DNA of 63,971 nucleotides, the filler included, from Ionaspis alba (taxonomy: Eukaryota), in the NCBI GenBank assembly GCA_964255285.1. It is 3 parts of 3 records of this genome, joined end to end, with 100 filler letters (N's around TTAATTAATTAA, not from the genome) between each part and the next. Parts side by side here need not be neighbours in the genome. Positions count along the whole stretch, not along the records: positions 1 to 22,055 come from CAXUUL010000216.1; 2 more parts are not named here. The stretch is one strand, 5' to 3'. Shown here in pieces: positions 1 through 63,971 of this stretch (its first letter is position 1; every line of letters begins with the position of its first letter). The notes under the pieces were generated by a model. The model was not told the DNA's origin. It was given only the letters and a program-made list of their open reading frames with translations, and ran no database searches. A program made the translations under genes and the position numbers.

Positions 1-1785
1 GAGCGGGCTTTGGCGAGACTAGTTGACGCGCCTCATCGAGGGTTTTGGGTACGATGATCGTGCCGTCGGCGGCTGTTCCGTCCCCTTGTACGTGCTGTTC
101 TTTGAGACGCCCGAAGAGTAGTTTGAGACTACTGTCCAGCGTGTTGCTGATATTCTTGAAACTTTGGTCAGCGGTTGTCCGGACGGCGTCGCTGGCTGTT
201 GTGAAAGCGCTGGTAGGAGGCTGGAAGAGGGTGCTAAGGCGGCGTTGATGACTTGGCGAGACAGGAGGCGAGGGTTTGGCGGTAGTAGAAGACGAGAGAG
301 GACGAGCCATGGGAACAGAAGTCGGGGGGCTCGGAGTGGCAGTCAGAGGGTTTGTTGCGGGCGATGAGAGGCTGGCTTGGGTTGGTAGTCCTGGATTCCA
401 GGGACTTGGGTTTTCGAATCTTGGCGTTGACGGTCGGCTGGATGACTTTGGAGGCCCCTCTAGAGCTTCATCAGCACGTAGACTAGCGAGATCGACAGTC
501 TCTAGAAATGTTATGGCGGCTTCGAGGTTTGTTAAGCAGTATGCTGCTTCGCCGTTGATTCTGTTGGCAGATCGAAATCTCTGAATGAAACTTAGATTGC
601 TGATGGCATTCACCCGCTCAGCAGGCGATGTAATCAAAGTGTAGATCAGTGTTGGTAGAATCTCATCTGCTGAAGATGATGATTGGTGTAGCTTTGTTAG
701 AAGATCGACAATATTTTGATGGGCAGATGTGAGGTTTTGTATCTTCGTCATTGGATTGCGAGACATGTTCATTCGAAATAGGCCTTCTCTCGCCTTTGAG
801 ATGCCTTCCTCAACCTGGGACGCAATTATCTGCGAGGAAGAGTCTGATGTACTCGATGCCTCCAAATCAATTCCGAGATCTTTTAGTCCAATGCCGACTA
901 GCGAAAGTGCAGCTGTTCGAGATCGAAGCTTCTCGTCTCTGACTTCATCCAAAGTACTCCGATGTCGCCAGATTCTATCGTATATACCTTCACACACTCT
1001 TTTCTCTACCGCCTCTTCCAATGCTACTCGCTTGTATTCTAACATTCTTCTCGCCTTCCTTCTTTCAGAAATCTCGTTTGGTGTGAGCATCTGTTGCTGC
1101 GGCGCGACTTTGTCAAGCAGGTTCAAGGTGTCCTTTGAAGTCTTGGATGTCAGCCGGGAGGCTGTCTTGGCATTTACTGAACTCTTTGAAGATATGGATG
1201 GGGCAGGCGAAGCTTCTCGGGACTGCTTGCTCGAGAGAGCCCGGATGTGTGTAGAGATGTGAGCTTCTGCCTGGACATAAAAGTCTTGGAAGATTTCAGA
1301 AAGCCTGTCGATGGATGGAGGTGTGGAGTAAACTTTCGCGGTTGTGAGGGAAGCAATGAATCTATAAACAAAGCTGTAGGTCAGTACAGACTGTACTAGC
1401 TAGACGTGACATACACATACCGGTCGGTCAAACTGATTAGCTCGATGGGTAGCTCATCAAAACCATCAGGAAGGCTGTCAATCGTCGCTTTAGAAGGTAG
1501 TCTTGCAGCTCTGGGTTCTCGAGAACTCTCCTCGGAGAGCCTTTTCTCGAAGACATCTTCTTGAGGCGGAATTTCTTCGAGGTTTCCATGAGAGAATTGT
1601 TGCTCATCCGGGCTTGACAATTCGTTGACCACCCCGTTTTGTAGGGTACTGGCTCTATTTCGTGAGGGAGTATCAGGCCTTCGCGGTTCGAAACGAGAAA
1701 AGGATTTGGAGGAGTGAAGGTTATGGGGACGCTTGGCCTCGATAGAAGCCAAACGATTCGCCGAGGAGGCCGGGTCTGTAGCCAT
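1..1785 (-). CDS. VPS9-domain Rab5 guanine-nucleotide exchange factor (Muk1/Vps9-like); 3' end runs off the window
   Basis: ATG at 1785 (MATDPASS), intron 1420-1362 (GTATGT...TAG). Exon 2 encodes SSSSADEILPTLIY...SNLSFIQRFR...GEAAYCLTNLEAAITFLE, the VPS9 catalytic signature. Confidence 0.88.
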
Positions 1786-1976
1786 GGCAGTGATGAATGT
1801 CCATCTGTCAGTGTTGTTGCGTAAGTGAGGTAGTAAGACTGGAGTTAGATCATCTGCTCCGAACAAACAAACCAGACTTGGTAACGGGTTATATTCTTGC
1901 AATAAAGAAATACAGTCTGGAAAGTACGAGACTTGCTTCCACAATGTCTCTCCTGTCTCTTGCCGCAGGGAAATCT

Positions 1977-1984
1977 AAAAAAAA
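1977..1984 (-). terminator. RNA polymerase III T8 terminator of the tRNA-Arg gene
   Basis: Eight T's on the minus strand, beginning 2 nt after the discriminator base at 1986. Confidence 0.8.
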
Positions 1985-1985
1985 T

Positions 1986-2107
1986 TGAACGTGCACGGGA
2001 TCGAACCGTGAATCTCCTGATTCGTACTATAGTCTATGTTATTACTAGCCATTATTCAAAGTATGGGGAGACGAACGTCAGGCGCCTTGCCATTGGGCCA
2101 CACGTCC
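1986..2107 (-). tRNA. tRNA-Arg(ACG) with a 50-nt insert (2076-2027) between positions 32 and 33
   Basis: Exon 1 (2107-2077) GGACGTGTGGCCCAATGGCAAGGCGCCTGAC plus exon 2 (2026-1986) TACGAATCAGGAGATTCACGGTTCGATCCCGTGCACGTTCA give a 72-nt cloverleaf: acceptor GGACGTG/CACGTTC, anticodon stem CCTGA/TCAGG, loop CT-ACG-AA, T-stem CACGG/CCGTG, T-loop TTCGATC. Confidence 0.93.
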
Positions 2108-2138
2108 ACATTTTAAATATTCCATTTTCAAAAATATC

Positions 2139-2146
2139 TATATATA
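2139..2146 (-). promoter_or_regulatory. TATA-like element at about -32 to -39 of the tRNA gene
   Basis: TATATATA inside the palindrome ATCTATATATAGAT in an AT-rich flank, at the position expected for TFIIIB binding. Confidence 0.5.
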
Positions 2147-2586
2147 GATGTTGATACAGTACAGAAAAAATTTCCTGAGAAAGGACATTTTCAAACAAGA
2201 TTACTTTTCGTATAATGTAAAGATATCGCATTTCACCATTATCTTTGTTATGTACTATGGGGTGCCTAAAGTGTATATACCTCTTAAGGGCAGGAATCTG
2301 CTTTAATGGACTAGCAGTATATGGTTTCAAGCGTCGTATACGATGTTGAAGGACATGTGCGTGGAGCCATTAATATAGGTATTATAAAAGAATGATGGAT
2401 TTCCCTGAGTTTCACACGACTTTGGTGACGGTTGCATCCCAAACTGCTCACGGAACTTTCCGCATCCGCGCATTTGTAGGATCATAGTCACAAGCCTCGA
2501 GGCGGAACAAATGCCCATGACTCGAACATGCAGTTTTGAAACCGACTATCAACGAATTTCCTCTTTCTTTATTTCTACACAACGCC

Positions 2587-4452
2587 ATGAAGGAATTTAG
2601 ATCATCACTGAAGACCTGCCCATCTGCTGGCCGGATCACCGCTCGATTGTTGTTGTCCTTCCTTGCCGTATCGCCATCGGTGGCGGGGAGTTGGGCCGAC
2701 AACTGGAACAGAGCAGCACAACAAGCTCCTCTACTTCCTTACCTTCCCCCTGCGACAGAAGGTAGTCCCGAAAACACCGAAATCCTGCCACAAGAGCACG
2801 ACTTCTCTTTGCGGCACATTTTTCACCACGGAGCCTATCTATACCCAAATCTACATCGCCGGCTGGATGTTAACATCGAGCAAGGAGTCCGGACAACAGA
2901 TGAAGATGGAGAGGAATTACCCATATCTTTACATGCGCGGTCGAACGGTATAAGTATACAAAGACTTGTGGATCGACGATCTGAGACTGTTCAGCCATTA
3001 TTGAGTGCCGCTCGACTCGATGGCAGACCGCCCACTCTTCCCGCTGCTGCCTGGACCACGGACGAGGTGGCGGCACCAAATGTCACGGACAAAGAGACCG
3101 TACTGAGCCTTGCACTCATGGCAGCGAATGCATACAACAAAGGACCGGGGATAGGGGATTGGGAGGATGTCAAGCACGGCTTCAATTTCTCCCAGAGTTT
3201 CGGATGGGAACAGGACGGGTTACAAGGGCACATATTTGCGGATAAGACGAACTCCACTATCGTCATCTCTTTGAAGGGGACTAGTGTCGCTGTGTTCGAC
3301 GGGGCAGGAACGACTACGAATGACAAGGAGAACGACAACCTATTTTCAGGCTGCTGTTGTGGCCAAGGCGGGCAGTATCTCTGGAAGACTGTTTGCGACT
3401 GCACCACCGCTGCCTATTCCTGCAATGAGACTTGTCTGATTAAATCTATGAGGGAGAGACATCGCTACTACCAGGCTGCCACCGAGCTCTATACTAATGT
3501 CACAGAGCTCTACCCCACTTCTGACGTTTGGATCACTGGCCACTCGTTGGGAGGCGTTGTCTCGAGTCTCTTAGGACTTACCTTCGGAGTGCCTGTCGTG
3601 ACTTTCGAGGCCTACGGAGACGCACTCGCTGCCGGCAGACTCGGACTCCCAACACCTCCCGATATGGGAACGAAACGTATTCAAACCAGACAGAATACTG
3701 GGGCCCATCATTTCGGACATACTGCCGATCCTGTCTTCATGGGCTCATGCAATGCAGCCACTTCTGGGTGCACCCTCGCAGGCTTTGCCCTACAGTCACA
3801 ATGCCATACCGGTAAGATTTGCGTTTACGACGTGGTCGAGGACAAGAAGTGGCGGGTTTCTCTTTCAACGCACAGCATCAGAGCTGTCATCCGAGATGTC
3901 ATTAGAGGATATGATGATGTACCGCCTTGTGTAACGGATGAAGAATGTGTCGATTGCTACAATTGGAAGATGTTCAAGAGCAACGGATCGGAGGTGACAA
4001 CCACAAAGTCGAGTACATCTACCTCGACTGCCACCTCATACACACGCACCGAAACGTGCAAAACGCCTGGCTGGTTTGGGTGCCTAGTAAGTCAACTCCT
4101 TATTACTCCTTCATAACTCGAGGCTGATGTCGTTACCTCTTTCAAGGATTCTAGTACCACAACGACGACAACATCATCTTCTTTGAGCACCACGTCAACC
4201 TCAACCAGCACCACAGTTACTTGCACACACTACGGCTGGTTCGGAGGTTGTCTTGATCCGACGACGACAACAACGACCACACCAGCGTCGACAGTAGCCG
4301 CATCCATGACGACTGTCCCTAGGGTGTCCGCAACCGTCACGACACCATTGACACCATCCCACACGTGTTTAACCCCAGGTATTTTCTGGGGTTGCAAGGA
4401 CAAGACTACGACTGTCGAAGCTCATGCAATGACAGCAGCCCCAGGTCTTTGA
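2587..4452 (+). CDS. ATG15: Autophagy-related lipase Atg15
   Basis: [42 protein letters not shown] and the GHSLGG lipase motif; intron 4087-4146; Thr-rich C-terminal tail. Confidence 0.95.
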
Positions 4453-5041
4453 GTTTGTATCGTAGAGCGCGGAGCGCCTCATATTGCAGAAGTTTTGAGT
4501 GGAGGTGACCTTTTCGAAGGATAAGGCGACACGCTATGAGAATATGACGGTTGAGGCTCCAGCAAGAGGGACCGAGGGCTTTGCGGGGTGTCTAGCATTT
4601 TGGAGCAGGCATTTGGTTGCACAGGTTTTGAAAGCATAGCGCGGAGTTTGGGATAGTGATGGATGACGTGGAAATTGATATACCGGAAGGGCATCCATAG
4701 CTATAGATTGTATCTATTATACATCTTGATTTTCATTTTGCTTCTTTCAATTTAAAAAACACCCCCCGATGTGCTGGTGAATTTCATGGCCCTGGTTTCG
4801 ATAGTTTCCTGATGTTCCTTATGCCACTGACTATGCGTAGAGGACATCGAGTTATACGGAAACTGCTTCCGGTCAAATTTCAGTTGCCTGTGACAGTCAT
4901 GAGCGTTCAAAAAGAAGAAATGGCGGGTGAATTGCTGTAAGTATGCTGGCTACGCTAAGCTAGCTTGCGGCTATACTCGTTGCCTGCTCACACACCACTC
5001 AGCTGTCCTGACAAGTCCAACCAAAGAAGAGTGCACCCAAT

Positions 5042-6626
5042 CTAGTTCATCTGCTTGATCAAAGCATTGATCTTGTCCTCCCGATTTCCCAAATCGCCAC
5101 CCTCGACGAAGTGCTTAAACTTCCTTGTCCTAAATCCACCAGTGGGATTGCTAAGCTTGAACGGCCATAAGAAGTTGCTTGCCTGCTTAAAGTTGGGTCC
5201 CACAGTGTAGATCTCGTGGATCAAGTCCTCCATGCATACAATTCCTAACTTACCAAGACTGGCTTCAACGATCTGGTTGTCCGTAAGAGGAATACGTTGC
5301 TTGTCAACCTTCCCATATCCACGCTTGTAGATGAGTTCGCGGACAGTCTTGATTGATGGGTATCCGTAGGCGATCCAGGGTTCCACGACTTTGAGCATCT
5401 CGCCAGTGGCTTTGGTCATGCGGACGAAAACTCCATTATTGATTTGGAGAAGACGAAGGAGTTGGAGGATCTTGCGGGGTTTGGGAGCGATCTTGTTGAT
5501 ACTATTGAGACACGCGTTAGCAGTGACAAAGGTGATTTGTGTCGGAGGCTTTGCTTACCCCTTAATTCGGACAACGAAGATGAGCTTAGCCTCGGCCGGG
5601 ACATAGTAGGTGCCTTCTTGCTTGCTCAAGCGGTGAAGGCGGATCTTTTCACGCTCTGCATCGCGGTACTCCTTAACGTAGGATTCGGCACGTTTGAAAA
5701 TGACACCACGCTTCTCCTTAGCAGCCTATTGTTTTACCACCGTCGTCAGTGGCATCCTTGTTTTTCGTAGAAGAAAATTGAGAGAGAGGAACGACGACGA
5801 TTTCAGTCCCGAAAGATGGTTAACAAGACGACAACATTGACTCGAAAGCCTAGTCGCGAGTATGGTGTATATCATCACCATCGTGTAGCACCCCACAAGG
5901 TAACAGAAATTCCAACAATACCATACCTTCTTCCTCTTCTGTAGCTCAGCAGACTTCTCCTCACGAGCCTTCTCTTGACTCTTACGCTTCTTCAAGAGAG
6001 TCTCTGGGACCATGATATCATCGTGAGTAGGGACGGATCTGTACAAATGGCGAAAAGTCGCCAGGTCAGTATAGTCTGTCCAACAAGATAGATAATAAAT
6101 TACGCCGAGTGAGAAGAATTGCAGCATGAGCAGCATTCTCGGATTTGAGTATCGACTCGACGAAATATATTTGATCGGTGAGGTCGACTCCTGCTACTAA
6201 GCTCTGTCCCAGACGGAACTCGAGCCGGTCACAAGGAACCATTTCCTCAATCGACAAGACCCCAAGCAAAGCTCAGGAAGTATGCACACACATGTTCGAG
6301 CCCCCATTTATCACCTGCGAGGCGGGCAAGCTGATGATCGAAGGTCGAGTGCGGCACTTTATTTAGAGGAGAAGAGCAAAATCTTCAGCCTCAAAACCCC
6401 AGTGCCAATTGTCTGCGAAGAATTGCGTGACAGATGGCTATGGGACTGATCAAGCTGGTACTAGCATCCTTGGTTGCTCAAGGTGTAGTTACCCCAGCGG
6501 GTATGGCCACGACTATAGCTGACTTTGACTTCGAGCAGTGTTGGAAAGATGGTGGTGTCAAGGGGAGCCATACTTTTTGTCCGATTTCTTGTCCGACTTG
6601 GACAGTTTCGAGTCTTTGGGTGCCAT
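5042..6626 (-). CDS. RPL7: 60S ribosomal protein L7 (uL30), 4 exons
   Basis: Exons 6626-6574 (MAPKDSKL...), 6038-5927 ([10 protein letters not shown]), 5725-5559, 5501-5042 ([13 protein letters not shown]...[15 protein letters not shown]); all introns GT-AG and frame-consistent. Confidence 0.96.
5797..5884 (-). ncRNA. Box C/D snoRNA in RPL7 intron 2 (snR39B/SNORD2-type LSU rRNA methylation guide)
   Basis: Terminal stem ACGAT/ATCGT, C box GTGATGA (5878-5872), D box CTGA (5806-5803) preceded by ACCATCTTTCGGG, which is complementary to the conserved LSU rRNA stretch CCCGAAAGAUGGU. Confidence 0.85.
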
Positions 6627-6884
6627 CGCGGTGACCGGTGATGCGCCAAGTGGAGGGTATCGCGGTATGCTGTTGTGGTTTTCTACGTCAAGTAAACCTT
6701 CGGTACAATTTTCACAGTGAGGATGTGGGCGAAGCTAGTGCTCTCGCTAAAGAATCACGCCAACGAAGCCCCGAGAAGCGCGGGCTTGGCGGGCTTCAAT
6801 CCTACGCACGGGCTTACTCTATCATTGTTATACCCCCAATAACTTCCACCATTTCTCGGTTGCTCCTGCAACAACTGTACCACG

Positions 6885-7725
6885 ATGTCCGCTCGTCGAG
6901 GCCGTGGGGTGGGTCTTTCCGCCTTTCAAAAACACTCCTCCCTCACATCCTCATACGCAACCCATGGCGCTGCATTACGCTCGACGAATGTCACTTCCCT
7001 CCAAACCCAGCTGTCCGTCTTCCAACAGTTGCTCCACACGTTCGCTCTTCAGCACTCCGAGACCATCAAGCAAAACCCGACCTTCCGAGCCGAGTTTGCT
7101 CGCATGTGTAATGCAATTGGTGTAGACCCTCTCGCAGGCAGTAATGTGGCGGGCAAGAAGAAGGGAAAGGGCAACTGGTGGACACAGATCATGGGCGGAG
7201 ATATGGAGGATTTCTACTTGAAGGTTGCGTTGAGAGTTGTGGAGGTGTGCAGAGCGTCAAGAGGAGAGAATGGAGGATTGATGGCGGTCGAGGAGTGTAA
7301 GAGGTTGGTAGGGAAAGGAAAGGCGATTGGTGGGGGGATGGAGGTGAGTGAGTACGTGCAATCTTTGGCCTGAGAGGTGATAATCTGGATCAGTGTACTG
7401 ATCCGTATGCAGGGATGATATCCTCCGGGCTGTCAAATACCTCAAACCGCTTGGATCCGGCTTCTCAATCATCACCGTTGGTAGCAAGCAGATGATCCGA
7501 TCAATACCGAAAGAGCTGAACACGGACCAGGCAACGGTTCTCGAAGTTCTACAGGTCCTCGGCTATGTGACAGTATCCATGCTCGAAGACAACCTGAAGT
7601 GGGAAAACGCAAGGGTGCAGACTGTAATCGAAGATCTGATGGCAGACTCGCTCATTTGGGTGGATGACAAGGCCCAGGAAAAAGAATATTGGTCGCCAAC
7701 ATTCTTGCATGATTTGGACGACTGA
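6885..7725 (+). CDS. SNF8: ESCRT-II subunit Vps22/Snf8 (EAP30)
   Basis: MSARRGRGVGLSAF, FRAEFARMCNAIGVDPLA, IRSIPKELNTDQATVLE; intron 7352-7412. Confidence 0.95.
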
Positions 7726-7885
7726 AGAGGCATGAATGTCTTTGTGCAAGCCTATTTCGTCCACTCTGACGCAAAATCCTACACGCCATTTTCAATGCCA
7801 AGCAGAGCGCCAAAGGGAGCCAATGCACATCCATAGATGCCACAACAGATGGGAACGCCAAAGGAGAAAGGCCAGCACAATTAGC

Positions 7886-10786
7886 TTATGCTTTGATGGC
7901 TCCACCGAGAGCACCCCCACCGAACTGCTGTCCACCACGAGTCCTGGCTCCACCTCTATCGCCTCGCATTCCTCCTCTACCGCCTCTACCACCACGACCA
8001 CCTCGCTGACCACCTTGCCTTTCGAAAGCATTGGCCATACCTTGCGTTCTTGTTTCCAGCGTTCTTTCGTTCGCTTCGATGAGTCCGCTGGCTTTATCAC
8101 TCAGCGTGAGAGCGAGGCTTTGCAGTCTTGACAGCTCCACGCCCTTTCGGAAGATAATGGCACTATTGACTTGGTCGAGGGCTGCCGCAAGCTCTTCGTG
8201 AGAAATCATCTTGCTGACGACAGCCGCGACCTTCCGCTCCGAAAGCTCAAACATCGTTGCAAGAGTGTTGACGGCAAGGGTATCGTAGAAAGGAGCATAG
8301 GTGAAGAGGTATGTCCGCAGGCCTTCCTCTTGGATCTGCTCCGAGAGCATCATCTTGATCTTGTCGGAATCTGCCATCAAGTCCCAAATCTTGATTGAAT
8401 TGATCAGCTCGACTGCCCTCTTCCATTCCCCAGCGGCTAATGCCCTTGAGGCTTGCATGACATGATCCCGCGTGTTTTCGGGTGGTCCAGTGAAAATCTG
8501 ACGCTCATGAAATTCGAGGTATCTGCGGTATGTCTTGCTGATGACACGCTTCTTTATGTCTGGTGAAGAGCCAGTCTGTGCGAGAAGTGGGATCTCTAGG
8601 AGCATCGAGCAGGTTAGGTAGACACACTCTAGTAGTTCGAGATTGATGTGCATGTGGAATGGAAGTTGACGTTGTCTCTCCAAGCGCTCTTGCTCAGGCG
8701 TGACTTGTGAATAGCGCTGGATCATGACACCTTGTGCCAACAACTCCTTTTGTCTTCCACTGCCACAGATCTCTTGCAGCGTGTTCTGTGACTCATAGAC
8801 AAGACCGGCTCGGAAAGCACATAGACCGACTTGGACGAGTGTACGATTGAACAAGATCTGTGTGCTAATGTCGAAGTTCCCGATTGTCTCTTGTAAATGG
8901 GACATGAGCAGCATATCGCGGGCACGGTAATACTGATCGTGAAGAGCGCAGAAATAGACCTGGCAAAGATAGGCGCGTCCACGGATGATGTCTGTGCTGT
9001 TTTTGAAGAGATAGGTGCACAGCGTTTGCATCAGCGCAGCGGTGTTTGGGATCTTTCCTCGTGGAGTTATCTTCGAATCGAGCTCGGAAGGGACGGATTT
9101 CCAAGCATTCTCTTCTAGGATGTTAACGACAGAAGAAGGCTGGAAATAACTATTAGCTATGCTGCGAACGAAGAAGATAGTCTACGAACCTTGAAGTAAA
9201 TATGTTCCACTCTTCTCATTACCAGCCGATTGGCATTCTCTTGAGGCGTCTCTAGCTTAGGGTCTGTCTTCAATTCCTCAATGTACAACAGGGCACGGAG
9301 TATCTTGTTGTAAAGAGATTGCTCGTCACTAAGACGCTCGATATACTCCGCAGTATGAGGGTCGATGTGCTGAAGGGATCGTGTGAGCTCGTCGTCAAGA
9401 CGTTCAACAATGGAAACTATGCTCCCTGGCACACGTAGCCTTTCGTCACCAGTAGGTTGTGGAGGCTTTTCGTCATCCTCCCATGGCTCAGCATTCTCAA
9501 CGACGACTATATCACGGTTGTCTTCCAATACTTCGAGCAGATTCTTGAACTCTTGATCGGCCCTATATTGATGGTTAGCTGGTTGTCAGCATACTGTAGA
9601 AAATCGTCGTATCTTACATTTTCCACTGCTCCTGAGACATGAAAGTCGCCGAAGACCCGGTAGTCAAATCGAAGCGTGTAGAGATAATGGTGAGGAGTAC
9701 TCTAATTTTTTGGTAAGGAGTTACAGCGACCGCGAGCAGTCTCTCCATCGTCCGGATATGCTCCGTCCTGTCGGTGTTTTTCTTTCCTCTCGACTCGGTG
9801 ATAGTGCGTAGATGTGCAAAGATACTCTCGGGGGTGTACTGCAAGGTTCGCCCACCCCGTCCAACGGTTGAAAAGCCCAGGTCGTCATCCACCTCCGCAT
9901 TGCTGATATAGACGTCCTTTTTGCTACTCCTTTTNNNNNNNNNNNNNNNNNNNNNNNNNNNNNNNNNNNNNNNNNNNNNNNNNNNNNNNNNNNNNNNNNN
10001 NNNNNNNNNNNNNNNNNNNNNNNNNNNNNNNNNNGGTCGTCATCCACCTCCGCATTGCTGATATAGACGTCCTTTTTGCTACTCCTTTTCTCGACGGGTG
10101 CCGACTCCTCCTCCTCATCCGACATCATGTAGTCAAACTTATCTTCTCGATACTTTTCAATCTCGGTCGCATAGTCCTTGTTATTCCGCTTGATCTTCTG
10201 CTTCATGGCGTTGAGGCCCTTGGCATTTGTGGCATTCATTTTCTTAGTAGTGACCTTCTGCTTTGCTATTGTCTCGTTCATAAGATCTTCTAGGTCGGAT
10301 ACCGTCTTGATGTAAGCCTTAGGAGCTTTGTCGGCAGCTGCAATCTTGGTGACTTGACGATTTAATTTATCAAACTCTGTAAGAGAAGAGATTAGCTCAA
10401 GCACCTGGAATGGTCCCTCATTGTGGTAACGTACCAGTAGATATGGAACTCCAGTCATTGATCTTGATAGCGTTGTCGATCAGCTTGATCACCCCCTCCA
10501 ACTCCTCTAATCTCTTGTTCTTTGCGCTCTTGACGACTTTTGGAGTATCCTCATCTGAACTGGCGCCTTCACTCGACGCAGCATCTTTCAAGAACTTGGA
10601 CACCCCAGTTTTACCACCTTCATCCTCAGACGACGAAGACTCCTCATCCTCATCCTCGTCCGAATCTTCACTTGACTCTTCCTCCTCCGATTTCTGCTGT
10701 GCTTCTTCCTCGCTGTAGAGCTCCTCCTCGTCCTCCGAACTGCTCTCGCTGGAGCTATCGCCTGCGGCAAAGAAACGTGAGGACAT
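7886..10786 (-). CDS. NIP1: Translation initiation factor 3 subunit C (eIF3c)
   Basis: MSSRFF followed by an acidic N-terminus; [14 protein letters not shown] and [17 protein letters not shown] domain; RGG tail. Introns 10434-10377, 9617-9563, 9189-9140. Spans an N gap with duplicated flanks. Confidence 0.96.
9935..10034. other. Scaffold gap with about 55-bp duplicated flanks (assembly artefact)
   Basis: GGTCGTCATCCACCTCCG...CTACTCCTTTT occurs both immediately left (about 9880-9934) and right (from 10035) of the 100 N's. Confidence 0.9.
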
Positions 10787-11617
10787 CGTGAGTATTGCTT
10801 GCGTATGAGAGAGAGGAGTCAAAAGGTACAGAAGTTGATTTTATATCGATTTGTGGAGAGCCTGCTGTTGACTCACTTACTAGGTTCTGTGCGGCGAACC
10901 TACGAGCTTTAAGCGAGCCTGCCGTGGTTAAACCAACCGAATTGGCTAGCGTGGTTTTCAGGTCCTCTTTTGAGGCAAAAGAAACTGATCACTATAAATG
11001 GGATGACTATCTTCTTTCACTACACTCATACTATGAGTCACTGGGCTCAGCCTACTTACGGTACATAGTTGCGTATCGATAGCACGTTCTAAGCCACGGA
11101 AGATATGTTTGAGCCTGCAGACAGCTGTGCGGTCCGTGATGAATTCAACTTAGGCACAAAATGCTGCCGAGTTTTTTGAATTGCCATATACAAACGACGC
11201 CATGATCTCCATCGCTATGAAGGAAAACCTCCCATGTCGTTGATCTTACACCACGACCCAATGAATCCTAACAATGATTGCAAGTTACCATTTTCATTCA
11301 CCTCCGATGCACACAAGTAGACTTACTGGTGGCAATCCATAATACGGTGTATGTGAGACTAATGATTGGAGACCAAAGTTTCTGATCCACCGGAGGGTGG
11401 ACTCTCGCGCTCGTTGCCTGGCATGGCACAAGTCCAACGTAAGTGAACGAAGGCTTGGTCATAAAGTGCATCTTCTTTTATTCAGCTCATAATTCACGGT
11501 CTCCTCCTGAGACCGTATTCCACGATATGACCGCGGCGATACCTGCTGAGAAATCTTGCTGGGACGGCATGCCTCTCTCTCGCGAAGAAGAGCTCAGAAA
11601 GAAAGGCTGCTCAACCT

Positions 11618-14685
<3,068 letters not shown>

Positions 14686-16525
14686 TTCACCAGTTATTGT
14701 ATTGAAGAAGTCTTGCTTATGTCGAACCGTGGGTTGTCCCCAACAACAGACGTTTGATTTCTCGGCGTTTCAGTCGAGGCAGAACCAAACTGCTGGATCG
14801 CTCGTGCTGTTTGGCACATGAAGCGATGTATCCCCAGTGTTTATTGCGAGCTTCAAAGGTAGCACGATACTGGGACGAATTACCAGTTCCAAAGGCGTTG
14901 TAGGGAGGCCCTAGCAAAGAAGCTCGCGGAGCAGGATCGCAATCGCAGAACTAATGGTCGGGCTCAATGCAGTAGGGACCTGGACTGCGAGGCATCAGGA
15001 GGTACTGCTCGAGTCAGCAATAGCTTTTCCTGACTGAGAACATGTCGAGGGATCGTCGTCAGTCTGCCAGCACAGCGTGGGCCAAGACGTTCCCGAGTCC
15101 GGGGTAATTAATTCGTGGGCAAGCTGAGACAGGTGGACTGCTCCAGCGTAGAACTTGTGGACAGTGGCCCGGTGAATAAGGATTTGAAAAATGATCCTCC
15201 CTAGCTGATACAGACTAGGTGATGAGCGAGGAACAATTATAACTGAGTTTGCGTCGTAGGCCACAAAGAGAGAATCGATGTTCTTTGGGCGCAGGATGAA
15301 AGGGCAAAATCACCGCCTGCATCTGGGTAAGACACAGCCCGTGATTGGGCTCTGCGAACCCAGCGCCCAAGATACCAAGAGGATCGGGTAGCGGCTTCCA
15401 CATCTTCATTGTTTGATCGCATCATTATCACGGTTATCCATGTGCTGCACTTTCAACGATGATTCCATTAATCTCCTATGACTCGATCTGCGGCCTGGAA
15501 TATTATGAGAGACGTAAGCTATTGCTGAGCAACTGGTTGTGCCGTCCAGAAACCTTTCCAATGGTTTGGCACCTACGTTGGAAAGATTGGGGCATGTTGC
15601 CTCAGTCACAACTATGCAGGTATCTCGTTCACCGTGAAACGATTGGGAACGATTACTCCATGGTCTTGGTCCTAGAGACATGGGCATCCAGCCTCCAATT
15701 TTGCAGAGGTCAGGCAAAGTAGGAATACTGACTGGGACTCAGTAATGCTGCAGGTTAGCACCACGAGCAGGCTTCCATAGGCTACTGAGCAAATTTGTCG
15801 AACCATTGATAGACTCAAATTATAGGACCAAAGACGAACAGATAGTATCTACATGTAGAGATGATTCTCCCGGGTCGTGTTTTGTAGGGAGAAGACCCGT
15901 CTGAATAGAACGTCCCCTCCATACCGTCCATACACATGAGGAGACACTTCGAAAGCTGGTATGCTGCACCCCGTGTATGATCTACAGAATCCGGGTCGAT
16001 ATCTGGGCGATCCGCAGCTATGCAAAACGATAGAAGGTATTCACTAATAACTCGAATTGTNNNNNNNNNNNNNNNNNNNNNNNNNNNNNNNNNNNNNNNN
16101 NNNNNNNNNNNNNNNNNNNNNNNNNNNNNNNNNNNNNNNNNNNNNNNNNNNNNNNNNNNNGCGCGCTAGGATCCTGCTAGGCTACCCCTGGCACTGACGT
16201 ATAGAATCAGTGAGTCGGAACTTAAGAGCATCAAATAATCCGTAGGCAGGAATGTGATATCCAACAGTTCAAACCGCATTACATCCTGAATATACAGCAG
16301 ACTCATCGAGTATTCTGGCATGGGGGTTGGATGGGGAGTTGGAGTCCACACACCCTAATCGTCGATATGCAACACGTCCTGGTGATAATCTATATACCCT
16401 AAAGTCCAGAATTGCCAAATAGCTTCGTCACGCCGCTTACAGTCCAGTCTGTGCCCGGTTGAGATTTTCTGATTCTGGAGGCATATAGACTGCTATGCTA
16501 GAGTCAAAGAACTGGATGCGACACC

Positions 16526-19500
16526 ATGCAGGTTCTAGCGCAGGTTCCCGACCCTTCGAAGGGTGTCACTGAGACCAATGCGGATGAACCACCGACGGCG
16601 CCTGAGAAAGAGTCAAACGATCAAGCAAGTGAGGATGAAGCAAGTCGTATCAAAGCGTTTGCCGCCGATATCCGCGATCAAGATGAACTTGAGCGCAATA
16701 TTGGCTTTCAGGTATGAGAGACACATGATATTGAGCACCGAATAAAATGGAGAGCTGATATAATCTCCTCTAAGGCGGACCAGTTACTCACGGAACAAGC
16801 AAACGACCGAGACCAGAAGCGCTTGGAGAAAGCTAAGAGTGACAAAGAGCAAGTCACTCAGACTGTAGATGATGCCTAATTACTGATATCATGTCGTCTC
16901 CAGGAGAATCACAGGTCAAATACACAGGATTGAAAGGCGGCTTGCTCAGCCTACAGGATCTGCAACTGCTGTCCGCTTACGAGCCGAAGCATCGAACTAC
17001 CAAGCTCAGCTCGATGTCCTCAACAATGATGTAAAGGAGATCCAGGAGCGGATCGATGAACGCATGCAAGAGCTGGAGAAACATGGAGAGGCTGATCAGG
17101 CCGGCAATCGACGCATGCCCAATGAGAACCAGCGAGATTTTCTTATTCGGACAGGGAAGATCACCCCCTTTTCGAAAGTGACAGGAGCCTCACTCGCGAG
17201 GTCGGGATCTACGTTACAAGAGGTACTTCTGGAGGCAGAAGAAGATCAGCCGGAGGAAGAGATACTTTTCGAAGAAGATACCGTGCATGGTCCTGTCTCT
17301 CATCGCAATCTCCTACAACCAGGTTTCGTTGATGACCATGCCAGCGAAACAACCTCAGACGCGGCCGAAACCTTGGATCGACCAGCAAAACGAGGACGAC
17401 TTCACAAACGAGCTGAATTGCGCACGGAAGAGATCAATGGTAGTCTCAACACGCCAGAGTCAAGCACACGGGCTCAGAGTGAGACAGATCACTCGGATAC
17501 TTCTGCTTTCACACCTGATATTGCTCAGCTTGAAAGCTCTGCTCCTGAGGAGTCTGGTGATCATGATAGCGGAGTGGAGGACAATGATTTCAAGCTCGAC
17601 ACGCCAGGATCGAAACGGAGACGCGGTAGGTCCAGGAAAAAAAGCGCTCATAAACAGTCTGGACAGGAGGACCTTACGGGGCTCGACGACGGTAACGAGG
17701 CTCTTTATCAAGCGAGATTGAGGAGCTGGGTCGCTAGACGGAGCATTGCAAGGCGGAAAGCAATGAGTAAAAGGCATGGCACTAATGACAAGAACGTTGA
17801 CAGGAATGTTGTCAATAACGACGAGGAGAAGGATAACAATGACCAGGAAGACTACAACGAGGAGGAATGGTATATGCCTCATCCGACCACCGAAGACACC
17901 GAATTTGAGAATGGGTACAGAATACCCGGAGACATCTACCCTTCCCTATTTGACTATCAGAAAACCGGCGTACGCTGGCTCTGGGAACTTTACTCTCAGC
18001 AAGTTGGAGGCATTATCGGAGACGAAATGGGTCTTGGTAAAACAATCCAAGCGATTGCTTTCCTCGCAGGTCTCCACTATAGCAAGAAGATTACGAAGCC
18101 TGTTATCGTCGTCGCACCTGCAACGGTCATGAAACAATGGGTGAATGAGTTTCACACGTGGTGGCCGCCATTCCGAGTATCGATCTTGCACACGTCTGGT
18201 AGTGGCATGATTGACGTTGGTCGAGAAGCAAGGCGAGAGGAGGAAATGTCTGCCCAGATATATGACGCTTCAAGACGAAAACCTCTTTCCAAAGCACAAA
18301 AAGCAGCCAAGAAGATTGTGGATCGAGTGGTTAGTGAAGGCCACGTTCTTGTCACGACTTACTCGGGCCTACAAACGTACGCAGAACTATTGATACCTGT
18401 GGATTGGGAGTATGCGGTCCTCGACGAGGGACACAAAATCCGTAACCCGAATACGGCCATCACGATATACTGCAAGGAACTGCGAACTGCCAATCGTATA
18501 ATCTTGTCAGGCACACCAATGCAAAACAATCTTGTCGAGCTCTGGTCACTGTTTGACTTTGTGTTTCCCATGCGACTAGGGACTCTTGTCAACTTCCGTC
18601 AACAGTTCGAGTTTCCTATCCGGCAAGGTGGTTACGCCAATGCCTCGAATCTGCAGGTCCAGACCGCTAGCAGATGCGCCGAAACTTTGAAGGATACAAT
18701 CTCGCCATATCTCCTACAGCGCATCAAGGTCGATGTGGCGGCTGATCTTCCGAAGAAGACCGAGCAAGTCCTGTTTTGTAAGCTCACACGTCCGCAACGA
18801 CAAGCATACGAGGAGTTCCTTGCCGGCGATGATATGAAGTCTATCTTTAACGGAAAGAGACAGGTCCTCTACGGAGTGGATATACTGCGGAAGATATGCA
18901 ACCATCCCGATCTCGTGGAACACAGAACGTTGTCTGTGAAACCAGGCTATAATTATGGCAGTGGTGTCAAATCCGGTAAGATGGTCATCGTCAGGGAACT
19001 ACTTGATGTATGGAAAAAAGGGGGCCACAAAACGTTACTGTTCGCTCAACATCGAATCATGCTGGACATCCTTGAGAAGTATATCAAATCGATGGACGGA
19101 ATCAATTATCGACGCATGGATGGCAACACTCCTATCCCAAATCGACAGATCATGGTCGATGAATTTAATAACAATCCCGAGGCTCATGTCTTCCTCCTGA
19201 CAACGAAGGTCGGCGGACTTGGTATCAACCTTACTGGTGCAGACCGAGTAATCATCTTCGACCCAGACTGGAATCCCTCCACGGATATACAGGCACGAGA
19301 GCGAGCGTGGCGCCTTGGTCAGAAACGAGAAGTACAGATCTATCGTCTGATGAGCGCCGGGACCATCGAAGAGAAGATCTTCCACCGGCAAATCTTCAAG
19401 CAATTCCTTACGAATAAGATCTTGAGAGATCCCAAACAACGTCAGACGTTTCAGATGAAAGACTTGCATGACCTGTTCACGCTTGGTGGAGCTGATGAAG

Positions 19501-20345
19501 TAGCGACGGAAACTGGTCGCATATTCAAAGGTACCGAAGTCCGGTTTGATGAGGAGAAACCGCAGCTGCCTACTACGTCGAACGGAGATTCTATACGGTG
19601 GGGTGGTGAGACTCCACCGCAAGCAGCAAATGATGACTCTGACGTCCGAGATTTGATGGGTGTTGCCTCTATCGAACTGTTACCTGATGAAGAAGAGCAG
19701 CAGACAGCTAAAGCCTCTGGGGAAGGCACCAACTCCGAGGCCCGTATCATGGAAGGTATTTTTGCTCGGTCTGGAGTCCATTCAGCTCTTGAACATGATC
19801 AAATCATCAATGGCAAGAAGGTCATAGTAGCAGATCACAAGATCATCGAACGAGAAGCAAAGAAAGTGGCAGCCGAAGCTGCAAACGAGCTTCGAAAGGC
19901 GGAGGAAGTGGCAAGAACAGTCCCTGTTGGAACGCCAACCTGGACCGGTCAGTTTGGTACAGCCGGTCGACCGTCCCAGCCTTCGAGTTCTCGTGCTATA
20001 GGTCGAGGAGCAGGCAGAGGCGGGCCGTCTTCCTCGAGCATCTTGGCTGGTTTGCAGAATCGGCAAGCTACGAATGGTGCACAGTCAAACGGACTTCCTA
20101 TCAGAGGCTCCACACCAAGCCATCATCGGGGGACAGACTTCATGAAGCTAATACGAGATTACCTGCTAGCTCATGGGGGCAAGGTGTACACGCAGATGCT
20201 GATTGACCATTTCAACCGCCATTGCAACACTCCGGCGAAGACTGCGGAATTTAAAGCAATGTTGAAGGAGATCGCTGTCTTGGAGAAGGGTTCTCGAGGA
20301 CGAGGAGCGTGGATCTTGAAGGATGAATATGGGACGAATCCATGA
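16526..20345 (+). CDS. RAD26: Snf2-family transcription-coupled repair ATPase Rad26/Rhp26 (CSB/ERCC6)
   Basis: GIIGDEMGLGKT, DEGHKIRNP, QARERAWRLGQ, C-terminal winged helix. Exons 16526-16711, 16775-16848, 16904-20345; the second intron is GC-AG. Confidence 0.95.
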
Positions 20346-21032
20346 TATGAAATGGTTTTGGCATTGGCTATAGAAAACGAGCATAACATGAAACAGTTTA
20401 TGGAGTTATTCCGATGGAGTCACTGCACCTGTCTCAGACCTGCAATGCGCCGCCGAGGAACGAATTGCCAGAAATCTGAATTATAGAACAATTGACCACA
20501 CGTAGAAATTATTATAAGATATGACCACCTGTGTATCAGTCTCCTTTACTACAGTATCTTGTCCATACACTTTGTTGAGCGTGTCCTTGGCCAGAATGGA
20601 TGATGATGGCCGTAAAGGGACTCTCGGTGGCGAGCCAACCCAAAAATAGCGACGCTTAGACAAATGCCGACGACCCCCTGTTGACAAAATGCTTCATGCT
20701 AAACAATTCGAACTTTCCGCACAGCCAAGCAGGGTGGTCGTCGTCGTCGTTGTCCATCGTTAATCTCTACCAATCCTCACCATACTCACCTTGGGACGTC
20801 ACTCGCTCAGGTCCCAATTCAATCTCTACTCTAACATAGACAATCGCTACAATCATCGCCACAAGAGTTCTCGACCGGCTCCAACGCCTTTGGTCCCAAA
20901 TACGAAAGCCAGGCACAACTTGACACAGGGTCCAGCAGCGAGAGCCGTTCTTCCTCGTTGCGCAGCACATATCATAGATGAACTTGATGAACATTTGATT
21001 CTCTATTTCACGGCCTATTTAGCGCTCTCAAG

Positions 21033-22052
21033 ATGCGTCCTTCTCAACTCCTCGTCTCGATCTTCTTCTACATATCCCTCACACATGCCTGGCCATGGCC
21101 ACCATCAATACGCGAAATCGAGGGCTTGATTTTACGGCGGCAGAATAACAGTCCATCATGTATGTCGTCAAATATGACCAATGCATCATCTCACCACTGA
21201 TAATTCATACCCAGCGTCCGCAGCATCCTCCTCATCGAATTCCGCCTCACAAACCGACTCCCAAAACAACAACTCTCCCACTCCCACAGCTACAGCAACC
21301 GACGCCTTGGCGACAGACACATCGAGCATCACCGGCTCCTCTCAGCCCACTGACTCCTCCAGCGCAACAACCGGAGATTCTCAAAACACCGCCAGCAAAA
21401 CCGCCTCCGCGACCGGAAAACAATCCGGCAGCACCCACACAACTGGCAAGCCGACGGTAACAGCAGTGGACCCGCGTCTACCAGCCGGTGGCATCCAAAT
21501 GATGAGTCCCGCGGCAACAGACCCAGCCACGTACTACAAAGTTGGAGACCAGGTAACCTTCGGCTGGAACTACACCTCGCTAGTGGTGAGTCCCACAGCG
21601 GTGGACATTCTGGTCAAGTGCAGTGCCAACAGTGCGACCTACACACTGTCGAGCAATTCCAGCGTCAAGGAAACCGGGTCCGTGGTTTGGGACACGGCGC
21701 TGGATCGGAATGGCCAGGATCCGCTGCTCACGGCTAAGTATACGCTGGTCATTCATGATTCCGACCAGGATGTTACGGCTGTGCCATCCGCGGGCCATTT
21801 AGGGGCGTACAGCCAGTTTACGTTTGGGATGTACCTGAAGCAGGAGTATACGCCGTTGGGAGGTGGGTTCATGATTCCAGTCTGCTGGATATTGTGCAAC
21901 AGTACTGATGGAGTGTTTCAGATTTCGTGTGTGCGACGTGCAGCGGTGCGCTATCGGATATGGAGCGCCAAACATTCAAGTTCCTCTTTGCTATGGGCAT
22001 GATCACGGTGCTTTCTTTCACCTGGTTTGCAGGCGGCTTCGGGATCTTCTAG
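21033..22052 (+). CDS. Fungal secreted/membrane protein: signal peptide, Ser/Thr-rich stalk, beta-rich domain, C-terminal TM helix
   Basis: MRPSQLLVSIFFYISLTHAWPWP; introns 21160-21214 and 21863-21921; YYKVGDQVTFGWNYTSL; last exon FVCATCSGALSDMERQTFKFLFAMGMITVLSFTWF. Confidence 0.85.
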
Positions 22053-22055
22053 AAG

Positions 22056-22155
22056 NNNNNNNNNNNNNNNNNNNNNNNNNNNNNNNNNNNNNNNNNNNNT
22101 TAATTAATTAANNNNNNNNNNNNNNNNNNNNNNNNNNNNNNNNNNNNNNNNNNNN
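22056..22155. other. Artificial contig-join linker (N-TTAATTAATTAA-N)
   Basis: Six-frame-stop 12-mer embedded in N runs; base composition changes abruptly across it. Confidence 0.95.
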
Positions 22156-22639
22156 ACTAAGCAATTATTAAAATTATTTAAAAAAATTGAAAAACTTGTT
22201 TTTGATAAATTGAAAAATTAATTAAACGTCTATCACTAAATTAATTATTTTTAGAAAGCTGGAAAAAAAATTAAAAATATAAATTTAAAAAATTGGGCAA
22301 CAACCTTTTATAATAAATAATTAGAAAAAATTCTATAATTAATTAACTATTTTTTAAACAACGGGTAACCAAAAATTCGATAAATTAATTAATTAAATCA
22401 ATTATTTTTAAATAATTAACTGTAGATAACCAAATTTTAATAAAAAACTTAGCCAATAATATTAAATAGTAATTAAAAATAAGTTGTATTTCGGGTAATA
22501 ATTTCGAATCACGCTTATCCGGGCTTATAACCTATAAAAAATAAAAAGGTAAAACTTAATAAACTATAAAAAGACTAGCTGGATACTATATACACCGGGG
22601 GCTGGTATCCCCAGCCCCCTAATACCCTGAACTTTGACA
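22156..22639. mobile_element. AT-rich, RIP-like degenerate transposon end, probably an LTR terminus
   Basis: Very AT- and TpA-rich compared with the roughly 50% GC elsewhere; ends sharply at ...TTTGACA (TGTCA on the minus strand, LTR-like TG...CA terminus); lies at a contig end. Confidence 0.6.
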
Positions 22640-23766
22640 TATCTCCCATTACTCAAAGGCATCCAAGAACACCTTGGCTCTTACAATATGACTCTCTTTT
22701 TTCCTTCTCCAAGATAAAAGACTTGGGTCAGTATCTGGATCCATTTGAGTCTACAAGGCATGCTTTCGAGAATTGGCTTCTATCGGCAACTCAAGATGAA
22801 GTGGCGAGGTATGTAAAGCGACTTGGACCGGCTTCAATGATATTTCGCATCGCGCATCAGGACACTCTGGGCCTGATGCAGTTTATGCGCCTTGCTCTTG
22901 CTGAGATCAATCGAGCGTCTACTGACAGCTTGCTGCAAGAAAGAGCACTGCACTGGCGTTATCGACTCGACCAATTTCGGGCGCAGCTTGTGGAGCTTGA
23001 AGAATCATTCAACCAATTTGCAACCTTTGTAGACTCACGCTCAGGACTCCAAGCCGCTCAGACCGTTTTTGGACTAGAAGACGAGCCCGTTGAATACTTG
23101 CGAGCTGACGCCCTCCGTCAGATCTCATCACTTTACCGAAATCTAGAGCAGGCATATACATCTTTGACCTCCAAAGTACAAATCAGTGACAGTCATCGAA
23201 GTATTGCGGAGGCCAAAACGGTAACTAGATTGACCGAGCTTGCCTTCCTGTTTATACCACTCTCATTCGCTACCAGCATTTTTGGTATGCAGATTGTAGA
23301 CGGATCCACGCCTGTCTCGACATACATAAGTGTGGCGATAGCTCTTACAGCATTGGCATATATTCTCAGACTATTTATCCACAGGACCACCAGCTACAGG
23401 ATGGCGAAGGTAACAACAGTTAAGAACAGCATTAGGTCTTTCGCAAGACTCCGACCGGGATCGCGTATTTCAACAGTCCTAGCGATCAAATGGTTACTTC
23501 ATAAAATCCGGAAACAATTTAATCGACCTTACGGCCATTTCGTTTTGTCATTGGTCTCTTTACTCGTATTAGCAATACCACTTTCAGTTCTATGGACAAG
23601 GCCCCTCGATTCAGGGATTAAGATCACCGTTTCTTGCCTGCTGTTACTTATACCTATTGGAATTCTCGGCTATCCATTTTTGTCAGAGTTGACTCTTAAT
23701 TCGCAGAGAGTGAGACTTGCCGGCTCCGTAGCTTCCACACACGTGGATAGTCTTTCAGTAGAATAG
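22640..23766 (+). CDS. CorA/Mg2+-transporter-like membrane protein, 5' part missing
   Basis: SIAEAKTVTRLTELAFLFIPLSFATSIFGMQ (GMN-like motif) followed by TM helices; the frame stays open upstream to the repeat junction with no ATG there. Confidence 0.7.
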
Positions 23767-24051
23767 GTTCTGCCAGCCTCGCTTGAATCCACGCATACGG
23801 CAGCCACCTCAATCACTTACATGTTGACTCACCCGGATTCGCACGCAGCCCACTGGTTTTGGAATAAAGGTTTTGTACTGTACGAGAGGCTTTTTCACTC
23901 TTGCTTAGCAGGCCAGCGTCGTGGATCGATTGAGACAAGTCACATTTGGTTGACACCAGCAGTATTATGAGTTCATTAGTGTTGTCCGGCACCGCCTTCT
24001 CCCTGCTTCTAGCATCGATAGATTAGTAGAATAGGAGAAGGAGGAATGCGC

Positions 24052-25029
24052 TTAATCGTCTGCCAGGCCCTCTAGTAATCGCATACTAAGAATCATAACC
24101 ACGAGGCCTACAAATGGTAACACAAGCGTGCCAAATGCTGCCCATCCGAGCCCTACTGCTGCTGCTCCAACATCGCTCTTCACATAGCCATATCCCATAT
24201 TTTCGGCTGTAGTAGCTGCTGCCACAGCAGCTGTATGCTGCCATAACGACGAGATCAATGCGAGGAACGTGGCTATGGCACTAAGTCCACAAGCCGTCTG
24301 GCTTGCCGCCCGGCTTGGAAATGGCTTTACGTCCCTTTCTGAGCCACGTTCGTCTATCTCCACACGCCAGCCCGGAAAACTTGCCAGAAGACAGATCACA
24401 ATAAAGCCAAAGGCAAGAGCCATGAATCTGTCGAGCTGTCAACATCAATCTTTGAGACGAAGAGTAGTATACAATGGAGGCGTTCGAATTCAGGAGACCC
24501 AGATGTGAAAGAGAAGCACCCTACATTAAGCCTGAAAATATAATATTGTCTCTAAACAGCGAAGCTATAGAGATGAGATTCAACGGATCCTGCGTTGTAT
24601 TGAGATCTTTTGATAGTGCAGCGGCGTCTCTGCTGCAAGTCCATTTGGCACCTGCAGAAGAGCTGACACATAAACCGAAATACCCAGCTCGAACAGTGAT
24701 CTGTGCGTCCTTGACCAAGGGGACGAATATGGAAGTGAGGTTCTTGTTGATACCAATGCTGCCCGCTGTTTTAGAATCTTGGTATGACAGAGACATCAGG
24801 TAGATATTGGGTATTCCTGGAGTGTCGGAAGAGCATCCTACAAGGATAAGAGAGTAGAAAATGATGGAAGATGCAAGGATGGCTATCAAGATGTGGGGGT
24901 AACTAATATCTGCAGAGTATCAATATGATCCCTAATTCCAGAGATGATCTTCATACATCGAAAATACCTCCGAAATACAGTGAATAGTCTCCTATCAACA
25001 ATAGTCGACAAGGAAGCAGTCGACACCAT
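24052..25029 (-). CDS. Fig1-family Ca2+ influx/membrane fusion protein (fungal claudin-like)
   Basis: ATG at 25029; introns 24956-24910 and 24524-24428; VRAGYFGLC claudin-like motif; DPLNLISIA; FPGWRVEID...VKPFPSR; LWQHTAAVA. Confidence 0.85.
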
Positions 25030-25286
25030 TCTCGATTCTATCTTCTACCAAATCACTGGTAAATTGACGATGACCTGATTATCGCATGCGGGGAAGACCA
25101 TGGTCAATATGCCATACTCACGTCCATATTCCGCCCCCAACAGATTAGTCTAGGGCTCGGCTTCTTAAGGCTAACTTGGAGACTCCGAGGATATGCCGAG
25201 AGATTCCGTGCAAAATGCTTCAAACTTAAGGACAAAAGTAGCTCTCAGGGCATGTGCAATTCGACGACCAGTTTTCAATTTCCAAA

Positions 25287-26033
25287 ATGTTGGGCAAACG
25301 AAAGCGGAACACGTCGATGGTGCCTGCTTTGAAGGAAAAGAAGAATCTCACGGCTATCGAAGAGATCTCGTTCGATATTGACGCCCGAGAGGATTACCTG
25401 ACCGGCTTCCACAAGCGGAAATTGCAGCGCATCAAGCACGCGCAAGAGGAAGCTGCGAAGAAGGCCAAGGAGGACAAGATCGCAGCTCGCAAAGCTGTGA
25501 GTGTTCTATGGGATATCTTTACGGATCTAGCTGATATAGATCTTTAGCTACGGGATGCGCGCAAAGCGGATCTAGAGAAACATGTTGAGGAAGTGAATTC
25601 TATGCTGAGGAAGTCTGAGGATGGGCCTACCTTATCGGAGAGCGATAAGTCCGAAGCTGAGGGAGGAAAGTGGGAAGGCATCACAGAGGCCGTGAAAGTC
25701 GACTACGAGGAAGACTACATGGATGAAGACTGGCATACGACTGTTACAGTTGAAGCCGTGGACGTGACCAAGGACGGTCTACACAAGACTGTTCAGGACA
25801 ACGGAGAGGATAGCACAGACGAGGGCAAAACTGATCCTGTGACCGAAGATAAAGCCATTGATATGGTTGCTAATGCCGAGGCCAAAACGAAGCGGGTGTG
25901 GACAAAGGAACGGCCCAGTGGTCCAAAGAAGAAAAAGAAGAAATTCAAGTATGAAAGTAAAGCCGAGAGGAAAGTGACAAGATACAAGGAGAGGTCGGGC
26001 AATAGGGCGAAAGCCAAAGCTCGGAAGGAATGA
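25287..26033 (+). CDS. RRP17: Nucleolar rRNA-processing protein Rrp17 (Nop25/NOL12 family)
   Basis: FDIDAREDYLTGFHKRKLQR and KKKKFKYESKAER; intron 25497-25547. Confidence 0.92.
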
Positions 26034-26268
26034 TATTCAGCAGTTCCAGCACCTTTCGTCACTCGCAATATGCCCCGGTAGAACCAGTCTTAAAACTTGC
26101 ATGCTGGCTATGTCCCACTCTGTCATCGCTATCACTGCCGAAGAAGGCTTCATCTAGAAAAAGCAACGCTGGTACCATTCCCGTGAACTGCGGTTTGGGC
26201 ACTCGCCGGCACCACAAGTTTAATCCCAGAAAAGCCCACCGCACCCCAGGCCGTGTTGGCCGAGGCAT

Positions 26269-26945
26269 CTACAAGCCTTCGATCTCGCGTCGGAAGTCCT
26301 CCAAAGCCTTGTTGGCCTCCGAGTACTTCTTAGACATCTCCTCGTACTTAGTCTCCCACTGGTCACGAGCGCTCTCGAGAGCTTGAACTTTGCGCTCGTA
26401 GTGACCGGCTTTGATGTCGGTCTGGCGTAGTCTGTGAGGGCCACGAGTCAGCAAGTCTTCCAAGGGAATGGGACGATTAGCGCCGAGAACACACTTCTCG
26501 TTAGTTTCCCTCAAATTCTTGTCTGCCTCCTCAGCCTCATCTTCCAGTAATTGCATTCTCCTCTGCAGGGCCTCATTTGTCTTGCCCTGACTGGCACTCT
26601 CAACCGCTGCGGTCTTGTAATCCTTGATACCACCCTCTAACTTCTCTACCTCCGCCTCTAGCAGCTGGTTTCGGTGTGAGAGTGATGTGATTTCCTGTGC
26701 TTTGGCCAGGTTCTCCTGTTCGAGTGTTTTGACTTTGGCGGTGAGCTCTTCGACTTTGGCTTGTGATGCATCAACCTCAACACGCATGGTGCTGAGTTTC
26801 TAGACACTGTTAGAACGATGCTGCAGATTGAAGCAACCTCGGGCAAGAGGAGATCCCGAAAGTCGTTGCAAGGCTTCTCTGACGATCTATCAAGTATCTC
26901 ACTAATTGTTCCACTCACCTGCTTTATGCTATCTAAGGCAGACAT
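26269..26945 (-). CDS. Tropomyosin
   Basis: Exons 26945-26919, 26799-26495, 26431-26269; continuous coiled coil VKTLEQENLAKAQEITSL...LRETNEKLRQTDIKAGHYERKV. Confidence 0.93.
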
Positions 26946-27966
26946 GGCGGCGGTTCTTTGGCTTGATGTTTGCGGTTTACTATGCAGTTCCCTGGAAAGA
27001 ATATGGTCGTTGAGTATTTAGTTGGGGTTTTAGGAAGAGATTTGGCTGAAGTGTCAAGTTGGTGGGGCAGGACAATTGTTGTTGTAGTGGTGGGTGTTGT
27101 TGCTACGCAAGCAGCTTATTTTGTTTGGCCGCGGTTTCATTGACAGGGATGCAAAGTGCTTAGGGAGAGTCCACTCTCACAGTCTAAATTCTGCCTATCA
27201 CGGCTATATTATATCAAAGGTCTCACGATTCTTTGTTTGCGACCGTCAAACTTGCATTTGAGCCTGTTCCTCTTAGGAACACTCTACTGGTCGTCTACTA
27301 AGTCTACATCGACCGCCTCCGTTGAGGCTGTGATACATCTTAGGTGGGGATCTGTTTCTTCCTCGCTGACGCCGCCAGACGCGCCTTCTTCACCTTCTCC
27401 ACTCGGTTTTCCCTTCTCATTTATTCCGTAGACTTTGTCCAGGGCTGTATTTTCTACCGTCTGTTAGTTCTCCACTGCAAAGACGATAGTGCACATGACA
27501 CGCATAATCAATGATTTTGTGCCTGGTCTCGCTTCCGCCACACGGTAGCACCGTCAGCCGCCAGTGCCGGTCTGTCTGCTCTTCCTTTTCCTTCGCGCCG
27601 CTGCCTTTGGCGACAGGGACGGTTTAACCTGTTTCTGGCTTGACGAGGTCGATCTTTGGAGGATGGCAATTCTGCACACTGACCAATTGTTGAGGCTGTT
27701 GGTCTGGCCAAGTGGAAAGCGGCTTTCGCCTCTGCTTGGATGAAGAGAAGTAGCTTGAAACGATTTTCCGCATTCAGCGTGATTCTGCCCAATGGCTCTT
27801 CAGGAGAGGTATCTGGCCGTGAAGGAGCACGTTGTGAGCGTATGCATCATCCATAGCAAGGGATTGTTTTTCATCCACGTCTATTGCTCCGGGGCACGCC
27901 GGGAAGATCTATCTCTACGTCTCCTAAATGCAAGGACGTTTATTCCACCTTTTATATAACTTGGAC

Positions 27967-30132
27967 TCATACAGCAAAGCCCCCAGACTCACTTTGTCTT
28001 GGCTCTCCAGCTGCTTCCCAAGTACCGTTCCATAGCCACCGCACCGCTTGTGCAGAACTATAGCCGGGAGGTACCCAGGAGACATTGTGACCTCTTGTTT
28101 TCATGAACTCTACGGTCGCGTTGTCGTATCCTTCCACCTTGCCGGTCCCAATGCCAGACTCCGCCCTGTTTTCTATTGTATTGCTGCCCGATGAATTTGC
28201 GTCTGCCGCCGATGCCCATTCGAAGCTGACGATATTTGGGATAAGCTGGTCATGAAATCGTGGTCGAGAAAGAGCCTGTGGAGCAGTCATACCATGACCC
28301 AGTACATGCCAGAGGTTCTGGATTGTAGCTGTGATGATGCGGGACCCGCCTGCAGCCCCCACTACGTAGTATAAGGACCGATTGGAAAAATGCTCCACAA
28401 TTGTAGGAGTAACGGAAGACAATGGTCGTTTACCGGGGCGAATATAATTAGCTGGCGAAGGAACGTAGCCGAAAGCATTTTTCTTCTTTGGAATGGAAAA
28501 GTCTGCATATGTGAATAGGGAGTTGAACCCACAAGTGCGAGGATTTATTTACCATTCATTTCGTTATTCATTATAACACCCGTTTCGGGCACGATAAGCT
28601 TCGACCCGAATATTAGGTTGATTGTATTTGTGAGGGATATAGCCATGCCCGATGAGTCTCCAGTAACGATATGGGATGTGCCATGACTTCAAAGTTGTTA
28701 GTCCAGCAGTTTTTTTTGTTACGGATTTGGGACCTACTCCTCCAAACTCTCAAGCCCCGCTGGATCATAATCAGAAACATTTAAGGTCTTCTCATCCGAG
28801 ATTTTAGCTCGTTTCCGTGCAGCGGAGGTCTCGTTCAGCATCTCGCTCTCGTGTGGGGAAATGCTTTCAAGAAAATCCGGATCTCCTAAGCTGGTTCTCT
28901 TTCGCAAGTCAGCTTCCTGGAAGATTCTTGGGGGAAAAGTTCTCTGACCTCTCCATATCCAAAACGAATGGCTTCATCTAATCGATGTGTGCTTAAGTTG
29001 AGCTTCTTCGAGTCATCGAATCCGTCATACCCTTCTATGGTCTTCAAAACACTCAGCGCCACTGCGCCACTCGCCGGTGCTCCACAGCCAACGACTCGAA
29101 AACCTCTGTACCCGATCTCCAGCGGCTTCCTCCTGACCGCTTTGTATCTTTCCAGATCCTCGAGCGTCATAGTGCCGTTCGCAGTTTGAACCGCCTGGAC
29201 TGTAGCATTGGCAATAGCGCCCGTATAGAAGGCATTTGCACCTCCTTTCGCGATAGCTTCTAACGTATCGGCGTACCTCTTCCTCGTCATTAAGTCGCCC
29301 AATTCTACACGTGTGCCATTCGGCGCAAAATCGATCGCCCACATTGGATCCTCGCGTAGAAAGTCATAATTTTGTGTAGCGAAATCCATGTATTTGATCA
29401 GATCATGGGAAACTGGAAATCCATGCCTCGCGAGTTGAACCGCAGGCTCTAAGACGGCTGACCAAGGTAGTTTTCCGTAGTTGGTATGCAGTACTTCAAG
29501 GCCACGAGTTTCTCCAGGAACCCCACTGAAAATCCAAAGTAAGCGCGGTGCCTTATCTCTATTCAGGCGACAGACCTGGCCAAGCCCCCAGTCACCGAAC
29601 CTTCTATATTATCCTTATACATATCTTCAAACGCAGCCGAAGGTGCCGTTTCCCGAAAGTCTATAACCTCGTATGTCCCATTAGAAGCTCTAACGAGCAT
29701 GAAACCTCCTCCGCCAGGACCTGAGTGATACATCCCTGCCTACATCAGTGCCCGTACAGCTCACCACTCCCTATATAGAACTTACCAATAACGCCCACAC
29801 AAAAGACCGTACCAACCATCTAGCAGCGCCAGAGTCAGCCTCTTGATCACCACCTTGAACATAACCCACTCCTTCGATACCACTCGTCCCACCAGGAAAC
29901 GGGAATGCTTCCTACATACCGCATCGGCAGCATTACCACCCGCTTCTAGTAAATCGATCCCAATCCGACTACATATCTTGTTCTCTGAAGCCACGGCCCC
30001 AAGTGTTGCCTCACCCTTCGAAAGATCCAGGCTGGAAAGAGCGATCTTCGAGGCGGCGAAAGAGAAGGCTAACATAAGCGTGCCAGCGCAAACGGTGCTC
30101 GCCTTCATCGTGAGGATCGCAGGCCATTGCAT
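27967..30132 (-). CDS. Gamma-glutamyltranspeptidase (glutathione hydrolase), multi-exon, N-terminal signal/anchor
   Basis: [14 protein letters not shown]...[26 protein letters not shown], autocleavage HG|TSH Thr nucleophile, [13 protein letters not shown]. Confidence 0.93.
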
Positions 30133-30587
30133 AGTGGGAATAGGGTCGGATGCCCATTATGTTGGCAATGCCATCTGGTACACGGTCATGGGGTAGCGGA
30201 GCAATAGAGTCTCAAAGGAACGGAATTAGAGTTACAGATAAGGTTGCATAGCAAGGCAAGGCTTAGCCGAGCTCGGAAGGTTCACGAATAAGGGTTTGTC
30301 TTGAGAGGAACAGCTTCGGAGACGTTCCAATCAACGAACTGCCTACTCAGTAAATCTCATTCAGTACTATGGTACAAATGTAAGGTTTTGTCATACGCTA
30401 TGTCTGATACGACCCAACCCTTATGGTGACTACGGAGCTCGATTAGAGTAGCTTGTAGGAGGTCCGGCGCTAACGAGTCACACGTGCCATACTCCTGCCA
30501 TCGGCTGTACGCATCGATAGTGATGATGCCCTCAAAGTTACCGCTTCAAGAGAGATCCATCTCTCCTTCTCGATCATTGTCCTCTAC

Positions 30588-32981
30588 CTATCTCGGGATA
30601 TCGCCAAAACTGCGATTCACGTTCATTTCTCTCACATCTCCAGCCCGTGATTCCGTGCTATCGCCACTCCTCCCAAGCCCGAGCTCGCTCAATACGTTTG
30701 GTGCCGCCAACCTCAGTATGTCCTCTCCTACCCTAATGCATACTTTGTTCAAGCTCGGCGAAAACGGACTCAAATTCGGGTCCACATCCATATCCGGACT
30801 TTTGTTGGATTGAGCTTCAGCCTCCGCCGATGCTGCTTCAGAGCTAACTGCAAAGCACTTGACATTTTCGTCCTCGTCTACTGTCACATTTGGCCTCGAC
30901 CCTTTGTTCTTGTCGGCTATACCTATCATCGAGAAAACGTTGTGTATGGTACCAACCCAAACAGTCTCACTCACGGGCTCTGGGGCTGGCGTCTCTTCCC
31001 TGATCAATCGCCCCTTTTCATCGTATATTTTGGCGTGACGAGCGCCCTTTGTTATCCGCATCGAATGCATGATCTTGGCATATAGGGTGTTGATCACCCA
31101 GCCATCATAGCTATCCAAACGCTCAAAGGGACCGACGCCCAGGTCTTTGAGCCACCGAAGTGGCAGAACAACATTATTTGTGAATGTCCATGGTAAAGCC
31201 TTGGTATGATCAACATCAACAGAAGTGGGGGATGAAGGATACAAGGGAGGATCTCCATCGTTTTCATGTCTTTTGTCACTATAAGGGCGTCGTAAGTCTC
31301 CGTTCAGCCAACGCAGTTCTGGCAAGTCCAAAGGGTGTACGTTTTGATCCATTGCCAACGAGAACACTCGTACAAGGACTCGATCATAGAGGCAACGCGC
31401 TTTGGGATGAACCAGAAGCTCTTCAGACTCCGACTTCATGCGGTCCCTGTTCATGATTATTGACCCGTTGATATGCGATGTGTGTATATCAGCTTCGACT
31501 CCTGTCTTGCACAGACTATCATGGTAGTCATTCGAGAATTCAAAACAATCCCTAGAGCAGAATATCACCTCGCAACAATTCTTGCAGTGGCGAAAGTCGG
31601 GCTTATCTTTCAATCTCTGAGACAGTTCACCAAGATCCTCTTCCAGGGCTGGGCTTTGTGATCTTTGCCAATGTGGAGGTGGCGTAGGTGGACGTGACAG
31701 TGACGGAGAGTGCGACAAAAGATCCTCATCAAGCTCGCGCACTGCTAATTGGCCCTCTACTGATGACCTTTGACTTTGCGAGTGCTTGTTGTCAGACGAT
31801 AACTTTGACAGGAAAAGGTCCCTCGCCTTTTGTGGCATGACTAGGATCGCAGCACATGTATCGCAGTAGAAATCACCAAAGAGCGTATTGGGAGCGGTTG
31901 TGACCTGAAGGAGACTGCCCTCTGACAAAACTGTTTCCCCAGCAAAGATGTCCCTTGCGGCTATCAGTCTTAGGCTTGCCCCGGCGTCCATGGTCGCAGG
32001 CGTTGAGCGAACTGTGCACGATTTCGCTGCATCATCCGCATACGCCTCGAGTTCCTGGACATTAACATACTTCGCCATGTCTGGTGCTTTCTTGTTCCAT
32101 GGATAGAGTACTCGATTTACCACCGCGGCCTTCGTCTTCATCATCCAGATCGTCTCATCTTCACCGTGCTCTGAGAACGAGCATGTCATACTCCACGATA
32201 TCTGATTCCCCAAGGTCAAGAAAGCGTCCTTCTCAAAGCGAGTGAGCGTATATTGAGGTCCTTTAGGACGAACTCGGAGGGTATCCTCAACTAGACCCAG
32301 CGCGTCAGACAGCGCACCACCGCCACATGCCCAAAGCGCACCGCTCATCCGAAAGATAGCTCGTAGCTCCAAAGCATTCCAGGTAAGCGTCTTCTCCACG
32401 CTGATGTCCGGTGGAGGTGCCAAGAGAACACTCGCCAACGGGGCGCTGAGCCATCCAGTACCGATATAACAGGAAGGTTCGAGCGTCCACGGCTCCTCAG
32501 ACTGCAAGTGCAGATCTTCTGCGCGCAGGTACTTCAGCACGGCCTTTTTGACCTCTTGTTCCTCAGTCGATGAACGACGAGTTGCTCGAATACTGTGAGT
32601 GACCACTGCGGCTCGATATGCATCTGTGACTGCTAGCTCGGGATACCCCAGAGCAAGGTAGGCGAGTGACCGGTTCAGGAAAGCGCAGACATGTCCTGGA
32701 GACACACCGTAGAGAATCCTAGTGTATAGTCGAAGGGCCTCTTCAGCGTTTCCGGTTGCGAGCAAAGCATTTGCTCTGAAGAGGAGGTCGTCAGGACCGT
32801 TGTGGCTGTGAATCAGGCGCAACGTGGGCTTTGCCATTCCGTGCTTGAAGTTCAATATGAAGCAGACTTCGAAGCGTATGGTTGAAGGAAGTGTTGATTC
32901 AGGCTTTGTTACTTCCAGCATCGCCATTTCGCGGTCACACGAGGTGCACGACGCGTTTCCAGAAACAACACAGTGTTCCAT
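30588..32981 (-). CDS. TPR + split SET + MYND-type zinc-finger protein (SMYD-like); true start may be ATG at 32837
   Basis: N-terminal TPR (FLNRSLAYLALGYPELAVTDAYRA), SET N-half LIAARDIFAGETVLSE, CDTC...CKNC..VIFCSRDC.....YHDSLC. Confidence 0.75.
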   Translation of the reverse strand: MEHCVVSGNASCTSCDREMAMLEVTKPESTLPSTIRFEVCFILNFKHGMAKPTLRLIHSHNGPDDLLFRANALLATGNAEEALRLYTRILYGVSPGHVCAFLNRSLAYLALGYPELAVTDAYRAAVVTHSIRATRRSSTEEQEVKKAVLKYLRAEDLHLQSEEPWTLEPSCYIGTGWLSAPLASVLLAPPPDISVEKTLTWNALELRAIFRMSGALWACGGGALSDALGLVEDTLRVRPKGPQYTLTRFEKDAFLTLGNQISWSMTCSFSEHGEDETIWMMKTKAAVVNRVLYPWNKKAPDMAKYVNVQELEAYADDAAKSCTVRSTPATMDAGASLRLIAARDIFAGETVLSEGSLLQVTTAPNTLFGDFYCDTCAAILVMPQKARDLFLSKLSSDNKHSQSQRSSVEGQLAVRELDEDLLSHSPSLSRPPTPPPHWQRSQSPALEEDLGELSQRLKDKPDFRHCKNCCEVIFCSRDCFEFSNDYHDSLCKTGVEADIHTSHINGSIIMNRDRMKSESEELLVHPKARCLYDRVLVRVFSLAMDQNVHPLDLPELRWLNGDLRRPYSDKRHENDGDPPLYPSSPTSVDVDHTKALPWTFTNNVVLPLRWLKDLGVGPFERLDSYDGWVINTLYAKIMHSMRITKGARHAKIYDEKGRLIREETPAPEPVSETVWVGTIHNVFSMIGIADKNKGSRPNVTVDEDENVKCFAVSSEAASAEAEAQSNKSPDMDVDPNLSPFSPSLNKVCIRVGEDILRLAAPNVLSELGLGRSGDSTESRAGDVREMNVNRSFGDIPR

Positions 32982-33373
32982 AGCCTAAAAGCCATGATAT
33001 GTAGTTCTTTCCAGTAACGTCACCATTGAAGTCTAGTGCATTCCTCCGTAGTAATTTGACCTCGAGATACCAGCTCCTAGCCTTTCATGGTCATGACTAT
33101 CAACTGTCTTCTTCCTGTCTATGTCTTCGCATGCCATGGTCGGATGATGCTCTTGCTCTGGAGACTCCTTGTCGATAATCCGCTGGCAAAATGCAGGAAG
33201 CTACACTGGAATTGCTTGTGAGCAACTGACCACTGTACCAGAGAGGAAGAGTCGACTCCAATGCATCAGGACACCTGTCCATTTACGCCACTTCAAATAT
33301 TTGGATGTCATTGGCAATATCAATCCACAGACATTGGAAACAAGCAAGGAGTCCGAATAAAAGCTTGAATAAA

Positions 33374-34155
33374 TCACGCAGTTGGAACCGATCCGAGCCA
33401 TGCCCAAGTGACGTCGACTCTTCCTCTCGCCGCATCAGCCAATTCTCCAAAAGCTCCTGGGCTAACGTCCAGATCTGTGGGTAAACATCCAGTACCCATG
33501 GCATATCAGCCTAAGTTACCGAGGAATCGAGCGCAGCTGACTTACAGCGATCAACCACCATCAGATCCACACTTCTGTTCTCCTTGACCTGCTCGTAGAA
33601 TCTTTCCGCACGAATCATCAATTTACAGAGCGGATTGGCATTCGGATTTGAGCCTACAGAGTAGTGATCAAACAGACTATGGGCAACCGAGACAACGTGG
33701 TCACCGTCAGAAGACGTGATGCCGCAAGCACCAAGGCCAGGACCGTAATACGTAAGTTGTCCCGTAAAACTTGAATGATCGGAGGGAAGAGGCAGAAATT
33801 GATGAGACCTGCGTGGCATCAGAACGAATGCTCGAGGTGCTCGGAACACGATGGCTCACTGATTACTGCTCGTAAGACCAATGGAAAGTCCTAGGATGAT
33901 CGCGAAAAGAATGACAGTGATGGTGCTGGCTGCAACGAGGCACGCACGTCTGCTGAGGTAGAAGTAAGTCCTATTCTTAGGCACCCATCGATCGAGAACG
34001 TCGAGCGTCCGAGTGCGAAGAGTCACCCGGTGATTAGGACTATGAAACTCGCTGTGACGTGGCCTGTGACTTGTTCCAACGTTGTGCGTTTCTGGAACCT
34101 CCCAGTCTGGCAACTGTGCTTCCCGAAGTTCTCGTGGACTTCTGGAGACCGCCAT
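33374..34155 (-). CDS. Membrane-anchored RlpA-like double-psi beta-barrel (expansin/loosenin-like) protein
   Basis: TM helix, then FTGQLTYYGPGLGACG...NPNANPLC...VVDRC-TGCLPTDLDVSPGAF...GRVDVTWAW. Exons 34155-33860, 33808-33546, 33495-33374; the last acceptor reads TGG, not YAG. Confidence 0.82.
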
Positions 34156-35198
34156 GAAAGATCAAGTGTACTGGGGGTCCTCAGAAGATCTGGAACATCT
34201 GACGGTCAATCGAAGCCAACCCTCAATAGAACGAATGATGAACAGTGGGACTAAACATGGGTCATCCAAAAAGCAATCGCAGCAATGCACAAAGCTTCAC
34301 AAGACAAGTAGTCATTCGACCCTGAGGCTGACACACTCCAGATTTGGCAGCTCCCGAGATGCTGTGCTTGACATCGAGAATATGTAATAATGGTCAGATT
34401 GGCGCTATTAGTGGCGAAGCGACATCAAAATAGTATTGCATTCCACAACGTCGCACTTTCTGAATCGACCAAGTCTCTTTTGTAGTGCTATTCTGGCAGG
34501 CTTCTGGTGGCTAGAGTTGGCAATCCCTTCCTCATGCACTCATATACTTCAAGATAGTGACTGAATTACGCATACACTGAAACTTCCGAATTATTGACCA
34601 ATATAGTTGCAGTCTTGTCGGTGCAGATCGTGGTTTGAGTCGCTGGCACAGAATTTGCTGGAAGTTCGTCCAATTAGATTCCTGTGACATACGAATCCAG
34701 CACAGAAAGTAATTTGGCGGTGTGAATAGCAGCACATCCGTGCTGAATCAAGCGCCGCCTGTTACAGAAGGGTTGAAGATCAGAGCCTCTAGATTACTCG
34801 CAGGCTCAAGCGATTGTAGATCCAGATCTTGTGGCTGGCTGACCAGGAACCTCAAATAGCTTAGCTTGGCATTGAGGTACACTGCTTCTTGCACATTAAG
34901 ACATTTTCCCTCCTGTATAGGAACTGCTTCCGCTCCCTATTCGCCGATCATGTCGCAGTCTGGCACCATTCCACAATATTGCTGTCTCATCGTGCACCTC
35001 CCCGTGCACCACGCCATGCACGGGCTTCCTCTCCCGCAGTCGAAGGAGCGTCTTGGGTGGATTCCACAACCCACAATATAAAGCATTCACTTCTGCACCT
35101 CGAAGCAGCCCTCAGTAGGACCTTTTGATTCTCATAGACCGACAGCTCCCAATCTATTCCAAATCTTACCACTGGTCTCGATAGCTTGTTTATGAGCC

Positions 35199-37103
35199 AT
35201 GTCTTTCTATAACGATAAATTTGCTCAGGGAGGGTTCAAAAATCCTCCTCCCATGAAGCGTCTAGTTGTGTGCTGTGATGGTACATGGCAGGCTTCGAAT
35301 CAAGGCGTTCAAGCTGTCCCATCCAACGTGGCAAAGATCTCCAGGGCTTTGGCCAAGCACGGGAATGATGGTGTTGACGCGAAAGGGCCTCCAGTCCCTC
35401 AGATCGTCTATTACGACGCTGGTGTCGGGACGGCGATGGGGGTAAATCTCCTTTAATAGTACGATCCGCAGACAAATGCTGATAGAAAACAGTGGATCGA
35501 GAAGCGGTATGCTGGTATATGACAGCCCTCTCATTCTATTTATGGCCCCCAATATTCATATACTGTGTTGCATTTCTGCTGTAACCTACGTTAAAGAGTG
35601 ATCGTCCGTTCTTCCAGGTTTATAAATCCTGGTCCTATCTCTCATTCCAATGTTGACATTCTCGGGTCTGTCTCTAGGTGGATTGGGGGAAGGTCTTAGC
35701 GAGAACGTCTGCGAAGCATATAACTTTCTTGCAAACAACTACTGTCCAGGTGACGAAGTCTACTTCTTCGGTTTCTCTCGTGGGGCGTTCACAGTCAGAG
35801 CCACAGCCGGTCTTGTCGCCCAGATTGGTCTCTGCGAGAATTCAGCCATGGACCAATTTTGGGAAATGTATACTGCGTATAAACAGAGAAAGAGTGAAGA
35901 GAAGCTGAGAGACACAGCATGGGGTAAATCGGAGGCTGGCCAAGATTGGCTGAGCAAAACACAAAAGGGAGTCAACATTGTGGTAGTTGGTGTTTGGGAC
36001 ACCGTTGGCTCGCTGGGATGGCCAGACTTCAGCTGGCTCAACCTTCCTTGGACTAGCAAAGCCTATGGCTTCCACAACACAGAGATACATCCTGGTAAGC
36101 ATTCTTGGTCGTACTCATGGCTTATGCTGGGACAAGAATGAGGTTTCAAAATGACCCTGATTTCATTTCATCCTCTTATACAGCTGACAAATACAAAGAC
36201 ATAAAAAATGCATTCCATGCATTAGCTCTTGACGAACGCCGTGCACCGTTTTCGCCTACCTTGTGGACTCTACCGAAACATCAAAAATCCACCAATCTAA
36301 TCCAATGTTGGTTCCCAGGAGTTCATATCAACATAGGTGGTGGTAGCGACGATGGTATCAAAGATCGGAAAGGCGATTTGGAGTCCATGGCCAACACCAC
36401 GTTTGCCTGGATGGTAGATAGAATCCAGCAGTATTCGAACCTCGAATTCGATCCTCTGGCTTTGCATGCTATCATGCGAAGATATGCCCACTCGTTACAA
36501 GAGCTCATCAAAAACGCTCCGGAAGATGTCTCGGGTGGGGAAGGCAAGGTTCATCGTGGATGGGGCGTCGGACCGATCATAGACAGCTTTTCAGGCAGTC
36601 AGAAGCTCGCGGGCTCTGCAATCCGAACGCCGTGTCAATATGCTAAAGCCCCGAATACACTCAAGACGAATGAGTTCATTCATCCTGTCGTCGGTCATGC
36701 CACGGATCCAGCTCTGAAAACAGGTTACAAGCCCAAAGCTCTTGTGGACTATGAGCGAAAGGCCAAAGGCACCAACGAAGGCTTTGAGTACGTGCTTCGC
36801 AAGGACGCCTCAGCCTCGAGTTGGCTATGGAATTATGCATTCGGAAAGGCAACGAAATCACCCGACGGCGAGCAGCCAACCATCAGTATTCCCGAGTTCA
36901 AGATTCCGGCCTCGCCTGCTCCACAGAAGCAGAGTATGGAGCGCTGGCTGATCTTGAGGGCGGATAGGGTAGGTGATGATACACAAGCTGGAGAATTGCA
37001 AGAAGTCAAATCCACCTCTGTCCGGCCAACGCCTGCAAGAGACTTTTTGAGGCAATTGGATAAGCAGCATGGGATTGTTGGGGACTATGGTGAGGGTCAA
37101 TGA
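35199..37103 (+). CDS. DUF2235 / Tle1-like alpha/beta-hydrolase domain protein
   Basis: KRLVVCCDGTWQ, SNVAK, YYDAGVGT, FFGFSRGAFTVR, GVWDTVGSLG, HALALDERR, WFPGVHINIGGG. Exons 35199-35441, 35493-35514 (22-nt microexon), 35678-36094, 36199-37103. Confidence 0.92.
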
Positions 37104-39297
37104 ATAGGATGCCGAATGGCACATTGTATATCCACTACGCACTCACGATGTCGTTCGAATATAAGATCTTCACTTATCTCACGTTTGCTCCAGCTTGACG
37201 TTAATTCTTGCGAAAGAAGGCAGCCTCTCGAAGACCTCAGTGGTCCATGATCAAACTCGGCTACTCGTTTCCACCCTTACATATCAGTCCTTTGTATTAT
37301 ATCTTGCCGTTGTTGATCATCATCCGCTTTCCGCTTCTGTTGATGCGCTAAGTGATTTTCGACCTTCCTTTGAATCCATTTTGTATGATGGTAAGTGACA
37401 TCAATTGAAATCAGATGTAGGATTCCATAACAAAGTCCAGCAAAGTCCCTACCGAGCTTCAATTAGTTGAGTGGTCGCCACACAGTCAATGATGAGTTGT
37501 GCTTTTGTTTCGACACCACGACCACTACCATATATCCCTGGCTCACACAATCTTGACATGCACGTCGCGGTCAAATAGAATCGGAGCACAGTAAACGACG
37601 ACTGTATCCGGGCACGCGGCTTACCAAATAGCTGGCAGGTTTTGTTCGAGGCGCGGCGCATAGAAATCTGCCAATTGTTTTTGCAAACCCCGTCCCGGGC
37701 CACCAAAACGACGCCAAGAGATGATTGTATGTTGGAATACCGACAGCGCCGCATGACCAAATCAAGGGCTACCATTCCAGTTCGTGGCGTATTTAGAATG
37801 CTGCATCGAAGGTCTGAAAGAGTAGATCGTCATTTGGAGAGAAACGCTAGAGCGAATCCTAACCTAGGGTAAGCACGATGAGATTGGATCTTTGAGGCAT
37901 GTACAATATCCAAGCTTGTGGGCGGGCAATGGCAGGACTGACAAGCTTGCTGTTGTCCATCTCCATGGCAATTCAGGTGCTTATGGGTACTTTCATGATG
38001 GACGACATTGGTGATTATGCAACGTGCAGGGCGCCCGGCATGGCGGCGGGCATGACGAAAAAGAAATGGACGTGAATTATCAAGTGCAACAACATCTTTC
38101 ATCGGAGAGTTTAGAGAGCACACTGTACATGGTCTTCTCAATACGCCACTTTGCGAAAGGCATATCAATCTTTGCGCAGAGCCACAGTAAGCTCTTCATC
38201 TTCAACACGAATTCGTCCGGCATTTCGTGCAAAGTGATTCATAGGTTCAAGACGTGAGGGAGGTTGTTGCTCTCCCGTACTGCGAAGGCGGTACTAGGAG
38301 GAATGGAATGTTACAACGACTACATGCTCTGCTATTAGGACGTTGAGGCGATTGTGACAGAAAGTTGACACATAGCCTTGTTGATGGAGAGACAGATCTG
38401 CTGAAAAATTCGCGCTTGCTGGGAGGAAAGTAGAATTGACATTGCTCAGGGAGGAAGGTTCACTGTCAGCCACGGACATATGCGATCAAGAACCTTCTAG
38501 GATGCTGTCCCAATTGGCACAAAAAGAGGTAATCATTGTCACAGTGTGCTCGAATAGTGAAGAGCCACGGTTCATTGATATGTTCACTCCGCCGGATCAT
38601 CGGCTCCTCTCGGAGAATTGAAAAAGGCCGCAGGGCATAAGACTCTACAAGAGCTAACCCTGAAAAAGAGTAGTGTAATCTTTCAATTCCCTCTTTCTTG
38701 GCGGATCGGAGCTCTTCCCTCATCTTCAATTTCTCGTGCCCTCTTCTCCACCTCTTCATGCATCTCATCCTACTGCAACACCCAATTGAGTATTCCTATT
38801 GAGCTCAGTTGATCACTAATAATAACTCTACACTGTAAGTCATCTACTTTCTTACCAAAAATTTCTACATTGCATCCCCATATTCCAAGCAAACCCCGCT
38901 TGTTCTGTCATCGCCCAGTGCGACCAGAAGCGGCTGGCGCGACTCCGGCCCAATCATTCCCTTCAATTTTTTGTATGCGATTTTGCGCAATGGACTCCCT
39001 TCAAGATCCAGTCTTGAGCTCCCCAGAGCGCAGCGGGCACAGCAACAGGATCGCATCAGCATGAGGTAATAGCTAATGCGCAGCCATAGGTCTCTCGAGT
39101 AACCTCATCGACTCCGTACTGAACCCCTCATCCTCACACGGTCTACGCCCTGCCAACAACCACGCCTAAAACTTTTTAGTAAGTTGCACTCAGACTGGCA
39201 CGCAAATCTAATTAGCAATCCTGCGTCTTCTCAAGGCGACCGAAGCTAATTTTCACGTTCTAAACAGACGTACAAGGATCCTCTTTCCAATCCAAAA

Positions 39298-39486
39298 ATG
39301 CCGGCACTCCCTCTTGCTCTCGTCCCTCGGGACACATCGATGCTCACAAAGCGCGCGAACTGGGCAGGGGAGAACCCCGGTGTCATCCTCGTCTTCGCAA
39401 TTGTTTTCATTGTCGGTGTCGGCCTCATCAGCTTGTTCATCTATAGAAAAATGCTCGCGCGCAGAGCAGCGCGACCAATCACCTAG
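39298..39486 (+). CDS. 62-aa single-pass membrane microprotein
   Basis: Strong AAAATG context; KRANWAGENPG, then a hydrophobic helix (VILVFAIVFIVGVGLISLFIY) and a basic stop-transfer tail (RKMLARRAAR). Confidence 0.72.
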   Translation: MPALPLALVPRDTSMLTKRANWAGENPGVILVFAIVFIVGVGLISLFIYRKMLARRAARPIT

Positions 39487-42400
39487 ATTACGGCGGAAAG
39501 TGCATGGGTGAGATGAGGGGAAGGTCTGGGCTAACTGTCTGACGGAGAACTGGAATGTATATTGTGTCGTTGGGTAACAGGGGGACTGCACTGTGTACCC
39601 CTGAGGCTAGTTCAAACGGACTTGCTCGCTGTATATTTTCAAAGACGACGCGTTCTACCATTCTTGTTCTTTCGCGTGATATCAACACGACTCGTTCACA
39701 GTCAACAGTGCGCCTTTGCAGATGCTGAATGAATGACGCCTTCCATACTTAGTCCCATACAGCTGACTTGTGCTTTGTTTATTTGATCAGATTGTCCATT
39801 CTTAACCGGTCGCCTTGTAGGACACCTTGTTCCGTGATATGCAAGAGGCCGTGGTTAGATCTCAGGAATAGGAATATCATTCATACCTCGTGCGGGTCCA
39901 TGTATCTTCTGAGATTTGCATCTTTCAAAGTCTGTCACAAGTCTGACCAAATCCATTACATCTTGACATAGTGGGATCAGTCAATCCTGTATCGATCGTG
40001 GCCTGCTACTCCCATGTTGATCTCCAATCCCCTCTTTTCGTTGACAAACACATGATGAGTAGGATTCTGAGAGTCTCGTGAGCAGTACACGCCCGGAGAA
40101 GTCTCGCCAGAGCCCCAATTGCGCTTCCAATCGAAGCGTATCTTAGATTTGGTTGTCTTAGACAAAGTTGCTCGGAATTCCAACCTCATGGAAAGGCTCG
40201 ATTGTTTGAGAGGAAAGATAGAACTGGAGTAGTTGTTTCGGGTCCCTGGAAGTCATTACAATGAAAACCAACAAGTTGCCCAAGCAGCAGGATGTCTATA
40301 TCGATCTCTGAAGGACACCAGATCCGTCTCCATATCAATATTTATCTACAGCAAAGTTTAGGCCCATGGGGCAGCTTGATCGATTCCCCGCGGGCTTCAA
40401 ACCGGATTAGCTTCTTCAAGCCACCACATCTTGAGCATGAAGGTTCGGGACGACTTGGATGTCCATATCGCAGAACAATGGAGGATACGCCGCAAGCAGT
40501 CGACCTACCTTAGCATTGTCGGCCACACAGGACAGTAAAGGTAGAACAACGTGACAATGTTTTTGAAATCCACAGTGACGTGTACAGAGCAATGTCTTTT
40601 CCTTGTCTGACCCGGAGGTGTCAATCGATCTCTTTGATACATTCTAGACCGAAAGATCTCCGATCTCCGATCTCAAGTCCATATCTGCGGACAGGGAGCT
40701 TTTCCACAAGAAATATGTGCTTAACTCGTTCTGATACAGAGTCCGTCACGTCAAAACTTTGTAAAGATATTTGCCTCTCGAAAAGGTCCGACTTTACCCG
40801 ACACTGGCTGGAATCCCACCAACTCTCCAAGAAGACGAGTTGTCTCCTCGGTCTGAGCCTCTCAATTGACGGCTTGTCAACGGCCCGGTTGTGCTGAAAG
40901 GGAACCAACAACAACACACAATCGGGACTTCGGCAAACTCTTTGGGTTAGGAAAATTTTGATGCTCTAGATCTTCTAGATAATTCGAAAGCATGGTATGG
41001 TGTCAGTCAAAGTCACCAGTACATTATTATCCTGAATATCGACTAGCATTTTTGAATGAGAGTAAAACACAGTAAGTATGTCGTGCACTAAGTGACCAGC
41101 GATATTTCTCGCCACGTTTTTCGGCTGCATTAGTCGCTAGCTAAGAATCCAACAGACCCAGTAAACTCGATAACAAGCTCGATTGGCTATGCGTCCAGCT
41201 CCGGGGCACGGAGAGGTGTGGGGTACCTGGATACAACCCGCTCTACTTCCAACAAACCTATGCTATACACACTCGTACCCGAAGCACCAGGACTAGACTC
41301 AGCTTGCGCCGCCTTCCCCAACTCTGGGGCTTCCTTGTCAAGGTCTCACAGACATGGCAATCATGATGTAAATGAATGGTTTGGATTCACTGTGATACCT
41401 GAACCCCACCGCAAATAGTCTAGGACGAGCACAGCGGACGATCAATAGAATCCAGCCGAACGATACGGATACTTAGATCATAAGGAATGGAGGAATCGTT
41501 CCACGGCATGTGGTTTTGCAAGTAAACTGGCACGATCGGTCAGATAGAGTGCATTCAACAGTTCCGCTTATTCCGTAGACTGCGTCCATTGCTCTCATGA
41601 ACAACAGTCCTGCTCCTCGATAACTTCCTCGAAAGAAGAGCACCATAATCCTCTCACAGTACGATATACTACGACCATATGCACAATAAACAGTGCTAAC
41701 GAAAGGACTTTGCTTGGCTGCTGGTCAAGTCAGGGAATCAAGCATAATTTCGTAACTCGATCGTTTTGACGACTGATCTAAACGTTCTCGAAGCAAATGC
41801 TGCTCCTTCTCCTCGCGCTGCCCTAGCCCGGCTCAGCGCGCACCAACACAGGCGTGGGACTGAATACCGAGGCTAAGATCGACTCCAACAAAGTGTCGGT
41901 TCCTCGTAACTTGGTACCTAGTCAAACGTCTCACGTGGGATGAGAGGGGCGCCTTTCTCACATCTCGCTACTACCAACCCGCCGATCACGGGCATCGCCG
42001 ACTTGCTGCGATCCTTTCGATTTGCAAGTACGACTAAGCGTAGGATGTTAGGTAGAGAGAGACACAACAACTATAATAACGAAGAGATGACAGTCATTTC
42101 CCTCAGACCTGCTTGTGGACAGATCATGATTGGCTACGAGCACGGCGATGTGCTGACTCGCGTGGTGATTTGATCTTCGGCGAGCGGAGCGGACGTTAGC
42201 TTATCAGCCAACATCCCGCGGCGGCAGCCCCTGTCAGAACCCATCTTAAATGCTACCCGTTCTCGCTTAGTGCTGGGGTCTGAGAGGGTCGAGAGGGATG
42301 GAGACCGCTGGCGATCATGCATACGAAGCAGCGACGTTGCGGCACGGCCTTCCTCCCAGCACACTAAGTGTACAAGGAAGTCAGCTGCATTCAACAATAA

Positions 42401-42740
42401 CAATGCCATGGGTGGCCTATGGGCTACTTTCCTCCCCCTCGTGGATTAGCCTCCTTCCCCTTGCACTCGCCACGCGGAGACCTCGGGCTTTTGGAATATC
42501 CAATTCTATCTCTCCCTCTCCGTACAGCTAACACGCACCGCCGCTCCCCTGTCATGGCAGCCAACGTCTTTCTCTCACGTTTTTCTCCTCTCCACCCTTC
42601 TTCTCTTGCTCAAACTCCCTGTCTTCCTCCCGATGCTCACAGTGTTTCTTGGGTGTCGGTTTGCAATGATGGTAAAGAGTTGATATAAACACCTGTTCCT
42701 TTTGTCTGTCTTTGCTTCGGTACCCTTCCACGCCGCCGCC

Positions 42741-44157
42741 ATGGCAGCCTCCACGAACGGGCTAATGCCCTTGATCACCCCTCCTTCGCCAGGGCTGGAC
42801 ATACATGCCGACAGTAGGCCCAAAATCATTGCTGTCAGCGTTGCTTTGATCGTCATAGCTGCTGTTGCTGTCGTTCTTCGGTTCATCTCGCGCATGGTAT
42901 CAAAAGCCGGATTGTGGTGGGATGATTGGATGATACTCCTTGCTATGGTAGGTCCATGGAGGAGCAACTCTTTCGAGGCTTCGGGACGCTCGCGCTTACA
43001 CCGGTGGCAGCTCGTGTCGTGGGGAGCGTGCATATGTATGATAGTTTGTGAGTAGGACTGGAGAAACAAGAGTCACGCGGATCAGATGGGCTGACGGAAA
43101 CATCTAGCTACCCGCCTTGGTTTTGGTCGTCACATGGAAGATCTGGGAGGTCTCGGAGCACGATTGGAAGCAGCCCACGACTGGTTTCTGATATTGTGAG
43201 CACTGTTAATTCCAAAGCGGCCGAATTGCTGGGAAATATCTTCGCGCTCTAACATCATCCTAGTTATGTGTACGAAACAATCTATACAGTTGCGGTGGCT
43301 GTCACGAAATACTCCATCCTCCTTTTCTATTCTCGGATCTTCAAGGAGTTCTATTTCAAGATGGCTCTCTGGATCACAACGGGCCTGGTGACCGCTTGGT
43401 TTATTGCTATCGAAACAAGCGTCATAGTGCAGTGCATGCCTATCCACGCGTTATGGGATTTCGGACCTGGCAAATGTATGGATCTTCACATCTTCTTCCT
43501 AGGATCGGGTATATCGAACGCTGCTTTGAATGTGATCGTCCTTCTGCTCCCTCTACCAATGGTCTGGACATTGCAGATCCATGCTAAACACAAGCTGGCA
43601 CTCTCCGGTGTATTTCTGCTTGGTAGCTTGTAAGTGCTGCGATTCTTTCTCGCTAGCATTCGTCGCATAATCCTGACAAACAATAGTGTTGTTATCGTCT
43701 CTATCGTTCGAGTTGTCGTCCTGGGGAGGTTGGAGCAGGTTGACATCACCTGTAAGTTCCTCCCGTGGAGCTTGTCAGACAGTCTTTGACAATGCCGTCT
43801 AGGGTCATCCGTCGACTCAGCGCTGTGGACCAGTGTGGAGCCTGTCGTTGGGGTGTGTTCCGCCTGTTTGCCTATCATGCGCTCATTGTGGATAAGAAGC
43901 AGAGATTCAGACGCCGAATTGGAAGGGACCAATGGTGCTGGGTCGATCAGATCACTACACTCAATCAAACCAAATAAAGAACATCACCGAGCCCGTACTG
44001 GAAGCTACACCAGTCATACCCCACTCAATGAACTGTCAGCTGATGGAGAGCTTTCTTGGGGTAAGCATCTTGCTCCTTCTGGGGGCCACTCGAGGGGAAC
44101 AAGTGGTGCTACCGACCATGAGATGGACGATGTTCTACCAATTCAGAAGGAAGAACT
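42741..44157 (+). CDS. PTH11-like (fungal rhodopsin-domain) integral membrane receptor, truncated at the contig end
   Basis: AVVLRFISR...LWWDDWMIL, GFGRH, KYSILLFYSRIF, QCMPIHALWD..C, LPLPMVWTLQ, WTSVEPVVGVCSACLP; five GT-AG introns; no CFEM domain. Confidence 0.92.
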
Positions 44158-44257
44158 NNNNNNNNNNNNNNNNNNNNNNNNNNNNNNNNNNNNNNNNNNN
44201 NTTAATTAATTAANNNNNNNNNNNNNNNNNNNNNNNNNNNNNNNNNNNNNNNNNNNN
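44158..44257. other. Artificial contig-join linker (N-TTAATTAATTAA-N)
   Basis: Same linker as at 22056; genes on both sides are cut off. Confidence 0.95.
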
Positions 44258-47200
44258 CGTTTCGCCTTCGGCTTAGGGATTGACCCGGGGATGGCGCGGT
44301 AGATCTCCTCTTCTGTCATGCCAAGATGCCGATACATGTCGACTGCCCATTTAATGATTGGATCTGTGGGATCTGCCTTCTTCATCTCCGGGATCGTGAA
44401 TTTGGAGTCGAGAGCTTGTGCAGTGCTGATGACCTTGCTGTCGCTGTCTACTGGTGCGGTAAGCGCAGACAGAGACTCGGGCTCGTGCTCAGGCTCGTGA
44501 GGCTGCAGAATTGGGCGTAAAATGATGCGAATGGTTTGCCGGTTTGGAGTGACGACCTTTTCTTCGGCTTGTTGGTCCTGTAGCTTGAATGGTATGAGGC
44601 TTTCGGACGGAGTGGTGCGAGTCCTGGACAACGTGACTCCTGCTCCTGTTCCATGGATAGCTGCTCCAGTGTTTCGTTCGAGGCTTGGAGGTACTCGACA
44701 CCATTGGTCGAACAGGATTTTCCCCGCCTCGACACCATGAGTCTCGACGACGGCTTCCAGGAGGACGTTGAACGCTTCTGCGGGAATTTCGGTACTTGCA
44801 TGGGCTTGGCCACTTTGCTGGACAAATGGTACGGCAATTTCTGCCAGCCTGCCTGGAACAGCTGCCAGTATTCTGTTCACTTGGTTGACTCGACGAGCGT
44901 GAGAGTAGTCGGGAGGCTTCGACCGATCAGGTGGTGGAGTATATCTGCCGCGGATTATGTCCTCGAGGATCTCGCGCTGGCAGGTACGGCTGAGAGCCAT
45001 TCCTGGAATATCACTATTGACGCTTTCTTGCCGGACAATCTGACTCGCAAACACCATCAGGTCATATGCATCCAGGTAAATCCGCCGATCAGTCTTGAAG
45101 TAATCGAGCATCTCTGTGATTTTGGGCCATTTCCGTAGAACAACTTGGCAGTGCAGAATCGACCGCAAGGTCTCATCAGAGAGAGCCTCCGTTTGAGCTC
45201 CCAACTGCTTGAGAACTCGAACCAGTAGGTTAGAATCCGCTGTAACCATCGCAAATCGGAGAAGTGCTGGCTGGAGTATGGGAGATCGAAAAGAGGCAAA
45301 TGGGATGACTGGACCATCCACATCTTTGGAGTATATGAGCCACCGTCCAAGGTTCAGGAGTTTTGCATTCGTTATCAGATCGAGGAAGGCAGCCAGAATG
45401 TTCTCGGGTATCGCCATGTCAGATGCAGCAATATCAATGCGCTCCTCTACTTCTGTTGCATCAAGCTCGCTAATGACTAAATCAGCTCTTCCTGTTGTGG
45501 TACTCCTGATGAGGGATGTGCGGTTTTCATCCGCACACTTCTGGAGTCTCCGGAAGGTCATCAGAGCGCCTTCTATATTCCCCTGATGAATGTAGTTCTT
45601 CAAAGTATGGTGTAATATTCCAAAGCTCGCTGCAGAATGTATTTGTTCCGTCTGTTCGCGGCCTGCAGACCCAGAGTCTTCATCGTGGACCATGTACTTT
45701 ATTCTCTGAACATGAGGGGCAAGGTCCAGGATGCCGCTCAGAAGAGCTGGCCTTTCTTCGAGTAGACTACCTCCTGCCTCGATGAGACGGACGATAATTG
45801 CGTTCCAGAACGTCGGATTTAGGTCATGAGGCTGGCGGTCGAGTAGAATCTTACAATGTGCGATGTAATTGCGAAGGGTAGTCCATGTCATGTTGGAGCC
45901 GTATCTCCTCATTTCCATGATACTCAGCACCCCATCAGTAGTCGCAGCTACCACCTCACTACTTACAGTTCTGTCATCAAAAGTGAATAGTGGAGGTTCT
46001 ACCAATGGCTTATTAACACCATGTCACAAAATCCTCGTAGGCGTAGACAGCTCACCCAAGTTGTATCCTTCTTGATAACTTGCGAACCATTTCATTTGGT
46101 CGAGATTCCATTCCTGATCACCAGGAAGTCTCTTGGAAATAGACTCTGAAATAGTGTTCCAGTTGGCAACAGACCACGGCCTTGTAGATTTCCTTGCCGA
46201 CATTTCACTGACAATTCTCGCGGCCTCAGTAACCCAGTTACCCTCAACACAAGCCCACAAAATGAATTCCATCCAGGTGCCTATCGTTAAAGGATTTACT
46301 CGAGGCTGGGCTTCTGCTCCTGGTAACTCATGACCCTTGTATACGTACTTTGCACCTACGGAAGCGGCTTCAGCAATCACTCTCTTCTCCTCCGCTCTCC
46401 ATAAGGCGTCCGATAATGCTACCACGATTCGAGACCTCAAAATGTAGAGCGTTGGAGGCTTGCTGTAGACTTGGTATTCTTTAGCAGCCCCGTAGTCGTA
46501 GATACCAGATGGTATAGCATTGTAGTGGTGCATGTGGGCGAGTACTTGCAGTGCCGTGGACATAATGTCCTGCTGCTCCTTTGGCTCTCGGTGCTCGGCT
46601 TCGAGAATCATGTGTGCTGCACATTGGAATATTTGGCCAACAGCAATCCAGATCGAGGAAAGCCCTAGGCCCTTGCCTTGTGGCTCTTTCAACTCTGTGA
46701 TCTCATCAAGAGTAGGAGCAGGTCTCTTGAATATGTCCTCCTTTCCGAACGGCCGAGGGAATTTGGCAGTGAATTCATCCAATGAAGTTATGTTACGCCA
46801 CATCTTCTGAGTTAGGGATGGGAGCTGTTTCGTATTACGCTTGCACGCAAGCAACTCCTTGATCAGCCATAGGACAGCAGTCCGACGGCCCTCGTGCAGC
46901 GCAAGATAACTCAATAATCCCAATCTGAAGTAGGGCTGAGCCTCCTGAAGGAGCTTCGGAACTGATTCTATGGGACGAACGCCCTCAAAGTCGGCAAGGT
47001 TCTCTAGCCAACCCCTTGAGCGAAGTTCCAGTGGAAGGTATGGATCTAGGCGACGAATCCATATTCCGCGATCACGGGTCTTCGTCAAGGTAACGGGGAA
47101 ACCGGTCTCTTGATGTGAGTCGATCTCTGCTATAGCAAGTGGTTTATTGAGGGCAGACGCCTGCCTTGTCTCTGTACTCACGCCTCGACCGGCTTGTCCT

Positions 47201-47325
47201 GAAGCAAAGCATGACTTCGACGCCGTGGGCACAAGAAATTCGGACACAGCTATCCCCGAACGGGTTGGAGGACAGAACCCATTAACAAAGGCTCTGAGCG
47301 ATGAGCTCGGCAGTTTAGCCGGCAT
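44258..47325 (-). CDS. Large helical hypothetical protein, possibly mitochondrial PPR-like; 3' end truncated
   Basis: ORFs of 433 aa and about 580 aa joined in frame by intron 46055-45999 (GTGAGC...TAG); Ser/Arg-rich N-terminus resembling a presequence; PPR-like helices such as EAFNVLLEAVVETHGVEAGKILFDQW. Function is inferred only. Confidence 0.7.
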
Positions 47326-47816
47326 GATATACTCCGAGGCAGAGGCTTTCTATTGGAGTCGAGCATGTTTTTTATATTGCAAATATAGAGCGTATCGATT
47401 TCATAGGTCTAATCAGAGGCAATTCCCTATAGCTGGGATACAACAAAGAATCACATACACCCAGGAGCCCAGGACCGAGATCATGTTTCTCGTGAAAAAC
47501 TCGCTGACCGTCATGACAGTACCATGAACTTCGATGTGTTCATGAGGATTTTAGCTTGTCATAAACGCGCGCTAGATTAGCGAGCCAAGTCAGCCTAACG
47601 CCACGCTTCCATCCAAACACCGCGTACCCTTCAAGATTAGAACATCTTCATTCCATCTCTTCTCAACTCAAACCTCTCGACTTGCCTAGTTACTCGAATA
47701 GTGATAAATGCTGCCACATTGGTAGCGCGACTGCTACGAAAATCAAAGCGCTTTATTCCCCTTCCTGATGGACTTCTAAAGAGCGCAATCAGTTTGTATT
47801 AGAGAATTGGTCAAGT

Positions 47817-49288
47817 ATGGGTATCTATCGTTTAGGTAGGTAGAAACTTTTTGTACCTCCTAGCCAGAAATGTCTGTGCTCTTGATCGATGGCCCTTCCA
47901 GAGTACCGCATAAATTGCTCTGATACTCATTTGCTGCTTTTCCTCGTTTACTTGATATTGTAATCAAATTGGACCACTAAAGATCTTCTCATCTAGAGCT
48001 TGCTAGTACCGGTCGTGCCGTCTGCCGTAACACGGAGTGCAAGGACAACCAGGTCAAGATCCCAAAAGGAGCACTACGCCATGGCGCATTTGTTGATTTC
48101 GGAGAGCATCAATCATGGGCTTGGAAACATTGGTAAGTCTCTTGAAGGTTACTATGGACTCGAAACGTTACCCTATTCAGCGACGATAATCGCAAATCTG
48201 GGGGAATGGACTTGGTACCACTTGCTAACATGTTTGCAAGGGGTTGCGTTACACCTCAGATGATTGCAAATCTCAATGATACTATTGATGGAGATCTTGA
48301 AATGCTCGATGGGTATGATGAGATCGATGAAGAATCCCAGGAGAAGGTTCGGAAGGCGCTGAAGGACGGGCACGTCGCTGACGAAGATTGGAATGGAGTG
48401 AGCTGTGAAATACTCTACCAGATGTTGGATACTCACCCTTACAGGACCTTGAACAAAATCGCCCTGGAATGAAAGGATTCCGTTCGCCAGCCAAAAAGAA
48501 GAAAGCTAGAGAAGAAGCCAAGGAGGCTAAAGCCAGGGCTGCAGAAGAGGTAAGCCAAGTTCACAAGTCTACCTGCCCATCGATACTAGATAGGATCATA
48601 GCAAAATTCATGAAAATGATTCTGACAGTAACAGGCAGGTAATGAGAGTCCGACTAAGGCTCCAGCTAAGAAGCGTGGTCGTGCTAAGAAAGAAGAAGAC
48701 ATCGAAGCTTCTGGAGCAGATCAGGGTCCAACGAAGACAAAGTCGCCTTCAAAGAAACGGCGCAAAGTCAAGAAGGAGGAAAACGACGAAGAAGCGGAAG
48801 TGGTAGAAGAGCCAAAGAAGGCCAAACCGGTACCTAGGAAACGCGACCGCGCCATCAAGGGAGAAGACAACCAAGGCGACGAGGTAGAGACGACCCCGAA
48901 ACAATCAAAAGCTGCCTCTAGGAAGCGCGCGAAAGCCATCAAGGAAGAAGATGGGCTAAACGGATCTGAAGCGGCTCCGAAGCAGTCGAAAGCTCCTACC
49001 AAGAAATTAGCCAAAAAGCCAACGGTGAAGGTCGAAGATGATGATGAACCTGTTCCACGGAAGAAACCTCGAATCCGACAAGCCAGGATGGACTCTGGGT
49101 CTGGTAGCTCACCTGAAGCAGCACCGCCTAAGGGAACAAGGTCCAGAGGGGGTGCGCGAAAGACCGATACACAAGCTGACCCAATTAAAGAAGAAGAGGG
49201 CACCGTAGATGAAGTTGAACAGGAAGTTGTGGAAGAAGCTCCTAAAAAACGAGGCCGAAAGAAGGTTACGCCTAAAGCTTCGGCTTAG
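47817..49288 (+). CDS. PARP-type zinc-finger protein with a long Lys/Glu-rich disordered tail
   Basis: Spliced MGIYRLELASTGRAVCRNTECKDNQVKIPKGALRHG...WKHWGCVTP...LDGYDEIDEESQEKVRKAL matches zf-PARP (C-C-H-C). Introns 47836-47996, 48133-48240, 48398-48443 and 48550 to about 48638. No PARP catalytic domain. Confidence 0.88.
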
Positions 49289-50571
49289 GTCAGTATGATT
49301 TTCTCTCTGAGGTCCATCGGTGCTAACGAGTCACGCAGAGTAGTTGAGGAAGCTCATGCCTTTGAACATGCTGCTATAGACTAGGATTCTCTGGTAACTC
49401 TGGTAGCTCTGTGTTACTGCACGCCGTGGAACATTATGGCTGAAGCTTCAATGTCGAAATGGTATTTGCTCGCACTTTCATGGCATCATGCTTACTTGCA
49501 TTTGTTATCTGGCGTCTGATATCTTGTTTTGCACGCTCCTGATACCCCACTAGCTAGTGCTTTACTTTCGTAAATCCCTTCTGGCAGATTCCGCTGAAGC
49601 TGAAGTCACAATTCAAGGTTGAGACTAAGCCATCCCGAACGTCCATGGCTCCAGCTTGACATGGCGTGATACAAGTATGCACTCCACCGGATGAAGACAA
49701 TGTCCCATCGAGTCCCGTTGTCCCAGAATACCATAGCAGTTGGCAAGTGTGCTTCCCGGCCGAATTTTGTATCCATAGTTGAAACATACACTATACGACG
49801 CCTGGACCAGATACTTGCTACCTTGTGACTGGTAACATGCATCGCTCCACAACGCTCTGTTCCATCTCCTTCGTCCACTCTCTAGGCTGGACCTCTTCTG
49901 TCCGAATGGGTTCTCCCGAAGATCACTCGAGATACCAACGCGTCTGTCAGATCCTCATGACTCCAATCGCGGCAAGTCCTCGAAAGGGAACACCTCGTAC
50001 TAGGACAAATTGCGCGGATTTCTTGTTACCCCGCCAAGACCGAACAAGCTGTAAGCTCTGCCATCTCCTTCCTTTCGGCCGCACTTGCTCTACGCCGCTC
50101 AAGTATTTGTAGGACACGCAGTTGGCGTCCACGCAATGCTTTTTGGTTCTCTCTGGTCGTTCTTCCTTCTTAAATTCTACTCCTTATTTCGACCACCACA
50201 TGACATCGTTGCAACTGTCTAACTATCGACGGAATGATGACATCGCCTAGATACCAGTACGAAGATCACCAAGCTGATCCCAGCAACTCACGACAGGGAA
50301 CGGTCCAAGCCCAATCCACGGGTCCTGTGACTTTCTGTTGTCATGTCAAACACCGTTTTTAAGGTCAGTCATGCTTTGCCCTGATTGAGGCCATCGAGTA
50401 ATGGGGATTGACAAGGGAACGCGGCGCAACCAGTTTTACAGGGTCAGATTCTCTCTTTCTATGCTTAGCGTCACCCTGATCGTTATACCTCGAAGATATC
50501 GGACTAATAGCTACCACGTTCTGTCTCAATCGCTACTCTACGCGCAGATACGACAACGACAGTCAATTTCA

Positions 50572-53500
50572 ATGTGTCCATACACAAGCAGAGACCGAAT
50601 GCTGGAAACCGCTGCATCTGTATCTTACCGGTTTTGTATCGTTAGATCCTTCGCTTCTGCCAAAGTGCAAGACAGTCATCGAGAGACACGTCCAAAACAA
50701 AGCTGGTATTGCGCATTGGCAAGTTCAGAAGTGGAGAACCATTTCAAGACGATGGATCGAGCATCAGAGTACTTGTAAGTAAACAATCTCTAAGGCTGTT
50801 TGAGCTTGGCTAGGGTATATTGCCTTAGCGGCAACGCTAACCGATCGGCAGGTTTGCCTTCGCCTCTGTGCGTGATCGCCTAAAGACATCCTCAACTTCT
50901 TACCTGTCCCTTCTGCCTTCATCAGCCAGCCTGTTCGAGTGCAAACTAGCTCTGTTCTGTGTCCCCCTGGTTACGAATCTGATGCACAGCTTTCAGAGAG
51001 TAGAGAAGACCTTCTTCTTTGGGTAATTGCCGAATGCGAACGTCACTTCCCCTCCATTATCGCTTCACGCTCGACTTTACCGGCGTGTCATTCTAACATG
51101 ACAGCTATTAAAGCTCATCCGGACATTGCTCCACGTCTTGAATGCATACCATTGTCGGCTATCTGTCAGGATTTTGTCTATGGATTTTGCAAGAATAGAG
51201 ATGCTTGCTCCAAGATTCACAAGATTGTCCTTGTTCAAGATACCACTATTCCAACTACTCCAGTCACACCATCAAGCATCTCAAATTACCTGTCGCTGGA
51301 GCCCCGTGTTGCTCTTCCAAGCGACCGTACGTTCGATGAAGATGGTCCAGGCCGCCTCTCTACTGCGGGCGCACGGCACGACAATGACTTCGAGTCTATT
51401 AAAGACATCAGAATACTACCCACCACTGACGAGGTCTGTTTTGGTGCACAAATTCTGAAAGTTGAGGCGCTCTGATTGACTGTTTTGCTAGATTCTTTCC
51501 CTGAGACGACCTTATATGCCTCAAAAAGATCCGAACCAGCATCATCTGCCTGCAGGACCAGCGAGACTACTAGACATCTGCTTTCGACAACTACGCTATG
51601 AGGGCACAGAGCCGATTATAGATCCTTGTTATCATGCGATGCAGCAACTCGTGCTTGCTCGGTCGCAGAAGCCTCAGCCAGATTATCAATTTGGACTGGA
51701 GACACCACGAGGCGCTCGATACTCATTATTCCGAAACGTAGCTTTCGAAGAGCTCACCTTCCACGAACTCCACGGAGCAATTCTCCGGCTTAGCTATGAT
51801 TGTCCAAGAGCATTGCAAGGTCGTCGCATCCACACCTCAGGACTATTCGAAGAGAATATGCTCTGTGCACTTATAGGACTGGATGAGGAGGCAACTACGC
51901 TCGCCACGACCTTCTTTGAGGTCTATCTTAGAGAGAGCACTGTAAGTTGTGGTTGAGTGAGAGAACGAGATGACAAGCTAATCGGTTCTGGAGGATGCAA
52001 TGAAGCCGCGAACAGGCACACATGCCCGCGCTTCTATCCAACTATCATTCGCAGACAAACGCGATACAGCTAGTGTGCGGAGATGTGCATACTATCAACA
52101 AAGGCTCATGCGAGGAACCTTTGTACTTGTAGAGCTGCCCAATGTTCTACTGGCAGGTTTTGCGTTGCACTTGGAACGGCTTCAGAAGCTAGTGGACTCA
52201 AATGACTTCGCCTTCGCTGCTAAAATCGCTCCATCGAGTCGTGTCTCCACTGAGGCTGCACAAGCTCCATCCTATACGAAAGGCGCTGGCTTCGAATTCA
52301 ATATGACCAACCTCAAGGCACCATCTACAGGTCCAGTCGGTACGTGCCTGTCGATGCGTCCAACTCAGTTCAACGATGGTGCCACAGCCAAAGAAGCTAT
52401 TTTGGTAGCATTGAAGAACGAAACAACGTTAGACGAAGGTCAAGCCGTTGCTTTGGTTGAGAACCTCAATCGTGGACTTGCCTTCACCTTAGGTCCTCCT
52501 GGTACTGGGAAAACTTTCCTCGGTGTTTCTCTAGCCCAGGTCATTTTGGCGTCGCAGAGCAAAGCAGATCCAAAGCCCATCCTCGTCTGTTGTCAGACTA
52601 ACCATGCCCTCGATGACTTTCTATCCGATCTTCTGAAGAAGCGTATCACCAAGATCGTTCGACTAGGCAGCGGCAGTAAAGAAAGCTGGATCAAACCATA
52701 TCTACTTCGTGAGGTCAACTCTAAGATGAAATTGACCACGCTTGAGCGAGCAGATCTGATGGACGCTCGAACTCAGGTTGAGCATCTCATACAAGATGGG
52801 GTCGGTTGGGCCGAGTCTTTGAGTAGTGATAATCTTGGCTGGAACGTTATCAAAGATCATATAAGAGTCAACCATCCAGACATCTTCCGTCACTTCGCGA
52901 GCCTTGAGAAAGTTGATTGTGGCGTTTCCGATCTCAGAAGAGCTAGACGATTCACAGGCTTTGCCTACGAGCATTGGCTGGCAGGGGGAGACATCCGTGA
53001 TGTAAAGGCTCTTCTCGATGTTCTGGACACTCTCCTGGGAGATTGCGAACTCCCTAAGCGCTGTGGTGGCTTTGGTGCTAGTTTCAGGGACCGACTACAT
53101 GCTGATATCCTGCGCAATGCTGAGCAAGCTGCTGCGTGCGCTGACGGTAGCCGAGTCTGGTCACTTTCAGTGGCAGCAAGACACGATCTTGTTCATCAGT
53201 GGATCCAAGAACTGAATCCCTGGAAACCCTGCGATGCATTTGCGGAGGTTCATCGCCGTCACCAAGTTGCCATCGCTCGGAAGCGAGAGGCTCGCCAGAA
53301 GATCGACGAACGTTGCCTAGCTCAACAACAGATCATTGGTCTTACGACGACAGCTTGTGCTAGATATTGGGATCTCCTGAACCGACTACAACTGCGTGTC
53401 GTTATCTGCGAGGAATCATCTGAAGTCCTTCTATCTCACACATTGTGCACACTGTTTAGCTCTATTGAGCATGCAGTATTTGTTGGCGATCCTCTACAAC

Positions 53501-56396
53501 TGCGACCTCACATTAATGCCATGTCTCTGTCGATGGAACATGAAGGAGGTGAACGATATTCACTCGATGAATCATTGATGGAAAGAATGATGTTTGGTGA
53601 CGAAGCTTTCCCTTCGTCCAAGTTGACAGTCCAGCGTCGCATGCATCCAGATATCGCAGATCTGTCTCGTGCAGGTGACTATCCTTATCTAATTGACCAC
53701 GAATCAACTAAGATCCATCCTCCGGTAGTTGGAATGGTAGATCGTCTCTATTGGCTCGATCATCATCAGCCAGAAGATAGGCCTGACATAGGTTCTCCAA
53801 TGGCACGTTCCCACTCTAATCGACATGAAGTCGAGTTCTGTGCTGGACTAGTCAGATACTTGGTTGAGATTGGAGGCTACCAGCTCGGCGAGATCGCGAT
53901 TCTCACACCTTACAATGGTCAGCTAGCTGCACTTGCTGGTCGACTGCGGACAACGTGCTCTATCTGGCTAAGCGACAAGGACCGGGAGTCGCTCATCGAA
54001 CAAGGCATGCTACCAGAAGGGGACTCGATTGGGCTTGTCAAGACTACTGTGGATCTCTCGAGTATGCTACGAATTGTGACAGTGGACAATTTCCAGGGTG
54101 AGGAAGCCAAAGTAATCATCTTCAGTGCTGTTCGCAGCAATGATCGCGGAAAAGTCGGGTTTCTCAAAACTCGAAATCGGATCAACGTTGCGGTCAGTCG
54201 GGCACGAGATGGTTTTTACGTCGTCGGAAACGCCAGTCTCATGAGCAAAGTGAATCACTGGTCTGCGGTACTTAGTGTTTTCAAGAGCAAGGGCATGATC
54301 GGTGAGACCCTAAAAGTCTGCTGTTCTCGACATGCCGATCACAGATTCGAAATACAAGAGCCAGAGCAGTTTCAACAAATTCCTGCCTGTGCAAGGCTCT
54401 GCTCAGAAGTCCTAATTTGTGGCCATACGTGTACAGAACCGTAAGTCCTGTCCTTCTCTTAGCTTTACGCAACTGATCTAAGGTGCATAGATGTCATCCT
54501 CTGGCGATGCACGACGATGGCCGGATGAAATGCAGTCAAATGCTCTCACAAAATCTGGATTGTGGGCATGAGATCTCTTACAAATGCGGGCAGAAGCCTG
54601 GCAAATGCACTTTCCATTTCCCAGCTCTTCGACTTCCTTGTGGCCATCTATATGCACCGACTTGTGCGGAGAAAGCTGCAGGGCTAGAGCTTAAATGCCA
54701 ACACCCTATCGCTAAGCTTCCTTTGCCGTGCGGGCATTTCAAGGACATAGTATGCTCTGCTACTCGGCAAGCAATACTTTGTGAAGAGGAATGTGGAGCT
54801 GCGTTACCTTGTGGGCATACCTGTGCTCAGCCTTGTTCGACCTGTCAAGGCACCAAGGAACATCCCGAGTGTCAGAAGCTTTGTGGAGAAAGCTTGCCAT
54901 GTGGACATGATTGTAAGCAACCTTGCCACGAGGGAGACTGCGGTCCATGCCAACAAAAATGCTCTCGAGGCTGTCACCATGGCTCGTGCGATTGGGTATG
55001 TAGTACTGTTTGTGATCCTTGTATCAAGACGTGTGAAAAACAAAGCTGCAAGCACCAAGACATCTGCGACGGGTTATGCTCTCTACCTTGTGCACAGCTT
55101 CCATGTTCAGAACCTTGTAATCGTCCACTTCTTTGTGGACTACATCTTTGCTACTCACTTTGTGGTGAGACATGTCCTTCCGAGTGTATTCAGTGCGTCT
55201 CTGGGAGTGCGCCATCTGTTCGACAGATCACACTCGACTGTGGACACTGCTTTCCAGTTACAGAACTCGACGAAGCGTTCCACATCAAGGATCTCTACCA
55301 TGTCAGTCCATCAGGAGAAATCGAAGCAGGTGGTGTCACAAGAATGCCATCGACCTTTGGCATCCGTTGTCCCGAATGTTGGACGCCTGTTGTCAAGGCT
55401 CGACGCTACATCCTCGCCAACCAACTAGGAGAAGTTCCTGACACCATTGACCGTCTCTACTGTAAATTGGGCAGGAAGCTTTCCAACTATGTCACAGACA
55501 TATTCAGATCCGAAGAATACCTTGGCGTTACTTTTGACGGCTTCTGTAACCAGGTGAAGCCAGGACCACTCGCTGGCAAGCAGAACCAAAGACTGGTCTG
55601 GGATAGAACAAATCAGATGCTCGAGGTCCAGCAGATCCTTACCAAGTACCGAGACGAAGTAACTATACCCATTGAGGAATACGTTGCTCAGCTAGCCACT
55701 TTCATCGACAACGAGAACATTCTTACTGCGGCAGTCTTGCCTTATAGACTTCGATTTGACCTCCTCTATTTTAGATGTCGACTCATCACTCTGGAGGACG
55801 GCCTCAAAATGTTTCATTACCTCGACCAACTGAGTCGACTTGACAAGCACACATTGATCATGGCCGAAGCTCTGAAGTTCAAGATTCTGGAGCAGAGCAC
55901 TGGAGAGATTGAGTCCCTTGGCGAACGCATCGAAGAATGCGAGAAGCGACACCTGATCCGGCTAGAAGTTGAACTACGCCTCGTCCAACTGTGTCTACAC
56001 ATGATCCTCGCTAATCTCTCGAGCGACAGCGGAATTGATATCCCAGCCAGCAAGAAGAGAGTCAGCGATCTGTGCCGACGGTTCCCGGACACAGCGGGCA
56101 AGCTCCTCAAGAGTTTTCAACTTCTACGAGCATACCTCGATGGAGGTCCGGCGCCTAAACGACTCTACGATTTGTACTCCAGAGACGTGAGGGAGCTATG
56201 GTGGAACTATGGAAAGCACAAAGTCGGTTCTCTTTGTCATTGCCCATACGGCCATCCGTACTCCGAGCCAACCTTTTCGGAATGCCCTGAATGTGGCCGA
56301 GAGGTCGAGCTGGAGCTGCCAGAGCCTCAAGTCAATGTGGAGGCTATTCTCAACAAGAACGCTTTTCTTGCGCACTTTGGTATTGGTACGAAGTGA
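50572..56396 (+). CDS. ZNFX1-like SF1 (Upf1-type) helicase with CCCH finger, NF-X1 zinc-finger array and C-terminal RZ-like finger; 5' end uncertain
   Basis: CCCH (CQDFVYGFCKNRDACSKIH), RHDNDFESIKDIRILPTTDE, GPPGTGKT, EESSE, GDPLQLRP, QRRMHPDI, TVDNFQGEE, RINVAVSRA, many LPCGHxC repeats, CPYGHPY...CPECG. Introns 51434-51491, 51942-51993, 54441-54490; probable upstream exons 50852-50867 and one ending at 50774. Confidence 0.9.
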
Positions 56397-58353
56397 AACT
56401 TAACGATACTGTGCATGGGGTTGGTGGAGTGAAATCGTCCGGCGACGGGGTGTCATGGTAGATATAGACTGTCGGGATGAGGATTGGCTATCTGGAGAAA
56501 AGGGTTCCTGTGATAGAGTTCGAGGACGGCAGATTGTCCTTGACAAGATCATGTTGAGATAGGAAACGTAGCATAGATCTCCAGTCAGATAGTAAAGTCC
56601 CTTTCACAATGGCCCGTTACAGAAGGTTGACTACGCTACCTATTTATGAGGTATTTGTGCCTAGTTCCTCATCTTTTCAATGGATAGAAATTTAATCAAT
56701 AGACTGCCTTGCTTCCATGCCCTTCCGTAGTCTGATGATCTGCTCCCAATCCACACTTCCAACATCCGAGAATGGTCTCATGCCTCGAGCGGTGTTAATT
56801 AGAAAAGGCTTGGGATCACTACTCCGCTGGGAGAGGGTTGCGAGAAGCTTGGGGGAAGTGTGAAGATCGTTGAGAATTAGAGAAATTACTAGGACTTGCT
56901 CGGTCGTGGAAGTTGGTGCGCTTTGAGANNNNNNNNNNNNNNNNNNNNNNNNNNNNNNNNNNNNNNNNNNNNNNNNNNNNNNNNNNNNNNNNNNNNNNNN
57001 NNNNNNNNNNNNNNNNNNNNNNNNNNNNCCTGACTACATGAAAATCACCTGGCTTCCACTGTACGACTGCACAGGTTTGCGGATCCGCTTGAACAACGGT
57101 GGAGCTCTCGAGCTTGGCCCGTTATCGATCTCCACTGTACTGCATGATATGCGATCACGCGGATCTCTAGAAAGGAGGTGGGGGCGCTTGTTTAGTATCC
57201 ACGATGACACATGGAATACGCTCCCAAGACCCAGCACGCAGATTCATTGGCCTGCAGGAGGGCCGATCCGCTTATGGAGATCGTCTTACCTGCTTGTTGC
57301 AGTGACATAGCCCGTGTGGTCGTCTGATGTCAAATGATTGCAGAGTGGCTGGGGAAAGGAAGAGCTCGACTCCTGCTCTAGAGAGTGCAATTTCAGGCGA
57401 GACACGAGTCCTTTAGACTCCTTCAGAGGCTAGGTTGCCTCTGAAATGGAGATGATAATGACTTATTCCGGGGACAGGATGGCAGATTGCTCTTACAATG
57501 GCACTTGCGTTCTATAAGTGATGACTGTTCCAAATCCGGGGAAGCCGTGATCGGCTTTTGGTATTCCAGAACTTGCATGCATATCCATGCACGCGGTCAA
57601 CAGAGCCGAGTAGATGGTCAGGCTTTCCATTGGTACGATGTGGCACAGCACGCTGCAGTTGGGTCTGGTATAGGGCAGGTTGGGGGGTTGTAGACAGCGA
57701 GACAATTCGAGATGCGCGTGGTTCATGCAACCCTGATTGGCTAATGCATGGTTAATTGGTATTCTGCATGGTTTCCTTCCTTTTCGGACCTTGGAACCTG
57801 GGGGCTGTTTGAATGACAGTTGTGAAACAAAGGAACCTCTTATGCACTTGGGAGCGTGAGCCCCTGTGACTAGAAGAGCTACGCGAAAACGATAGGGCTC
57901 GGGATGAGGGTGCTTCGGCTAATGTAGTATTCCAAGCTGATTTACTACTAGTCTAAGCGAACGTGTGTAATACTAGGCCACTAGCATGGTCACATGATCC
58001 CCCCGAGCCCCTAATTCCTACACTAATAGGTTGTGTGACATGGACAACAGCTCCCGGCGCTTTTCTCATCTGTTATTATGACGGTCAAAAGCAGTTTATT
58101 TTCAAGCTTGGTACGGTCGAGATGTGTTTTATGTGAACGCCAAGGAGATCTGTATGATATTTATCACGATATCAATGATCTAATCGCCGTGTGTTGAGGA
58201 ACCAATACATTTCGAAATATCAGGGTAGAGTAGCAGATTCATTGAAATAGGACAAACTAACTAGCTAGCATTTAAGGAGCGTGATGCTGATATTGGCGAC
58301 TCTCCATAACACCCCTCTCCAACAGTCATGCTGCCTTTGAGCACTAGATATAT

Positions 58354-58885
58354 CTAGTCATCGTACTCGTACTCGTACTCGTACTCCTTTCCGTCCTCGC
58401 CCTTCTCCTTGTGCTTCTTGCCATGCTCTTTCTTGTGGCCCTTGCACTTCGGCTTCTTGTAGTGGTAGTCGAAGTCACCCTCGCAGTGGTTGTAGGAACT
58501 GGATAACGATGTCAATGAATCTATGACAATAGTTCCAGAATTACTCACCCTCCATACTCGTACCCACAGTCGTCCTTCTTGTACGAGCAGCTATAGCACT
58601 CCTTTGGCGGGCAGTATGGCTTGGGGAAGTATTTTTCGAACTCGTAGCTGCAGGAATCGTACGAGCTGATTTCACATGTTGGTCAGTGTAAGCTCGAGGA
58701 TGTGGCAGGACATCGGAACCCGGATGCCTGGACTTGGGCGTGTCATACCCTCCGTATTTGTTTCCACAATCGTCTTGACGATATTCACACTTGTAGCAGG
58801 AATAGTCTTCGCCTCCATTTGGGATGGCGACGGCGAGGCTGCTGCCAACAAGGGCGGCGAGGCTGAGGATAGCTGAAACCTTCAT
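58354..58885 (-). CDS. 132-aa small secreted Cys/Tyr-rich tandem-repeat protein
   Basis: Signal peptide MKVSAILSLAALVGSSLA; exons 58885-58749, 58665-58549, 58498-58354 (399 nt in frame, canonical GT-AG); upstream TATAAG at about 58989-58994 on the minus strand. Confidence 0.88.
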
Positions 58886-61800
58886 GATGTTTGATTGTTT
58901 TGAAAACACGAGGGAATGACAGAGGCTTTATGACAAGGACGCTGGAGGATAGAGAAACAAGAGGCTGTAAGTAGGAAACGGGCGTCTACTTATACACACA
59001 TGCCTGTTAGGACGAGCTCGAGCGTCGTTCACCAGTCTCCTTCAAAGCCTGCTTTAGTAAACATTGACTTTTATGTATGCAAGCACTGGCCCACATGAAG
59101 TATCCAATCAGGAGATGGCCGTCGGGTAATAAGTACACATCCTGTGATATTCCTGAGCTGCCCCAAGTCATGGAGGGTACGCCGTGCAGTAACTGATCTT
59201 CCTTCTCTCAGACCGTTCTACCCAAGCAACACTACGGAATGTAGGCACTGCGAGCCTCTCGGCAGCTCGTTTTGAGCTGCTCGTATCTGCATCAAGAAGG
59301 CTGACCCTAGTTGATGACAAGTTACTAGTTTCCCACTAGCTGGATGCAATGTATGTGCATTGGCCGAAATTCTGGGAGGATCACTCAGTATCAGATCGGC
59401 CATCTTGGTTGATCTAGACGCTCCCATACACAACTCTCAAGCCACCAAAACATAGGAAGTGAAAGAATTCTTTATGCTTGTATGTGCGGAGTGTAGAACG
59501 CGAAAAACTCAGTTAGTATGGCAGCCTAGACATGACGTCAAAATAGCTCATAGAAGGAACGCAAACGTGGTAAGTAGGGGGATAGAAACTGGAAGGCGAC
59601 ATAGTGAAAAGCGCCGTAGTGTGGTATGACATGGAAGCAAAGATGTACACGTTCGAAGTTTGTTGCTCCAATTGTAGCTACATGCGTGTGTATTGATTTG
59701 GGCTATATTGGGCTTAGCGTCGCTAACCTCCTTTCCCTGCGGGAGATCAAGCGCCAAGCCAAATAGCGTCCTCCTTACGCGACCGCAAAGCTTAATCTCA
59801 TTGCAAGTCCTCTGGCAAACCAATCTGAACCTTCCACGCCTATTGCCCTCATCATCATTACCCTCATTATCGCCTCAAATCCTGTCCGCTTTGCCGTCCG
59901 ATATCATGCTAGCTCATCAGCCAATACTCGATGCATATGCCTCTTCTGCCTGGTGGGTTGGTCTTCCGACCGCAGAGGCGGCTTTACTATCCACATCATC
60001 GCCCACGGACTGCCTTCTATATTTGCGACTGGTACAATTGGATCGACTCTCACTAGTTTGATCGGCAGCTAGGCAACATGAACCTTTGTTCTCCTATTTC
60101 CGGCGCAGGGCCAACTCGGAGGCAAAGAAACTGCTTAGTCAACATCATTCCGGCTACAATCAAAGCTTCATCGTCATTTGCTCCTCAGGACGTCATCCTC
60201 TAGACGTCATTGACCTACTCCGCCTTCACTCCGTACTGTATACGCGCAAGTCCAGACTCTTTGGATACGAGCTTTCGTCCCGCCCATGTGAAACTGAACT
60301 TGGGATCCAGTCTCCGATGTTGTTGCTGGTCATCGGGAACCATATTCCCGGCTGAGGACATTCGGCTAGGTGTCTTGCAAATACATCAATGGCCATTGTC
60401 ATCAATACAGCACCAATCTCGACCCACGGAAGACATAAGACGTATAGCAAGCAATGCTTCTTCATGGTTGCTGGGGAGTGGCTGGATGGGTACAAGGCCC
60501 TCTTCTGCTAGCCCTCGCCTGCACAATTGCATCCTATTCGCTTTGCTGGCAAGCTCGAATGTCATGTCCTCAAGATGTCTTGCACCTCAGGTGTCCAATT
60601 CGGTGGACCACACGAAGAGAAATGCGTGCTGCATGAGCTGTATTCGAATTTCCCTCACACCCTTTTGAAGCTTTTTACGCTTCAAAGAGACTACAGCTTG
60701 ATTCGTTAGGAACATTTCATATATACTGTGCATGAGGTGGCGACTTCGATGTGCACAGAGGGTCTCGTCCCGGGACTTGGTGAGAGTCAAACAAAGCTCG
60801 AGATAGCGTGAAATCCTCATGCTTGTGGTATCTGGCCATGGGTTTGACTGAAACGGGAGACGTGTGTGTGTGTTTTACTAAGCTTGCTCACAGTTAGCAG
60901 ATGTGCTACTAATGTCATTATCACTGTATTTTACTAGAGCTGCCGCATTACCACTCCATGGACCTTAATGAACGCGAATATACCAGTCCGAGAACAGATT
61001 GATTCCTCGATCATCGAACGGGAACTCGCCGCAATTGCTTAGTTTTGTTTATCCGACATCGCAACAGAGGATGCATCTACTACTGCAGCTAAAACTAGGT
61101 TGGCTAGTGAGAAGAACATCTAAAGATGCGGCATAGAGAAAGCTGCGAGTTATGGATAGAGATACTCAAAACGTAGTCCCATCGAAAAATATGTTACGAT
61201 GCGCGACTTGGAATCTCCCGTAGTCCATGGTCAAAGCTACAAAGGTAGCCTCCTCCGCGGCGGAAGTGTTCGGCATCGGTACAACGTCCTCCTGCATTAG
61301 AGGCTGACTTGACCCGCCTCGAGAATCACAGCCTCCACCATTGACTTGCAGAAGTAGAGTTTCCTAGTACGGACGCACCTCTCCCCAACGTTTTGCTATG
61401 CACCAATGCCTTGAAGCACGTGCCGGAAGCATTCGGCACCAGGACCGTCGAAGCAAACCACAGGTATCAAAAGCATAACAGTATTAAGATTTCTCGAGCG
61501 GCACAACAACACGAACGCTACGCCACAAACAATGCGAAAGGCGACCTTGGAAGATTCGCATGTTCTCCCATCCTGATCACAGTTCCCGGGGAAAATCCCC
61601 TAAAATTAGTCAATCAACTGCTTGCCCATAAAGATCGCCCCATGGATGGGTAACACGGGAGCTAGTCAGCCATGCCGGATCCTGAAAGCGACGGACGGCA
61701 CAAATCCTGGAAGTGGCGCGGCAACAGCGGCGATAGCTTCGATCGCTAAAACGAACGCTCAACGAACCGGACACCCACGTTGAGCTTGCTCTCCAATACT

Positions 61801-62731
61801 GTAAGCTCATGGTCTATCGCTGTGAAGTTGTTGGTTGCATCATGAAACCTTGCTCTCCTCGGCTATACTCAGAGCGGCTCTTGCGGTCGAGGTGGAAGTC
61901 GAGGAACGGATCTCGAGTCTGTCTTTGCTTGAACAATTGTTTGAAGCCGTGGGAGAAGACTCGAGTTTTATGAGCAATTGAATTGCGAATTGGAGATGCA
62001 TCACGTCGTTGCCATTCCCGTTCACCACGATACACAACGGCACTCGGTGGAGAGTATTATCATATTTGTTTGTTGTCTTGTGATTTCGACATCGGTCTCT
62101 TACTACAACGCTAGAGTTTTGCCTATTTGCACCGCTCTTACCAAGAATTGGGTTGGCCTTGACCGAGTAACATATATGAAACCGTGGAGATCTGATGTAG
62201 TCTCCTGTGTTGTGAAATGTTCTGTTTCTCGTTCCATCTCCCATCGTGCGAGGATTCGATGTGAGCTCTACTGTTAAGTCAATGCCGTTAACCCCTTAGC
62301 CTGTCTCTCAAAAACTTGTGGAAATATAGTGGTCTGCAGAGACTTGACTCGTGCATGCTTCATTCCAGACCATTTAGTGACTGTCGCCAAGCAATCTGAA
62401 TGGTGGACCATGTGGAGCAGACACTTCTTAAAGCACAGCTACAGTCATTGAGAATCGTCAACAGCTGTCACGACCTCACATGGATCATTACTCTCGAACG
62501 TTGACAACACGTCATATCATGGACTACTAATGGGACGTTTCCGAGTCATTCTTTAACTCGTGGAGTCGATAGCCCATTTCACTTCCAGAATGCACATGGG
62601 AGTTGGATAGTGGAAGAGGCTACCTTGCATACTCTATGAACATGTATAATACAGCGTATTGCTGGTATTTGTGCATGCATATGACTCTTGCTCTATTGAT
62701 CTGATCCAGCACCACACCCGGCTGGAGTACC

Positions 62732-63216
62732 TCAAGCTCCGAACTTCCTGTCGAACCATACGCTTGTGGTGAAGAAATCTCGTACTCTCGCCAAGACCCT
62801 TCTGGTTGACGAAGGCGAGTTGTCGACGAAGTCAAACATGCCTGTTGGTTCCCACGCTTCATACTCATCCACAATCCACTTGTCATGACTGGAGTTTCGT
62901 ACCCAGAACCGGTACAGATTCCCATATTGCTTCTCGAATACTTCTAGTATCTCTTCCACTTCTGTTGGAGTATAGCGCTCAGGATGTTTTCCATACGTCC
63001 TGTTCATGAAGTTGATGTGGTGAGAGATCTCGCTTGGCGAGGCCATCGTGGAGTAATGCAATATGGCCATAACGTGGATGTCTGCTCCCCTGAAACCTTC
63101 GTTGTCGCGGAAGCGTCTAGGCAACTTGTATGGGGTGGGTCGTAGAGGAGCGAGGTTAGACTGCCCCGGTTGTTGTCAGTCGCTTTTTGGCGCTCTTTGG
63201 ATGAAGTGCCTACCAT
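62732..63216 (-). CDS. Hypothetical 143-aa protein whose first coding exon is only ATG
   Basis: ATG|GTAGGC...ACTGAC...GGGCAG| (intron 63213-63161) joins in frame to SNLAPLRPTPYKLPRRFRDNEGF...; no recognisable family. Confidence 0.6.
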
Positions 63217-63971
63217 TCTGAACCAAACGACTAGTTCTTGTGGGCTCCCGAAAAATTCAATCGGGAGAAGTGGATGAAGTCAGGCCCGTAGGCGGCGGAG
63301 GATGAGACCTACGATAGTTTGATGACTGGTTCGTAAAGCTCGTTCACGTTGTTCCCTGGAAAGATTTGGTGCGACTAGATTAACTTGCTCTCCAGTAATC
63401 TTTATGGTACTGGCAAAAGAACGACGCATCAATTAGAGGGAAGAATGCGCTATTGCTCATATTGCTGATGACATTCTAGGTTTCACCTAAAAGGAGCAGT
63501 CCTACGGCTTAATAGTCACGGCCGTCCGTGAATTCTTGGGAAAACAAACCATTCAGGATCCTGCTATATGTTCTCTCATAACATGGAGAATATTGCCAGG
63601 GTGTAATGGTATCAAGACTGAGTGTATGGAAAACTCTAATCCTGAGCACCATGTCACGGTGTGGTTCGAAGACAACTTCATTCGATTTTGCTTTACAACC
63701 TTGGATCCTGCCCGTCCTGCCCTATCGTACTTGATCTTGGCTTTCCTAACGATCTTCAAAGGTTGTCTCCGCCGCTAAGAAAGCAACCCGGCTCATGCTC
63801 GTCGCTTTGCTTTACAGGCTTCGCTTGCTCGCCCAGTTTCTGCACGTGTCTCGTACAACCGACCGCTGCGTCTCGAAAGCATCACCAGATAACCAATTCG
63901 ACATGAGATCCTTGTTGTCTTGGCCTATTTTGAGAATGTCGTTATTGATCCCCCAAGGACTCCAGCGTTTG

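Follow-up and report, generated by a model that had tools for sequence, protein, structure and literature searches.

The tRNA-Arg(ACG) locus

In the window, by which we mean the whole 63,971-nt stretch of DNA analysed (filler included), the minus strand carries a tRNA-Arg(ACG) gene whose anticodon loop is interrupted by an insert (Table 1). When introns were allowed, ARAGORN called one gene in the window, tRNA-Arg(acg) at c[1985,2108], with a score of 111.5 and all four arms, and placed a 50-nt intron between nucleotides 32 and 33. Rfam, run on positions 1850-2250 with laxer filters, located the tRNA family RF00005 at 1986-2107 on the same strand with 44.5 bits (gathering threshold, 29; E-value, 2.1e-08), and in this alignment 56 nt of the locus stand against a 6-nt loop in the model. 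Both results agree with the first-pass annotation, which had described an intact tRNA-Arg(ACG) broken after C32 by a 50-nt segment (2076-2027). A default tRNA scan of the window called zero tRNA genes, and a whole-window Rfam run at the gathering threshold gave zero matches; since the split gene is missed by default tRNA finders and by filtered Rfam searches, more such genes may await in published genomes.

With the insert removed, ARAGORN and Rfam give a cloverleaf whose arms are standard and whose anticodon loop counts 7 nt, C-U-ACG-A-A, and the predicted exon-exon junction joins GCCTGAC to TACGAATC. By the standard consensus for Pol III A and B boxes, the A box (TGGCCCAATGG) was called at nucleotides 8-19 and the B box (GGTTCGATCCC) at 52-62. 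An upstream TATATATA and a T8 run, which by sequence may act as TATA element and Pol III terminator, complete the unit, so that all the attributes first listed for the gene (intact stems, A and B boxes, upstream TATA and T8) were recovered. In the region of TATATATA, the second haplotype differs at positions 2146 and 2147. The same strand also bears a VPS9-domain gene with its first ATG at about 1785, and the tRNA gene sits 200 nt upstream of it.

The borders of the insert are exact. C32 differs from intron nucleotide 50, a G, and intron nucleotide 1, also a G, differs from U33, so the cut cannot slide in either direction. Furthermore, a second organism, B (sequencing run X2), has the gene without precisely this 50-nt segment, one of its contigs running straight from 2026 to 2077, which fixes the insert junction. 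A contig of organism B also shows a joint from 2028 to 2090. The earlier claim of a single, unslidable excision is thus borne out by both the border bases and the contig, and the GTTCGT start, the TAG end and the TAATAAC about 12 nt before the end can all be read at 2076-2027 of the minus strand, as had been pointed out. Nowhere in the insert do four or more T residues, which could stop Pol III, follow one another; among the first 15 mRNA introns that were mapped, 5 contain such a run. As a repeat, the insert was sought in the window with blastn-short, which gave no other match longer than 12 nt, and a comparison by eye with the intron of the eIF3c gene revealed no real similarity beyond GTTCGT and a common AGACTAT.

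The first-pass annotation had left it to the raw reads whether the insert is real. In sequencing run X1, which is possibly the source data, a de Bruijn contig with a depth of 57 covers 1909-2117 and spans the insert, with no difference across gene and insert. This contig is unbranched through both exon-intron borders, and two haplotype paths enter it on each side.

Table 1. Positions of the split tRNA-Arg(ACG) gene, its insert, neighbouring elements and the control intron in the window.
Feature	Position	Strand	Description
tRNA-Arg(ACG) gene including insert	1986..2107	-	122 nt; exon sequence 72 nt to discriminator A73; ARAGORN, Rfam
5' exon, nucleotides 1-32	2077..2107	-	31 nt, no position 17; acceptor, D arm, anticodon stem 5' strand, C32
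Spliceosomal-type insert, between nucleotides 32 and 33	2027..2076	-	50 nt, GTTCGT...TAATAAC...TAG; ARAGORN, contig comparison
Donor-like GTTCGT	2071..2076	-	nucleotides 2-6 also pair with A38-A34; hexamer common to the verified eIF3c intron
Branch-like TAATAAC	2038..2044	-	candidate branch A at 2039, 12 nt from the insert 3' end
Acceptor-like TAG	2027..2029	-	6 of the 16 mapped mRNA introns also end in TAG
3' exon	1986..2026	-	U33, ACG (2025-2023), A37, A38, anticodon stem 3' strand, variable loop, T arm, acceptor, A73
T8 run, Pol III terminator-like	1977..1984	-	about 1-2 bases past A73; putative terminator
TATATATA	2139..2146	-	-39 to -32 from the tRNA 5' end; putative promoter function
Island identical in both X1 haplotypes, flanks differing	1909..2117	.	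0 differences in 209 nt
eIF3c mRNA intron (control)	9140..9189	-	50 nt, GTTCGT...GCTAATAG...CAG; homology-verified

Comparison with the mRNA introns of the host

The eIF3c protein encoded in the window shares 88-89% identity with those of Ptychographa, Lambiella and Xylographa, and the nearest relatives of the GGT and helicase proteins are found in Xylographa and Trapelia. Judged by these sequences, the host is a Lecanoromycete-like lichen fungus, a lineage with known ectopic spliceosomal introns in its rDNA. Relatives of the split gene were sought by pattern (the exon ends separated by a gap of 35-65 nt), and this search returned two metagenome-contig and two genome-contig loci but no relative; all four loci were rejected as chance matches, consisting of bacterial coding-like DNA in which ARAGORN finds 0 tRNAs. 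In a protein-representative search, the ORF at 14083-14769 came out as a separate small gene family, an observation that says nothing on introns.

Sixteen mRNA introns were mapped in the window, 12 by protein homology and 4 by ORF joining, the first ORF-joining screens having been too noisy for use without homology. None of the 16 is shorter than 50 nt; six measure exactly 50 nt, and eight measure 50-51 nt. A G occupies position +5 in 15 of them, and a T occupies position +3 in a single one. The donor GTTCGT of the tRNA insert is found in 1 of the 16, namely the homology-verified eIF3c intron (9189-9140). Here, the eIF3c protein of Ptychographa aligns across the intron, with HIYFK directly before and PS directly after it, and the gene model from which the intron is subtracted translates with a terminal stop only. 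The first-pass annotation had drawn attention to this intron as one with the same donor and the same length as the insert, and the protein alignment, the open translation, the GTTCGT donor and the length of 50 nt all uphold that observation.

The exon base before the intron is G in 8 of 13 tabulated introns, and the C at the tRNA insert is atypical. An NTRAY motif at 10-16 nt from the end is present in 10 of 13 mapped introns, mostly in the form CTRAY; the insert carries a branch-like ATAAC (NTRAY) 12 nt from its end, without the leading C, and this motif is loose and frequent by chance. Taken together, the donor, the TAG acceptor, the position of ATAAC and the 50-nt length of the insert are within the range of the host's mapped introns, and its predicted 5' splice site is weak by the genome's own measure, with C at the exon end and T at +3.

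For the combination of signals, a full set was defined as GT..AG ends, G at +5, T at +6, a base other than G at -3, and NTRAY at 10-16 nt from the end. It is found in 10 of 126,352 50-nt windows on both strands, the tRNA insert among them, and the chance that a random 50-nt piece would carry it is below 1 in 10,000. The ten further include two verified introns (9189-9140 and 54441-54490), two decoys that have one end in common with a real intron (7344-7393 and 29869-29820), and five unverified windows, most of which are intron-like in sequence. The candidate at 29869-29820 was rejected as an intron in its own right, as its removal breaks the GGT frame; it is the 3' half of a 100-nt intron, 29919-29820. 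The assignment of the insert to the spliceosomal type, as initially proposed, is therefore well supported by its sequence, through its modal length of 50 nt, the verified donor GTTCGT, the TAG and the ATAAC at 12 nt. We hold with moderate confidence that the tRNA gene, itself probably functional, is interrupted by an intron of the spliceosomal type.

Alternative explanations for the insert

The insert could also be a spliceosomal intron of an overlapping Pol II transcript, such as a long 5' UTR of the VPS9-domain gene, with the tRNA being freed by RNase P and RNase Z, or with the gene disabled and other Arg(ACG) genes sufficing. We consider this explanation unlikely, although several features suit it: the VPS9-domain gene lies on the same strand with its first ATG 200 nt downstream, TATATATA at -39 to -32 could serve either polymerase, the T8 run would be read through by Pol II, and a spliced-out intron restores the tRNA sequence whichever transcript hosts the insertion. 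Moreover, where a eukaryote has many synonymous tRNA genes, one that bears an insertion is treated as a probable pseudogene in excerpts of the review literature (PMC4090602). On the other hand, the A and B boxes and the terminator directly past the gene fit an ordinary Pol III unit.

The version with a disabled gene is further opposed by the two X1 haplotypes, which differ at 22 of 345 sites downstream (1564-1908) and at 14 of 41 sites upstream (2118-2158), but at 0 of 209 across gene, insert and trailer. At 6.4% divergence, about 13 differences would be expected in this island, and the calculated probability of finding none in the 72 exon nucleotides alone is about 0.009. The absence of exon changes between haplotypes about 6% apart in the flanks argues against a dead gene, which should have drifted; the identical island also takes in 77 nt of trailer for which no function is known, and its conservation may therefore have a cause other than selection on the tRNA. 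An intronless joint was looked for in the X1 contigs and none was seen, and since the contig across the gene is unbranched as well, no identical intronless copy is evident in the organism, with the proviso that contigs cannot prove the absence of other Arg(ACG) copies.

A second alternative, which we regard as rather improbable, is a tRNA-type intron at a non-canonical position, as in Cyanidioschyzon merolae and nucleomorphs, which TSEN would cut in a BHB-like, mature-domain-independent manner and Trl1 would ligate, the GT and AG ends being coincidental. Its main attraction lies in the predicted fold around the anticodon loop. In a cloverleaf-constrained model, intron nucleotides 2-6 pair perfectly with A34-A38 in a 5-bp helix with pair probabilities of 0.77-0.98. 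The modelled anticodon arm consists of a 5-bp stem, a 2-nt bulge (C32 and intron G1), this 5-bp helix (U2-U6 with A38-A34), a 1-nt bulge (U33), and then the pairs C7-G50 and U8-A49. Both cut sites would lie 1 nt 5' of this one helix, each on a different strand, in the symmetrical arrangement of a BHB, and five Watson-Crick pairs in this register arise in just 0.14% of random sequences with the composition of the intron. As modelled, the helix pairs intron with anticodon in the way to be expected for tRNA introns of the endonuclease type, and it would hide the donor from U1; the candidate branch A (2039) is predicted to be paired within a small hairpin of the same fold. Under unconstrained folding, the 122-nt precursor was no stabler than its shuffles (z = -0.86). 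Excerpts of two articles list pairing between intron and anticodon among the features of eukaryotic pre-tRNAs and describe certain eukaryotic endonucleases as cutting at non-canonical positions (PMC4090602, PMC3978253).

Several observations stand against removal by TSEN. In a strict BHB, as defined in an excerpt of PMC3978253, a 4-bp helix lies between two bulges of 3 nt, and cleavage follows the second bulge nucleotide. This motif cannot form with these cut sites: in the 3-4-3 arrangement U2-A37 and U3-G36 pair, whereas C4-C35 and G5-A34 do not (2 of 4 pairs). The first-pass annotation had stated that no BHB can form at the locus, which holds for the strict motif but overlooked the 2-5-1 BHB-like fold made by i2-i6 and A34-A38. 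This helix is largely a by-product of the splice donor, since the consensus GTNNGT already supplies three of its five pairs and the common donor GTACGT supplies four; the verified eIF3c intron (1 of 13 host introns tested) would give the same five. The TSEN explanation also leaves G1, the terminal AG, the TAG, the ATAAC at 12 nt and the 50-nt length unexplained, a combination that by rough estimate would arise in fewer than 1 in 1000 cases. In addition, according to an excerpt of PMC3978253, TSEN of the yeast type reaches 37/38 by measuring from the mature domain.

The known introns at non-canonical positions resemble the insert only in part. Excerpts of PMC4090602 and PMC3978253 report them from Cyanidioschyzon merolae, from cryptophyte and chlorarachniophyte nucleomorphs and from Crenarchaeota; for eukaryotes, these excerpts place them in algae and nucleomorphs, and no fungus is named there. 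Like the insert, they lie away from 37/38, and their helix flanked by both cuts on opposite strands has a predicted counterpart in it. They have, as far as described in those excerpts, a BHB or relaxed BHB with a 4-bp central helix, or measure just 3-24 nt (in the Guillardia nucleomorph). In contrast, the insert combines a predicted 5-bp helix and bulges of 2 nt and 1 nt with GT-AG ends, a branch-like motif and the modal length of the host's mRNA introns.

An origin of the insert in faulty assembly or sequencing, or as a random insertion that undergoes no processing, is highly improbable: a scaffolding flaw does occur elsewhere in the window (a 100-N gap at 9935-10034 with duplicated flanks), but the X1 contig, possibly built from the source data, carries gene and insert unchanged, and the full set of splice signals would be rare in a random piece, as given above. 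Three further parses were rejected. A canonical 37/38 intron disagrees with the position at 32/33, and a re-parse gives the anticodon UUC with G33 against the universal U33. Group I introns occur in the anticodon loops of bacterial and plastid tRNAs, but they have a ribozyme core of about 200 nt or more and a U before the 5' cut, whereas the insert is only 50 nt long and is preceded by C32. An Ire1/HAC1-type site is cut at its 5' end after G, and here the 5' cut follows C.

Precedents and implications

Under the preferred reading, a spliceosomal-type intron, the insert would be a U2-type GT-AG intron, most likely gained when an mRNA-type intron entered the tRNA sequence, along the route proposed for fungal U6 snRNA genes and lichen-fungus rDNA. 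By analogy with U6, an origin of the insert by reverse splicing is plausible (PMC5855946). The precursor may arise by Pol III transcription, driven from the internal A and B boxes and stopped at the T8 run, or by read-through of Pol II. From either one, the spliceosome would remove exactly 50 nt and restore the 7-nt loop C-U-ACG-A-A, and normal end processing would afterwards yield the mature tRNA-Arg(ACG). Expression of the gene, excision of the insert and the part of the spliceosome in this excision are all inferred.

To our knowledge, nuclear tRNA introns are held to be removed by tRNA endonuclease and ligase only. In full-text literature searches, no published spliceosomal intron in a tRNA gene was found, which sets a low prior for such an intron. 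Bhattacharya et al. (2000) reportedly described ectopic spliceosomal introns in the nuclear rDNA of lichen-forming ascomycetes. Lichen fungi with such rDNA introns are also the subject of Armaleo and Chiou (2021), where, in the available excerpts, a 57-bp intron of Cladonia grayi is presented and is spliced from Pol I transcripts in yeast (PMC8527467). By protein similarity, the host of the tRNA insert falls in the same fungal class, and the introns in both cases are short and of the GT-AG type. In both cases, too, the gene that hosts them specifies a non-messenger RNA of translation and is not transcribed by Pol II, so that removal must use the host's machinery. The host RNA here differs in being a 72-nt Pol III tRNA with the intron in its anticodon loop, and removal, which was demonstrated in yeast for the rDNA intron, is only predicted for the tRNA. 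No tRNA case is mentioned in the excerpts of that article (PMC8527467).

The closest likeness among Pol III genes is U6. As related in excerpts of PMC5855946, the only U6 gene in S. pombe, transcribed by Pol III, contains an intron which the spliceosome excises, U6 introns occur in other fungi too, and spliceosomal introns are likewise present in the U1, U2 and U5 snRNA genes (Rhodotorula) and in rRNA genes. The U6 introns show canonical splice sites at 5' and 3' and a canonical branch site, and are proposed to have arisen through reverse splicing and subsequent reverse transcription (PMC5855946). U6 and the tRNA-Arg gene are thus alike in being Pol III genes with an mRNA-type intron. However, U6 lies within the spliceosome's active site, a position that accounts for its being a possible target, whereas the tRNA has no such proximity. 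Furthermore, tRNAs already own an intron system (TSEN and ligase), so the spliceosome would be a second route for one RNA class.

As a wider and more tentative proposition, which we rate as a serious possibility short of a probable one, the spliceosome in lichen fungi may have taken over the maturation of at least one essential tRNA, extending the ectopic introns of rDNA to tRNA genes. The tRNA-Arg(ACG) gene would then possibly be the sole copy of its exact sequence and depend on the removal of the 50 nt. If this is true, a second part of the translation apparatus would stand under spliceosome-dependent, possibly growth-limiting, control, and a third tRNA splicing route would exist beside the endonuclease/ligase pathway and self-splicing group I introns. 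Confirmation would mean that the spliceosome can act on a Pol III transcript that is small and tightly folded, and would provide a natural case in which an RNA outside the vicinity of the spliceosome active site has gained an intron. It would bear on what sets intron insertion into non-coding RNAs, a question described as open in an excerpt of PMC5855946, and it would extend the idea, put forward in the excerpts of PMC8527467, that lichen fungi equip the machinery of translation with host-dependent introns.

A tRNA-Arg(ACG) gene split in its anticodon loop

Apart from a 50-nt interruption, the minus-strand tRNA-Arg(ACG) gene at 2107-1986 is complete. With introns allowed, ARAGORN reported it as the sole tRNA of the 63,971-base window (tRNA-Arg(acg), c[1985,2108], score 111.5) and placed the intron between 32 and 33, while the Rfam tRNA model, run against 1850-2250 alone, matched 1986-2107 with 44.5 bits (gathering 29; E 2.1e-08) in an alignment where 56 nt replace a 6-nt loop segment. 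Both searches agree with the split at 32/33 described in the first-pass annotation, and its proposal that the cut cannot slide also holds, since the bases flanking the two junctions differ. A default tRNA scan of the window reported no tRNA, and Rfam over the whole window at the gathering threshold reported nothing; split tRNA genes of this type are therefore easily missed.

Positions of the insert, of elements beside the tRNA gene and of mRNA introns of 50 nt
Feature	Position	Strand	Description
Insert	2076-2027	minus	GTTCGT ... TAATAAC ... TAG
TATATATA	-39 to -32 of tRNA-Arg(ACG)	minus	sequence reading
T8 run	one base past discriminator of tRNA-Arg(ACG)	minus	sequence reading
mRNA intron (eIF3c)	9189-9140	minus	50 nt, donor GTTCGT
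mRNA intron	29785-29736		50 nt
mRNA intron	29575-29526		50 nt
mRNA intron	28948-28899		50 nt
mRNA intron	28552-28503		50 nt
mRNA intron	54441-54490		50 nt

Comparison with the mRNA introns of the window

Sixteen mRNA introns were mapped in the window, 12 by protein-homology alignment (eIF3c, three; gamma-glutamyltranspeptidase [GGT], six; helicase, three, with one helicase 3′ site ambiguous) and four by ORF joining. With introns removed, the eIF3c and helicase models contained the terminal stop only; the GGT model held four stops before the sixth intron was included, which cleared the stops of its own exon. The mapped introns measured 50 (six), 51 (two), 52, 55, 57, 58 (two), 60, 61 and 100 nt, with 50 nt as both mode and minimum (6/16, and 6/12 of those with homology), and the tRNA insert is likewise exactly 50 nt long. 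Their donors were unusually varied, comprising GTAAGT (four), GTACGT and GTCTGT (two each) and single cases of GTATGT, GTAGGT, GTGAGT, GTGAGC, GTAAGA, GTCAGA, GTAAAT and GTTCGT, with C or T at +3 in 5 of 16, and several introns had degenerate branch sites. The sole GTTCGT donor is that of the eIF3c intron, whose earlier assignment proved genuine, as a protein alignment (...HIYFK/PS...) spans it. A donor-like GTTCGTCT... at 15839 (minus strand), where ORFs of an uncharacterised multi-exon gene meet, marks a putative intron whose first 8 nt are identical to those of the tRNA insert.

As a chance control, all 126,352 50-nt windows on both strands were screened. A GT start and AG end occurred in 546, of which ten also carried G at +5, T at +6, a base other than G at -3 and an NTRAY motif located 10-16 nt before the end. 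They comprised the tRNA insert itself, two introns that are verified, a pair of decoys each having one end in common with a real intron, and five windows that are unverified but mostly intron-like. This full-feature filter was passed by 6 of the 13 introns then mapped. Runs of at least four T, present in 5 of the 15 first-mapped mRNA introns, are lacking in the insert. Judged by its sequence, the insert very probably belongs to the class of spliceosomal-type introns. Weak points of this reading are that the 5′ exon ends in C, where G is the usual base before a donor, that T at +3 is rare among the mapped donors, and that the branch motif is loose, its branch A being paired in the predicted fold.

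Two further features of the window were recorded. Within an eIF3c exon, 100 N (9935-10034) are flanked by a repeat of about 54 nt (18 protein letters; about 10036-10089 and 9881-9934), a duplication that looks like an overlap left unmerged by the scaffolder, not biology. The ORF at 14083-14769 (minus strand) is a separate gene outside the neighbouring kinase gene; it is a member of a small-protein family (about 160-320 aa; at E <= 0.001, 100 representatives) for which no Pfam match was found.

Insert borders and haplotypes in two sequencing runs

A search of public sequencing runs returned just two that contain this DNA, X1 from organism A and X2 from organism B, neither of them recorded as RNA; both were compared with the window over 1000-3200. 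X1 shares 95% of words with the window DNA and is possibly its own source; its contig 1909-2117 covers the tRNA gene and the insert with zero differences. In X2, organism B has contigs of its own (depth 17-46); their flanks are unrelated, loose ends falling at 1977/1981 and 2110/2113, and one of these contigs connects 2026 to 2077, omitting exactly the 50 nt (GT..AG as read on the gene strand, CT..AC as read on the plus strand). Organism B therefore has a gene that shares these exon ends but lacks the intron, and the predicted exon junction 2026/2077 is the true one. A second X2 joint (2028->2090, depth 41.5) retains the last two letters of the insert (AG) before the 3′ exon, whereas of the 5′ exon just nt 1-18 are present; it may reflect a related tRNA gene in which another insert occupies this site. 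Over 1338-3200, X2 also contains pieces at depth 2-3 identical to the window beside the organism B contigs, which suggests that this run holds a trace of organism A and would explain its word share of 0.33.

X1 comprises two haplotypes, with 22 differing sites in 1564-1908 and 14 listed sites in 2118-2158, and both paths converge on the single contig 1909-2117. At the flank rate of 6.4%, about 13 differences would by calculation be expected over the 209 nt of this contig. The 72 exon nt should account for 4.6 of them, with a probability of about 0.009 that none occurs, and the insert for 3.2, with a corresponding probability of about 0.04. This identity against diverged flanks argues for constraint on the tRNA-Arg(ACG) gene; the identical island also spans a 77-nt trailer, which may be part of the promoter or 5′ UTR of a VPS9-domain gene on the same strand, which has its first ATG some 200 nt downstream of the tRNA. 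No intronless joint was found in the X1 contigs, and the contig does not branch at either exon-intron border; therefore, an identical intronless copy is not evident in organism A, though contigs cannot prove absence. Across 1564-2529, the haplotypes differ by about 6% in intergenic DNA and show, upstream of the tRNA, insertions of 4, 8 and 1 nt (2399, 2443 and 2475) and a 122-nt skip (2237->2360); the organism or sample behind X1 is heterozygous or mixed.

Anticodon-loop pairing, route of excision and precedents

With the cloverleaf enforced, the precursor folds at -29.4 kcal/mol, and the same arm appears in a sub-fold. Intron nt 2-6 (UUCGU) form a perfect complement of A34-C35-G36-A37-A38 (pair probabilities 0.77-0.98), and the predicted extended arm consists of the 5-bp anticodon stem, a 2-nt bulge with the 5′ cut, this 5-bp helix, a 1-nt bulge (U33) adjoining the 3′ cut, and then C7-G50 and U8-A49. 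Each cut would lie one nucleotide 5′ of the 5-bp helix on opposite strands, the symmetry of a bulge-helix-bulge (BHB) motif. The strict motif, two 3-nt bulges about a 4-bp helix (PMC3978253), is ruled out, as just 2 of 4 positions pair in the required register; the first-pass annotation was thus right that a strict BHB cannot form but overlooked the BHB-like helix.

By donor, the consensus GTNNGT gives 3 of the 5 pairs with the loop and GTACGT gives 4, and the eIF3c intron, alone among 13 introns tested, would form the identical five if moved here; with random sequence of intron composition this happens in 0.14% of trials. The helix is largely a free by-product of the splice donor. That the donor is sequestered in it is a further weak point of the spliceosomal reading, as is an unconstrained precursor fold not better than shuffles (z = -0.86). 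Excision by an endonuclease of the tRNA splicing endonuclease (TSEN) type, under which such a helix is expected, is quite improbable: G1, the terminal AG, the -3 pyrimidine, ATAAC at 12 nt and the exact 50-nt length would all be coincidental (jointly well under 1 in 1000 by rough estimate), yeast-type TSEN locates 37/38 by measuring from the mature domain, and cutting at non-canonical positions is reported, in the relevant parts of PMC4090602 and PMC3978253, for a red alga and nucleomorphs, not fungi. Removal by the spliceosome is favoured because it predicts the features of the insert, at a cost for the helix of about the GTTCGT donor frequency (1/16). On balance we lean towards a functional tRNA gene from which the insert would be taken out by the spliceosome, and find it unlikely that the intron truly belongs to an overlapping Pol II transcript, from which the tRNA is released or beside which it is dead. 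X1 and the window may not be independent of each other; that the insert is an artefact seems to us very improbable.

The closest relatives of the window proteins are lichen-forming Lecanoromycetes: the eIF3c fragment shows 88-89% identity with Ptychographa, Lambiella and Xylographa, GGT is nearest to Xylographa and Trapelia, and the helicase to Trapelia. This affinity matters because lichen fungi carry ectopic spliceosomal introns in rDNA, and a 57-bp Cladonia grayi rDNA intron put into yeast rDNA was removed from Pol I transcripts (PMC8527467). For Pol III, the sole U6 gene of S. pombe contains an intron removed by the spliceosome; such introns also occur in U1, U2, U5 snRNA and rRNA genes, with reverse splicing as the favoured origin (PMC5855946, section 14). 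The cases in that section are confined to snRNA and rRNA genes, whereas the host here is a tRNA gene, and a full-text literature search returned no tRNA gene reported to contain a spliceosomal or mRNA-type intron. We file the finding under ectopic spliceosomal introns in fungal non-coding RNA genes, among which it would be the first for a tRNA gene, placed in the anticodon loop.
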